Notes: a model not told the origin generated them from the letters alone. DNA of 63,681 nt, filler included, from Cercozoa sp. M6MM (GCA_040357565.1; 7 parts of 7 records of this genome joined end to end with filler, not necessarily neighbours in it); one strand, 5' to 3'. Positions 1-63,681 are shown, numbered from the whole stretch's first letter. A program made the numbers and translations.

Positions 1-3000
1 GGGGGGGGGGTAAAGAGGGCTAAAGGAAGGTAGGTGAAGGAAAGGTATACCAACAGCAGCCGACCGTCGGGCGAGAATTCGAGTCCGGTGACTTTGCGAC
101 CGTCCTTGAACCGTCCATGTCGATTCCGACAGTCGATCTGCGTGACATACTTCATTCCATGTGTCTCGTAGATCATCACCTTGCCGGCAAACAGACCAAC
201 GGCCACCACTCTGGGGGGGGGGTAAGGGAGAGGGTAAACTTGAAGGTGGAGGGGGGGTAGTACCGCCCATTGGGTGAGAAGGCAGCCGACGTGACCAGTG
301 CATCCGGCGACTGCCGACTGCCGAGTTGTAGCCAGTCCACCACGCGGTGTTCCAAAATGTTCCACAGACGCAGCTTCTTGTCGAAACTGCCGCTCAGGAA
401 CAACGTGTCGTCCACCGGGTGGAATGCCACTCTGATAGGGGGGGGTAAAGGGGGGTAAAGGGGGGGGGGCAAGGGAGAGGAGGGAGAAAGCTACGTGGTG
501 ACAAAGTCCGTGTGCTGGAAGAGACACAAACAGCGCTCACGTCGCACGTGCCACAGCATGACACACTGGTCCATACTGCCCGACAAAAGAAAGTTCGCGC
601 GCGACCACGCCAGGTCCGTCACGTCGCTCGTGTGCCTAGAGGAAAGGGAGTAAAGGGACTAAGGAGGAAAGGGAGTAAAGGGACTAAGGAGGAAAGGGAG
701 TAAAGGGGCCAAGGAAGAAAGAATTAAGGGAGCGAAACAGGTGGGTAAAACAGAGAAATAAAGAAAGGTTAAAAGGAGACTAAAGGGGAGGGGTTACCCA
801 CTGAACTCGCGCACCGGTCTCAGAGAGATGGCGTTGCGTCCCTTCGACACCTCAGTTTCGCCTTGTTCGCTGCCGTCCTCCAGAATCGCCCACACTCGCA
901 CCACCGAGTCTTGGCCGCCTGGGAGGTAAGAGGAGGGGGTAAAGGGATGGGATGAGGGGGTAAAGGGATGGGATGAGGGGGTAAAGGGATAGTATGAGGG
1001 GGTAGGAGGTAAAACCAGTCGCGAGGTATCGTCCGTCCGGCGAGAAGGCCATGGTCCAAATCGGACCCGAGTGCGCCTGCAGCTGCTGAATCAGTCGCAA
1101 GTCGGTCAGTTCGTACGACTGTCGTTTGTGCTGCTTGGTACGCACCATGCTGCTCAGTTTCTGCTCAAACAACAGAGTTGAAAAGCTTTGGGGTGAAAAG
1201 CTGTGGAAAAGGTTTGCTTGTGAAAAGCTTCCTGAAAGCGAAACTCACATCAACACCGGCCAGAGTGGTTTTTTTCTCCTTCTTTCGCGTGAAGAAGCCA
1301 AAGCGTTTCTTTTTCTTCTCGACCGAGGACGAAACGCTTTGTCGCTCCTGAAGCAAAGCAAAGCAACTCAAAGCAACTCGACTCAAAGCAACTCGACTAA
1401 AAAAAAGACTCGTACCGGTGCAGGCAGATTATCAAAGGCCGAAACGCTGAGTCGATCGGCCGAAAGCGAGGGCTGTGCTGTCAAAGTCGGCGCCGGTGCC
1501 GAAGCGCTCTCTTTCGTCTGCAGTTCCGTGTCGTGACTCGTGCGCGGCAGTGTCGGACTCTGCTCGCTCTCGTCTGCCAATACACACAGTCTTATTAACT
1601 GCAATTTAACTGCACTAACTCAAGCACCCTTACAACAAAACCCAAAGCACGCCAAAGCACCCTTAAGCACTCAAAGCACACCCCAAAAAGCACCCGAAAA
1701 CTACCAGGTCGATCGACATGCCACACGGCGCGTTCCGGGCGCGCCGACGACATCTCCGTGAAAGCGGACGACGCGATCGATGAGAAGGACGACGTGCGCG
1801 ATCGAGCGTGTCGTTTGTGCGGCAGCAGCGACGTTGTTGTCGAGTTCAGCGAGTTGGCATGTCGCGACGACGCCACCGCGTGCACCACTATGCCACCTTC
1901 GAGTTGCACCTCGCGCTGCTCCTCCAGCGCCAACTCCGGCGCCTCGCGCAGCTCCTCGAACTCGCCATCTGAACTCACAACGCTCTCCTCAGTTTCGCAA
2001 AAACACACACACCACATGCAAGAAACGCCATCTCACAGTACGTTGTGGGCAAAAATTTCACCCAACTCCAACTACAGTACCCGAGCTGTCGGTATCAGAC
2101 ATCACTTGCAGAATGCCACGCGGTTTAGTGGCCCAATCTTCTCTTGCGCCACGGTAAATCACAGCGACGTTTTTTTATTGTTTGGTGGGGGAACAAACGG
2201 CTGCTGCCTGAACTGGCGGCTGGGTATAAACCATAAAGCGTTGGTCACCCTGCTGCAGCCCACCTCACTGTGCATCAATGGCGCAATTCAGGAGGGACTT
2301 CAGGTGAGTACTTGTGTAGTCATTACAGTCATTGTCATTGTCAAGTTCACAGCAACTGTGACACATTTTTGAAGTGAGTGTATCCGCTATTGGTCCTCGA
2401 GTCAGTCTAGTGCTCAGCCCAGCCCAACACGCGTGCTGTCCTTGTCACTCCAGGCGTTCTAAGCAAACAAGTGCCCATGCGTGTGATAGATAATATTAAT
2501 TTTGTTTTTTGCTTACGCTGTGACCGCAGAAGCGAAGAATCTGCTCGCGTGAGTTGGCGAGACGCGGCGAGTTCTGTAAAAGCACACTGTCAGAAGGAAA
2601 CAAAAACGGAGTAAACCGTGTAATGTTGTGTCACCGCGAGACCGCAACTTCGCAGCAGGGCGCAGGTGTACTCGATAGAGGAGTGACACTGTAGTACACT
2701 TGTGGAGGCACAACTTAGCTGCTGCACGAGACCTGCCTGCCTGCCAACAAGTGGCACTACGTCGTTGCTATTGACGACGGCTGCCGTGAGTCGTTTCAAG
2801 GCTCGCAGCAGGTCGGCCGATGTGCCACGCTCGACTTCCGGGTGCGTCGGACTGTCGCCGTTCCACGAGCTGATTTGGTTTGCCAGTGCTGCAGTTACAG
2901 TTTAGGACGCTCAAATGCAAACTGTAAATTGAGCAAATACTGGGAAGTCGACTGCGCGCGTACTTGGGCAGCGAAAGCGCCAAACCTGGCCCTGCGAACC

Positions 3001-3027
3001 CTATCGCTGGGGTTCCTGCGACGACAC
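1..3027 (-). CDS. WDR44: WD40-repeat protein, WDR44-like; multi-exon and partial (runs off the window start; 5' extent uncertain)
   Basis: Spliced exons give LIQQLQAHSGPIWTMAFSPDGRYLAT..GGQDSVVRVW and VAFHPVDDTLFLSGSFDKKLRLWNILEHRVVDW..VTSAAFSPNGRY, matching the WDR44 repeat pattern. The N-terminal region is long and Ser-rich. GT-AG introns. Confidence 0.7.
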
Positions 3028-3066
3028 CTGCACTTGCATACAGTAGAAGGGATAGCACTTGCATAC

Positions 3067-3138
3067 AAATATATAAATATATAAAGATACAAATATATAA
3101 ATATATAAATATATAAATATATAAATATATAAATATAT
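3067..3138. repeat. (AAATAT)n microsatellite at the contig end
   Basis: Tandem AAATAT units directly before the N spacer. Confidence 0.9.
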
Positions 3139-3238
3139 NNNNNNNNNNNNNNNNNNNNNNNNNNNNNNNNNNNNNNNNNNNNTTAATTAATTAANNNNNN
3201 NNNNNNNNNNNNNNNNNNNNNNNNNNNNNNNNNNNNNN
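3139..3238. other. Artificial 100-nt contig spacer (N-TTAATTAATTAA-N). Identical spacers at 5580-5679, 20436-20535, 38151-38250, 55142-55241 and 62547-62646
   Basis: The same 12-mer, which has stops in all six frames, sits inside N runs six times. Flanking genes are cut off at most spacers. Confidence 0.97.
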
Positions 3239-3980
3239 TGTCTGCTCGGTGAGTATAGTTCTGTTTCGCGAGTTTCGGCAATTTCGTGTTCCAGCTGGCG
3301 CACGCGTCGTCGCAACTCGCGGTTTTGCGCGTGTGCCTGCTGGAGATTCGACCGCAACTCGTCGAACAAAACTGCTGCGTCGCTTTCAAGTTTTTTTTGC
3401 GTTAGTTCGGCAGCCTGAGTCACTTGGTTTCGAGCTTCACGTAAGTCGTGCATCTGGGCCTCGTACGTCTGCCGCTGCGTCTGCATCAAGCGCGCCTGCT
3501 CGTGGTATTTTCTGTCCAAAGTCGCGAACTGACGGATCAGGTTGTTCACTTTCTCTGCAAAACACGAAAGTCAACGTTGTCTTATATGAAAGCAAACTGG
3601 CCGCATTGAACACACCTTTCTCATTTGGCGCTAGATCTCGCAAGCGGGCAGTTCCGGTTGCAACGCTTGCACTCGGTGAACTGCCTTGCATGTCGCTGAA
3701 ACTTGCATCGAATGACATGTCTGTCCCTGTAGTGTCTAGCAGCATTTCTTTTGCCTAAATCCGTACTTAATCACCCAACAAAGACGGTCAACAAGTCTGT
3801 CTACTAATTCACTCTCAGATTCTGGTATTTTTCGTCCCACGAATACAGTGATTTTATGTACCCGGAGTGCTTGGACATTTCACAAAGCGTACGCTTTGGG
3901 AGCAGCTCAGTGCGTACGCGCACAACGTGCTGTACGCCGTATCATGCAGCTTTTTTGGTGCCGTCGCAGCCTAACAACTC
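3239..3980 (-). CDS. Coiled-coil hypothetical protein; multi-exon, 3' truncated by the gap, start uncertain
   Basis: Heptad-rich exon NNLIRQFATLDRKYHEQARLMQ...RELRRRVRQLEHEIAETRE, with further upstream exons bounded by GT-AG. Confidence 0.5.
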
Positions 3981-4278
3981 TAGCCTTGCTGTTTGCAGTC
4001 AGCAGTCACGGCAGGTCGTGTCATTTCGGTCGATCAAGACATCAGCTCTGTTGCTTCGGAGTCACAACAAAAAATCTGACAGCATCAACCACGGCAAGCG
4101 AAGTTACAGGTTGCAGCTAACAGAGCACTCTATCTTCTGTGCAGACATTGTAGTGCAAAAGATTTTTTGGACGCGAACGCCAACCGAAGAAGGTTCACAC
4201 AGTTATTTTGGTTTAAAATTTAGCCGACACGACGCTGGAGCTTCCGACTGTTTTTCTCTGTTAAGTGCTAATAGCGAG

Positions 4279-5448
4279 ATGACCGCTCGGGTTAGTGAAC
4301 TCATCGACGTCGAACTTGGGCCCAAGCGTCGGTCAAGCCAGCTATCTGGTCGCACGTAACTTCACTTCAGGGTTTGCGAGCTCAGATTTTTTTACCATCT
4401 GATACTTCAGGGAATCGAAAGCCGCTACAGCTAGAGTTCAAGGATGTCACTTTCTACGCAAAAGACATGAGCGGTCAAAATGACGAAAAGGGGCGCGTTC
4501 CCATGGTATAAGTTAGAGTACAGTACACAAACATCAAAATGCCCAGATACGTAGGAAACACACATCTGAGATAGAATGTAACTTATGTGTGAACACCGTA
4601 GCCCCAGATTTTGCACGGAATTTCGGGCGTCTTTCAACCAGGCAAACTCACAGCAATCATGGGCAGCTCGTGCGTTCTTTTCAGATTATAGTCAGTTGTG
4701 TTGACTCATTGTTACCGATAGAATTCGAGCAAACTTTACAGGTGGAAGAGCGTGTGTACTGCACTCATCGATGATCTTCGTTTAGACAAGTGTGCTGACA
4801 CAATGGTAAATTATCTGAATAGACTAGGTCACGATATCCTTTCGTTGTAGGTTGGTACCGCAGCCAAACGCGGCCTTTCGGGCGGTGAGATGAAGCGCGC
4901 CTCCATCGGCGTGGAGCTCGTGTCGAATCCATCTTTACTGTATCGAGAGTTAATAAAACAGTTGATGGCACCGGGTTTCTAAATTTATCGATTGTTTTGT
5001 TTCAGGTTCGTTGACGAGCCAACCTCTGGTCTGGACAGTTTCACAGCGGTTTCTGTTGTCGAACTGCTGCGCGATTTAGCGCGCGATGGGCGCACAGTGT
5101 AAAATTGTTAAAAAAAAGATAATATCGATGATGCACTGTTTAGGTGTTTAATTTGTTGTTTGCGCTGGCAGAATCAGTACAATTCATCAGCCAAGTTCTG
5201 AGATTTTCGCCATGTTCGACGCTTTGATGCTGCTCGTTGACGGCGAGATCATCTACTACAGTATTGTAAATTACCTCACGAAACTTCAGCAAGTTTGTTT
5301 GTTTTTTAACTGCATGTACTAGGAACGGCCATGGGCGTTGCCGATTACTTCGCGTCGATTGGCTACATGTGCCCGCCGAACTATAACATCGCTGACTTTT
5401 ACATCCAGATCATGCAGGGACGTGGCGAAGATCGTCAGACTCTGAAGG
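4279..5448 (+). pseudogene. ABCG-family transporter N-terminal NBD, apparently internally deleted and frameshifted; truncated by the gap
   Basis: Exons read [95 protein letters not shown] and YFASIGYMCPPNYNIADF. The Walker A GKT and the Q-loop segment are absent. Confidence 0.65.
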
Positions 5449-5489
5449 GTGCATCCATTATATAACTCTATAGATGCCGACTCGCTGAT

Positions 5490-5509
5490 CACACACACAC
5501 ACACGCACA

Positions 5510-5577
<68 letters not shown>

Positions 5578-5679
5578 TANNNNNNNNNNNNNNNNNNNNN
5601 NNNNNNNNNNNNNNNNNNNNNNNTTAATTAATTAANNNNNNNNNNNNNNNNNNNNNNNNNNNNNNNNNNNNNNNNNNNN

Positions 5680-5762
<83 letters not shown>
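5490..5762. repeat. (CA)n microsatellites on both sides of the spacer. Others at 38595-38698, 48408-48482, 54953-55019 and 63084-63278
   Basis: Directly visible. They are mostly intronic and often lie at contig breaks. Confidence 0.95.
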
Positions 5763-5779
5763 CATTACCCCCCGGGCAG

Positions 5780-6161
5780 GAAGCGACACGAGCTGATGCG
5801 CAAGCTGGCACGCGACGACGAGCAGCAGCACCTGCAGCAGAACGCCGTGTGCGTGCGTCTGTCCAACGTGTTCGACCCGCGGCAGGAACTCGCGCAGCAC
5901 GGGTCCAACTGGGCTGCCGACATTCAGCACGAGTTCATCGCCGAGTGCCGGCAGTTCGGACCGCTGCTGCACGTGCACGTTGACTCGGTCGACTCCTCTG
6001 GCACGGTGCACGTGCGCTTCGCCACCTCGGACGCTGCTCGCGCCTGCTACGACCGACTGCACGGACGCTACTTTGACAAGCGGCAGCTTCAGGGCCAGCT
6101 CGTCTCGGTGCAGGAGTACGAGCGTCGCTTCCCCGACAGCGGCCGCGGTGCTCCTCTCTAA
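5780..6161 (+). CDS. RBM39: Last exon of an RBM39/CAPER-like splicing factor (C-terminal UHM/RRM3)
   Basis: CVRLSNVFDP...WAADIQHEFIAECRQFGPLLHVHVD...GTVHVRF...LHGRYFDKRQL is the UHM pattern of RBM39. AG acceptor at 5778-5779; TAA stop. Confidence 0.75.
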
Positions 6162-6252
6162 TGACTACAGTACGCCTTCCGATTCGATTGGACTCTGCTT
6201 ACCGTTGTGGACCGCCCACCTACTATCCCGTGACCCCCTACTGTCTAGTATG

Positions 6253-8446
6253 CTAACTTGTCTCGGAGGCAGAGACCACGCCAGCCTCAGTCTCGTCAGG
6301 GTCGTCGCTCCACAACTTGAGTGCTCTCTCGGTGAGAGCCCACGTAGCCTGAACAGAGAGAGAATGCAAGCGGGAGGAGGGGGGGCTTAAGACACAGATA
6401 AGAAGACCAGGCGCGTACCATGACGTTGTTGCGACCGGCGACGCCGCCGATGACGGCCATGCCGTCGATGGCGCGCTCGTGCGCCTTGACGACGGCGACG
6501 GTGCGCCAGGCGTCCTTGCCGGGTGCCATGGCATACACCACACCTGGGAAGGGGGCACGGGTTTGAGAGGGCCAAAGGAAGGGGGTAAAGCATTCAAGCA
6601 TGTGAGGGGTACCGTCCTCAGTGGCGAGGTAGACGAGCTGTGCCCTTCGAGACAGGGCGGCACTAACGATGGCGCCCTTGGCATGTCCACTGGTGGAGAA
6701 GCGGTGCAGCACCTTGCCGTCCGAGACATCGATAATGCCGGCACTGGTGGAAGCCGTCGTCACCAACACGCACAGGTGCGATTGACGTTTCTCCAAAGGA
6801 AGCAAGGTGGCACCCGATGGCACCCAGTCAATTCCTAGGCAGATGCTTATTATTGTGGTCGATCTTTAAGAGTGATACCAGTGATAGCGATGTTGTTGCG
6901 CTGCTCGGACGGTTGGAATCGCATGCGGCGCAGTGGAACACCGTCGGCGTCGAAGACAGCGATGCAGCCGTCGTTGCCGCCGCTGACGAGGAAGCGCTGG
7001 CACGGCGAGAAGGCCACGCAGCGCACGCCGCTGTCGTCGCCGCCGACACCGCTGCTGCCACTGCGCAGCATCGAGGCCGCCTGTGCCGACGATGCCGCGC
7101 CACTGTGCAGCACGCGTTTCACCAGACGGCCGCTACGCAGAGCGATCAAGCCCAGCACACCTGCACGTGTCAATGGTATCAACACATATAAATATATATT
7201 AATATATACATATATATATTATATGTATAGAGTACCAACACAAGTGCCGTCAGTGTCGGCATCACTGGCGCCGCCCACCAGCAGTCGCTCAGCACGCGTG
7301 TCGAACGCGAGCGACGTCAGCGTACCGCGCGATTGCAGCACGCCTGCGCAGTCGATCTTGCGGATGCAGCGGCCATCCGACATGCGCCACACTGCCAGGG
7401 GAGAGGTACAGGAAAAATTAAAGTAAGGGAGGAGTCGGGGGTAAGAAGAGAAAGGTACCCCGCACGATGGAACTGGCGTCGCAGGAGGCGAGCAGTTTGC
7501 CGTCCTTGGTGACCGCGAGTGCCGTGACATTGGAGCCACGGTGACTCAGCAGCAGGTGCTCCACCACGGTACCAGTGGCAACGTCCCACAGTTCGACGAT
7601 GTCGTCGATGGCACACGCCAGCAGCAGCTCCGTCGTCACCTGGCTTTCGTCGCTCTGCGAGATTAAGAGGCAAAGAGGTAAGGGGAAGGGTAAAGGGACA
7701 AGGGCAAAGGGGAAAGGGTAAAGGAGTAAGAGTAAAGGGTAACTGGGTAAGAGGGTAACTGGGTAAGAGGGTAGGTGCATAGTACCTTGATGGAGACACG
7801 CGGCACAAAGAGCGCCGTTGCCAGGTGACCTTTTTTTGGCAAGCGACGCGCACGCATCACGCGCGACGGCAGCTCGTCCGGCAAGGCCGCCGAATTGACT
7901 CCGCTGTCCTGCAGCAAGTCGTACCTACTGCTGACCTGTACACACACATACATATATATATATATATCGATATATGTAGAAAAAGGTACAGGCAGCTGGC
8001 CCGTCGCTTGCTTCCACAGCAGGGATTCTACAAATAGGAGGGGGTAAAGGGAGATAAAGGAAGGTAAAGAAACAGAAGGGCAGCACTACCGCCAAGCAGA
8101 GTAGTCAGCCGGTGCGGCGTTACAAACGACACGTTCTTGAGGACTTGCTCGCGCACCAGTTTTCTCTACTTTTTGTTTGAGGTAGAGAGGAGGGGCAAAG
8201 AAAGAGTAAAAGACGGTATAAGATAACACGGTAGAAATCAAAGGTAGCTTACCATGGAGACAAGTTCCTCCGGAGTCGGATTGGCCTTCTGGTCACCGGC
8301 GACGATGCGATGAACGCGCACCTGCAAGGTGCGGAACTTGCCCGGCTGTGCCTGACGAAACTGTTGCAGCGTCGCGTGTTCGCTGAGCAGTTGAAGTGCA
8401 ACTTGTGAGTCGCCTTGCACTGCCACATCCTTCGCACACTCATATA

Positions 8447-8486
<40 letters not shown>

Positions 8487-8875
8487 TTTATATATATAAT
8501 ATACACTCTACCAGTACGATGAGTTCAAGCATTGCGGCAGCAATATCCAACGGCAGACTAACTGACGCGAGAGTCGACAACACCGCTACGACAGGGAAAT
8601 AAACGAACGCAACAAACAGCGACGCTTGGTACCAGGCCACTCGCCCGCCGAGATCATGCTGCCAAGTTGCGAACGACTCACGGCCGACACTGCATTCAGA
8701 CGCACTCGATTGCCAGTCTCCTTGCGTAAAGCCGCCTGCGCATTCTCTCAATGTCCCTCTACCGACAACAAAAGCGAACTGAATGAAAGCTCACCTGCGT
8801 AGCGACCAAGCCCTGCTCCGCCAGGAATTGGTCAATGAGTTGCAGCACATCGCGCGGGTCCACCTTTAAGTCCAT
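6253..8875 (-). CDS. SMU1: SMU1-like spliceosomal LisH/CTLH + WD40 protein (divergent); multi-exon
   Basis: N-terminus reads MDLKVDPRDVLQLIDQFLAEQGL..AALRKETG..LNAV..SAGEW..LASVSLP..MLELIVLE. C-terminus reads SAALSRRAQLVYLATEDG, KAHERAIDGMA and ALKLW. Both are colinear with SMU1. Confidence 0.75.
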
Positions 8876-9094
8876 GGCAAATCGAAACACCACACGTTCG
8901 AGAGGCCTAGAATCTACGCAGACCGAGCTTGTTCCAGCTGTGGAAATTGAGCCCATACGAGATCGCGGGAGCCCATATATGGCAAGAGCCCGAAACAGGG
9001 GCTTTTTGCTCTCTTTACGCGCGCTTTGGGCTGTATGTTGGCCCCTGCGGCCAGAAAACGTCTCTTCACACGATCTCGCACGTTTTCTTTCGTT

Positions 9095-11430
9095 ATGAGT
9101 CAAGATAACGCTGAGAAAACGCAGCGTGAAGGAACAACGTCTCCGCGCGGAAGACGTCGCGACTTGATTCGTGACTGGTGGCAGCAACGTGTAGTTGAAG
9201 TGCGGGAGTTTTTTGTGACTGAGGAAAGGTACCTTACTACGCTTCCGTGACTCCATTCTTGTGAGATTTCATTTGGCGCAGGAGGAGCAGTGAAAGCGCG
9301 AGCGCAACTTTGGTCGTTGAACCAACTGCCAGTCAAGCCGAACAGAGGCAAGACAATGGCTTTACAGGGTTTTGGGAGCGTTTCCGAAGTGGCTTCGATT
9401 CCGCTGGTACTGGGCCAAGTGTGAATCCTGTGTGGTTTAGTCCGATGTGTGGCAGGCCGCGCAATGAGTCTCGTACAGCGACTGAAGAATGATATTGCAA
9501 AGGAGATGGTCGAAAAAGGAGACTACGCTGATGCAGCACGCGTCTACAGTGCACTGCAACAAGCAGCGCACTGGCCGTGTCCGCCGAGGCTCGCAGTGGC
9601 TCTGCACAGCGACGTCGATCTCGAGCACAATGAGTCCGCAGACATGACGCATTCCGACGTTGAGCGTCCGTACTTTGATGTACCAAGCGACATCGAACAA
9701 CGCTCGATTTCGTTCGAGAAAGCATCGGAGTTGAGTCGTCTCTCAAAGTTTGCAGCTTTTGCGGTATTATAGCTTTTATTTTGTGTCCGGAAACGAGAGT
9801 TGTGAGTTGTTTTGTGCTTAGTACGGAGCGCAGTTTCTGTCGGTTCTGGGACTCAAAGGTGCTGCGTTCTTTGGCGAAGAATGGACGTGCTTCACTGACC
9901 CGAACCTTTTGTCGGTATATTTTGTTCTTTTAGCTTCACTTGTTCTCTTTTGAATCCGTTGTGTTTCTTCAGCCTCCTCTTGAAGCGAAGGATTTGCTGT
10001 TGTCGCAACCTTTCAGTACGATTGAAAGACCAGGGTACGGCATTGCGCTTCTTTTGCGTCTCTGTGATATCTCGCTGCCTATAGACACTATTTGTTGCGT
10101 GACGAGACATTGCGTGCTGTGGTGCTCGTTATTCGAGGCAGTATGTTCTGTGCAAGTCCCTTGCGCTGTCGTTTTCTTCTACTCTACTGAAATATAGCGT
10201 CGCAATTCGAAGACGTTGTCACTGATGTGACGTGCGAAGACATTCCGTTCGAGGGATTCGGTTTGCAAGGCGACACTCATTTGGTCCACGCAGGCATGGC
10301 TGCCTGTGCTGAGTGGTTTGATAGGTGCCGTTCTTTTTTATTGTGTACTGCAGAATTGTTGTTCTGATGTTTGACTATTCAGAAATGTAAAACAAGATGT
10401 GTTGGGTGCACTGAATCAAGAGAAACGCCGTTCAGGAGAGAATTGGCGTGTGATTCTCACGGGTCACTCTCTTGGGGCTGGAGCAGCCGCTCTAACTGCA
10501 GCAAAGTATTGTTTTCCATTTTATCTGACAACTTTGCAGTTATACTGGTGTTTTCTTCTAGGTGGTACGAGAGTGAAGACTTTGCCGATCACGTGGTGTC
10601 GTGTGCTGCCTTTGGCACGCCAGCGCTGGCAACGAAAGACGTAGCTGTAGCGATGGAACCGTTCGTGACGACAGTGGTCGCTCGAAATGACGTTGTTCCG
10701 TATCAATTTTTTCGTGTCTGCTTGTGAAATTTATCGAATTGAAAGTTGATGGTTTGCAGGAGATTGAGTCGAGGTTCATTGCATCGAGCGGCGCACACGT
10801 TGTCGCTGTTGGCTCCGACGGCTCCGCGCGAGCGAGCACGCCACGTATGCAAGCGTCTGCGCGAGAATCTCGATAAGCCGCCATCTCGCGATGCTTTAGT
10901 GAGCTTTGTTCGAGTTCTCGTCACAATTAACGAATGATAGTTTGTACAGACAGGAGTACGTTTTTGGCGCACGCAGTGTGCCGAGATAATGACGGACGTC
11001 CGACAGAGGGCGCGCAATGCAGCGTTCACGCCGAACGTTCCTCCAGGTCGATTGGTCCACGTGGGACCGCACCCACTCGCACAACATCGTACCTGCGCTA
11101 TCGATGTCACTGGTACTTCGAGTGCAAAAAATAAATACATGCTCGATAAAATACGTTTGCATTTTATTGCAGATGCCAGATATACGATGAAGGACTTGCT
11201 TGTGGAGAGTCCAAATCTTATGGTGCTTCCGCTCCCATTACACCTCGTCACACCCAAGTAAGTTCATTGTTGCAACCTCCCTTTTTGCTTCGAGTGCGTT
11301 TACTTGCAGAGAGGGCTGGCGTGACCACTTGCCGTACCCGTCATACTTCCACCTGTTCGATGACACTCTTGAAGCATTCGGCAGTGACTCGAACCTGGAC
11401 AACTCACGGAAGATCTTGGTGTTAGATTGA
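9095..11430 (+). CDS. Class 3 lipase (DAG-lipase-like); multi-exon
   Basis: Motifs DVVTDV, VHAGM, VILTGHSLGAGAAAL (nucleophile elbow), AFGTPA, VVARNDVVP (catalytic Asp) and WRDHLP (catalytic His). Confidence 0.85.
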
Positions 11431-12202
11431 TCAACCGTCGCAATACCTTACCGGGGCACGTGCGAGAATATTTCAGTCCGCTTCACGGCATGCTTGTTCT
11501 TGCGAGTAAGGTTTATTTTTCGAACTAGTCGAGTCGACGTTAAGTATTTCGGGCAGTTTCCTCGAGCTACAGGATGGATAGGCTTGCTTGCGATGAGTCC
11601 AATCGATCCTCGCCTTGAGCGCGTCGCTCTGCGCTGCGAGACATAATACGTCAGTGGGCCCGAGGTGGAAGCGTTGGTGCTTTGTGTTCTACATCGCCTG
11701 TGCAGGTTTTGGGTAGTGCAGGATGCTGGTAGTGCAGGATTCGGATAGTGCAGGGCTGAAGTCACGGACAACTTGACTTGCGCGTTTCTGTCTTCCGCAG
11801 CACGTCGAAAAAGCAACAAAACAAAACAACAACAACTACAACAAAAGAACAAGAACGGTGCTCACGCTGGCCCAGAGACAGCAGATTGTATTTCTGCAGG
11901 TAAAAGCTCTAATATGCACTGGCAGGAGCCACTGAATGAAGTGACTCAGCATCCCATGCTCTGTAGAGCATTATTAGCGAGTGCACTACATGTGCAATAG
12001 GTATTCAAGTCACTTCTAGTAGTCTAAATTAGCACAAAGGCCGTGTGATTGGAGAAAAGGCCAGCCAAGCACAAAGGAGAAACGCCTCCGATCAGAAAGG
12101 AGGCGGCGTGTGCTCGTCGCGTGCAAAGTAAAAACCGCAAAGCACACGCACATCTATTTTGTTGTTTGTTTCGAACACTACACTACACCACCGCACACTA
12201 CA

Positions 12203-13727
<1,525 letters not shown>

Positions 13728-14339
13728 CTCGCGACTCACGGGCGACTCAACGCACCATTCGATTGTGGCCCCGGACAACGCCAGCGAGTCTCTTGCAGCC
13801 CAGTCGGTCGGGTCGGGTCCGCGCCGTCACTGCCCACCGACTCAGGCGCTCATTGACTCCCGTCTGCCTCACTAAGTTTTTGGATTGATTTGTACAGTGC
13901 GCATGCTCACACTCAACGTTGCATGTGCAGTTTAATTAAATTTAGATTTTCTTTTTTGTAATCCCATGCAAATCAATGCGCAAGCAAAACTCGGCGCAGC
14001 CTTCAAATTTGAGAGTCAGACTTTTCAGTAAGGTTGAATGTCACTGATGATTTGGGGTGTCACTTGGAGTTTCCCAAGGAAAGCAAATCCCACAATGGCA
14101 TTCTGGTACACCTCCGTTCGTTAAAACTGCACAGTATTGAGATACTTTAAAAACCTTTTGGTTCCAGGCTGCCGCGGCGTTTCGGACTATTCAATTCTGT
14201 CGCCGGGGTTTCGTACAGTGCTCAAAACGTGCTCAAACCGCGAGCGTCGGCTGCTCGTGGCACGTGCAAGTACTGTAGCCCTGAACAACGTGTCGCGGAA
14301 CTGTGCGAAGGCAAAAAAGTCGCAAAACTGAGTGAGCAA

Positions 14340-15490
14340 ATGTCTCACAAAAAGCCAGAAGCGGATCTTGGTAATCAGTTTTTTCTTCCGGCCAGCTTTT
14401 GTTTAGTTGAAAGTTGCAACGCGATGTATTTGAAACCAGACGCGCTGTTTGACGCGCAAGTGAAAGTTGCGACGGTATCGAAGGCGATAGCTAGTGCAAC
14501 GGCCCGGACGTCTGCTCCGAATGTGGCACTATCGTCCGCACCAGCAACCGTCTCAATGCTCAGCACGAAGCGCGGTGCGAATCTAATCTCACGAAGTGAG
14601 GGTGTGCCGGACGAGCTGGAACAGCAGTTCGATGAAAGTGAAGAGCAGCTCGAGGATACAAAGTCGTCTCACTTGGCTCGCAAGCGTGTCCGCGAACGGA
14701 AGCGCAGAAAAGTCATGTCCGAGACGATCGAAGGCATCGCCGATTGGCTGCAGCTACCGCGATCTGCGCGAGCCCGAGGCCATGCAGAAGTCGTCACTCT
14801 CGCACTTCGCGAACTTCGTCGTTTACGCGAGTACTCACTCCACTGTGCCTGCCTGATAATATTCCGCACTCACTCCTGTAAATTTTAGGGAGAACCTCCA
14901 ACTCAAGCAGCGACTACACGGTCACTTTGCTGGACAAACTGGACCTCGACCAAGTGAAAACCTACGTGTTGCGATTCCAAAAACTGCGACTGCGGCTCCG
15001 ACAGGAGTCGACGATTGCGAAAGCGAGACCATGACGAATGCACCCGATGAAAACTCGAGCTCTCACACACTTCGTTTGCGTCGAATCGAAGAAAGCGTCG
15101 GCTCGCTCAAACATGTATCCATTGACTCGGATAAACTAGTTGCTGTCCTGAATTATGTTGAATCAACCGAATTGTCCAATACTATAGGTCGTCGAAACTA
15201 TGTTCGCGCACTTCCTCCTAGCGCAAAGGCGTCAGCAACTCGCTCAAGCACATGCTGCATGCGCAGCAACACTTAACGTTGCGCAGACCAGAAGTGACGC
15301 AGATCCCGACAATACAACACACACTGAAGTGTCTTCGAGTCCAGTTGCCTGTGACGAAAACACAACGCCACAAGTTGTAAACCATGATCGTCCGGTAGCT
15401 GTTTGTGGCAATGGCCATTCAAACACTACCAGTCAGACTAACGCGGCAGTCAACAAAGATCGCGACGACGACACTCGTACTGCTCGTTGA
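14340..15490 (+). CDS. bHLH(-ZIP)-like transcription factor; multi-exon
   Basis: Basic region HLARKRVRERKRRKVMSETIEGIADWL and helix 2 GHAEVVTLALRELRRLRE, continued after an intron as ENLQLKQRL. Confidence 0.65.
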
Positions 15491-15682
15491 CGTCATTGTC
15501 ATTGATTTCCGGTTTCCAATAGCATCGTGCGTACCTGACACCTGACCTCTCAGGATAGTACAGTTGTAAGTTGTATATAAGTAAATTTAAGTCCACCCTG
15601 TACGTGAAACTTGTTGCCTGTGCAACTTCAGTTGAAATTGAAATTAATTTGAATGTGTGATTGTCGTCTTCAGTGTCCGACT

Positions 15683-16396
15683 TTAGCTAAATTTACAGTT
15701 CAACATAAAAAATACTGACTCTGGTGTGCCGCTGATCCCTATGCAAGGCCCATCTGTACCATAAATCGACTCTGAGAGTTCCCCGATTTCGTGTCTGATA
15801 GTATCGATTTGCGACTGTATGTTTAGCGCAGCTTCTCGATCCCCGTCCGATCTAAGTTTTACAATGTAAATACATCCATCACAGAAGTCCAAGTAAATTT
15901 CCACACATCTGAATGCGTGTCCGGTCGTGTTTAAATTTAAGTTTACATTGCGCACATCGAAATCAGCAGTTTTCGTTGGAAACGAAGCCTTTCGACATCT
16001 TTCAACAACTGAGTTTTTTCCTTCTTCAGTTTTTCGACCTGAATGTTGTCTGCTTTCGTAGTGGGGACGTCGGTTCCATGAGATTCCTTGCCTTTGGGTC
16101 GTTGAATTATCCACGAAGCAGTGTCTTCATCGAATGAAATTGTTGTGCCTACAGTGCGACCGGAGATGCAGAGAGATGGAGTACTTAAATTTACTGTCAC
16201 ACCCATAAATACAAATACCTGCACCCTTAAAGTCAATGGCCAAGTTAAACTCGCGCAGCTGTTCTTTGCTTTCTTCTCTGTCAGTCCGACGTATCGATAA
16301 AACTGAAGCACATGCATGAGTATCAACAGAGAGTTACGACTGAGCCGATTTTGAGCGAAAACGCTTTAGACCCTTAAAGAAACCCCAGCGAGACAT
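15683..16396 (-). CDS. Small coiled-coil protein, tentatively Chibby-like; exon structure not fully resolved
   Basis: PSLCISG...ISFDEDTASWII...VEKLKKEKTQLLKDVERLRFQRKLLISM resembles the Chibby core and coiled coil. The 5' splice frames did not join cleanly. Confidence 0.35.
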
Positions 16397-16674
16397 GCTG
16401 CGTGAACCGATACACGAAATGAGTCGAGACACCTTTGAAAGTGCTCCTTCAGAAGCAGCGTTTTTCTTCAGTTGCAAAACTGGGCCAAAAGAGAGCTTCC
16501 GCGTGGATACGGACAAAAACTACTCGTATCTCGCATACAGAAACCATGGCATTGCCAGCTTAGAGAGACAGTTGCCCCGTCTTCACACTCACAACAGGGG
16601 TAAATATTTCTTGACTTGTCACAGTAAACATTTTTCAACTCAAACCTGAGATAATGCGCAGGCAGATCACACGG

Positions 16675-17005
16675 ATGGAACAGCAAATCTTTTCGGCAGA
16701 GCAAATAAAGGTACCCGAAGAATTACCTGAGTTACTCAAAGACTTCGCGCGCGAAGCCATTCGATACCAACCGGACAACATGATAGAGTTTGCAAAGGAG
16801 TAAGTTTTGCATCCTCAACATCTTTACAGAGTCCATGAGACTCACTGCTTGTTTGCGCAGATACTTCGTTCACAAATCTGAAGGAACGCTTGACACGTGG
16901 CTCGACGAGCTGCGAAAGGAGCTGGATGCAAAAAACGACGCTGCCGCTATCAAACACGAACAGGTCGACGATGACACGATCAAGGAGTCTAACGACGAGC
17001 AGTAA
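16675..17005 (+). CDS. Short RIIa (D/D) domain protein, RSP11/ropporin-like radial-spoke type; 2 exons
   Basis: MEQQIFSAEQIKVPEELPELLKDFAREAIRYQPDNMIEFAKEYF matches the RIIa domain N-terminus of RSP11/ropporin-like proteins. Confidence 0.75.
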
Positions 17006-17418
17006 CGCACTGTAGCGTAGTAATTGCATCGATCGAATTCGAACGGAACTTCTCTTAAGGTCCGCCGTGAACGTTGGAAACGTATCTGGTAACTGAACGT
17101 ACTAGGTAACGTAACACAACAGATGAATACCGTACGGCGCGGTACTGGTACTAATTCAGAAGAAATGTTGCGCTGCACGCCGCCGGGCGCCTACAGCTAG
17201 TAGCGTAGATCGCGAACTCATGGATACAACGTCCTACCTTAAGCAGGCGGTCGGGTAGACACAACCATGCAATTGTGACTCACCCCAGACTGGTGCAGGG
17301 GAACTACTTAGTTGGTTTCATATAGGACTCAACTAACTAACTCACGGAGACACAACACTTGAGTTCACGTGTACAAGCATGTCGTATCAGTCAGTTGCTC
17401 AGCTCACAAGTGCCAGTG

Positions 17419-18255
17419 TCAGTGTCTGAGTGTGAGCAGCGCGACCGAGACGCCGAAAGCTCCGGCAGCGGAAGCGGTGACAGCGCTGCTGCAGTCCTCC
17501 TCCTGCTGCACGATCGTCGCGGGTTCGTTGAGCGACGTCAGCGTTTGACCGCACATGAAGTAGTCCTGCGACACACGAAACGATCATAACGCTCCAGCAG
17601 TGGACACGAAGGCTGCACTACCTTGTCATTCTCTTTTCGCGTCGTGCATTCGTCAGTGCAGCGATCGAACCGGATGGCGGAAACATCGTCCTCGGCAACG
17701 ATAGAGGCGTCGACTGTAACACAACAGAGGTCGAAACAGATACAAAGCCTGGGTTTCAAGACACTAACGACACAATACCTTCTGCGTACAACTCGCACTT
17801 CTTCTTCTTCAAGCCGCCGCCAACCCAGCCAAGCTGCGAATCGAAACAAGAAACAGAAAACATCGAGTGGAAACCTGCAGAAGAGTAGAACAAGCAGGGT
17901 ACCTGACACAAAGGCTCGGTCTTCTCCTTGTTGGTGAACAGATGGCACTGGAAGTAGCCATCAAAGTCGCGCTTCGCTTGCTTCACGTGCGTGGTCAGCA
18001 TGGAAGCACACTCCTTGCACGCGGTCTTGCAAGAATCATCCCAGCCTTCCTTAAAGGTATCGCACGCGTCCTGCAAGTTCGCCTTGTCCAAAAACATGCC
18101 ATCTGGACTGCGCTCATATGGAACCGTGAGCAGTTTCAAGTCAGATCAACAGGCAAGGCTAACGAATTGACGAATTGATGATCATACCACTTGTCAGCTC
18201 GCACAGTCGACAGCGATGCCATAAAGGCAAGAAGAGACACCCTCAGAAGCTTCAT
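17419..18255 (-). CDS. Secreted 12-Cys protein with a probable GPI-anchor signal; 5 exons
   Basis: Spliced product starts with a signal peptide (MKLLRVSLLAFMASLSTVRA) and ends DCSSAVTASAAGAFGVSVALLTLRH*. Four GT-AG introns keep the frame open. Confidence 0.7.
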
Positions 18256-18620
18256 CGTGTTTCGGTCCTGTTCGGAGTGATGTTCTGTCGGCTCAAAGCA
18301 CGTGTTTGTTGACCCAAGCCGATCCTTTCACACCAAGTTACTTGTGGAGGTGCTTGAAGTTACACACTCACGTGCAGACACCCAAGGTGAAGGGGGTTGC
18401 TCGTGCTAGCAATCAACAGGCTGCTAAGCCAGTGTTTTAAATTTAGTCTAAAACCTGATACCGGCACTCCATACCAAAATGGTACCGTATCCGCAGCAGC
18501 CCGTGTATCTGCAAGCGTGCAGTGAGTGTTTTTACTAAAGCAGGTGATTTTTACTGTCAAGTGTACGCAGTACTTTTTGTGGAAATCTGATTATTTTTTT
18601 TGCTTTGCAGCGCAGGCGGC

Positions 18621-20381
18621 ATGTCTAGCGACGGGCCAGACTTTGTGGCACTCGCCAAAGTGGCCACCGAGGCATCGATTACGAATCCAAAGTTGCTGAA
18701 GCAGGTCGTTTCAACATTTGGTCTGCCGACGGTACCCTCGCTTCCTCAGACTTGTTTCCTTTGGTTCTCTTGACGCCTGGTGAATGCTGTGTAGGCCGGA
18801 GGTGTCCCCGAGCAGTTGACCGTGCTAAAAGCAGTAATATCCAGTTTTGTTGTTCTGCTGTGAAATGATGTTGTTGCTTGTCCAGCACATTGCCGAGAAA
18901 GGTCTGATCTCGGCCAAGTCCGGCAAGGAGATCTCCAAGAAGAAGCTTAGGCCATTACGCCGTCTGCTGGACCCGGAAGCAGAAACAGCAAAGCCGAAAC
19001 CAGCGCCAAAGCAGGCAAAGCCGAGCAAGAAACCAGTGGCCAAAAAGCAGACGGAAAAGCCGGCCGAAAAGCCTGGTCCACTGCAGTACGACGATGAGCA
19101 AGTACTCATTATATTATTTCTCTCTCTCTTCTCTCTTTCTCTCTCTTTCTCTCTCCCTCTCTCGGTTTCACACGCTATGTTTCGCATGTGTTTGACAGCG
19201 CATGCGAAAGCACCGAAAGAAGGAAGTGCTGGCGAGAAAGCACGTGCCTCGCGACAAGCAGGCCGTGTGTTTCCGTCACCTGCCGCACTACGAGCCCGAA
19301 GCCTGCTTGTCACTGGTGACTCGTGAACGTATCGCGCGTGTGCACCCTGCCGTCAAGACTGCCGGAATCGAGGCTGCTGGAGGCTTCTGCACCGGCGACG
19401 GCGCTCGATGTGCGGTACCACGAGAGCTCTTGTTCTGTTTTCCTCGGATACCTTTGCATGTGTGTGTACTCAGGCCATGTTGCGTGCATTCGCTGCTTTC
19501 TTTGCCGATTTCGGTCTCAATGACGGTACCAAACTCTCTGTAATCACAGCTGCTTGTTGTTATTGCCAAATAAAGCAGAGAGTGACGACACGGAACGTGA
19601 CCTGACACGCGCGCTGGACCGTGACATCCAAGTGCAAGTGCGCTACCTGAACGACTGCCGGCCAAAGTCACCGAGTATGGGCGTGCTGATCAAGCGAATG
19701 AAAGGTGTCGTCAGTCGGTGTGCCACGGAGAGACTCAGTGCTGTCGAGTTGCGTCAGAAACTTGAAGCCTGGTGTCATGAGCAGGTCGACAAACTGGTAG
19801 TTTTTGCTTTTGTTTTTCTTTGCTTTCCTTCTTACTTTCACTTGCTTTCATTCTTGCTGTCATTTGTCTTCACTTGCTCTCATTCTATTCTTGCTTTCAT
19901 TCTTGCTTTCACTGGTTAAACTGTGTCTTGAGGCAGCTCGCAGCGCAAACGCACATTGCAATGCAGACGTCGTCACTGCTGCGAGGCAGCAAGGGTGCCT
20001 CTGCACAACAGGGCGAAGCTATCGAAGCCTTCGATTTGGAGGATGCGCCGATTGTGGTGGCCACTTTCGGTCGTTCCTCGCTGGTGGAACGAGCGATCCT
20101 GCAGGGTACACACGTGCTGCTGTCTTGGTTGTGTTTGTTGGGAAAGTGTGTGTGTGTACTACAGCGAGAAGAGACGGCGTCAGATTGCGTGTTATTGTGC
20201 TCGATGAACACACGCGTCATGAGGGCTGTGAGTTGGCCCGCGCGCTGCTGGATGACCCGGTGCCAGTGCACGTGACACTCAGCACACTATCGGCCGTGAG
20301 TCACGTGATGGACCAGGTGACGCACGTGCTCGTTGGTGCCAACGCCATCTTTGCTAATGGCTTCGTGCAGTGTCGGGTTGG
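18621..20381 (+). CDS. EIF2B4: Translation initiation factor eIF2B delta subunit; 3' truncated by the gap
   Basis: Motifs FRHLPHY, VHPAV, GDGARCAAMLRAF, YLNDCRPKSPSMG, ATFGRSSLVE and VLVGANAIFANGFVQCRVG. Confidence 0.85.
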
Positions 20382-20601
20382 GTACTTCAATAATATCTAC
20401 CATATACATACAAACATATATATATATATATATATNNNNNNNNNNNNNNNNNNNNNNNNNNNNNNNNNNNNNNNNNNNNTTAATTAATTAANNNNNNNNN
20501 NNNNNNNNNNNNNNNNNNNNNNNNNNNNNNNNNNNTGTGTGTGTGTGTGTGTGTGCATGTGTGTGTGTGTGTGTGCATATGGCAATAAATTGGTGTTGCA
20601 G

Positions 20602-22041
20602 GTGGATGCACAAGATGACCCACTGCTGGTGACGCGCGGTATGGACGACGTTGTCAAGGTTTGGGACATGCGCAAGATGATCAAGAAGCGTCCGATCTCG
20701 ACCTTTGTACCGCTTGTCTTTTTGTGTATCTGCGTGTGTCCACTTTGACTTGCTGTGTGACAGACGGGCCTCACGTGTGACATGTTCGGCGGTCTGTGCG
20801 TGTCGCCGGACCAGAACTATGCCGTCGTTGGCACCACTCGTACTTCCCCTGCTCGACCTTTTAGGCGAAGATCTGATTTTATTGTTGTTTGACAGGCGAG
20901 GAAGACACCGGTGCCGACAAGAAGCGTCGCGTGGCCGAGCTGAAGGTGCTCGAACTGGCTTCTGGCGAAATCATTCACTCCATGGACGGTACACATTTGC
21001 CGGCTCTTTCTATCTTTGTCTGTGTCACCGTGGACAATGCGGATACTTGCGCAGTCGGAACTGAGAGTGTGGGTCCGCTCGTGTGGCACCCGAAGATTAA
21101 TCAGATTATCGCCGGCACTGGTGGCACTGGTACGCTTTGCATATACTCTAGGGAGGAATATATATATATATATGCATTGTGTGCAATATAGGCGAAGCTG
21201 GCGACTTTGCGGCAGTCGAAGGCGCCGCCCGAGCACCGCAGCGGCAGATCACTGTACTGACCTTATTATCTCTGTGTGCGGCACGTGTGTGTTTGTGTGT
21301 AATCACGAGTTTGCAGACTGAGATGCCGCGATCTATCGTGTTTTACGACGAGCAACTATCGGACAAGGGTGCTCTCATGTGTGCTGGCCGTCTGTTCCGC
21401 AAGAGGTACTTTTATTCGCTGTATGCACGTGAGTGTCTGGTTACGTGCACCCTTGGCCAGGACCAATCGCGACGCCGTCATCAGCGCTGAAGGCAAGATC
21501 TGGACTCCGTTGGCCGAGGAAGATGCCGAGGTATGTCTCTTTCTTGATGTTTTTGTTGTGAGGGCATTAGATATACATTGCGCCTCACAGAGAGCCGAGA
21601 AACGCCTTAAAAGAATGGTGGAGGAGAAGCAGCGTCTGCCCAAGGTACCTCTACTCCTTGAACTCAAGTGTGTCAAAGCTTCCCTACCGATACAATATCT
21701 GAGTAGTACGAGAAACGTCCTGACTGGAGCACGCATCGCCCGACGCCACCGTCGCACGCGCCGGTCAGTCTTGGCCAGGAGATGCCGACCGGTACGCACA
21801 CCCACACAACATATGCTCTGTGTTGGATTATGCCGTGCGTAGAGTCCTTCATCCACCACGTCATGCGCGACCACCTGAACGTCAAGGCAAGACCCGAGCT
21901 TGCGCTCGCGGGCCGCATCCGCAAGAAGCGCGAAGAGCAAGCCAAGCGCGAGGTATTGTTTCTCGGTTCTTTTCGCTAAAGCAATCGCTTTTTCTCTGCC
22001 AGGCTGAAGAAGAGCAGAAAAAGAGGGCCGAACACAGTTAA
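20602..22041 (+). CDS. WDR70: WDR70/GAD-1-like WD40 protein; 3' portion only
   Basis: LVTRGMDDVVKVWDMRK, VSPDQNYAVVGT, LVWHPKINQIIAGTG and VFYDEQLSDKGALMC are colinear with the WDR70 C-terminus. Confidence 0.75.
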
Positions 22042-22752
22042 TTGTGACTAAAACCAACACTGACGTTTTACTTCCTTTATTTAGTCGTCTTCAATACCTT
22101 AGTTACTGGTTTCCATACCGTAAAAGTTACGTACTCTCGTCTCCGCTCCCTACCCCGCACTTGACAATGTAATACAGGAGATACCTAGCAAAACAAATCC
22201 TTCACTATTGACCATACGGTTCAGATTTGATCATCCGCGCTGACGAGTGATCAGATGACAACTTGCTTGTTACCGCAGCCCTCTCAGATAGGGATTAGGG
22301 TACTTTGCCAGAGGTACAAAAAAAAAAGAGTGGCCAAGTGTCAGTTGAAAGAGTGAGTTACCTTAACGGTTCAGTTGGGCGGCAAAGCACTGGCGGACGG
22401 GAAAGTCACCCGTCAGATGGTAACTGAGTTGGCGTGAAGTAAAGAAAAGAAGAGAGAAGAAGGGCCTCTGGTCGAGAGAGCCCTTCTTTGATTTCAGCTG
22501 CAAAAAGCTTGCTCAAGGCCCCCCAGCGAACACATGTCACACGTCAAAATCTTCCACACCTCTCTTGGGGTTTTTTGTACTGTAAGTATTAAAATGGCTT
22601 CCGCGCGGATGCAGTAGATCATGCTGTAACATGCTTGAGAAACGCCCTGTCGTAACATAACGTAGGAGAATTAACAACAATAATTTACGTGGCGGAGCAC
22701 ACGCGACGGCACGAGATTGTGATCCGGCTGTTGCGAGCCTGACGTCGCGCAC

Positions 22753-23520
22753 CTAGCGGCGGCTGACGCGGTAGGCGATGCGGCCGACGCGGTAGGCGAT
22801 GTAGCCCTTGGCACCGAACACGTACTTGATGGCCTTGCCGATGACCTTCTTGACAACAAACTTCTTGACGCGCTTGAAAGCCTTCTTGAGGAAGCCCTGC
22901 GGCAGCACGATATCGTCGTCCATTTTGGCCATCTCGTCAGCAAATTCAATCTCAGTCTCAAGCTTAATCTCCTCCAGAGCCTACACAGAACAGTTTTAGT
23001 GACTACTCACAGAAACGCAAAAGACGAGATTACCTCAGAGGCGATCTGCGAGGCAATGTCAAGCTGCACACCCTCAACCGGGAGGATCTCGGCGTCAAGC
23101 GAGTCGCGCAGACCCGACGCCTGCACGTCGAACGACTGCAGGATCGCATCGTTAATGGCGCCCATGATGGCCTCATCGGTGTCGTCGTCGTTCTCGATCT
23201 CCGCATCAATGTCGAGCTAATTCAGCAAACGCCCATCAATAAAAATACCTACCTTATAGTATTGAGAAAAAGTCTACCGAAGCCTGAAGCGCGATCATGT
23301 CGAGCACAGCGTTCTGCTCATCCGACGCCTGCAGGTCGCTGACCGACAGCTCGAGGCTCTGCCAACACCGACACATTTGTTTATTGGGAAGCGTATTCCT
23401 CGTGACATTTGTCTACAATACCTCAGCCTGGGCGAGGCCGTACTCCAGCTCATCGATCGGACGAGCGATGACGGCGCTGGCTGCGGCAACAATGGCCGTC
23501 AGAGCAAGCAGCAGCTTCAT
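22753..23520 (-). CDS. Secreted prepropeptide (196 aa): signal peptide + acidic pro-region + C-terminal cationic amphipathic peptide; putative antimicrobial/cytolytic peptide precursor. Exons 23520-23422, 23358-23278, 23216-23034, 22980-22753
   Basis: ATG preceded by an A-run. Three phase-0 GT-AG introns (63, 61 and 53 nt) join to a single open frame ending in TAG. Codon bias is similar to actin. The function is inferred from architecture only. Confidence 0.85.
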
Positions 23521-23706
23521 TTTTTTGATTCTGGCACAACAAAATCACTGCACGACCACCGAACCACAAAAGGAGACAGAAACCAGAACACACCTTTCAA
23601 AGTACGGCAGAACACAACACACACACACTCCAGTGATATTAGAGTGACGCGTGGGGGAACAAGTGCACTTTCTTAACTCGCAGAATTGCGATTGCGTTTC
23701 TTGTAT

Positions 23707-23752
23707 AACTCGTCTCGAGACGAGTTGCGATCACTGATTAAAGAAGTGATCG
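23707..23752. promoter_or_regulatory. Perfect 20-bp palindrome plus adjacent 8-bp inverted repeat in the divergent promoter between the peptide precursor and TRM112
   Basis: AACTCGTCTC|GAGACGAGTT at 23707-23726 and CGATCACT-N9-AGTGATCG at 23728-23752. The regulatory role is inferred from position. Confidence 0.4.
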
Positions 23753-23983
23753 TCTCCGAGATCAACATCGCGCTCACTCTACTTCAGTCATAGTGTAAGA
23801 GCGCGAAGGCAGAAGCTAAAACACTGCCAGGTAGCCAAAAGTGCCGCAAACCGTATACATTGATTACTTGTTGATTTTTAGATTGGATTCCATCGTATGG
23901 AATCATGAGCCGAACTGGAGAAAATTCCCCCTGGTCTGTCTCTGGTCTCGCTCGAGGAATTGTGCGTGTGACCATAGTCGATA

Positions 23984-24743
23984 ATGCGGTTGATCGCCCA
24001 CTCGCAGCTTATTTGTACGCGCTGCCGTTTCGCCGGCGGCCTGAAGCTCGCGGCGCGATCGGTGTGTTTGCGTGCCACCGGGACTGTTTCCTCCGCGTGT
24101 CCTGTCGAAGTGGTTTGTGTGCGTGCCTTAGGTGGAGGAGGTTGAAGCCGACTTTAGCGCGGACTTTATGGCGCGCTTCCTGGAGCGACTGAAGGGCGAC
24201 AAACTGCGCAGTGCCGTCGACTCGCTCGTTGCTGCCGGTGTCGATGCGGTACTTGTTGCCTTGTGGGGGGGGGGGGGGGGGGTAAACTGTGCCTGTATAC
24301 TTTCGTTTGCTGCAGACCACTGTGGCGGTTCCAGAGACGCTGCCGGAGACGGCGACTGCTGCCGATGAGCGTACCCTACCTGTAGCCACCTGCCTCGATT
24401 GTAGCCACTATGAATTACCACCTGACAGCACTGCTGAGGCGGCTGCACCACGTGCTGCTCGAACTGGACGTGCTCGAAGGCGACTTGACGTGCCCGTCCT
24501 GCGCGCGCGTCTACAACATCCGGCAGGCCATCCCGAACATGCTGCTCAATGAGGACGAAGTCGACTTCCTCGAGGTACGCTCAGCCGCAGTATATTCTAA
24601 CCTTACCCCCCCCCCCGCTCCGCGACCTGATTGATTCTGACCAAACACAGAAGCGCAACAAAAAGGTCCGAAAGCAAAAGTACCCGCAGAACGAAGACTC
24701 TGGCTCGGATGACGAGTCCGAGGACGCCATGGCCGAGGATTAA
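23984..24743 (+). CDS. TRM112: TRM112 methyltransferase activator with a C-terminal extension; 5 exons
   Basis: [14 protein letters not shown]...[13 protein letters not shown]...[43 protein letters not shown]. Confidence 0.9.
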
Positions 24744-24860
24744 AACGAAACTGACCCCGGCCGCCAGTGAACATGAAAGTAAAAACGAATGATAAGCGGT
24801 ACTTAGAGTTAAGTTTGGTCACACGTCAAGCCGAGTCGAGTTTATCAATGGTCGCGCCAG

Positions 24861-26698
24861 CTAGCGGAACGGGTTGCCGGAACCGTACTCGTGGTCGTCC
24901 TTGTATGCGTCCCAGGCCTGATCCTCCTTGCGCTTGCGCTCGAGCTCCTCCTCGGTCATGTCGTCCTCGTCCTTCTCCTCGGGTGGTCTGCCGTCCATAA
25001 ATAAAAATAAATAAATAAATATAATTTTTAATACATATATATATATATATATATAAAATGCAGGTATAGTGTATAAGCATATGCATACGCCTGCTGCTGC
25101 GGACGGCGGCGCACCATCTCCATCTCGACGTCGAACCACTGCTCGGGCGTCATGAGCCACGGGTTGGCGTTGCGGAAGACGTGCTCGCGCGCGTGTGCGC
25201 GTCGCTCGACCTGCTCGTCGATGCGCGCGTCAAAGGTCTGCACCACCGACGGTTTCTGAGGCCGGCGTTTCTCCTGCAGCTCCCTCATCTGAGCTTCGAC
25301 CTGCGCAACGATGTCGACCTCTCCGTGTGTCTCGTCGTGTGTCTGCTCATGTGTCTGACCGGGCGGGTCGATGCGCACAACCTTGATCGGTCGCTTGGCC
25401 TTGGCACTCTCGCGCACGCGCATGTCGTCATTCTCCAAGGCTGCACGCGGGTCCGACGGATGCAGCGGCCGTGCTGCATTCCATTTGCGTTTGGTAGTAT
25501 GTGTGAGGGAGGGTGCGGAAAGGGTAGGATGCAAAGGGTAGGGTGCAAAAAGGGTAGGATGCAAAGGGTAGGGTGCAAGGGTAAGGTGCAAAAAAGGGTA
25601 GGGTGCAAAGGGGGGTGCAAAGGGGGTGCAAAGGGTGGGGTGCAAAGGGTAGAGTGTAAAGGGTGTAAAGGGTCGTGTGCACAGAGTAGGCGTATGCAGA
25701 GAAAGTACCCATGTCACGGCGGCCGGAGGAAGCGCCGGCGTGTGCGGCCCGTGCCAGCATGAGTTGCTCACGCAGCGAAGTCTGCAGGAGCTGCATGGCG
25801 TCCTGCGCGGCCTGCACCAGTTCGGCCACGTGCAGCTCGCGTTCCTGCTCGAACTCGTCGTCCTCGGCAAAGGCATCGTCGTCGCTGTCCAATGTCGGGT
25901 CCACGACTGTGCCATCCTGCCTGTCCTCCTGTTCCTCCTCCTCGTCAGCTGGCTCGTTGCTGCGACCGACGCGCACGCTGTGTCGCCACCGACGCCGACG
26001 CAGACGCAGCTCTTGCAGAACCTTCTGCGTCTCCTGACGACGCCGCAGCGCGCGCACTTTCTCCGCGCGGACCGTCGCCGCGTTCGCATGTCCGTGCGCG
26101 CAGGGCTAAGGAGGCACAAAAACTCAGTCTGGGGTAGGGTAAGAAACAAAGATACCCCAGCAGTCTCGGACGGTTCGTCGTCCTGCAGCAAGCGCCGCAC
26201 TGCCCTGACATCCTGTTCTTCCAGAAACTCGAGTGCTTCGGCGCGCTGCAGGAAGCGCCGCGCAAACTGCACACTCATGCGCAGCGACGCCTGCCGCGTG
26301 CGCGGACAGAAACGCCTCTCGCCGCTGCAGTCGCTCATCGCCAGATAAACAAAAAAGGCAAGGAGACACTAAGAACAAAGTGCTACCCGGCATCCACAAA
26401 ACACGGACGCAGCGAGAACAACTCGGCGATCCAAAAGTCCAGCAGAGCAAACGGCAGCACACGCGTGCTCAGCTCCTGCAGTCGCTCATCCGTCGTCAGC
26501 ACACCTGCCGCATCGGCCGCCTTGTGGACTTCGATTGCTTCGCGCAGCAACTCGTCGGCATCGGCTGCTCAAACGGTTTCGATGACACACAGACCAGAAC
26601 CAGAATTGCAAAAAACACGCACCTGACTGTGGTGAAACAACACGCCTCTGTAAGCGGCGCAGACGCGTGCCTAGACTTTCTTCTACACTTTCAGACAT
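24861..26698 (-). CDS. IGBP1: TAP42/alpha4 (IGBP1) PP2A-family regulator; multi-exon
   Basis: C-terminal EDQAWDAYKDDHEYGSGNPFR*, upstream AREHVFRNANPWLMTPEQWFDVE, and a helical N-terminal region. Confidence 0.75.
25520..25672. repeat. Intronic minisatellite of AAAGGGTAGG(A/G)TGC-like units
   Basis: Degenerate tandem units inside a TAP42 intron. Confidence 0.85.
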
Positions 26699-26886
26699 TC
26701 GAAGTCTCATAAAACGCAGACTAGCGATCTTTCCAGAGCCAGTTTTTTTTTGCCCCCAGCAGTCCAGAACCGCTTTTGAGTTCGCCAGTTGTTTGTGACA
26801 ACTCTCCACGCGGAGGCCAAACATACAGTAATTTTAACTCACTATATGTTTCTGAGTACCTCCTAGTTCGCACGCCTGGCGCAATC

Positions 26887-29318
26887 ATGACTTCCGAGCA
26901 GCAGTCGGAGCACCTCCGCCGGGTGGTGGAGGTTCTTCGAGGTCCTCGCTTCCGACGCTCATTTTCGATGCTCGAGCTGACTAAAATAAGTGCGGATGAG
27001 TTGCTTAAACTACTAGATGGTACTCCAGTGTTTGTGGCGTGCAATATCACGATTTCACGGTTTTGTAGATGTCCTGGGCGAATTGCGCGGACGGCCGGTG
27101 GAGTGGCGCGACCTGCCAGAGGCAGAGCGGTGGCTTTTGATTTATAATCTCGGCTACAGACCACCAAAACGCGAGGAAGTCGCTGAGAACGAAGACGACA
27201 TGCAGAGCCGACTGGCACGAGGAGATTTCAATGCCGTGCTGTCAGTGCTCGCTTGGCTTCTCCTCAGGGACCAGCAAGGCACGGAGGAGTTGCGCATGCG
27301 AGCGTATCTCGGAGAGTTCTTGAGTGCACCTCCAATTCCGCGCGAGTTTGCAATGCAAGACAGCGTTCAAAAAGAGTTACGAAAGCTGCGAGATCTGCAG
27401 AAACAATTCCGCGAAGTACACCAAGCCGTCGAAGAGTTGCGACAGACGAGCATTGATCTGCACGATGACAGTTTGAAAGGCGACGCTTCTTCCCGCGATG
27501 AGAACGTGACTCCCGGTGAACTCACTGTCGAAGTTCACCAGCTGCAGCATGAGTTCGCGCAGTTGCAGCAACGGCTGACTCAAATGCGAGAGGAGGCCGA
27601 AAGCGGCGACGTTGTCGACGGAACCGCGTTTTCACGCGTTCTAGAACTGACGCGTTCGTTGCGGCAGCAGCAAGAACGACAGCAGGTATACGGGCACAAA
27701 CTAATTAACGATAAATGCTTCGAATACCGTAATGTCTCGCATTAGGACCTCATCTCTTCACTGCAAGAGCTACAAGAACAACTGTCCAAAGCGCAACGTC
27801 ATGCCGCCGAGCAGCACGCATTTTCCGATGCAACTGCAGAGGCACTGCACAGCCTCTTGTCCGATTCGCAGGACATGCCTGGACACGATTTCGTTTCACT
27901 TGTTGAAAATTGTACTCAAATGATGAAGTCTCGTCTTCAACAGGTAGCTTTGCTTTAGAGACCTTATCTCTCCAAATCAATTTGAGAATGACCTTGTAAT
28001 TTAGAACTCGGAGGAAACGCAAAGGTTGCAGCAACGAGAGCATGATATCGCGCAAGTGTTGCAGCAGTACACCGACGGCGGCAGAAGGGCACTCAGTGTC
28101 GACGACATCGTACATGCGGAACAACAAGTCGCAGCTTTAACCGCGCAGGTGCACGAGCAGCAACGAAGACGCGACAGTCGAGACGCGCAGGACGACGAAG
28201 AGCTCGGCTTTTACTTTCAGCGAGCTCGCGATGTGCAGAAACGGCGCGACGAAGCACGTGCACAGTTGGAGAAAACTTTAGCTGAGAGCGACTCACTTCG
28301 TGTATCCGTTGAGACTCGACGTCAGCGGTGCGACACGTTTCGCGTTGAGGTTCGCGGAGAAAGTGTCAGTCCAATGACCAGAGAGGAAGCTCAGTCGTAC
28401 ATACAAGAGCTCTCAAAGAAAACAGCCGGATACAAAGAAAAAAAGACGCAACTCAATCAACTTCGCCAAGCGTTACTCAATCAATCCGAGGAGAAAGAGC
28501 AACTCGCAACGCGACTCAAGAACGCAACAGTGGCACTTGACGAAATCGAAAAACGTTGCGGCGTTGCTGGACTACACTCGATTCAAATGCAACTTACCGA
28601 AGCGGCAGAGGAAAAACAATGTCTGAACGCTGACAAACAAGAGCATCTCGAGCAGCTGAGTCAGCTGGCCGAACAAATCGACAGCGAACTGCGCACTCAA
28701 AAGAGCAAGCTTGCACCTCTGATCGCCTCGCTGAAAAAGAAGCGCGGTGAATTCGCTGCTGAGTACCGCGCTTTCACACAGGAGCGCGACGAGCACGCCG
28801 ATTTGGCCGATCGCATCGCACGCGAGCGAGCGCAACTGAACAAACAGCAAGACAACCTGAACGAAGAACTATCGCAGTTACAGAGCGAAACCGAGCAGCT
28901 CCGAAAGGAGATTGTCGAGATGACCACAAGGCAGCAGCAGGTGGCTCATGACGTAGCCGTGAAGAACGAGTCCGACTCAGCTCTGATCGACGGAAAGTGG
29001 CGTACATACGCCGAGCGATACGAGGCTTTAAGCAAGCAGACTGAACTCGAGGTGAGCGACATGCGAGCTGAGCGCGATGTTCTCATGCGCTCCTTGAAGC
29101 GCAACGAGCAGAAGAAGCGTGGTCTCGAGCACTGGGCTTCCGTGTTGAGTGTTAAATTGACACTCGCGCATCGTAGGCTACAGGCAGCGCGAGAGGACCG
29201 AACCGGAGAGAGCGGGCAGATTGATATCGGTAACTTTACGGCTTTCACACCTTTTGATTGTCTGCAAGGTGTTGCTGTGCACAGCCAACTGCGCGTACTG
29301 ATGACGACACTGTGCTGA
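26887..29318 (+). CDS. IFT81: Intraflagellar transport protein 81; 3' end approximate
   Basis: CH-like N-terminus (VLRGPRFRRSFSMLEL..LLKLLDDVLGEL..LGYRPP..VLAWLL..LRMRAYLGEFL..IPREF..QFREVH) followed by long coiled coils, colinear with IFT81. Confidence 0.85.
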
Positions 29319-29668
29319 CTAGTTCATCTGCTGTTTATCGAGCTCTGGTATCGCTGTCACGAACACTGCAGCCGCGAAACAATACAGCACTACTAAATTC
29401 GATTGACTTCAGTAGTCAGTTTGGATAGGATATTGTACTCTGTAAATTTAACTGAAGTCAACTGACGTGAAGTGGAAGTGAAGTGGTACCTACTGTAACT
29501 GAACTGAAGGAAGTACTGTGTTCGACTCGACAGCAACGTAAACCGATTCGGAACGACTTTCAAAATCATGCCATGCCAGTGCTTTCTCTCGAGAACCTTC
29601 GATGCGGGTTTGTCGTACAGTGTGAGTCCAGAACTAATAACTACTGCGGGCATGCACACGGACGTTCT

Positions 29669-30414
29669 CTAGTTGCGCAAGCGAGCGGAACGTCTACGCA
29701 GCGCATGTCCAATAACAACTGATACAGGACAGCAGGTTGGATTGAGTTCAGTCATACCGGGTGCCGGGGGGACGAGCAGGTGCCTTCTTCTTGGCGCTAA
29801 CAGTCGCCGTCTTGCGCTTCTTGGTGCCAGTTGTGGTCTCCGCCGACGCTGGCGTCTTTCGAGGACGACCACGGCCACGTTTGGGCTTGGCGGGCGTACT
29901 GGTCTCCTCGACCACCGGCGTTTTGCGAGGACGGCCTCGGCCACGCTTGACTGGTGTGACAGCAGTCTTGGTCTCCTCGGCTGCGGCTGTAGTCTTGCGA
30001 GGACGACCTCTGCCTCGCTTCGGCTTGTCAGTCGTCTCTTCGACTGGCGTTTTTCTGGGACGACCACGGCCACGCTTCGGCTTGTCAGGAGCTTCCACTG
30101 GAGTCTTCCGGGGACGTCCGCGGCCTCGCTTTGGCTTGTCAGCGCTCTCCTCAACGGGAGTCTTGCGAGGACGTCCACCGCCACGCTTTGGCTTGTCAAC
30201 AGTCTCACCCGGCGTTTTTCTAGGACGACCAGGACCGCGTTTCTTGACAGCAACCTTTTTTGGCGCCGCTCCGGCTCGAGTTGTCACCTGCTTCAGGAAC
30301 TGTTGCGTTTCCTGGGGAAACAAATAAATTACAAAAAAGCAGCAAAAGAGCAGGGAGGGGGGGGGGTGAGTCTGTTACCAGAGCTGCCTTGCGTGTGGAA
30401 CGACGAGGCGGCAT
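29669..30414 (-). CDS. HMGA-like protein with 7 AT-hooks; exons 30414-30379, 30311-29758, 29693-29669
   Basis: Seven KRG[RPG]GRPRK motifs. Splicing gives N-terminal MPPRRSTRKA and C-terminal TRRSARLRN*. Confidence 0.85.
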
Positions 30415-31332
30415 CTTTGATCACTCGTCCGTGGCCGGAAAACGACAAAGTAAGTTTAGATGGGAAAAACGCAATCCCTTGCAACAATCTTGTGTGCTCA
30501 GTTGAAAATCACACAGAGCTAACACTCGACTCAGTCGGGCTCTCGCAGACACTTTTTGAGGCGCAAAAAGAACCCAACGATGCCATACTGTGAAGTCAGG
30601 GACTACTCCAGGCACGGCCAAAATACCAAACTGAAAATACGAAAAAGTTGCAATATGATGCAGCTCGGAATACGAAAAATCGAGATAGTTTGGATGTAGG
30701 TTCGTTAGACCCGTAGAGCCGCCTCATATACGTCTAGTCGGCGGTGGTCGATTACGCTTTTAACATATACGTCTAGTTGGCGCTAGTCTGACTATCGCTC
30801 GCGAGGAAGAGTTTGTGGAAGACTGCGACCGGATAAATTGAAATTTACAGACTGACTGCAGCACAACTGATTCTTCTTGCACACTGCCGGCAACGACCCG
30901 CGATTCCACTACATGCTCAGACAGTACCAGCGACTACCGCATGTGCGGAGCACTCGACGTTGTCGCCCGTCTCGTTCAACTGGACTTATCTTAAGTTAAC
31001 CGAGCCTGAGAATGAAAGTGACGTGAAAGAGAACCGAGGATGAAAAAGTTTGGTTTCAATTAGGTTTTAAATTACGGGTAGAACGAATCCAAGTTAATTT
31101 TAGTTGGGTGCGGTGATCAGTTCACGAAACACGAAAATACAGATTCAAGAAACGCGCCGAAAATACCAACAAAAGACGTCCAAACTCTCGTGCCACCAAG
31201 TGCTCTGAGTGCTTCTGTATGAAAGCAGAGTTGTTCCTGGTCAGCGAACACGAGTTGGTTCGAAAGCTAAATACTTGAAAGTTAACCTTGTGCCCTCAAC
31301 AATTTATACCTACGGTTGTCGTTAAGCGTAGG

Positions 31333-34300
31333 ATGAGCGAAAATAGCGGCGGGCGCAACTACAAGTCTCTTCGACGCGAGCAAAATCGCAGAGGTAGCGC
31401 TGCGCTTCGTGAATTCTAATGTAGAGCATTTAACTTTTAAATCACGTGCAAAGGCGCACTGTTGCGAGCTCGAAGGGCAAGAGACTCAGCTGCGAGGGTG
31501 CGAGCGACTGCAGCGAAGCAAGTCAAAAAGAATCAAGTGCTGGCATACTTGCTCCCGGGGAACTCGAAAGCACACGTAGCAAGGCTAAACTTGGCAGGCC
31601 GCGGGATCCTGCACATCCTGCCGCCAGAGCAGCGAAAGCAGACAGCGACGCGGCAATTGATTCCGCGTGCCTTTCAGACAACGCAGTCGCTGTGCTTGGG
31701 AAATAACGAACTGTCCTCGCTCGCAGGAATCGAAGTGTTTCCCGAACTCGTTTCGCTGTCGCTGGCGAATAATAACCTTTGCGATGCTGATGAGTTCAAA
31801 AAGCTCAAGCGACTGTCTCGATTGCGATCGCTTTACGTCTGTACGTCTTACACTGAGGAATCTTTGTTGATACTCTGCATCTTATGCTTGTGTAGCTGGC
31901 AACCCAGTGTGCCACGCGTATCCAAACCTCCGTGCCTTCTTGCTGACCACGATACCTTCCTTGCAGAGCATTGACGGTATCGCAGTCTCTGCAAGTGAGC
32001 GCAAGTTGTCGCAGCAGCTGCTCGAAACCGAGAAATCGCTCCTTCATATCATTCTGCACAACAGTCGGCGAGAACTCTTCCTACAGGATGCAATCAAACG
32101 AACAGCCTTGCATGGAGCACTCATTGCGCACGTTTTTGATCGCATCTCCTGGTTGAACGCTGGGCATCTGCGATTGTGCCGGGCCGCGTTTGACGCCTTT
32201 GATATTGAGCGAGCATTCCGACGACTTGAACCTGTCATCGAACACGCCGTGCTAGGTCGCAACTCATTGTCAGCAAAGGAAATTTGTTGCAGCACCAGAA
32301 GACAAATCGCACGATCCATGATGAAAGCCAAACTGTCGCACCGTGGGAAACAAGGCGAAAACGGGCAACTCACAGAGAGCTTGATACAACTGACAAGCAG
32401 CACGCTCGCAAGCATCATTGCTGAGCAACAGCAGACACTCGCGCAACTGCAGCAACACCTCTTGCAAGTGAGACGAGCAGTGCAGCAGTGCTTTGATCGT
32501 GTCTCACTCCGCGCTTCGTCCGCTGTCGTTGCCAACGCGAGACGAGAAAACCTCCAAAAAGCCATGAATGTGCGAGCTCGCGTCGAATTGACTGCGCACT
32601 TACGATCACCGGCACGAGCACGCAGTTCGAACGGCGAGGATAAGCGCGCCAGTCCTCGAAAGCAAAGCTCGGACACACAAAGCACCACCGCAAGCGAAAG
32701 GAGGGGGGAAAGCGCTGCTTCAACACACATGCGAGCGAGGCAAAGCAGCAAGACTGAGCCTCGATCTCGCAGTTCTTGTTCGAGTTGTACGCAAGTGTCC
32801 GAAATAAACAAACGGCTTCACGAAAGACTGATCGAGTTTCAAGAAGTCAATCAATCGAACGTGAACAGTGCGAAAACTATGATTGACGAACTGCGCTCCC
32901 AAAATGAAAACCTGCAGGCAGAATTGTCCATGGCTCGGAAGACAGTAAGTTCGCTTGAACGCCAGCTCTGCCAAATCAGCGCTCTGGTACTTTTGGTTTC
33001 TGTCAGTGGTTGATGAGGCCGTACTGTTCGTGCGTGACAGAGAGATACGGAGCGAAAAGGTGTTGCTGCAGCGGAAGCGGCTGAGTTTCGTATGCAGCAG
33101 TTGAGGGACGAAAACGACCAACTGCGGGCATGGTTGCATGCGAAAACGCAGGATTTGAATGCTGCGGCGCAAACCATTTCACGCGTCACACAGAGGCAAG
33201 GCGAAAGCGAAAGCACTGCTCTGCAAGCGAAGGAAACACCTCCAACCGACGAGAACTTGCAGACTTCGGCGGTGGAACTGCAGCAAGAAGTGCGCCTGCT
33301 GCGTCGACTGAATGAATCGTTCAAAATGCAGCTCGGTCTCGCAAGAAAGCGACTCGAGGAACGAAACGAAATCGACTGGCTCGACACAAGTCTGCTCAGC
33401 GAGTCGTATGCACGCTTTCAGTTGCGCCGAGACTCTCTCACTCTTTTGCACTTCTTCAAGCGTTGGCGCCGCGCCCGACTGTTACATTTGAGAGGACTGT
33501 CAATGTACGATGCTTTCAGTCTCCTACGATACATAAGCTAACTTTGTATGTATGTGTGTTCGTGAAAGCAGAGCAGAGACACATCGCCGAAGGACGCTAC
33601 ATAACACCTGGGTCTCCATTCGGTCTCTGCGCAGAGAACTCCGACTTGTGGCTGCAGTCAGTTTTTCTTGATCCTTGCACGTTCAGTTGTGTGTTTTGAT
33701 GATCGAGCGTGCGTTAACTGCACAGTACAAGTTTCGTCACGAGATGCTGGTGGCTCGTAACGCAGTTGTCACGTGGAGTCATGTCGCTGCTTCCTCCTTA
33801 CGCTTCGAAAAAGTGACCAATGTAATCTCAAGCAAGCGTGTCTCCAGTGTGCTGCGATTCGTCTTTTCTGCTTGGTCGCAAAGATACCGAAAGCGCGAGT
33901 CTTATCGACAGGAGCTCTTAAACAAAGCAGTCAAGTTCTTCAGTCGTCGCCGATTCACAGAAATGGTTGGACAGGTAAATCACTGAGTCTGCACTCTGCA
34001 GGCACACCATTAGAATGCTGGTTTGTCCCTCCTGCTTAGTGGAAGTTGTGGAGACGTTCAGCGTGTGGACTGACCGAGGAAAGAACACAGCAACTGAGTC
34101 GCCTGAAACAAGGACAAACAGTGCGACTGTGGCAGCAAATGTGCGCAAAGAGTCAGCGAAAAAGAAAGTTCCGTGATACTATGCATCACCTCCACTCACT
34201 TGTCAAGCAACAGAGTCTCAATTGGTGGCGAAATTTGACGCGGATCCTTGCTGCAGAGAATGTTCTCGCTGCACACTCAGAGCAGACCACTGTATCTTCT

Positions 34301-35602
34301 TTGTTTCGTCTGTGGAGAGACCTATTCACCAGTCGTCGTGTCGCGCGAGAGCAACTGACACTGAAGCGTCTGCAGTCAACTTTTTCACTGCAGCAAACGA
34401 TGTTCCACCGATGGCGACGAGCTCTGCAAGAACGACTCGAACACCGAAGCAAAGTGACCAAGGCACTCGAGCACTACTTTCTGCAGTTACAGCGACGTGT
34501 CTTTTGCACATACCGCAACTGGACGCATCTTCAACGACAGCGACGTCAGACTACCGCTAAAGAGATTGTCCGCGTCTGGCACAAGTGTAAGAGTTCTTTC
34601 AGTCTCCTACTTTTGCTGTACTAATACTGGTGTGTTCTGCAGTGATCAAATCTGCGCGAAGGCGAGAGGCAGGCGAAGCTTGTGTACGCCAGATCGCAGC
34701 GAATTCCAGGCGACATATTATACGAGCAGCGTGGATCAACTGGCGCAAAGAACAGCAGCGACGGGGACTACTGTCAGCAGTTGAGAAGCGACTTGAAGAC
34801 TCACGAAACTGTGAGCTCTTGTGTATGCACTTTCTGCGCTGGTACGGCAAGACGGCGGACAAGCGCGCGACGCGACTGAGCGTGATGCTTGAGAAAAGTG
34901 ACAACAGGTACGAGCAAAAGTCACTACTGTCGAAACAACTCGTGCATCAAGTCAAGCGACTGGAAGCACTCGTGACGCACAAATCTCAGTCAGCGCAAAG
35001 GACGAAAGCAGCGTGTCAGCAACTCAAGGCAGAACTGTGCTCAGCACGCATTGATACCAACTCGCACAAGAAGGCACTCGAACGCTTCCGTGAAATGGCG
35101 GACGAGCAGCGTCGAACCAGCGGAGACCAGATACATGAGTTGCGCATGCGAATGGCCGAGTTACTGCAGCAAAGTGCATCGCAAAAGCAGCGACTCTGCT
35201 GCAACCGAGAGTTTGTGGACGCAGTGCATACGGCAGTCGAGCGGCAGCTCACTCCGTGCAACTGTCCGGCTGCCAGTGTTGTTGAGGACGTGTCGAGTGC
35301 TCTCGGTGACCTGCAGCGCAATCTCCAAAAGCAAGCAGATCGAAACAGACTCTGCTGAGCTGGAGGACGACACACTCAAGGTCCTCACAGGCAGCGACAT
35401 TGGGGAGACTCACAGCGACGGCGAACACACCGCCACTGCTAACTTCGACGCTCAGGTAAACGATGACTACGCCTACGACACGAGCGACACTTCCGTGCCC
35501 GGTGTGTACGACGACACCTCTGACATTGCGTGCGACGAGAGTGTCGAAAGGATGCAGTTCGACGTGTGCGTTGACCTGGACCAAAGTATCGCGACTGTTT
35601 GA
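31333..35602 (+). CDS. Large LRR + coiled-coil + Sfi1-like (Trp-repeat) protein, probably basal-body/centrosomal; apparent frameshift near 35330
   Basis: LRRs (LCLGNNELSSLAGIEVFPELVSLSLANNNL) and LRRcap (GNPVC..LQSIDG), then coiled coils and periodic FFKRWRR/VFSAW/FRLWRD/FHRWRR motifs. Confidence 0.65.
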
Positions 35603-35667
35603 TTTGGCGCTCATGGTTTTAATCGTTTAGCTTCAGTTTAATCAGTATCTGAAGTAAGTTGACACAG

Positions 35668-36852
35668 TCAGTCCCTTCTCTCCTTGTATATTGTGACGTG
35701 CATGTGAAGTAATGGCAGCAAGCCGAGCAACTTGCGCTCTATCACTTGTCGTCTCCTACAGTAACCTTGAGTTATAGTCAAAGGTAGATATGAAAAGCGT
35801 GTTACGTCAAGTGTGCACGCAGTGCGACGGCGAAGTTGATCCACAGGAAGGTTCCCACGCCGGCAGCGATATGCCACCAGGCGTGCAACTGAAGTGGCTG
35901 CACCACCTGTTTCCTTGTACCAACAGTCAAAGAAACGAATGCAAAGCACACACATATAAGCACACACAATAGATAGGAAACGCAGCTACCTCGCAAAAGT
36001 GACGATCGGTGATCCAAAGTGCAGCGCCCGAAAAGTACGCAATCATCGACGTGACGAAGAGTTTGCGGACACGCGTGTGCTCCAGTTCCTTCCATCTGCA
36101 CTTCGCCCAACTAAAACACCGAGTTGAGAATACCCAGCAATGCAGGTACCGAAAGTAGAGGTTGGCAGCCGACAGAAACGTCACGGAGTTCAGCAGCAGC
36201 GAGTAGCCAATGAGGAAGACCGAGTAGTTCTCGGGAAACCAGGCGTACAACTGTCCATATGCGAGAGTCACTGCAGGTACAGTAGACGTGTTATTTTGTC
36301 AAATTGGGAGTGGTACGGCAGTCATGCCGACAGCGTAGACGCTAGAGAAGACAGCGAGACTGGTGCGGCTGAAGCGCAGCAGTCGCGGCTGCGTCTCGTG
36401 CGGCATGTCCATCAGCAGGTAGAACAGAATCGCGCACGCGTACAACATCGGTAGTTCGTCGGCTGCTTGTGCCCAGCGACGTAGTGTCGCGTGAAACAAC
36501 GTAGAGCCTGCGCCAACGACGGCCAGTGAAGCTCCCTTTTCAAGCACACAGCTTCACTTCAGTTGAGCTTTGTGTATCCTTTTTCAACTTACTGCAAACA
36601 AAAAGCGTCGTTCGTTCGGCTTACTCCGTGCGGCAGCCGTGCACAGACTAATGCCCATGAGTACCATGGGCAAGCTGCTCAGTGTGTTCCAGAACTCTGC
36701 CAGTAGCGCCGTTACCGCGTAGTCCTAGAGACAAACACAACCTCTGTTCAACTGAATTAAATTCAACCTACAGTAAATTTATCGATAAGCTGACTCACCT
36801 CTTCGCACCAGTTTACATTGCTGTCCGACACACCAAACAGCGGCTCGCTCAT
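35668..36852 (-). CDS. ACER3: Alkaline ceramidase (ACER3/CREST family)
   Basis: Motifs VNWCEENY, AEFWNTLSS, VGAGSTLFHATL, DELPM, LWITDRHFC and LHAWWH. Confidence 0.9.
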
Positions 36853-38319
36853 TGCGCCTCTTGTAAGAATTGAACCCTGCGGTGCCCCACACTGCCAGCT
36901 GAATATCACAATTCAAGGAACGAGAAACGCCGAGGAATAAGTCCGCACGCTTCGCAAGAAACGCCTCAACTGCCGCTCTGCTCGCAAAGCGTCCCAGTCT
37001 CCAAGGATTGTAGCCCTGCGATCGAGATATACTGAAAGTCAATAAGCAATAGGTGCTAGGTAGTTTCACGCGCTCTGCCTGTAAGTTTAATGGCTCAAAG
37101 ATATTGCTTTGCAGACAAACCAGGCAGAGCAGAGGTGGCTTCGGTTCTTTTTGCGAAACAAAACCTCGCTGTTTATCGAAACTGAACTCGAGCAAAATCC
37201 GGTACAGCAGATGTCTACAGGAATTCATATTGAACACGGACATCCTGAAATCGGTTCATTTGGTTGTGATCAAGAATATACCTCGCTGCTTGCCAACTTC
37301 GCTGGATTGCGGCAGTTGGTGTCGTGTCAATGTAAACGTCGTAGCTTGTACAGACAATCATTACAGGTGGCAAGCGAGTCGTGCGAGTAACTGATGGCTT
37401 ATCCTGATAAACAGTTTCGGGTTCGGGGTGACGCTTTGCACCTGTCAATCTGTGATAGATAGTTGAGTCTTTTCTAAAACCGACTTGGTGGTTCACCTAA
37501 TCATTCTGTGGCACCTATTAATGGGAACTGTCGCGCGGGTCGAGCGTTTGAATATTACAACTAAGGACTACTAATCCAACGCAACGACGCTGCTCGGCGC
37601 CAAGCGAAATGTAGAATCCACGTGGCCAATTTTCCGTCAATTCGTTCAGTTTTTGTAAGCCTCAATTCAGTTGGAATCACACCTCAGTGGCAGTTTTCGA
37701 TTTCTTGTCGTCACAGTTCAATTCATACTTGCGGGATTTCGCTAAAGTCCCACTCTACAGGGCCAATTCGTAAACCGGCGTGCAGCATTGTGAGCCCCCC
37801 TCGGGGCGCTACACAAGAAAGGCTATAGTGTGACCAACCTCGCACAAGCTGGCGAATGAACCCCGCCAGTCGGGTTGCATACGGGATCGGAGCCACCGGA
37901 TCTCTTCCTGCTGCGTGAACGAAGGGCGAAGCAGTGTGTTCAGTCTGTGTGCGAACAAACGATCTCAGTTACGTTCCCAGTCCAATGGCATAAGCTCAGT
38001 TTTACCACGCCAGCAACCCACAGATAATCGATGATAGCAACACGACAAACGTCAGCCGTGAGCATGCTCCAAGGATCCCAGTGTGCCGCCGTCGTTGCTT
38101 GCGGGTATCGCAACGTATTCAAGCGGAGCACAAGTATCATCGAGTAGTCCNNNNNNNNNNNNNNNNNNNNNNNNNNNNNNNNNNNNNNNNNNNNTTAATT
38201 AATTAANNNNNNNNNNNNNNNNNNNNNNNNNNNNNNNNNNNNNNNNNNNNCACCACCTGCGCCTGTAATCTTCGTTCCTGTATGTTTTGTGTGCTAATTG
38301 TACTGTGTGCTTGAGAGTA

Positions 38320-38590
38320 ACCTGTTGCTTCCACTGGCCGGAGAATTCAACGGTTTGTCGCTGCGGTTTCGGCAGTGTCTGCATGGAACCGGTACACACA
38401 CGCACACACACGCACACCCATACACACACATGAACGAAGATTACAGGCGCAGGTGGTGGTCTCTGTGGACGCGACAGTGTCTGCACAAGCATACAGTACA
38501 ATTAGAACACACGGAGGGAGTGAGGGAGGGTACCGCAGCAGCTGGAGCAGGCGGCGGCGGTGGCAGCACGGAACGCACAGGTGGAGGCTG

Positions 38591-38640
<50 letters not shown>

Positions 38641-38650
38641 NNNNNNNNNN

Positions 38651-38700
<50 letters not shown>

Positions 38701-41447
38701 CTCACCAAGGGGTGTACGTGGGGGGGTATGCACCGGAAGCTTCGATGTGGTCGGAGCGGGCGGAGGCTGTGTGACTGCTGTATGCTGTCCGACTGAACAC
38801 AAGGACACAGGGGTGTAGTACAGAATGTAGTACATTGGGAACACTGGCATGCCACACGGACCAGGTGGAGTCGGCGGTAGTCGAAAGGCGCCCTGGGGCA
38901 CTGCGCTGCGTCTGGCCGGGTTCTCCTTGTCCTCAATACTCGTGGTCGGCGTCTCAGTCATGTGCGCTTCGATTAGCGATTTGATCACCTGTGACACAGA
39001 CATTCAGAGACATCGAGACCACACTATGCAAGATGCAAGTGGTAACGTACCATTACAGTGTGCGGAGCATCCTTGGCGATGGTCTGGAAGGTTTCCACCT
39101 CCTGCAAAGACCATGTGATAAATGTACTTGCACATGAACAGGCAGGCTTGATTGTGTGACTGGAGGCTACAGGCTTGATGAGATTGGGGGCGAACACGAT
39201 GGCGACGTTGGTCGGTGACATCTTGTTGTGTGCAGCCAACTCGCACACAGCAGCCAGCAGGTTCATCAAGTAGTCCAGGACTGTCCATACAGACATAATG
39301 TACAGTTGGTACAGTGGCACAACAAAACTCTTTAGAGAGAGCGAGAGAGCGAGGGAGAGAGGGAGAGAGGGAGAGAGAGAGGCTGTGTATATTACTGGCC
39401 AAGTTCTGACGTGGCAGACGCTCGCGGCACAGATACACGATACGCGCCGCGTCTTTCCTGGACGCTGCTGCGATCAACTCGTCGTATAAAGCGTACGGTA
39501 GTAGTGGCTACAGTCCATACGTACAGTCCATATACAGGGTCCATGTAAACACGGTGCATACCTCACGCAGTTCGCGCAGCCACATCTTGAGCAGACCTGA
39601 GACCACGTGCACACCGGCAGCTTTGGCGAACTTAGTCCTGTGAAACCCGAGTGTTACTTGTACAAGTGTACATCGAGGGACAGGACAAGCCTACAGGTGC
39701 ACTTCCTCGCCGTAGTCAATTCGCTGCTTGAGTCGCGTGATCTCGCTCTGGTCGCCGCTGATGCGGAAGATACCTTTGGGTACACCACAGGATAGAATGG
39801 GGGGAAGAGGGATGAAAAGGGGTGAAGACGGGTGGAGACGGGTACAGAGGGGTGGAGAGAGGTTCAAGGACAGGTACCTTCGACGTTCAAGGCGTGTCGT
39901 TGCAGGAAGGTGCAGAAGGTCAGCACGAACTTGGGTATGCCATTGGCGTCAAGATCCTTGGCCGAGATGTCCACGAGTGACACACCGAACATCCGCGGCA
40001 CCTTGAGGATACCCCTTTTGGCCAATGCCTCCTGTGTATCCCTTCGGCCTATCCCACAACAACACACCTCAACATCACCTGCCATGCATTTGAACAACCA
40101 GGCGTACTGGCAAAGAAGCGGCGCAATTTCTGCGAGATCTTTCGCTTGTCCTTCTGCGACAGACGGTGCGTGTCGTCCAATGCACGTCGCAGACGTGGAC
40201 TCTCAGCACTGACACATACATACACATAAAAGAGTGCACAAGGGCGAGGAAGATCAGATGGCACCTAGCCCGGGCCTGTAAACCCTTCTGCAGACGTGAT
40301 CGGATTACGAGCATGTCGACGGCGATGCTCGTTTTGTCAATGTCGCCCGCGTCCTCGCCGGAACCTACGACAGGTATTACAGGTGCAAGAACAAAAACAA
40401 CAACAACTCAGCCTACGCATAGACCATACATACAACTGTACCGCGTCCAGGAGAGGCAGTAGGTCTTGATATGACAGACGGCCGCGGTGGCCGCCGCATC
40501 GACAAGTTCTCACTGCTGCTGTCGCTTCTCTGTGTGTTCTGCCAAGTACACAACACCACGACGCACACATCGTTTCATGTGATGAATATGTGCATGTGGC
40601 TACAATCAGGTCGTCAGAGAAACCGCCAAGATCGATGGAGAACACAGACAGGCACGCGTCGCTCCTGTCGTACAGCAGCAGGCGCGCCAGGCGACCTACC
40701 GCCATCAATAAGATGCGCCATGCCGGCGTAGAGAATAGGTAGATTGAAGTACCAGCTGCGTCAATGTCTGACTTGCCGGCGAGGTGTTTCTCCAGTTTCA
40801 TTGCCGCCAGTGCCCTACACAAGGCAGGAACCTTCATACAGACTGACAGATGATGCGCAGGCTGGAAGTGCGGTGGGTACTTGACATCAACGGAGCGTAG
40901 TGCACGACGCACGGCTTCAAAGTGCTCAGGATTCTCCGAGGGTGACAGCAACCGCACACTGCCCTCGTGCATTGAGTGACTGACACGATCCACCCGGGCA
41001 GTGTAGCGATGAGTGTTACATGAGTTGCAGTGCCATCGTGGCCGACCGACGCGGCCTTCGGAACTTCCAGATGCCTGCCGTCCCAAGATAAAGAGGAAGG
41101 ATCAGCTCATGCCCCCCCCCCAGGTGTGCAGGTCACGATAATGAGTCGTACCTACTGTCTGACACAAACCGTACTCGCAGTTCACGCCATCTCCCTCCAG
41201 CAGAGCCTGCTCAGGAAACTGGAACTAAAAGTCACACAAAGAGACAGCGTGCGATACCGAGAGTTGTTGCGGCGAGTAGTTCGGGAAGGTGATGAAGAAG
41301 TAGCTCTCAAATGACGTGATGGCAGCTTTCTTTTGCGTTTTCAGTTTCGGCCGGAGAGCCAGAAGCAAATTCTACGAGCAAAAATCTTCATCCGAACGCC
41401 TCTTGCAGATGTGTTACCTCCAGCATCTTGCCCTCGACGTCACCCAT
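38320..41447 (-). CDS. RhoGAP-domain protein with an unrecognised N-terminal region and Pro-rich tail; multi-exon, 3' end uncertain
   Basis: Motifs MFGVSL, GIPKFV, LNVEGIFRISG (arginine finger), VSGLLKMWLREL and NKMSPTNVAIVFAPNL. Confidence 0.85.
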
Positions 41448-42004
41448 CGCGATGGCACAGCGCAATGCGAGGCCGACGTTTAAATTGGTTGCCACCGAGG
41501 ACAACAGACTGTGTCACTTGGCTCACCACCGGACGACGCCAATCGTGCGAGATAGACGACCCCACGCGTTGCAAAATACGATATAGGTGGCCTTACGCGC
41601 TGCACAATACGATATAGAAGGCTAGAAAATCCACACACGAAAAAATGATGTAACAAGGTGGCTGCTGGGTCGTTGATCGCAGCAGTTGACTTATTATTTG
41701 TACGGTACAAACAGACTGAATGATTCGATTGTTTTCGGCTCAAAAACCAAATGACGACAATTAAGACACCAGGAGCGCCGCGAGTGTCCGTACTGTCGTT
41801 GCCGCGCACTGTTTGTTAACCGAGTTGTTAAATCAGTGCAAAGGCATTTTGTTTAAAAAGGAACAGTCGTTCGTTCGTTTTCGGAGGCGGTATTAGTTGA
41901 GTATTTTTTCGAGGTGTTTTTGTGTTTTGAATTACTTTTTGCTCTATTTGTTTGGTTGCCCGTTTTGCACAGCGCGTTAGACCCAGAGAACTTGATTGTT
42001 AACG

Positions 42005-44624
42005 ATGGCCCGCAACAAGAAGTTGAGTAAGAAGCAGCAGCAGATGCTGGCCAAGAAGAAGGCGGCGCAGGAAGCCAAGGCCGCCAAGCAGGCTGGTCTC
42101 GAGGCAGGTGCGCCTGTCAGCAAGGAGACTCAGGAGGAGATTGATCGTCGTGAGCTCATGACGCAGGTGCTTTCCTCGTGCAGATTGACGTATTTTGTTT
42201 GTACCGTCTGTTCTGTAGCACATTGCGGCTTTCATGAACCCGGACAACGCTGGTCGTCCGACCCGTATTTCTCTTGAGGGTCTCGACATGTTTGTTGAGG
42301 GCGGTACATTCTTTTCTCGCATTGTTTTGCTGTGCTGAGTTGTGAGCATGATATGGCACTGCTGTTGACAGGTGGTGGCAAGCTGCTTGACGACTTTGAA
42401 CTCACGCTTAACGAGGTGGCTACTCTTTGGGAAAGGTGCGATCTCATTATTTTTTATCTCGCGTGGTATAGGGTCACAAGTACGGTCTCGTGGGTAAGAA
42501 CGGCGCCGGCAAGTCGACGCTCTTGCGCAACATCGCGGCCTACACCTTCCCGGGCTTCCCGATGCACGTGCGCGTGCTGCACGTCGAGCAGGAGATGCAC
42601 GGCGACGAGACGCCTGTGCTCGAGTACGTGCTGAAGCGCGATCTGGTGCGCGAGTACCTGTTGTCGGAATTCAGCCGTCTTTCACAGGTACCCTGTGTGT
42701 GTCTGTGTGTATCTGTGTATGTCTGTGTGTATTTTCTTATCTTTGTCGGTGTCTGCTTGTGATATAATATTGAGTACCTGTGCAGCTGTCGGAAGAACGA
42801 GAGCTGGACAGCAAGGAGGCACTGCACCTCGAGAACGTGACGGCGCACATGGAGGAGCTCGACGTGCACTCGGCCGAGCAGCGCGCCAAGTTTATCCTCA
42901 GCGGTCTCGGTTTTTCGGAGGAAATGCTGTCTACGGCCACCAAGTCTCTGTCAGGTGGCTGGCGCATGCGCGTGTCGCTCGCGTCGGCGCTCTTTGTCGA
43001 ACCCGACGTGCTGCTGCTGGACGAGCCGACGAACCACCTGGACTTCCCGTCCGTGCTGTGGCTCGAGCAGTACCTCAACGACTACGACAAGACCGTCGTG
43101 GTCGTGTCGCACGACCGCGGTTTTGTCGACAACGTGACGGACCACATCATCTTCCTGCACCGTCAAAAGCTCGAGTATTACACCGGTAACTACTCGATGT
43201 TCGAGCAGACGCGACGCGAGCAACTCACGCACCAGCAAAAGGTATGTCCTGCCTACTGCCTTGTCCATGTTCTTGCTATTGTGCTCTGTACCTTTTGCGC
43301 TCCTTGTGTAGGCGTACATGAAGCAGCAGTTCGTCATCCAGCGCAACCAGCACTTCATCGATCGCTTCGGTGCCAACAAGAAGCTGTCCACGCTGGCTCA
43401 GTCGCGACAGAAGGTACTTCTTCTTCGTCTCTGCTGTGTTTAGCTAACATTCATGTTAAATGCACTCATTTTGTGTGTCTAGGTGCTGGACCGCATGGAG
43501 CGCGTCGAAGAGGTGCGCACTGAGAAGACTTTCCGATTCCGTTTCGAGAAGCCGTCCGGCGAAGTCACGCAGCACATTTTCGAGGTGCTTTGTCGTATGG
43601 CTATCTCTGTGTCTCTTGTGTGTATTGCAATCCATCTGTGTAGTTGGACCACGTGTGGTTCAAGTACAACAAGGAGAAGGAGGAGGAACCGTGGCTGCTC
43701 AAGGATGTCAGGTATGATTGAGTGTCTCAATCTCACTCAGAAAAAATGTGTGTTGTTGTTACCGTGTTCTGTTCTGTGTCTTTAGTCTTGTTGTCGGTGC
43801 CAAGGCGCGTATCGGTATGCTCGGTGCCAACGGGGTCGGCAAGTCGACTATCCTTAAGCTGTTCCTTGGCAAGATTCTGCCGGTGGAGGGCGATGTGCGT
43901 CGTGACCGACGTGTCACTGTGGTACGTCCCGCGTGATTGCTTCCGGTGTGAACGTATTAGGTCAGGGTGGATATGTCTGGGTTATTGTGTTTTGCGTTGC
44001 TGGCAGGGCTACTTCTCGCAGCACCACACGGACATGCTCGACCTCGACAAGTCGCCGTTGCAGTTCCTCATGAACCTGTACGAGTCCGACCTGACCGGTG
44101 TCGCCAAGCCGGGTGAGGTTGTGCGCTCGAAGCTGGCCAAGTTTGGCGTAAGTGGCGATGTTGCCATCAAGCCCATGCGCGTACCGCACTGCCTTTTGTG
44201 TCTATTGCTTACAATTTAGGTGTGTACGGTGTTCGAATTTGTGTAGGTGCTCTCGGGTGGTCAGAAGACTCGCGTTGCGCTCTGCATGCAGGCCTGGAAA
44301 GTGCCGAACGTTTGGGTGCTCGATGAGCCGACCAACCGTACCCATTCTCTCCTCTTTCTCAGGTGCTTTGTGTCTAGATTTACTGCTTGGCTGGCTGGCT
44401 GTGCAGACCTGGATGTTGAGACGTGCGACGCTCTGATTGATGCGATGCAGCACTTTGAGGGTGCCATCCTGACGGTGAGTCACGACCAGTTCTTCCTGCA
44501 GGCGGTTTGCCAGGAGTTCTGGTGCGTCGCTCGAGACGGTGTGCGCACCTTCCCAGACTTCGATTCCACCAAGGAGTTCGCACTGTCGCAGCAGCGAAAG
44601 CACTGGGAGAGTGCTACGTCGTAA
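42005..44624 (+). CDS. ABCF-family soluble ATPase (ABCF3/GCN20-like); 12 exons
   Basis: Two NBDs: GKNGAGKST/LSGGWRMR/LLLDEPTNHLD and GANGVGKST/LSGGQKTR/VLDEPTN. No TM segments; 11 GT-AG introns. Confidence 0.95.
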
Positions 44625-45213
44625 CTCGAACTAAACAGCTACCGACTCGGCCAATTTGTTGCTTTATTTTTCTTCCGCACTAAGACGGTACCCCACTCCG
44701 CTGAGTTTAGTGCTTGCGTTCGGTTGTATATTTATTTTGCCGCTCAAAGCTAGTTCATTGTGTAGCTTGTATCTATAAGTTTTTAAACCTGATGACGTAA
44801 CGGCACTCTTTGAGCCCAACGAATATCGATGAGAGCGCTGCAGGACAGACGTCCGTCCTGGGAGAAAGTGTATGACTTGTTAGAATCTAAGTTATTTTGT
44901 TTCCCTGCACTCTCTCAGAGTACCTGACGCCCATCTTGTCCTTAGCTTGTGCTCTTTAAAATTGCAAGTGCTGTAGCCGTTGGTCGCCACGTCGATTGGG
45001 TTTCGGTGCTTACGATAATACTCGTGACTTCTCGAGTCTTCGTAAAGCTGGGCGTGGGGGCAGAAGAGGTGAGCCCCTACACTGCCAGGAAGTGTTGGGA
45101 GTAAATTATTCATGAGATTTATTTCAGTTCCTCATTCCCGTCAGCAACTGAACTGCCTTATTTGTGAACACCGTAGCTTATGATCATCTAACTGAAGGTC
45201 CCGCACCCGCCTC

Positions 45214-47602
45214 TCACGCACTGTTCGATTCGTATGCTTCGGTCCTTTTTCTTAGAGCAAAGTAGTAGTCGTTTGGTGGCAGGGTATTGTGCACGGTATC
45301 CATCGATATCACAAGCGTGATGGTGGGTCGGGCTTGGAGTTGCCAGTGTGGTTGTTCAGGAGGTTGAGAAGTGCAACGTGAGACACCGTTGCTGCTTCGC
45401 TGTTGCGACGGCGCAGATGTTCGAGTTGACGAATCAAAGTTGCTCTTCTCCTGCGAATGCTCAAAAAGGTGAGTTGTATTCGGTAAACTAGAGTGCACAC
45501 GGACACGTGCATGCACATTCTAAACATAGCAGCTCAAACGTACAGTTCGCAGCGCTGTGAGTGTTGAATGCACTCGGCAGCGGGGAAAGTGGCTTGGCAA
45601 AATATGCAGCGAGCAAGTCGACTTGGCGTCGGGTTTGTATTGGCACGTTCGAGCGGCACTGCGCGTTGAAGCTGCATTGAAGAAGACATCGACATTCGTC
45701 GTTGGGTTTGCAGGTACGATTTCGCTTGCTGCGACAACTGCGACCGTTGCTTTTGTACTTGCTGCTGTTTCTGTTTTTGTAGATGTGAGGCAGCCAAAGG
45801 AGCCAAGTGGACATGAAAGTGCGTCAATGCTGATCACAGAACGTAGCGTTTGAGCAAATCAAGACCTTTTGGAGAGTACTTACTTCGCGAATGAAAATAC
45901 CCAGGTGCCGCGATTTGAAAGTGGAGGCGCACACGGGGCAAACGCAGCGGCCGTCATTGCGATGGGAGAACAAAGGTGTGCCATCGCACCCCACATGCAA
46001 AGTAACAACCTACACAATAAAACAAAAGCAACAAAGAAGTCAAGCGCCAACCTGGGGGCGTTTAAACCTACATGGTGAGCGAGTGCTTCGGCCGACGCAA
46101 AAGCTTTTCGGCACGCGATGCATGAAAAGGCAACTGGTGGCGTGCTGCTGGTATTCGTAGTCCCAGGTAGAACTGCACGCACGAGATGAAAGGGTGGTGC
46201 AATGCACGTGGTGGGAGGTTTCAAGGCTGACAACGGCGCCAAGAGAGACGGAGCCGAGTGGCGGCGACGCTTCGCAGCAGGCTGTTCGCATTCAGGCTCG
46301 ATGTACGAGATGCCATGTCCGTGTGTCCGATCACGGTCTTTGCGAGGCTTTGCGCTGCAGGTTGGGCTGTCTAGGTGTTCGCAGTGTCTCTGTTTGAGTG
46401 TTGTTCCGGCCGCAACGACAGGAGGCGCTCCCTCCGCCCCGATTGAAATACGCAAATCAAGAAATTTTGAGGAGGCAGGTTTTTTTGAACGCGACGGTCG
46501 CACAGTGCTGATCGTGCTTTCCAGTGACTCCAAATCATCGAGTGTCGTGGCAAGAGGATCTATCTGCTCTCGATGCGCAACGCTGTGCCGACCGACTTCA
46601 GGTGCTTTCTTCGACTTGTTGGACTTCGACTTCGGTTGGTTCCTTCTCTTTTTCGCGTTTGGAGGCTTTAATTTTTTGGCAGTTTCTTTTGCTGATGCCG
46701 AACTCAACAGCCGTGCAGCTTTTGCCGCTGCCCGTTTCGGTGGTCGCTTTGGCCGCTTTCTAGTGCTTTTTCGAGTGCGATCCATCATGCCAGTTGCACT
46801 CATCTTGATGTCGGCATCGGGGCAAAAGTTCTTTGTTTCCTCCAAAAAATCGTCGTCGAAATCATCGTCGTTATCGATTGCGAACCGTGCAAGTTGGCAC
46901 TCCTCGTACTCTTCTTCAAGAAGGTAATCGTCATCTTCATCGCGCGAGCGTGAAAGGTGGACATGTGGCACCTGTGGTAAAGTGCCGCGCGTTGCCTCCG
47001 TTTCAACGTGTTGCGGCACGTTTTCCAAGATGCCAACGTGGTCAGCGTCATGTTTCTTGCAGTTAACGAACAGAAACGACTTTCTTTGATGAAATTCCGG
47101 TGACGTCAGTGTGCCAAAACCGTGAGCCGGACTGTCGTGGGCGAAAGAGTCTGACAATCGAGATGATTGCTGCCACCGCATCTGAGAAGAAGGCTCCGAT
47201 GATGTTGACGACGGTGAAAGTAGGGCCAAGTTGTGTGCTCGGCTCATGACTGCGTCGGTGTGGTCTTCGTCGAGTGACCAACTGAAGCCATGGGAGCTGT
47301 CGGGTGATAGCAGCCCAACTTCCACTCCGGAGAACTCGCTTGACTGGGCGAAAGTGAGAGGGGACGGCGACGAAGATAGGACGTGCGGAGGCATTGAACG
47401 TGCTCGAGTCAGCCTGTAAAAGACCAAGCCTATACTTAAACAGCAACTCGACGGGGTAAAGCCAGAAATTCTTGAGGTACGGGTCAGCCATCAAACTGAG
47501 TCGTGTAGGGCTTGCGAGGAAGGCACTTGACAGTGACGACGCCGATGTGGGGCGTGAGTTTGGCATCGACGAACCTCGGCTTGGTGACAGAAATCCACTC
47601 AT
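45214..47602 (-). CDS. Low-complexity nuclear protein with C2H2/C2HC-type zinc fingers; multi-exon
   Basis: FSCIACRKAFASAEALAHH, CPVCASTF and CIFCQATFPAAECIQHSQRC; acidic tract and basic NLS-like stretches. Confidence 0.55.
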
Positions 47603-48098
47603 CAGCGCTTTTCGTCAAGAAAGACCACTGACTCCGGGACTCTGCCCCCAGCGAGGAGGAGATTCCTAGGAGTAAATTACAACATACGAACGGAATACAC
47701 AGGTTTGCCCTGGCTGCTCCTTTGCAGCATGCAGGTTACACCTCGTGTTCAGACAGAGTTCAGTACCAGGACCAAGTTATCGCTTCCCAAAGTTAGAGAC
47801 TGCTTTTTTTGCAAAACCGATATTTTTGATATTTTTCTCCAACTGGAGATAAGGATTTAAATTTATCAATATTACATCAACTCAAAGGCAAAATCAATGG
47901 CGAATGGACGCTTTGTCCAGTTTTATTGCGCCTAGAGTGGCTTTAAATTTGGTATTGATAGCGCGTTCTGTGGAGGCGACAGCTTTTTCGTTTTTCCCCG
48001 CTCGTATTTTGCATCCCTGCTGGGCTGAATATGAACTGCACTGAGACTATTGTACTGCCCGAAAGCTAGCACATTAGAAGCATCCTAGCTTGAGCAAA

Positions 48099-48428
48099 AT
48101 GTCCGAAGCATCCGAGAGTCCATGCAGTGCGAACTACTCGAACGACTTTCAGTTGTCAAGTTCGAGTTCTTCAGTGTCGATCATTGTCGATGATCGTGGC
48201 ACTCTTCCTGCTCCAGATATTGAAGTTAAAGACAAAGGCCACAGCGAAACGAAAGAAGCTAGCAGTCACTTGCTGCAAGGCAGCGTAACCTTGGGCTTGG
48301 AGCTTTCCGCAGGTTCAGCTGCGACTGACGATATGGTTTTGGGACCAGGGCAGGCGCGAGAGGACGTAGAGACTGGTGTTGCAACTTTCCGCTAATACGC
48401 ACCTGCGGTGTGTGTGTGTGTGTGCGTG

Positions 48429-48486
<58 letters not shown>

Positions 48487-51400
48487 AGAATTTACAATTT
48501 GTATTTAACCTTGGGAAACTCAGAACGGGATGCCGTTTCCGATAACAGGCCAACTGTTATATCCAGGGCAGATATCAAGCAACTCACTGCTCCTAGTGTG
48601 CTTTCTGGGGATCTGACTCAGGGCAGCAAAACCCGTAAAGAGGTGCAGTCACCTTCAATGCAGTCGCCACTGGTCGCTGAATCTCCTCAAATTCGCCGTA
48701 AACTGCTTTCCTCGAGCAGTGAGCATGAGCAACATATTTCCTTCCGGACATTCGCACTTGCCGATGATGTTTTCGACGCGTGTTCCAATTTTTCCGTGCC
48801 GCGATGGCTTTGCTCTTTTGTATCGACGCCATCGCTGCACGTGAAGCTGGGTGACTTCTTTGGACACGTCAAAAAACCTATAGACCACGAGGACTCGCTC
48901 TTTGTTTCTTTGCGGAGCCTGAGCTGCCCTCCGTTTGAGCTTCTGTGCTCGTTTGTCAAGGAGCACAGCGATGCAAACCTCCGACTGGTCCGTTCCGTGT
49001 TCACGCAGCGCTTGGTGCGCTATCTGTCGACCGCAGCGTCTCTCGGAGCAGGCGATACGTTCCGTCTACATCGTTGGTTTCTTTTGTCCCTCGGATTCGA
49101 AACACACAAGAGCGAACATTGTGGAATCGCGTCGATTTTCAACCGACACTGGAGGGACTTGCTACAGGAGCTCACGGCCCTGTGCGGTTCCAGCGAAACA
49201 GTCACTGCATCAGATTTGAGCGCGTTTCTCGTCCGCGAACCTTCCGCGGCAGTGGTCTTCACTTTAGGCAGTTCGAGCCATCGAAAAAGCCTGTGGCAGG
49301 CGATACAAGACGAATTCGTTCGAAAACGCGACTTTTCGTCGGCATTAATTGTCGATTTTCTTCTTCGTTCGGCATCACTGGTAGATTTTTTAGTTCACTG
49401 GGTGAAACTGTGTTGGCCTCTCGGGGTGATTTCGTTTTTGTTTGTAGCACATGCGCAAGATGTGCAGACGGATCGGCACGCTGCTGCTTCTCATTGTAGA
49501 CGGAGCGAACGCCGACGAGAGCGAGAAGTGCCTTTTGGAGTGCTTCGACATTCACCCAGAGCGTGCTTCTCACATTATCTTGACCGCAAAACGCTCGGTT
49601 TTTGCTGCTTCACGTCTCGTGCTGTACGCTCTAAAAAAGACTCCGCAGGCTTTGCGAGCACAAGTGCCTGTTCGGGTGTTTCAACGAGCTTGGCGGTCGT
49701 CCCTCATTATGCGCGCACACTCGGCTTCCTCAAACACACAAGCGCGCGAGTACTTCGAAGCTCAGGTCGATGTTGAACTAACGTCACGCAGCCTTGGTCC
49801 AGAAGAGCCCGTTCCACCAAGCTTGGTCGATCAACTGGCGGAATTCCTGGTCCAGAGCAAAGTTATCCACTTGCGTCCTGCACTTGATGACGTCTCACAG
49901 TTGGAATGCATCTTTTCGGAACAAGTAAGTCATTTCTAGTCGGTGATTCCAGTGTAGGGTCAGCAGTGTTCTGTGGTCTGCTCGGATATGACTGTCTGTA
50001 GGCCCGCGAGCTTCTTCCTCACCAACTATTCATGAACAACAACACTGACTTCAAGAAAGTGCACTTACTTGCTCGAGGTCTGCTAGAGTACTGTGAGGTT
50101 AGCGAAAGCTATAGCAGCTGTGATGACTTTCTTCGGCTTTACACGGAGTTGGAGCACCTTGGAGTGCCGCAGTCCTCGGTTCCTCCGCCAGCAGTGCTCT
50201 TGACAGCCTTGCTCTTGTGTCGAGGAGATAAACCATACTCTGTCTCCTTGTGTGAGACACTGTACGCAATGGAACAGTTTGGTGTTGACTTGGAGAGCAT
50301 CGAACACGCTCTACAGGAACAACTGAAGGACAACGCCCCGTCAATCCAACGAGAAGACGAGCAACAACGCACCGAACTGGAAGAGCAGGAAACACAACAA
50401 CAAGAACAACAAGAACAACAAGAACAAGACCAATTGAGCACTACGGCAGATAATGACAAAGCAGACGAAACTCGCCAAAAACGAGCAACTCCACGCTACA
50501 ACAATGACGGCCAAAACCAGGAAATTGCGGAAAAACTCGCCGTGTCAGACCAAGTGCAATCAGCTGGCGCGTACGCGCTATCGGAAGTCGCATCGCACCG
50601 TCTCCATGCTGAAAAGGATGAGACTGCGCCACTTGCGGGTGTGATCAATCGGCTCAACCAACTGGAGGAAAGGTATCACGCCGAAAAGGCACAACGCGAC
50701 GCACAGACCAAATCGTCAGTGATCGCTTCAGAACACCAGTAACCTGCTTTTCCTTGATGCCAAAACTAAAGACCACCGATTGTGAGAGCAATGTGTCTTT
50801 TCACGACATTTAGACCGGCATTTGTGCGAATGACGGACTTTTCGAGCAGCGGTACTGAGCAAAAAATGCGACAGTTGCGCGACGAAAACGACGCCTTGCG
50901 GAAGCAGTTAAACGCAGCTCGCAGAGAAGCGACGCAGTTACGAAAGGAGAAGCTCCGATTGTTGCGACAGCACGGCACCAACGATACTCACGAGCACGAG
51001 CAGCACCATGTCCGGCCTGTCAGTAGTACAAGTTCCGCCGTAGCGCCCACCAGTGCGAAACCTTCGCCGCACTTGGCCGAGCAGAAACAACAGAAAATCA
51101 AGGTGACGGAATTGCTAGAACAACTTCAAAAAGAGCAGGCGAAATCTCACCAACTCGAAGAGAAATTGAAGTGGTTTTTGCGAACCCAACAAGACATGAG
51201 CGAGTTGCAAAGCTCCCTCAGCAGCAAAGACGCACAAATTGAAGCTCTGCGCCAAGTTATCTCGATGCATACATCTTCCGCTTCACTCTGTGATTTGAAG
51301 CGCCTCGAAAAACTGGCTCATAGTTCGGAGCCATCAAGCCTATGCAGTGAGATCGACTCTCAGTCTCAATCTGCCTCGCAGTGGTCCCGCCAATACTCGG

Positions 51401-52749
51401 AATCCTTTGGCAGTTCTTCGCGTGTTCATGCCACGCTTTCGCAAAAGCTGATCGAGCGACTGAAGCAACGAGTAGTGCTTCTTGAGCGAGAAGTGCAGAA
51501 ACTGCAGAAGCGGGACGAAAAGTCTCTAGCCGCCAAGGGCAAAGAGAAGAACAACGCGAGCGAACTCCTTCACTCGCTGAACAACAGTGAAACTGTTGCG
51601 AACGAAGCGCAGCTGCATACGACGATCGAAGACCTGACTGAACAACTCGATAGTTCGCGCAAATCTCGCGAGCTTGACGTAAAGTCGCTGCGACAACGCT
51701 TCGAGAAAGTCGAATTCCAGCTTCGGGAGCGAATCGACAAACTGAAAGCCGAACGAAACCGGCTGCGCGAACAGGTCAGAAGCCACCGGCGGCCTCAGCG
51801 CAAAATCCGAGAACTCGAGGCCAAGTGCGCTGAGCTTCGCCTGTTCTACAGGAAAAAGGTGAAAGCACTGGAAAAGCGTAGCGAAATCATCGCAGAGGAG
51901 TCCCACCGTGACTCTGCTTTGAGCAGCATCGAGACCAGTGAACTCACGCCCCCGATGGAGTCCATGAGCAACAAGCCTACTCGAGTCGGACATGGTAGGT
52001 CTCGCCAGGGATTCAATTGGATTCGGATATAAGTTTTAAATACTACGCCATGTTCGTAGGGTCTCGGCACTTCAAAGAGGTCGGTGCGCAAGTCTCCATG
52101 GAAGATCCTGCCGCGTTCACTTTAAAACCCAAGAAGGTCGAGTGTATGGACTCCCAGACCGAGTTGACAGCACAATCGATGCGAGACGCCGAGATCCGCT
52201 ACAACGAGTCAATGAAAAAAATCGGTGTGCTGCAAAAAACAGTTGATAGCTTGAGCTCAAACAGCGAGGTTCTTCAGAAGCTGTCGCAGATTCGCGAATC
52301 ACGTGAGCACGATTCGCGCACCTTGCTCGAACGCAAGGTGCAGATTCTCAAGAATGAGGTACATGACCTCACGAATGAGCTGGCGAGTGCCTTGCAATCT
52401 TGCGACAAGCTCGCCGCCGAGAACGCAGAGTTACGCTTTCAACAAGATAGCACATTGGTACAGCATTGAAGCACTTGAAACATCCCCTGTGTAAATTATA
52501 TGCTTTGATGTCCAGGATCGTGCGAGATTGCGGTCGCTTCTTCAAAAGATAGAAGCGCTCGAACGCCGCGTTGCCGAAAAGGATGCCCTCCTGTTTCAAC
52601 TGGAGGAGCGCGACGGTGTGTACAGCTCTATGGGCGAAGTGTCAGACTCTGCTGCGCCGATCTTCGAGGCACCGATCAGAGAGGAGTCACACCCGACGAG
52701 CTCGCTGGCGTCTATCGGAGCACAAGCCCGTTCTCTCCTGCTCGACTAA
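48099..52749 (+). CDS. Large protein with C-terminal coiled coils, weakly CEP162-like; multi-exon
   Basis: Long ORFs joined by short GT-AG introns. LEEKLKWFLRTQ and VKSLRQRFEKVEFQLRERI recall CEP162, but the orthology is tentative. Confidence 0.55.
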
Positions 52750-53017
52750 AATCGTGTAATTGCGATTTCACTTTTAAACAGGAATACCAGAATAGTGGCG
52801 CCTGCAGTGTTGGACCCGATTTACTTTGGATTCCACCAACAGATGCCCCTCAGTGGGTGACGATGAAACCGTAGACTGAGCAAGTCTGAGAGGTTAATAA
52901 AAACGAGGGGTTTTGATAACCTTAGACCCTGCCTCCCTTTGGTGTGTGCTGGTCCGGCAGTGCGTAGTGTAGAGCACACCTATAAATCCTGCTAGTCGGT
53001 CAGGAACTAAAGTTTCG

Positions 53018-54950
53018 ATGCCAAAAAACTTAATTCATGCGCTCTCGCGCAAGTTGTCGAGGCCGAGGGAAAGGGATGCACAAGGCGCTCGGCTAGAAAA
53101 GAAAAGAACGAACGTCGCTAGTGACAGCGAAACAACGAGTGAGGTATCTGGGACACTAGCGTTGCGTCAACGAAACGAAGCAATTGCAGAGTCGATAAGC
53201 TCTCGCATCTTCGCGCTAGTCCACGGTATCGCACTTTTGCACCTCTCACAGTTGATTTATCATGTATCCCTGCTCGTAAATACAGCTCGCGAACTTAGCG
53301 AGGCAATGTACGGAAGCGCACCTACTGCTATAGCCGGCGAGTTCTCAGACAGTGACAGCGATTTTGATAGTGTCGGGTCAGACCACGATGCACGAGGAAG
53401 GTACCAAAACCGAAGTTTGATATTGTTTTTCAATACGTCGCGCATATTTGTTTGTCGCTTTAGCATTCGGCACGCTACAACGGTTGCATTGGCAGCAGCG
53501 AAGATGCGAGCTCGCGCGAAAGCTCGTATGAAAGACAAGGCAACTGCACTGAAAGAGTTGCGCAAGACACTGTCAAAGGAGTTTCACGTTTTCGCGTCGC
53601 ACGATGGCGACACACTTGTTCTGCGACGAAGGAGTCCGAGCACTTTTGCGGCGTTCGACGACGTAACTATTCGAAGACGAATGCTTCGTGCCTTGCGCGA
53701 AGAAAGCGAAAGCGTCTCAACCCAAACTCTGCGAGCGGAAACGAACACAAAAGAGAGGACATGTGAAGGTCGGTTCAAGTCCTGTGGAACCCAAACCGAC
53801 AATTCCGAGTATCACGTGCCCTTGCGAATGGAGTCTCGACCTTCACTAAAGAAAACACAACCCATTCGCAAGTTTTCAAAGGTGACGCAAACACAACTTA
53901 GAGCTGCGTTCGAGTCGCGAGCGACGCAAATGGACGGTTTTCTGGTCGCAACGCCTCCGACTTTGCGCGACACCATATCAGCGTTCACACAAACCACCTC
54001 GCTTCCGTACTGGAAAAGGTCAGAAGCAATGCCAGAGAAACTTGCGAAAGTTCTCACTCGCGAAGAGGAGCAGCATCGCAACTCAAAGCACTTGTCGGGT
54101 ATTCGTAGTTTCACCAACAGAGTGGAAACAGCATTCGCCGACAAACACCGCCTGGAAACAACAAGAATATCATCTCTGTACCGCCGCTTGAGCGATCTTC
54201 GCCAGCGTTTGATATTGTTGGGTGGTGCTATCGCGGTAAGTTGCACCCTGCCTTTTAAACAGACACTTCAGTAGAGTCACTGGTGGCTCATTGGACTTCC
54301 TTCTTCAACAGAATCGAGAGCACCGACACGCATCACAACGATCCGACGAGGCAAAGAAGATATCGCATTCAGTCCAAACGCTTCGAGAAGCCTACGTTGC
54401 CAGGACAAAGGAGTTGGCAGTGTAAAATCGAAAGCTCCGCACTGGATTGAAGGAGAATACCCCTTGCATGTGGTGTGAGCAGCTTGCGCTTGAAGTGCGC
54501 CGTGCTTTCTGATCGTTTGCAATGCGCTGATGTATCGAACGTTCTATCAAGAGGGGAGTGGACACTTCTGTCATACCATGCCACACAGGACATCCGAAGC
54601 GCACGAAAACGACTTACGATGGGTTCAAATGCACGAAAACGACTCGCAACGAGTTCGGACGTCGTTCTAGTTGATGAAGAGCGACGACCAGCGACAACAC
54701 ACGTCATGCGTGTCAGCTCTCATGACGAAGAAACCACTGCCCCTGACAGGGGCTCCAGCGTCAATTTCGCTTTTCGAGCGCAAAGCAGTCGCAGCCAACG
54801 CTGGAGCCGAGGAGAGGCAGACTTCAGTGGAGATTGGGCGAGTGCGCATCATTCCGAGTGGACAATATGGCCGAAAACCGCAGCCACGAGCGACAAGCAT
54901 GAATGCTTGGGCGCGAGGTATAATTGATTTGCACAAGCAAACCACATCGT

Positions 54951-55020
<70 letters not shown>

Positions 55021-55141
55021 CCGCACGCACAAGTTCCTGGTTAATAGTGCGAAGATGTACGCATGGCACCGTGAGTCAGGTGGTACCCACGACACCTTTC
55101 GCCTTCCTCTGCCAACAACTCTTCCGGACGCACAGGGCAAG
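53018..55141 (+). CDS. Hypothetical protein; multi-exon, truncated by the gap
   Basis: 418-aa ORF plus downstream exons with several TQT motifs. No recognised domain. Confidence 0.5.
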
Positions 55142-55258
55142 NNNNNNNNNNNNNNNNNNNNNNNNNNNNNNNNNNNNNNNNNNNNTTAATTAATTAANNN
55201 NNNNNNNNNNNNNNNNNNNNNNNNNNNNNNNNNNNNNNNNNCCCCCCCCCCTGAGCAG

Positions 55259-55568
55259 GCGCCTTCATGGAACAATACGCGCGCGAGCAAGTGTTCTCGG
55301 CGTCAGATTCGCTCGCTGAGTTCGACGACGCGCGGTGCGCTGCTCTGTTGCCTCTCTGTCCTTGTCATGTATTCCTTGTATTGAGACAGAGAGGTAGTGC
55401 AAACCCTGTGCGAGGAGTACAAGGCCATCGCCAAGCCTGGTCTTTCAGTTTTCGTCTTTTCCTTAGTTTCCCCGCTGACTGACTGCTCTATCTCTCTGGA
55501 CAGACTACGCGAGCTACGTGCCTCCCCAGCGCAAGCAGCGTGACCCGAGTGTCCCGGTGCAGTACTAA
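55259..55568 (+). CDS. TUBG: Gamma-tubulin, last three exons
   Basis: Spliced AFMEQYAREQVFSASDSLAEFDDAREVVQTLCEEYKAIAKPDYASY matches the gamma-tubulin C-terminal helix pattern (AF.EQ..KE..F.....E.D..RE.VQ.L..EY.A...PDY). Confidence 0.8.
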
Positions 55569-55946
55569 GCCCCAACCGAACTACCTGGCCGGTACCTACT
55601 GGTGCAGCGCAGTACTGGATACAGTTCCATAATTGATCGAGACGAAAAGTTCAAAAAACCAACAACTGAATCAAAGCAGGTTCCATTGGTGTCTCGTCAG
55701 TATCCTAAGGAGAGCGATAAAACTCTCGTGCCCTCATGAATTAGCTGAGCCCACGCACGATCTTTACTTGTTCGAGTACGAAATAACAATCAATTGTGGG
55801 CAGCGCTTCGTAGTCCAGCGGACACTGGCTGTTTTTGGCGAATGCAGTGCATGTATGACTGATGGATGACGTGTGACTGGTGTCATGACGTCATTTCGAA
55901 CCTAGAGTTCATTGATAAACTGCTGTTTGTGCACTTTCTCACCCTG

Positions 55947-57834
55947 ATGGAAGTCGTTCTTCGCTTTCAAGCGCAATCGTTGCGTATGATTCTTGCTTGC
56001 TCTGCCTTCCTCGTCACGGTATCGATGCCTTGATTGAGCGGGTTTTCAATGTGCACTGTTTCTATTTATAACGTGATTTTGATTTTAATTTACACAGTGG
56101 TTGATCTGTTTCCCTGTGGTGCTGAGTGAAATCCCGGGCGCTATCGCGCTTTTTGGTGTGCTGCCGTGTCTCTTTGTCCCGCTACTGTTCTGCGCCTTCT
56201 GCGTCGCACTGCCCTACATGCGTTCTTTCTCGATGGTAAATTACCATAAACCGAGAAGTTTCGCATTCCAGCCGGCATGGATGTTCGTGGGGTACCTATA
56301 GTTTCGCATTCCAGCCGGCATGGTGCTGGCCTCGACTCTGAGCTTGACTGCGTTGTTGATTGCGCGACTTGCCTGCGGTGACTTCGTACGCATCAGTGAA
56401 TCCAAGTCGACTAATCGTTTGTCGCCTAAATATGAGAGGTGCTGATTTGCAGTAAATGCCAGCCAGGACATCTCTTCAACATCTCACTAATGCACTGTAT
56501 GTACTACAGAGAGTTCCAAGTTGGTGTATTCTTGCAACAGTACGTGTTGGCGCTGGCAGTGATCGCGACGAGTCTCGGCGTGTGCTGGCGGCTGCGCAAG
56601 CGAGCGAAAGGTGCGCGCTTGATCTTTTCCTGTACGAGCCGACTGACCGAAATGTGGAGGTACGACTTTCAGCTTTTTGTGTCTCCGTAAAATGTCGTTT
56701 ACGTTGCGTTGTCTTTAGTGACCAAGTGTTGCGCAAGGTGCTGTTGCAAGAGTTCGTCATCATGTGGTATTCTTGTCTCTAACTCACTTCTTCCCGTAAG
56801 CTGTTTTGATGCATGGTACGACGTGCCACAGTGGTCTTTCCCATGGCGTCATTTCTTTGTTGTTCTTTTTGAGCTTGCCATTAAGGTACTACTACCTGCG
56901 CTTGGAATTCCGAAAAGAAAGTGCACGTTGTTTCTGTCCGGTATGTTTAGGCAATGGGTTCTGCTGGTCGCGCTGCCCGTGCTGGTAGCGACTCTTCCTC
57001 TTTGCATTCGTGGCTCCAGCACTCGCATCAAAGAAGCCATTCTGTCGAACCTGCAGTTGGAGGTATTTTCACTTGTCCTGTGATCGTTTTAAACCTCGCC
57101 ATGTGCACTTGTGGGACAGAATGAAGCAGATACATTTATCAACCCCAATGTCGACCCCAATGAAGGCGCCGATACAGAAAGCAGTGTCTTGCTGCCTCTG
57201 CCGTCGATCCAAGCATTTTCGGCCATCGAAGAGAGTGGCACGCGGACTCAACGCTTGGTGTGGCACAAAGGTAGATACTCGTGTCTTTCCCGCACTTATT
57301 AGTACTGCATCCTCCTCTGATCGTAGGCGCATTGAGGGAGCTCTTTGTTCTGCTATGTGCCGTGTTTGTCTGCCTCGCTCTTGTTTTTGTGGAAATCTAC
57401 CGTCGTTCGACAAGCGCGGACAACTACTATCCCTACTCCAGGTATTTTCTGATCCGTTGTTCTGCTATTAAATTGACTTCTAATAATTGGTAATGGACTC
57501 TGTCGAAAGCAGCGATGAATACCCACTCGTGTTCGACGAAGTTGCGTCGTTACATCTGTGGTCGCAAGTGACAGCGGTGTTTATGACTGCGCTGACCGCA
57601 CTCTGCGTCGTTTCAGTCTTTGCAACAGCGGTGCGGGCGTTGACAAACGCGGCGTGCGATCGCTTTGACCGGCAAGACGAGCGCCAAGGCGGTGGTATCA
57701 GTGCCATTTCTGTCAGTGTCATCGATTCTGACGAGGACGGCGGAGCCGATCGTCAGGAAGAAGACGACGCTGACCAAGACTTCGTTGGTCGTGACTTGGT
57801 CAGACATGTGAGGGCTGTTGTCGCCGGCGCCTGA
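55947..57834 (+). CDS. Multi-pass membrane protein of unknown family; multi-exon
   Basis: Many hydrophobic segments in GT-AG-bounded exons and an acidic C-terminal tail. Confidence 0.55.
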
Positions 57835-58814
57835 GCACGAGACCCACGATGCTAGGCCGTAGATGCGCAGGAACGGACCGGGAGTGCGCTAGCAGGTTCC
57901 CAGGCGATATTGCAAATGTGATAGACAGTACTGACTAGTAGCTAAGGTGCATTGACGTTAAATCCGTTTACGGCGACCGGACTTGTCAGAACAACTGAAA
58001 TAGTCATTTCAGTTCGATTTGGCCGAAGCGAAGAGGATACAGTTCAAACTCAATATGGCGTCGCCCTAGTTTCAATCAACTTACGGCAACTCTTGTTTCA
58101 TCGACGTAGCCGCAGTTCTCTGCAAGAGGGTCAAATTTGCACACCAGCACAACAACGAAGTGCTCTCCCTGGTTCGCGAACCACGGTTGAGAGTGCCTTG
58201 GTGGGCAATACATGGTACACTTTGAGATACTAGTAACGAAAGAAGATACTAAAGTACTGTTGCTACCGCATGGAAGCTACGTTAACGCAAACTACAGTTG
58301 AATTCGAGGCTGAAGCCGCAACCATTTCCACTATTTGCTTCTTGTTGTTCGCTTGCCGATGTGGTTCTCGTTGTTGTCCTGTGTCCTACTGTGGAATTCC
58401 TTGAAGTCAGTTGTCAGTTGCTGCATTTGTTCCGTGGATGCAGTCGTACCAGAGACTCGGATGCTCATTCTCTTATGTTGTTCCACTCTCAGGTGGATAT
58501 GTACGAGGATGTTGCTGGGTTCCAGACGTCAACGATTTGTATTGGTGCTTTGTGTTTGCTATAAATGAGTGTTCTCGGAGTGTCCTGTTGTCTTTTTTGG
58601 ATAGTTTTGGCGTATTAGTTTATCACCTGTAGCTATCGTATGTACCGTACTGCATCATGTTAATGAGGGTACCGTACTATGAGTAAGGTATGACTTTTGC
58701 GTTCGCCGATCTCCATGACAAATGGTACGGTAACTCACGTCAGTCAGTACCCCGTGATATGTATCGTAATCGAATACGTACGTATGGTACACAGCACGCA
58801 CATTGTGTTGAACA

Positions 58815-61538
58815 CTACCGCTGCTGTATGTCAGCAAGCGACCATGGCTGTGAGGTGCCACCGCCGACACGTGCACTCTTACTGGGCGACGGACCGTCCT
58901 CCGTGCCTGGTACCCTCATCGATACTGTCATGGGCGAGGAGCGCTTGCGCGGTGCCTTCTTCTTCTTCTTCTTTTTGGACTGGGCTGCCGCGGCCGCCAG
59001 CAGCAAGTTCTGCTCGCTGCTCTTGCTCTTGGTGGCCGCCTTTTGCGCAAAGAAGTGCGCGAACGTCTTGGCAGCGCCTTCTGTGTCACATCGGGGCTAA
59101 GGGGCCAGTTGGGTAGACTGGGTGGGATGAGGTACCGTCCTTCTCGTCGGCACCAACGCTATCGTCGCTGGCGTCGCTCACGTGCGACGAGCGCGAACGT
59201 TCGCTGTCGACGTCGGCGATTGGATGCTCCTGTGGCGCCATGTCTTGCACTGCACGCACACAAGGTACCTGAGTTACCCCCTTCACTCCTATCCTCTGGA
59301 GACAAGATGCGTACCCGGCAGGTCAGGAACGGTGACACCGAAGCGCACGGAGCGCGAGTCGCTGCCCGTCGCTTTGTGCGCCGCTATCTCTTGCTGCATT
59401 GCTCTGACATACCACAAGATAGGCGGGATAGGGTAGGGATATGGTAGGATGGGGTAGGGATATGGTAGAGTAGGGTAGGGTAGGGTGGGCAGGGTAGGGT
59501 ATGGGTGGCATGGGGTAGGTCGGGTGCGACGGGTAGAAGTAGGGTAGGGTAGGGAGTACAGTCGCATGCGCGCACGCATATGCCGTGCCTGCGCGGCCTC
59601 GTGTCGTTGTCGTAGTTGCGTGTGCGCGTCGCGTGCCGTGTCCACGAGACTGGCGTAGAAGCGCGGCGCCACTCCGCGCACGACGCGTCGCAGCAGCGCG
59701 CGACACTGCGGGTCGAACGCCGCCTGCAGCAGCAGCGCCGACTGCCGCCGCGCGCGCGCTGTCTCCAGCACGTTCAGCACCTGGGGGACGGGGAGATGGG
59801 GTAATGGGGTAATGGGGTAATGGGGACAGGTGGCTGTGGGTTAGGGTGGGAGTACAGCACTCTGCAGCAGCGAGGCTGCGCCGGCCTGACCCTTGCGTTT
59901 CTCCAGCACGGCGCGGCGAGTCGGCGCGGCCAGTGCGGAGTCGTCACCGCACGTGGCGCCGCGCAGTGCGGCCACCTGGAGCAGTTTCAGCACCAGTCGG
60001 CGTCGCACCACGGCTGCCAGCAGCACGTCCTGTGTACTCTCCTCCTGCGGGGGGGGGGGGGGGCAGGGTAGGCGGTATGGGGTGGGGCAGGGTAGGCGAT
60101 ATGGGGTAGGGTAGAAGGTGGGTCAAGCTACCTCTTCGGCATCGAGCTCGGTGTCGGATTCGCTGTCGCTGTCGCTGTCGTCACTGTCGCTGTCATCCGC
60201 GCGGAAGAAACTGCGCGACTTGGCACTCGTTCTGTGTCGTCGCTTCTTCTGTTTCTTCTTCTGTTTCTTCTTCTGTTGTTGCTGTCGTTGTTGTTGTTGT
60301 TGCTGTTGTTGTTGTTGCATGTACTGCTGGTGCTGCTGCGAGCGCAGTCGGTTCATCGGCGACGCTCGCGTCGACAGCGAAAACGCCGTCGCACTGTGAC
60401 TGTCGTGCACCTCCGTGGCACCTGGGGTAGAGGGCTAAAGAGTAGGAGGATGAGGTGGGGTACAGGCCAAAGTACCAGTGAGACAGGCACGCAGCAGTCG
60501 CACAGCCGCCAGTCGCACATCGGCGGCACCGCTGTCCAGCAGCGCCGTGCCAATGTTGCCCTGGGGGGGGGGGGGGTGGGTAAGGCCGGGGGGGAAGGGG
60601 GGGGGGGGGGCGGTAAAGCCAGGCTACCGCATCGTCGGTGAGTCGCAGCAGCGCGCGCAGTCGCGGCACGCACGCGGCCACGTCGAGTCGCTCCCAGGCA
60701 CGCGACACGGCGACGATGCGTTTCCTGTCCTCCTCGTCCTCTGTGTTCCTGTCCGTACTGTCCCTGTCCCTGTCCGTACTGTCCCTGTCCATGGCCCTGT
60801 CCGTACTGTCTTGACTGTCCTTGAAGAAGGCGCGGTGCAGCACCTCGGCCGACAGCGGCTCGCCCATGACGACGCGCAGGATGTCCACGCGGATGTCCGC
60901 GCAAACGTCCGCGCGGACGTCGGCCTCGTCACGGCCAGGGTCGTTGTGTTCGCCGTCGCTCTTGTTGTTTTCCTCGGCGTCGTCCACGTGCACCAGGAAG
61001 CGACAGAAGCGCGGTCGGTCCACGTGTGCGCAGTGCGCCAGTACTTCGCACGCGTGGTACCTGGGGGGGGGGGTAAGATGGGGGTAAGATGGTGTAAACG
61101 GGGTTAACGTAGGGAGGTAAGTTCGGTGGAGGTAAAGTACCGCACATGGCGCGCACTCGTGTGCCGCAGTGCGCGCAGCAGGTACTGCATCGGCGGCACG
61201 CGACCGCGCAGACGACATACGACGCCATGCAGACCGCCCGACACAGCCGGTTCCTCGTCCAAGGCACTACTGGCCTCCAGGTCGCGCTCCATGCTCTGTG
61301 GATGTTGGGGTGGGGGTAAAGGGTAAGGGGTAGGGAGTGTGGGGGTAAGAGTGCACCAGCAGACAGTCGCCGATGTCGGGCTGCTCGTCCAGGCGGCCAC
61401 AGACGTGCCGCGCGTACATCTGCCGCAGGAAGATCTTGCGGTCGCTCACCTTGAGGTGCTGCATCGTCTGCATGTCCACCTGTTCACACTCACTCATACA
61501 CACACACACACACCCACCCACCCACCCACCCACACACC

Positions 61539-61585
<47 letters not shown>

Positions 61586-62546
61586 ACAGATATACATGGA
61601 CAGGTACAGATGTACAGTACATGTACAGATAGACAGTACAGGCCTACCAGGGCACGCAGGAACTCGGCGATTTGCGAGGACAGAGCGGCGCCGAACGCGT
61701 TGGCCGGCAGTGTCTCGAAGCGCCGCGCCACCAACTCCACCAGACTCGGCGCATCCTGATCGGGAGGGGGTAAAGAGGGGGTACCGAGGTATAGAGGGGG
61801 TAAAGAGGGTATAGAGGGGGGTGCTTAAACACACGTCCAGCAGCAGCGTGCGACGCGGCCGCGGCGGCGGTTCCCGTCGCTCCTCGTCCTCCCGCGTCGA
61901 CGACTCCGTCTGCGTCTGCGTCTGCTTCTGCTTCTGCTTCTGCAGTGCCTGCAGGAAGGCACTCAGCGAGGCACTATCCTCTGCACATGGGGAGTAAACA
62001 GGAGGGGGGGGGGGTAAATAGGGTAAAGGTAGACACACCTTCCTCCTCCTCATCCTGCATCGGCTCGCTTGACTCATCCGCAGGCACACCTGTGGGGGGG
62101 GGGGGAAAACAGGGGGGTAAACAGGTAGGAGGGGTTAAAGGGCAGCACCAGCGTCGTAGGCTTGCTGTGCCGTCTCCAGATGACCGGCGTGTTCCGCCAC
62201 AACGGCATCTACGACGTACTGCCGCACCTGTCCAACAAGCAACAACCTTGTTCGAGCCTTTCCCCTTCCTGGTACTGTAATGACACATACCATGTTGACG
62301 TCGTAGTTGGTGATGGACAGAATTATGTCCATGCAGGTCGTCCACACACGGTAGCCCTTATCTCTGGGGGGGGGGGGGTAGGGGGTAGGGGGGGGGGTGG
62401 AGGCAAAGGGTACCGCCAGTCCAGCTCGCGGCTGGACAGCAGCAGCTTGTGCACCGTCGTCATCAGTCCGCGCGTCATCAGACCGTCGTAGGCGTCCTCG
62501 CGCGCCGACGGCGCTAGCGTCTTGGCCAGCTCGAACATGTCCTGGG
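58815..62546 (-). CDS. PPP4R3: PP4 regulatory subunit 3 (SMEK/Psy2)-like; 5' truncated, with low-complexity insertions
   Basis: QDMFELAKTLAPSAREDAYDGL, MDIILSITNYDVNMVRQYV, QIAEFLRALVDMQTM..DRKIFLRQMY and ACEVLAHC are colinear with the SMK-1 domain. Confidence 0.7.
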
Positions 62547-62646
62547 NNNNNNNNNNNNNNNNNNNNNNNNNNNNNNNNNNNNNNNNNNNNTTAATTAATT
62601 AANNNNNNNNNNNNNNNNNNNNNNNNNNNNNNNNNNNNNNNNNNNN

Positions 62647-62694
<48 letters not shown>

Positions 62695-62703
62695 GACTGT
62701 TAG

Positions 62704-63095
62704 ATGACTGAGTGCCACAGGAGCGACAGGCACACAAAGACACGGACGCAGCGCGTGCACGACTCAACTTGCGTCGTGTTGTCAAGGTGTGCCCAGTTTA
62801 TCTGCGCTCGCCAGTGTGCACATTTGTGTGTTGTGTATCTGTGGCTGCAGACATGCACTGCGAGCATTGGTTTCGGCCGTCAGAAGCGCAGTGTGGTCCC
62901 TTGCCTGTTTGTATACGCACACGCGCATGCATACACACGTGTTTGTACAGGTGGCAGCCCAGCTGCACCCGCGTGTCGCACTGTCGCACTTGCTGCTCGT
63001 GGCCTTTGCAGCGCCGCTGCCGACCGACGCTCCCTCGGAGGAGGAACAGCTCGCCTCGTGTACCTTTTGTTATGTTTTGTGTTCACACACACACA

Positions 63096-63164
<69 letters not shown>

Positions 63165-63681
63165 CACACATAACACACACACACACACACGCACACACAA
63201 CACACAACACACACACGCATACGCATACGCACGCACACACACAACACACACGCACGCACGCACACACACACACACACATCTACATGGTTCTGCCTTGCAG
63301 CACTCGGCATTCCGTCAGACGTGCCGGGTGTCCTTGCTGTTTTTGACACGAGCACAGCCAAGTCGGTAGCATACACAAACACATATAAATATACAAAAAT
63401 GTGTGTTTGTGTGTGGTCTGTGTTTGTGTCTGTGCGCAGGCACGCCGACCAGCGTGTGTGTTGTTGGCACCGTCGGCTGCTCTAACGACGGCGACATGGC
63501 ACCCGGATCCGTCGTACCCCAACTCTCTTGGTCTGTTAGAGCAAGAGGGGTACGCTCTCTATGTTGTGGTGCGCTATAGACATGCCTACTGCGTACTTGC
63601 TGGCACGTCGCGTGGTCAAATCCTCGCTTGGGTATGCCTGTTGCGCTGTTGGTTGTGTGTGTGTGTGTGTGTGTGTGTGTG
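62704..63681 (+). CDS. Fragment of a hypothetical multi-exon gene
   Basis: Short GC-rich exons between GT-AG introns that contain (CA)/(TG) repeats. No recognisable domain. Confidence 0.35.

Follow-up and report, generated by a model that had tools for sequence, protein, structure and literature searches.

What does the four-exon gene at positions 22753–23520 (minus strand) of Cercozoa sp. M6MM encode: the precursor of a linear cationic membrane-active peptide, or a secreted protein of another kind? The question was examined within a window of 63,681 nucleotides (the whole stretch of DNA analyzed, seven parts of the genome joined with filler), in which the gene lies on a piece of 17615 bp. 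Cercozoa sp. M6MM is classified in Apofilosa (Rhizaria), and the GC content of its genome is 53% (PMC11069148). Under the name Lemnamoeba sinaloensis it has recently been described as a bacterivore, and its food vacuoles contain cells of Flammeovirga and Pseudorhodobacter (PMC13746701). Strain M6MM is a marine, phagotrophic, bacteria-eating amoeba. An initial annotation of the DNA had proposed a hidden gene for a secreted precursor, in which an acidic pro-region precedes a cationic amphipathic helix of the kind found in dermaseptin-type frog peptides.

Gene structure and codon usage

The gene is read on the minus strand from an ATG at 23520, the first start codon of its ORF and set in an A-rich context, and its exons contribute 33, 27, 61 and 75 residues to a protein of 196 amino acids. 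Exon 1 (23422–23520, minus strand) encodes residues 1–33 (33 aa). Exon 2 (23278–23358, minus strand) encodes residues 34–60 (27 aa; net charge −5), and exon 3 (23034–23216, minus strand) encodes residues 61–121 (61 aa; net charge −16), including an FDVQASGL motif common to a paralogue. Exon 4 (22753–22980, minus strand) encodes residues 122–196 (75 aa; 22980–22756), which comprise the final 28 residues of the acidic pro-region and then the basic tail, and closes with a TAG stop codon (22755–22753). The intervening introns, all in phase 0 and on the minus strand, are intron 1 (23359–23421; 63 nt, GTATTG...GGCAG, GC 0.43), intron 2 (23217–23277; 61 nt, GTAGAC...ATTAG, GC 0.33) and intron 3 (22981–23033; 53 nt, GTAATC...TGTAG, GC 0.40). 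All three start with GTA after an exonic G and end in YAG, and their GC content of 0.33–0.43 contrasts with an exon GC3 of 0.73–0.85. Retention of any intron brings an in-frame stop within eight codons: intron 1 places one at its third codon, and introns 2 and 3 each cause a frameshift and stops.

All four exon translations match the public protein MES1912557.1 (hereafter P0001), a 196-aa 'hypothetical protein MHM6MM_004812' from Cercozoa sp. M6MM. The public annotations of M6MM were made with the train, predict and update steps of funannotate, using the authors' transcriptome reads (PMC11069148, PMC13746701). Because the exon model matches the public one, and because funannotate drew on transcriptome reads, the public model provides independent, indirect support for the splicing. 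The minus-strand reading and the match to MES1912557.1 together bear out the proposed architecture of four exons, three phase-0 introns and 196 residues. The description of the gene as hidden holds only for a bacterial-style list of ORFs; since its exon translations match MES1912557.1, the gene is not hidden, and it is already in GenBank, annotated as hypothetical without a function.

Codon usage, counted over the four exons pooled, is strongly biased. The effective number of codons (Nc) is 32, against 47–60 in six neighboring ORFs, with the proviso that Nc is inflated for short genes, and GC3 is 0.80. Codons ending in A are nearly absent: AAA occurs 1/13 times, GAA 1/17 and GCA 1/29, while ATA, GTA, GGA, CGA, AGA and CAA do not occur. 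Such a bias fits high expression of the gene. The initial annotation had likened the codon usage to that of actin; the strength of the bias is confirmed, whereas for the likeness the piece offers no actin gene.

These observations bear on whether P0001 is a real protein at all. An ab initio prediction may underlie the public model, in which case the locus could be a gene-prediction artefact or an unexpressed pseudogene. Against this stand the strong codon bias common to the four open exon frames, the three canonical introns, AT-richer than the exons and frame-breaking if retained, the identity of the protein to a public model from an RNA-trained pipeline, and an alignment to a paralogue that spans both later exon junctions. 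We consider an artefact or pseudogene highly improbable.

Surrounding DNA

The neighboring ORFs include nothing functionally linked to the gene, and an Rfam scan of the piece was empty. The contig opens with a (TG)20 run (20536–20575), and roughly 100 nt upstream of the ATG, at about 23610–23625, is a GT run. Both fit a genome rich in AC:GT microsatellites, with simple sequence repeats at contig ends (PMC13746701). Two tandem arrays, probably repetitive coding regions, were also observed: a 14-nt unit in about 11 copies at 25506–25664, inside a 436-aa ORF (25028–26338, minus strand), and a 57/111-nt repeat at 29987–30230, inside overlapping long ORFs (29669–30593). At 27017–27742 (plus strand), an ORF resembles the calponin-homology domain of IFT81, though its 24 bits (E 5e-5) stay below the cut-off of 27.4; for an organism known from its descriptions solely as an amoeba, a gene of intraflagellar transport would be remarkable. 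Another ORF, at 31462–31971 (plus strand), narrowly passes the cut-off for leucine-rich repeats (LRR_4, E 2e-6).

Charge layout and the cationic tail

P0001 begins with a predicted signal peptide of 19 residues (23464–23520, minus strand, start codon included), in which 17 uncharged residues, hydrophobic or small, come after an initial MK; by the −3/−1 rule, candidate cleavage positions lie after ASA (residue 16) and VIA (residue 19). The 130 residues that follow (20–149) contain 19 D and 17 E against 2 K and 2 R, for a net charge of −32. At the end of this region the charge switches abruptly, the sequence reading ...VLPQ/GF, with no K or R in the 8 residues upstream. The remaining 47 residues (150–196; 22756–22896, minus strand) contain 10 K, 6 R and five Gly, with no D, E or C, and carry a net charge of +16 at 53% hydrophobic residues. 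Our recounts agree with the composition first reported for both blocks (36 D/E against 4 K/R over a pro-region of about 130 residues; 10 K and 6 R in the last 47). The whole protein of 196 residues lacks cysteine.

The tail is amphipathic, to a real but moderate degree. Over the full 47-mer, the hydrophobic moment is highest (0.50) at about 94 degrees per residue (p ~0.015 against 3000 shuffles); over residues 150–175 it reaches 0.65 (p ~0.006 against shuffles), and in 11-residue windows it rises to 0.8–0.97 at both ends of the 47-mer and dips at the Gly positions. At exactly 100 degrees, in windows of 18–25 residues, the amphipathicity of the 47-mer is not significant. The earlier description of the tail as an amphipathic helix is therefore upheld insofar as the moment exceeds that of shuffled sequences, but not at the canonical angle and window lengths. 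With a net charge of +16, 53% hydrophobic residues (the class spans about 40–60%), no cysteine and an amphipathic helical periodicity, the 47-mer has the properties of linear cationic helical antimicrobial peptides (AMPs), a functional class and not a homology family.

Two tandem 21-nt units, 95% identical, lie at 22759–22801 (minus strand) and encode the C-terminal heptads IAYRVGR and IAYRVSR. A recent duplication was considered and is not needed to explain them, since two equally long units occur in the paralogue and a codon bias this strong is enough to make the DNA nearly identical. Their identity may instead stem from codon bias or from gene conversion.

A paralogue with the same block layout

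Homology searches were made with single exons and then with P0001. Scoring exon 4 with HMMER against 1.84 billion cluster representatives returned three proteins: P0001 itself, as the best match, P0002 and P0003. P0003 (MES1915549.1, MHM6MM_007477; 240 aa) is encoded in the same genome and aligns to P0001 with 37% identity over 161 residues (BLASTP E 2e-14); on this sequence comparison, we assign it as a true paralogue. The alignment is ungapped across the exon 3/4 junction, and residues near the exon 2/3 junction are conserved.

The block layout is kept in P0003, which has a signal-like N-terminus of similar type, a 115-residue region of net charge −36, a 59-residue region of net charge +27 and then a module with 6 Cys. 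The two halves of its basic region have hydrophobic moments of 0.75 and 0.74 (p 0.002 and 0.0003). They are even more clearly amphipathic than the tail of P0001. Because the paralogue keeps the signal, acidic and basic blocks even though most residues differ, we conclude that the layout is under selection. Sequence conservation is confined to islands: FDVQASGL in the acidic part, and VFGAKGY and Y.VG..AYR..RR in the basic part. The signal peptides show little conservation, and the charge-switch junction differs (LPQ/GF in P0001, VTM/GL in P0003), although the Gly and an upstream DD.V are kept. The initial annotation had anticipated paralogues with a conserved PQ/GFxKK junction and a variable peptide; the single paralogue found shows the reverse, with a TM/GL junction and conserved VFGAKGY and AYR..RR motifs.

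P0001 ends exactly after the invariant RR, which is compatible with dibasic trimming there, while P0003 runs on through further RR pairs into its 48-residue 6-Cys module. The idea that P0001 is a truncated form of the ancestor was rejected, as the frame beyond its stop codon shows no alignment to the C-terminal extension of P0003. The module (residues ~193–240) contains CNTC and CT-x3-C motifs and bears a weak likeness to pacifastin domains, the pattern of which is C-x(9-12)-C-N-x-C-x-C-x(2-3)-G-x(3-6)-C-T-x3-C; its fourth Cys is out of position for this pattern, the Pfam Pacifastin_I match (E 0.0036, 17.4 bits) falls below the 27.9 cut-off, and the match to SGPI-2 in the PDB is similarly weak (E 0.0049). 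Pacifastin-type serine-protease inhibitors are known from arthropods, and a rhizarian member would be unexpected if real.

Word searches with exon 4, with P0001 and with a two-sequence profile identified P0001 and P0003 as the only relatives, in collections that hold few protist transcriptomes, so counterparts in close relatives such as Filoreta or Gromia may have escaped. Viral, prokaryotic-genome and JGI metagenome contigs gave no further relative, and tblastn with the individual exons gave no local paralogue elsewhere on the 17615-bp piece. The third protein, P0002 (CAA7271184.1, 324 aa), is from the fungus Cyclocybe aegerita; its phmmer score (E 4.8e-9) is summed over 5 stretches, and since composition-adjusted BLASTP is not significant (E 3 or worse), homology of P0002 is not supported, and it is taken as a look-alike. 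It is a secreted protein with five Lys-rich amphipathic repeats between acidic spacers, R-D-P preceding each repeat, and looks like a multi-copy cationic-peptide precursor.

Pfam scans of each exon and of P0001, which took in the frog, cecropin, latarcin, cathelicidin and saposin models, gave no family even at E 0.01, only sub-threshold noise; among PDB sequences, the 47-mer likewise matched at noise level (best E 0.77). Accordingly, no structural, AMP or saposin family was matched; a match to a known structural family had been named at the outset as a finding that would count against a peptide precursor. The nearest feature neighbors in the ESM Atlas were Turandot-like proteins (0.79), bombinin precursors (0.77) and, for the 47-mer, dermaseptin-H5 (0.76), which we treat as leads only because these scores lie below the level often reached by shuffled proteins.

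Structure prediction

AlphaFold2, run with a two-sequence alignment, predicts P0001 to be all-helical, with helices at residues 46–68, 74–100, 108–139, 151–175 and 178–195. The predicted break between the last two falls at the FG of the conserved FGAKGY motif. Mean pLDDT is 70 and pTM 0.66, with pLDDT of about 90 over residues 120–170, but the prediction is fragile: pLDDT exceeds 60 in only 2/5 models and ranges from 70 to 38 between them. For P0003, the prediction was poor (pLDDT 42). Foldseek with P0001 against the PDB returned nothing at E 0.001 or better, and an exhaustive structural search returned generic long helical bundles (best Z 9.3, the MxB/dynamin stalk), where helical bundles reach a Z of up to about 13 non-specifically. 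An uncontrolled complex prediction for pro-region residues 36–149 against the tail (150–196) gave a score of 0.01 and no verdict, and counts neither way on masking.

Possibly, then, P0001 is an unprocessed, folded, secreted helical bundle in which acidic and basic helices are permanently zipped together and which has a non-killing role, for instance as a component of the cell coat or of adhesion, a binder of lipids or polyanions, or a stress-type secreted helical protein. The predicted model places the basic helices in the confident part of the assembly, and both the fold search, which yields only long helical bundles, and the nearest Atlas cluster, the Turandot-like secreted helical proteins, a lead only, point in the same direction. 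So do the lack of a processing motif at the charge switch, the conserved motif within the basic part and the internal position of that part in P0003. The confidence of the model, however, derives from an alignment of two sequences, varies from model to model and is not reproduced for P0003, the best Z is of the non-specific kind, and the extreme segregation of charge into two blocks in both paralogues is a mark of masked cationic effectors. We regard a permanently folded bundle as a serious possibility, though a minority one.

Proposed function

We propose, at about an even chance, that P0001 carries a linear, cationic and membrane-active peptide in charge-masked precursor form, one that arose independently of the animal families. 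The signal peptide would direct the product to the secretory or endolysosomal route, as a secreted or vacuolar precursor. There, the 130-residue, predicted helical, anionic pro-region (net −32) would electrostatically mask the 47-residue helix–hinge–helix tail (+16). Unmasking could come about if a protease cut close to the charge switch (around G150), or if the many carboxylates became protonated as the food vacuole acidified. The freed basic segment would then bind and permeabilize anionic membranes; bacteria, whether ingested or in the surroundings, would be the most plausible target. Such a peptide would work like the linear cationic antimicrobial and cytolytic peptides of animals without being homologous to them, and may be a lineage-restricted invention of this rhizarian amoeba.

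We favor a precursor because the block layout is kept in a paralogue of only 37% identity, the gene is strongly codon-biased and the organism is a phagotrophic bacterivore. Several findings count against it. No dibasic or other recognizable processing site is present at the charge switch. Conservation peaks within the putative mature peptide, the reverse of the frog-type AMP families. In P0003 the basic region is internal, with the 6-Cys module after it. Net charges of +16 (P0001) and +27 (P0003) exceed those of most lytic peptides and would suit the binding of polyanions, such as nucleic acid or polysaccharide. Each of these four points favors the folded-protein alternative, and it is because of them that we place the precursor no higher than even. 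The family, moreover, has two members only in the collections searched. A middle position, at present only an idea, is that unmasking is driven by acidification, acting on the 36 carboxylates, and not by cleavage. The fuller version of the proposal, to which we give somewhat less than an even chance, has rhizarian amoebae independently evolving a linear, Cys-free cationic effector, kept masked by a very long, helical and anionic pro-domain; its unmasking would need no basic site of the classical kind and might come about by vacuole acidification as well as by proteolysis.

The target of such a peptide might also be eukaryotic. Arachnid venoms contain long (40–48 aa), highly charged helix–hinge–helix peptides that are cytolytic as well as antimicrobial, and the masked helix of P0001 could likewise be a cytolysin against fish gill epithelium or other protists, used for tissue damage or in competition. 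A very high charge combined with moderate hydrophobicity, in contrast, usually favors anionic bacterial membranes over the zwitterionic membranes of animals. The biology of the strain can be read either way: it is amphizoic and comes from triggerfish gills (PMC11069148, PMC13746701), but the amoeba grows as a bacterivore in culture (PMC13746701). A cytolysin directed at eukaryotic cells seems to us unlikely.

A further alternative, drawn by analogy, is that P0001 is cargo of dense secretory granules or extrusomes; its charge blocks would drive condensation and packing, and it would be processed like the granule-lattice proproteins of ciliates. The predicted signal peptide, the highly acidic helical region and the strong codon bias would suit such cargo, and dense bodies and unidentified packed-tubule structures have been described in Lemnamoeba sinaloensis (PMC13746701). 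Set against this, Pfam reveals no similarity to any known granule-lattice family, proteins of that kind have no such amphipathic basic tail, and the argument is one of analogy throughout. We judge granule cargo very unlikely.

Comparison with known systems

The proposal that P0001 is a masked peptide precursor does not appear in the published accounts of the organism (PMC11069148, PMC13746701). On the sequence comparisons made here, P0001 belongs to no known AMP family; if functional in this way, it would be an independent protist variant of a known design.

A close parallel in layout is with the frog dermaseptin, bombinin and brevinin precursors, which, like P0001, consist of a signal peptide, an acidic propiece and a C-terminal cationic amphipathic helix. 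The acidic part of the frog precursors is thought to neutralize the peptide. In the frog proteins, however, the propiece is about 20–25 residues long and ends in KR, whereas that of P0001 has 130 residues, is predicted to be helical and lacks a basic site at the junction; the KR that directly precedes the frog mature peptide is absent in P0001. The pattern of conservation is likewise reversed: frog families keep the prepro part constant and let the peptide vary, while in P0001 and P0003 the best-conserved motif sits in the peptide. Pfam gave no match to FSAP_sig_propep, Bombinin or dermaseptin, whether with the exons (E up to 10) or with P0001 (E up to 1). The signal, anionic and cationic layout described in the initial annotation therefore stands and is kept in the paralogue, but its simple dermaseptin-type picture does not, given the unconserved junction, the lack of a basic site and the conserved peptide.

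Arachnid latarcins, oxyopinins, cupiennins and the pandinin/hadrurin group resemble P0001 in combining an anionic propeptide with cationic helix–hinge–helix peptides of 35–48 residues. They come from the venom gland and P0001 from a protist, and neither paralogue has the arachnid processing quadruplet (Arg at −1, Glu within −2 to −4): counting back from −1 to −4, P0001 reads Q, P, L and V, and P0003 reads M, T, V and V. The Pfam Latarcin model gave no match on the exons or on P0001. The arminins of Hydra are, like P0001, taxonomically restricted secreted proteins with an anionic N-terminal and a cationic C-terminal part, the latter being the active antibacterial peptide; they form a multi-gene family, against two genes here, and showed no sequence similarity in any search. 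Among fungal proteins, the KEX2-processed repeat proteins, Ece1/candidalysin and P0002 alternate acidic spacers with Lys-rich amphipathic peptides. The five units of P0002 share an FFKKAFKKIKK-type core similar to the first residues of the 47-mer, but P0002 is multi-copy where P0001 is single-copy. Mammalian defensins and eosinophil proMBP carry an anionic pro-domain that offsets their cationic toxic domain up to the point of processing; their mature domains, in contrast, are disulfide-rich folds (defensin and C-type lectin, respectively) with no homology to P0001.

In role, the analogs would be the amoebapores, the naegleriapores and Dictyostelium Apl, permeabilizing effectors that phagotrophic amoebae deploy in acidic food vacuoles. 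Here the likeness is one of function: the SAPLIP fold has six conserved Cys forming three disulfides, whereas P0001 has no Cys and no SapB match. Phagotrophic protists constantly kill bacteria, yet the known effectors with which they attack membranes are nearly all saposin-like proteins, lysozymes or BPI-like proteins.

Set beside all of these systems, P0001 is unusual in its 130-residue, predicted helical propiece, in the lack of a basic cleavage site and in belonging to a two-gene orphan family, one member of which is fused to a Cys-rich module. Should the peptide prove inactive, the two genes would still constitute an orphan family of secreted proteins, seemingly expressed at a high level, from a little-known branch of the eukaryotes. 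If the precursor reading is correct, the 47-mer offers a short, synthesizable sequence and the protein a natural case of a long acidic domain that silences a lytic helix, possibly with a pH switch. The design of signal peptide, acidic propiece and cationic helix would then have arisen convergently outside animals; in the fuller version of the proposal, P0001 would also represent the first linear AMP-type system described in Rhizaria and a counter-example to the saposin-like view of amoebal lytic peptides.
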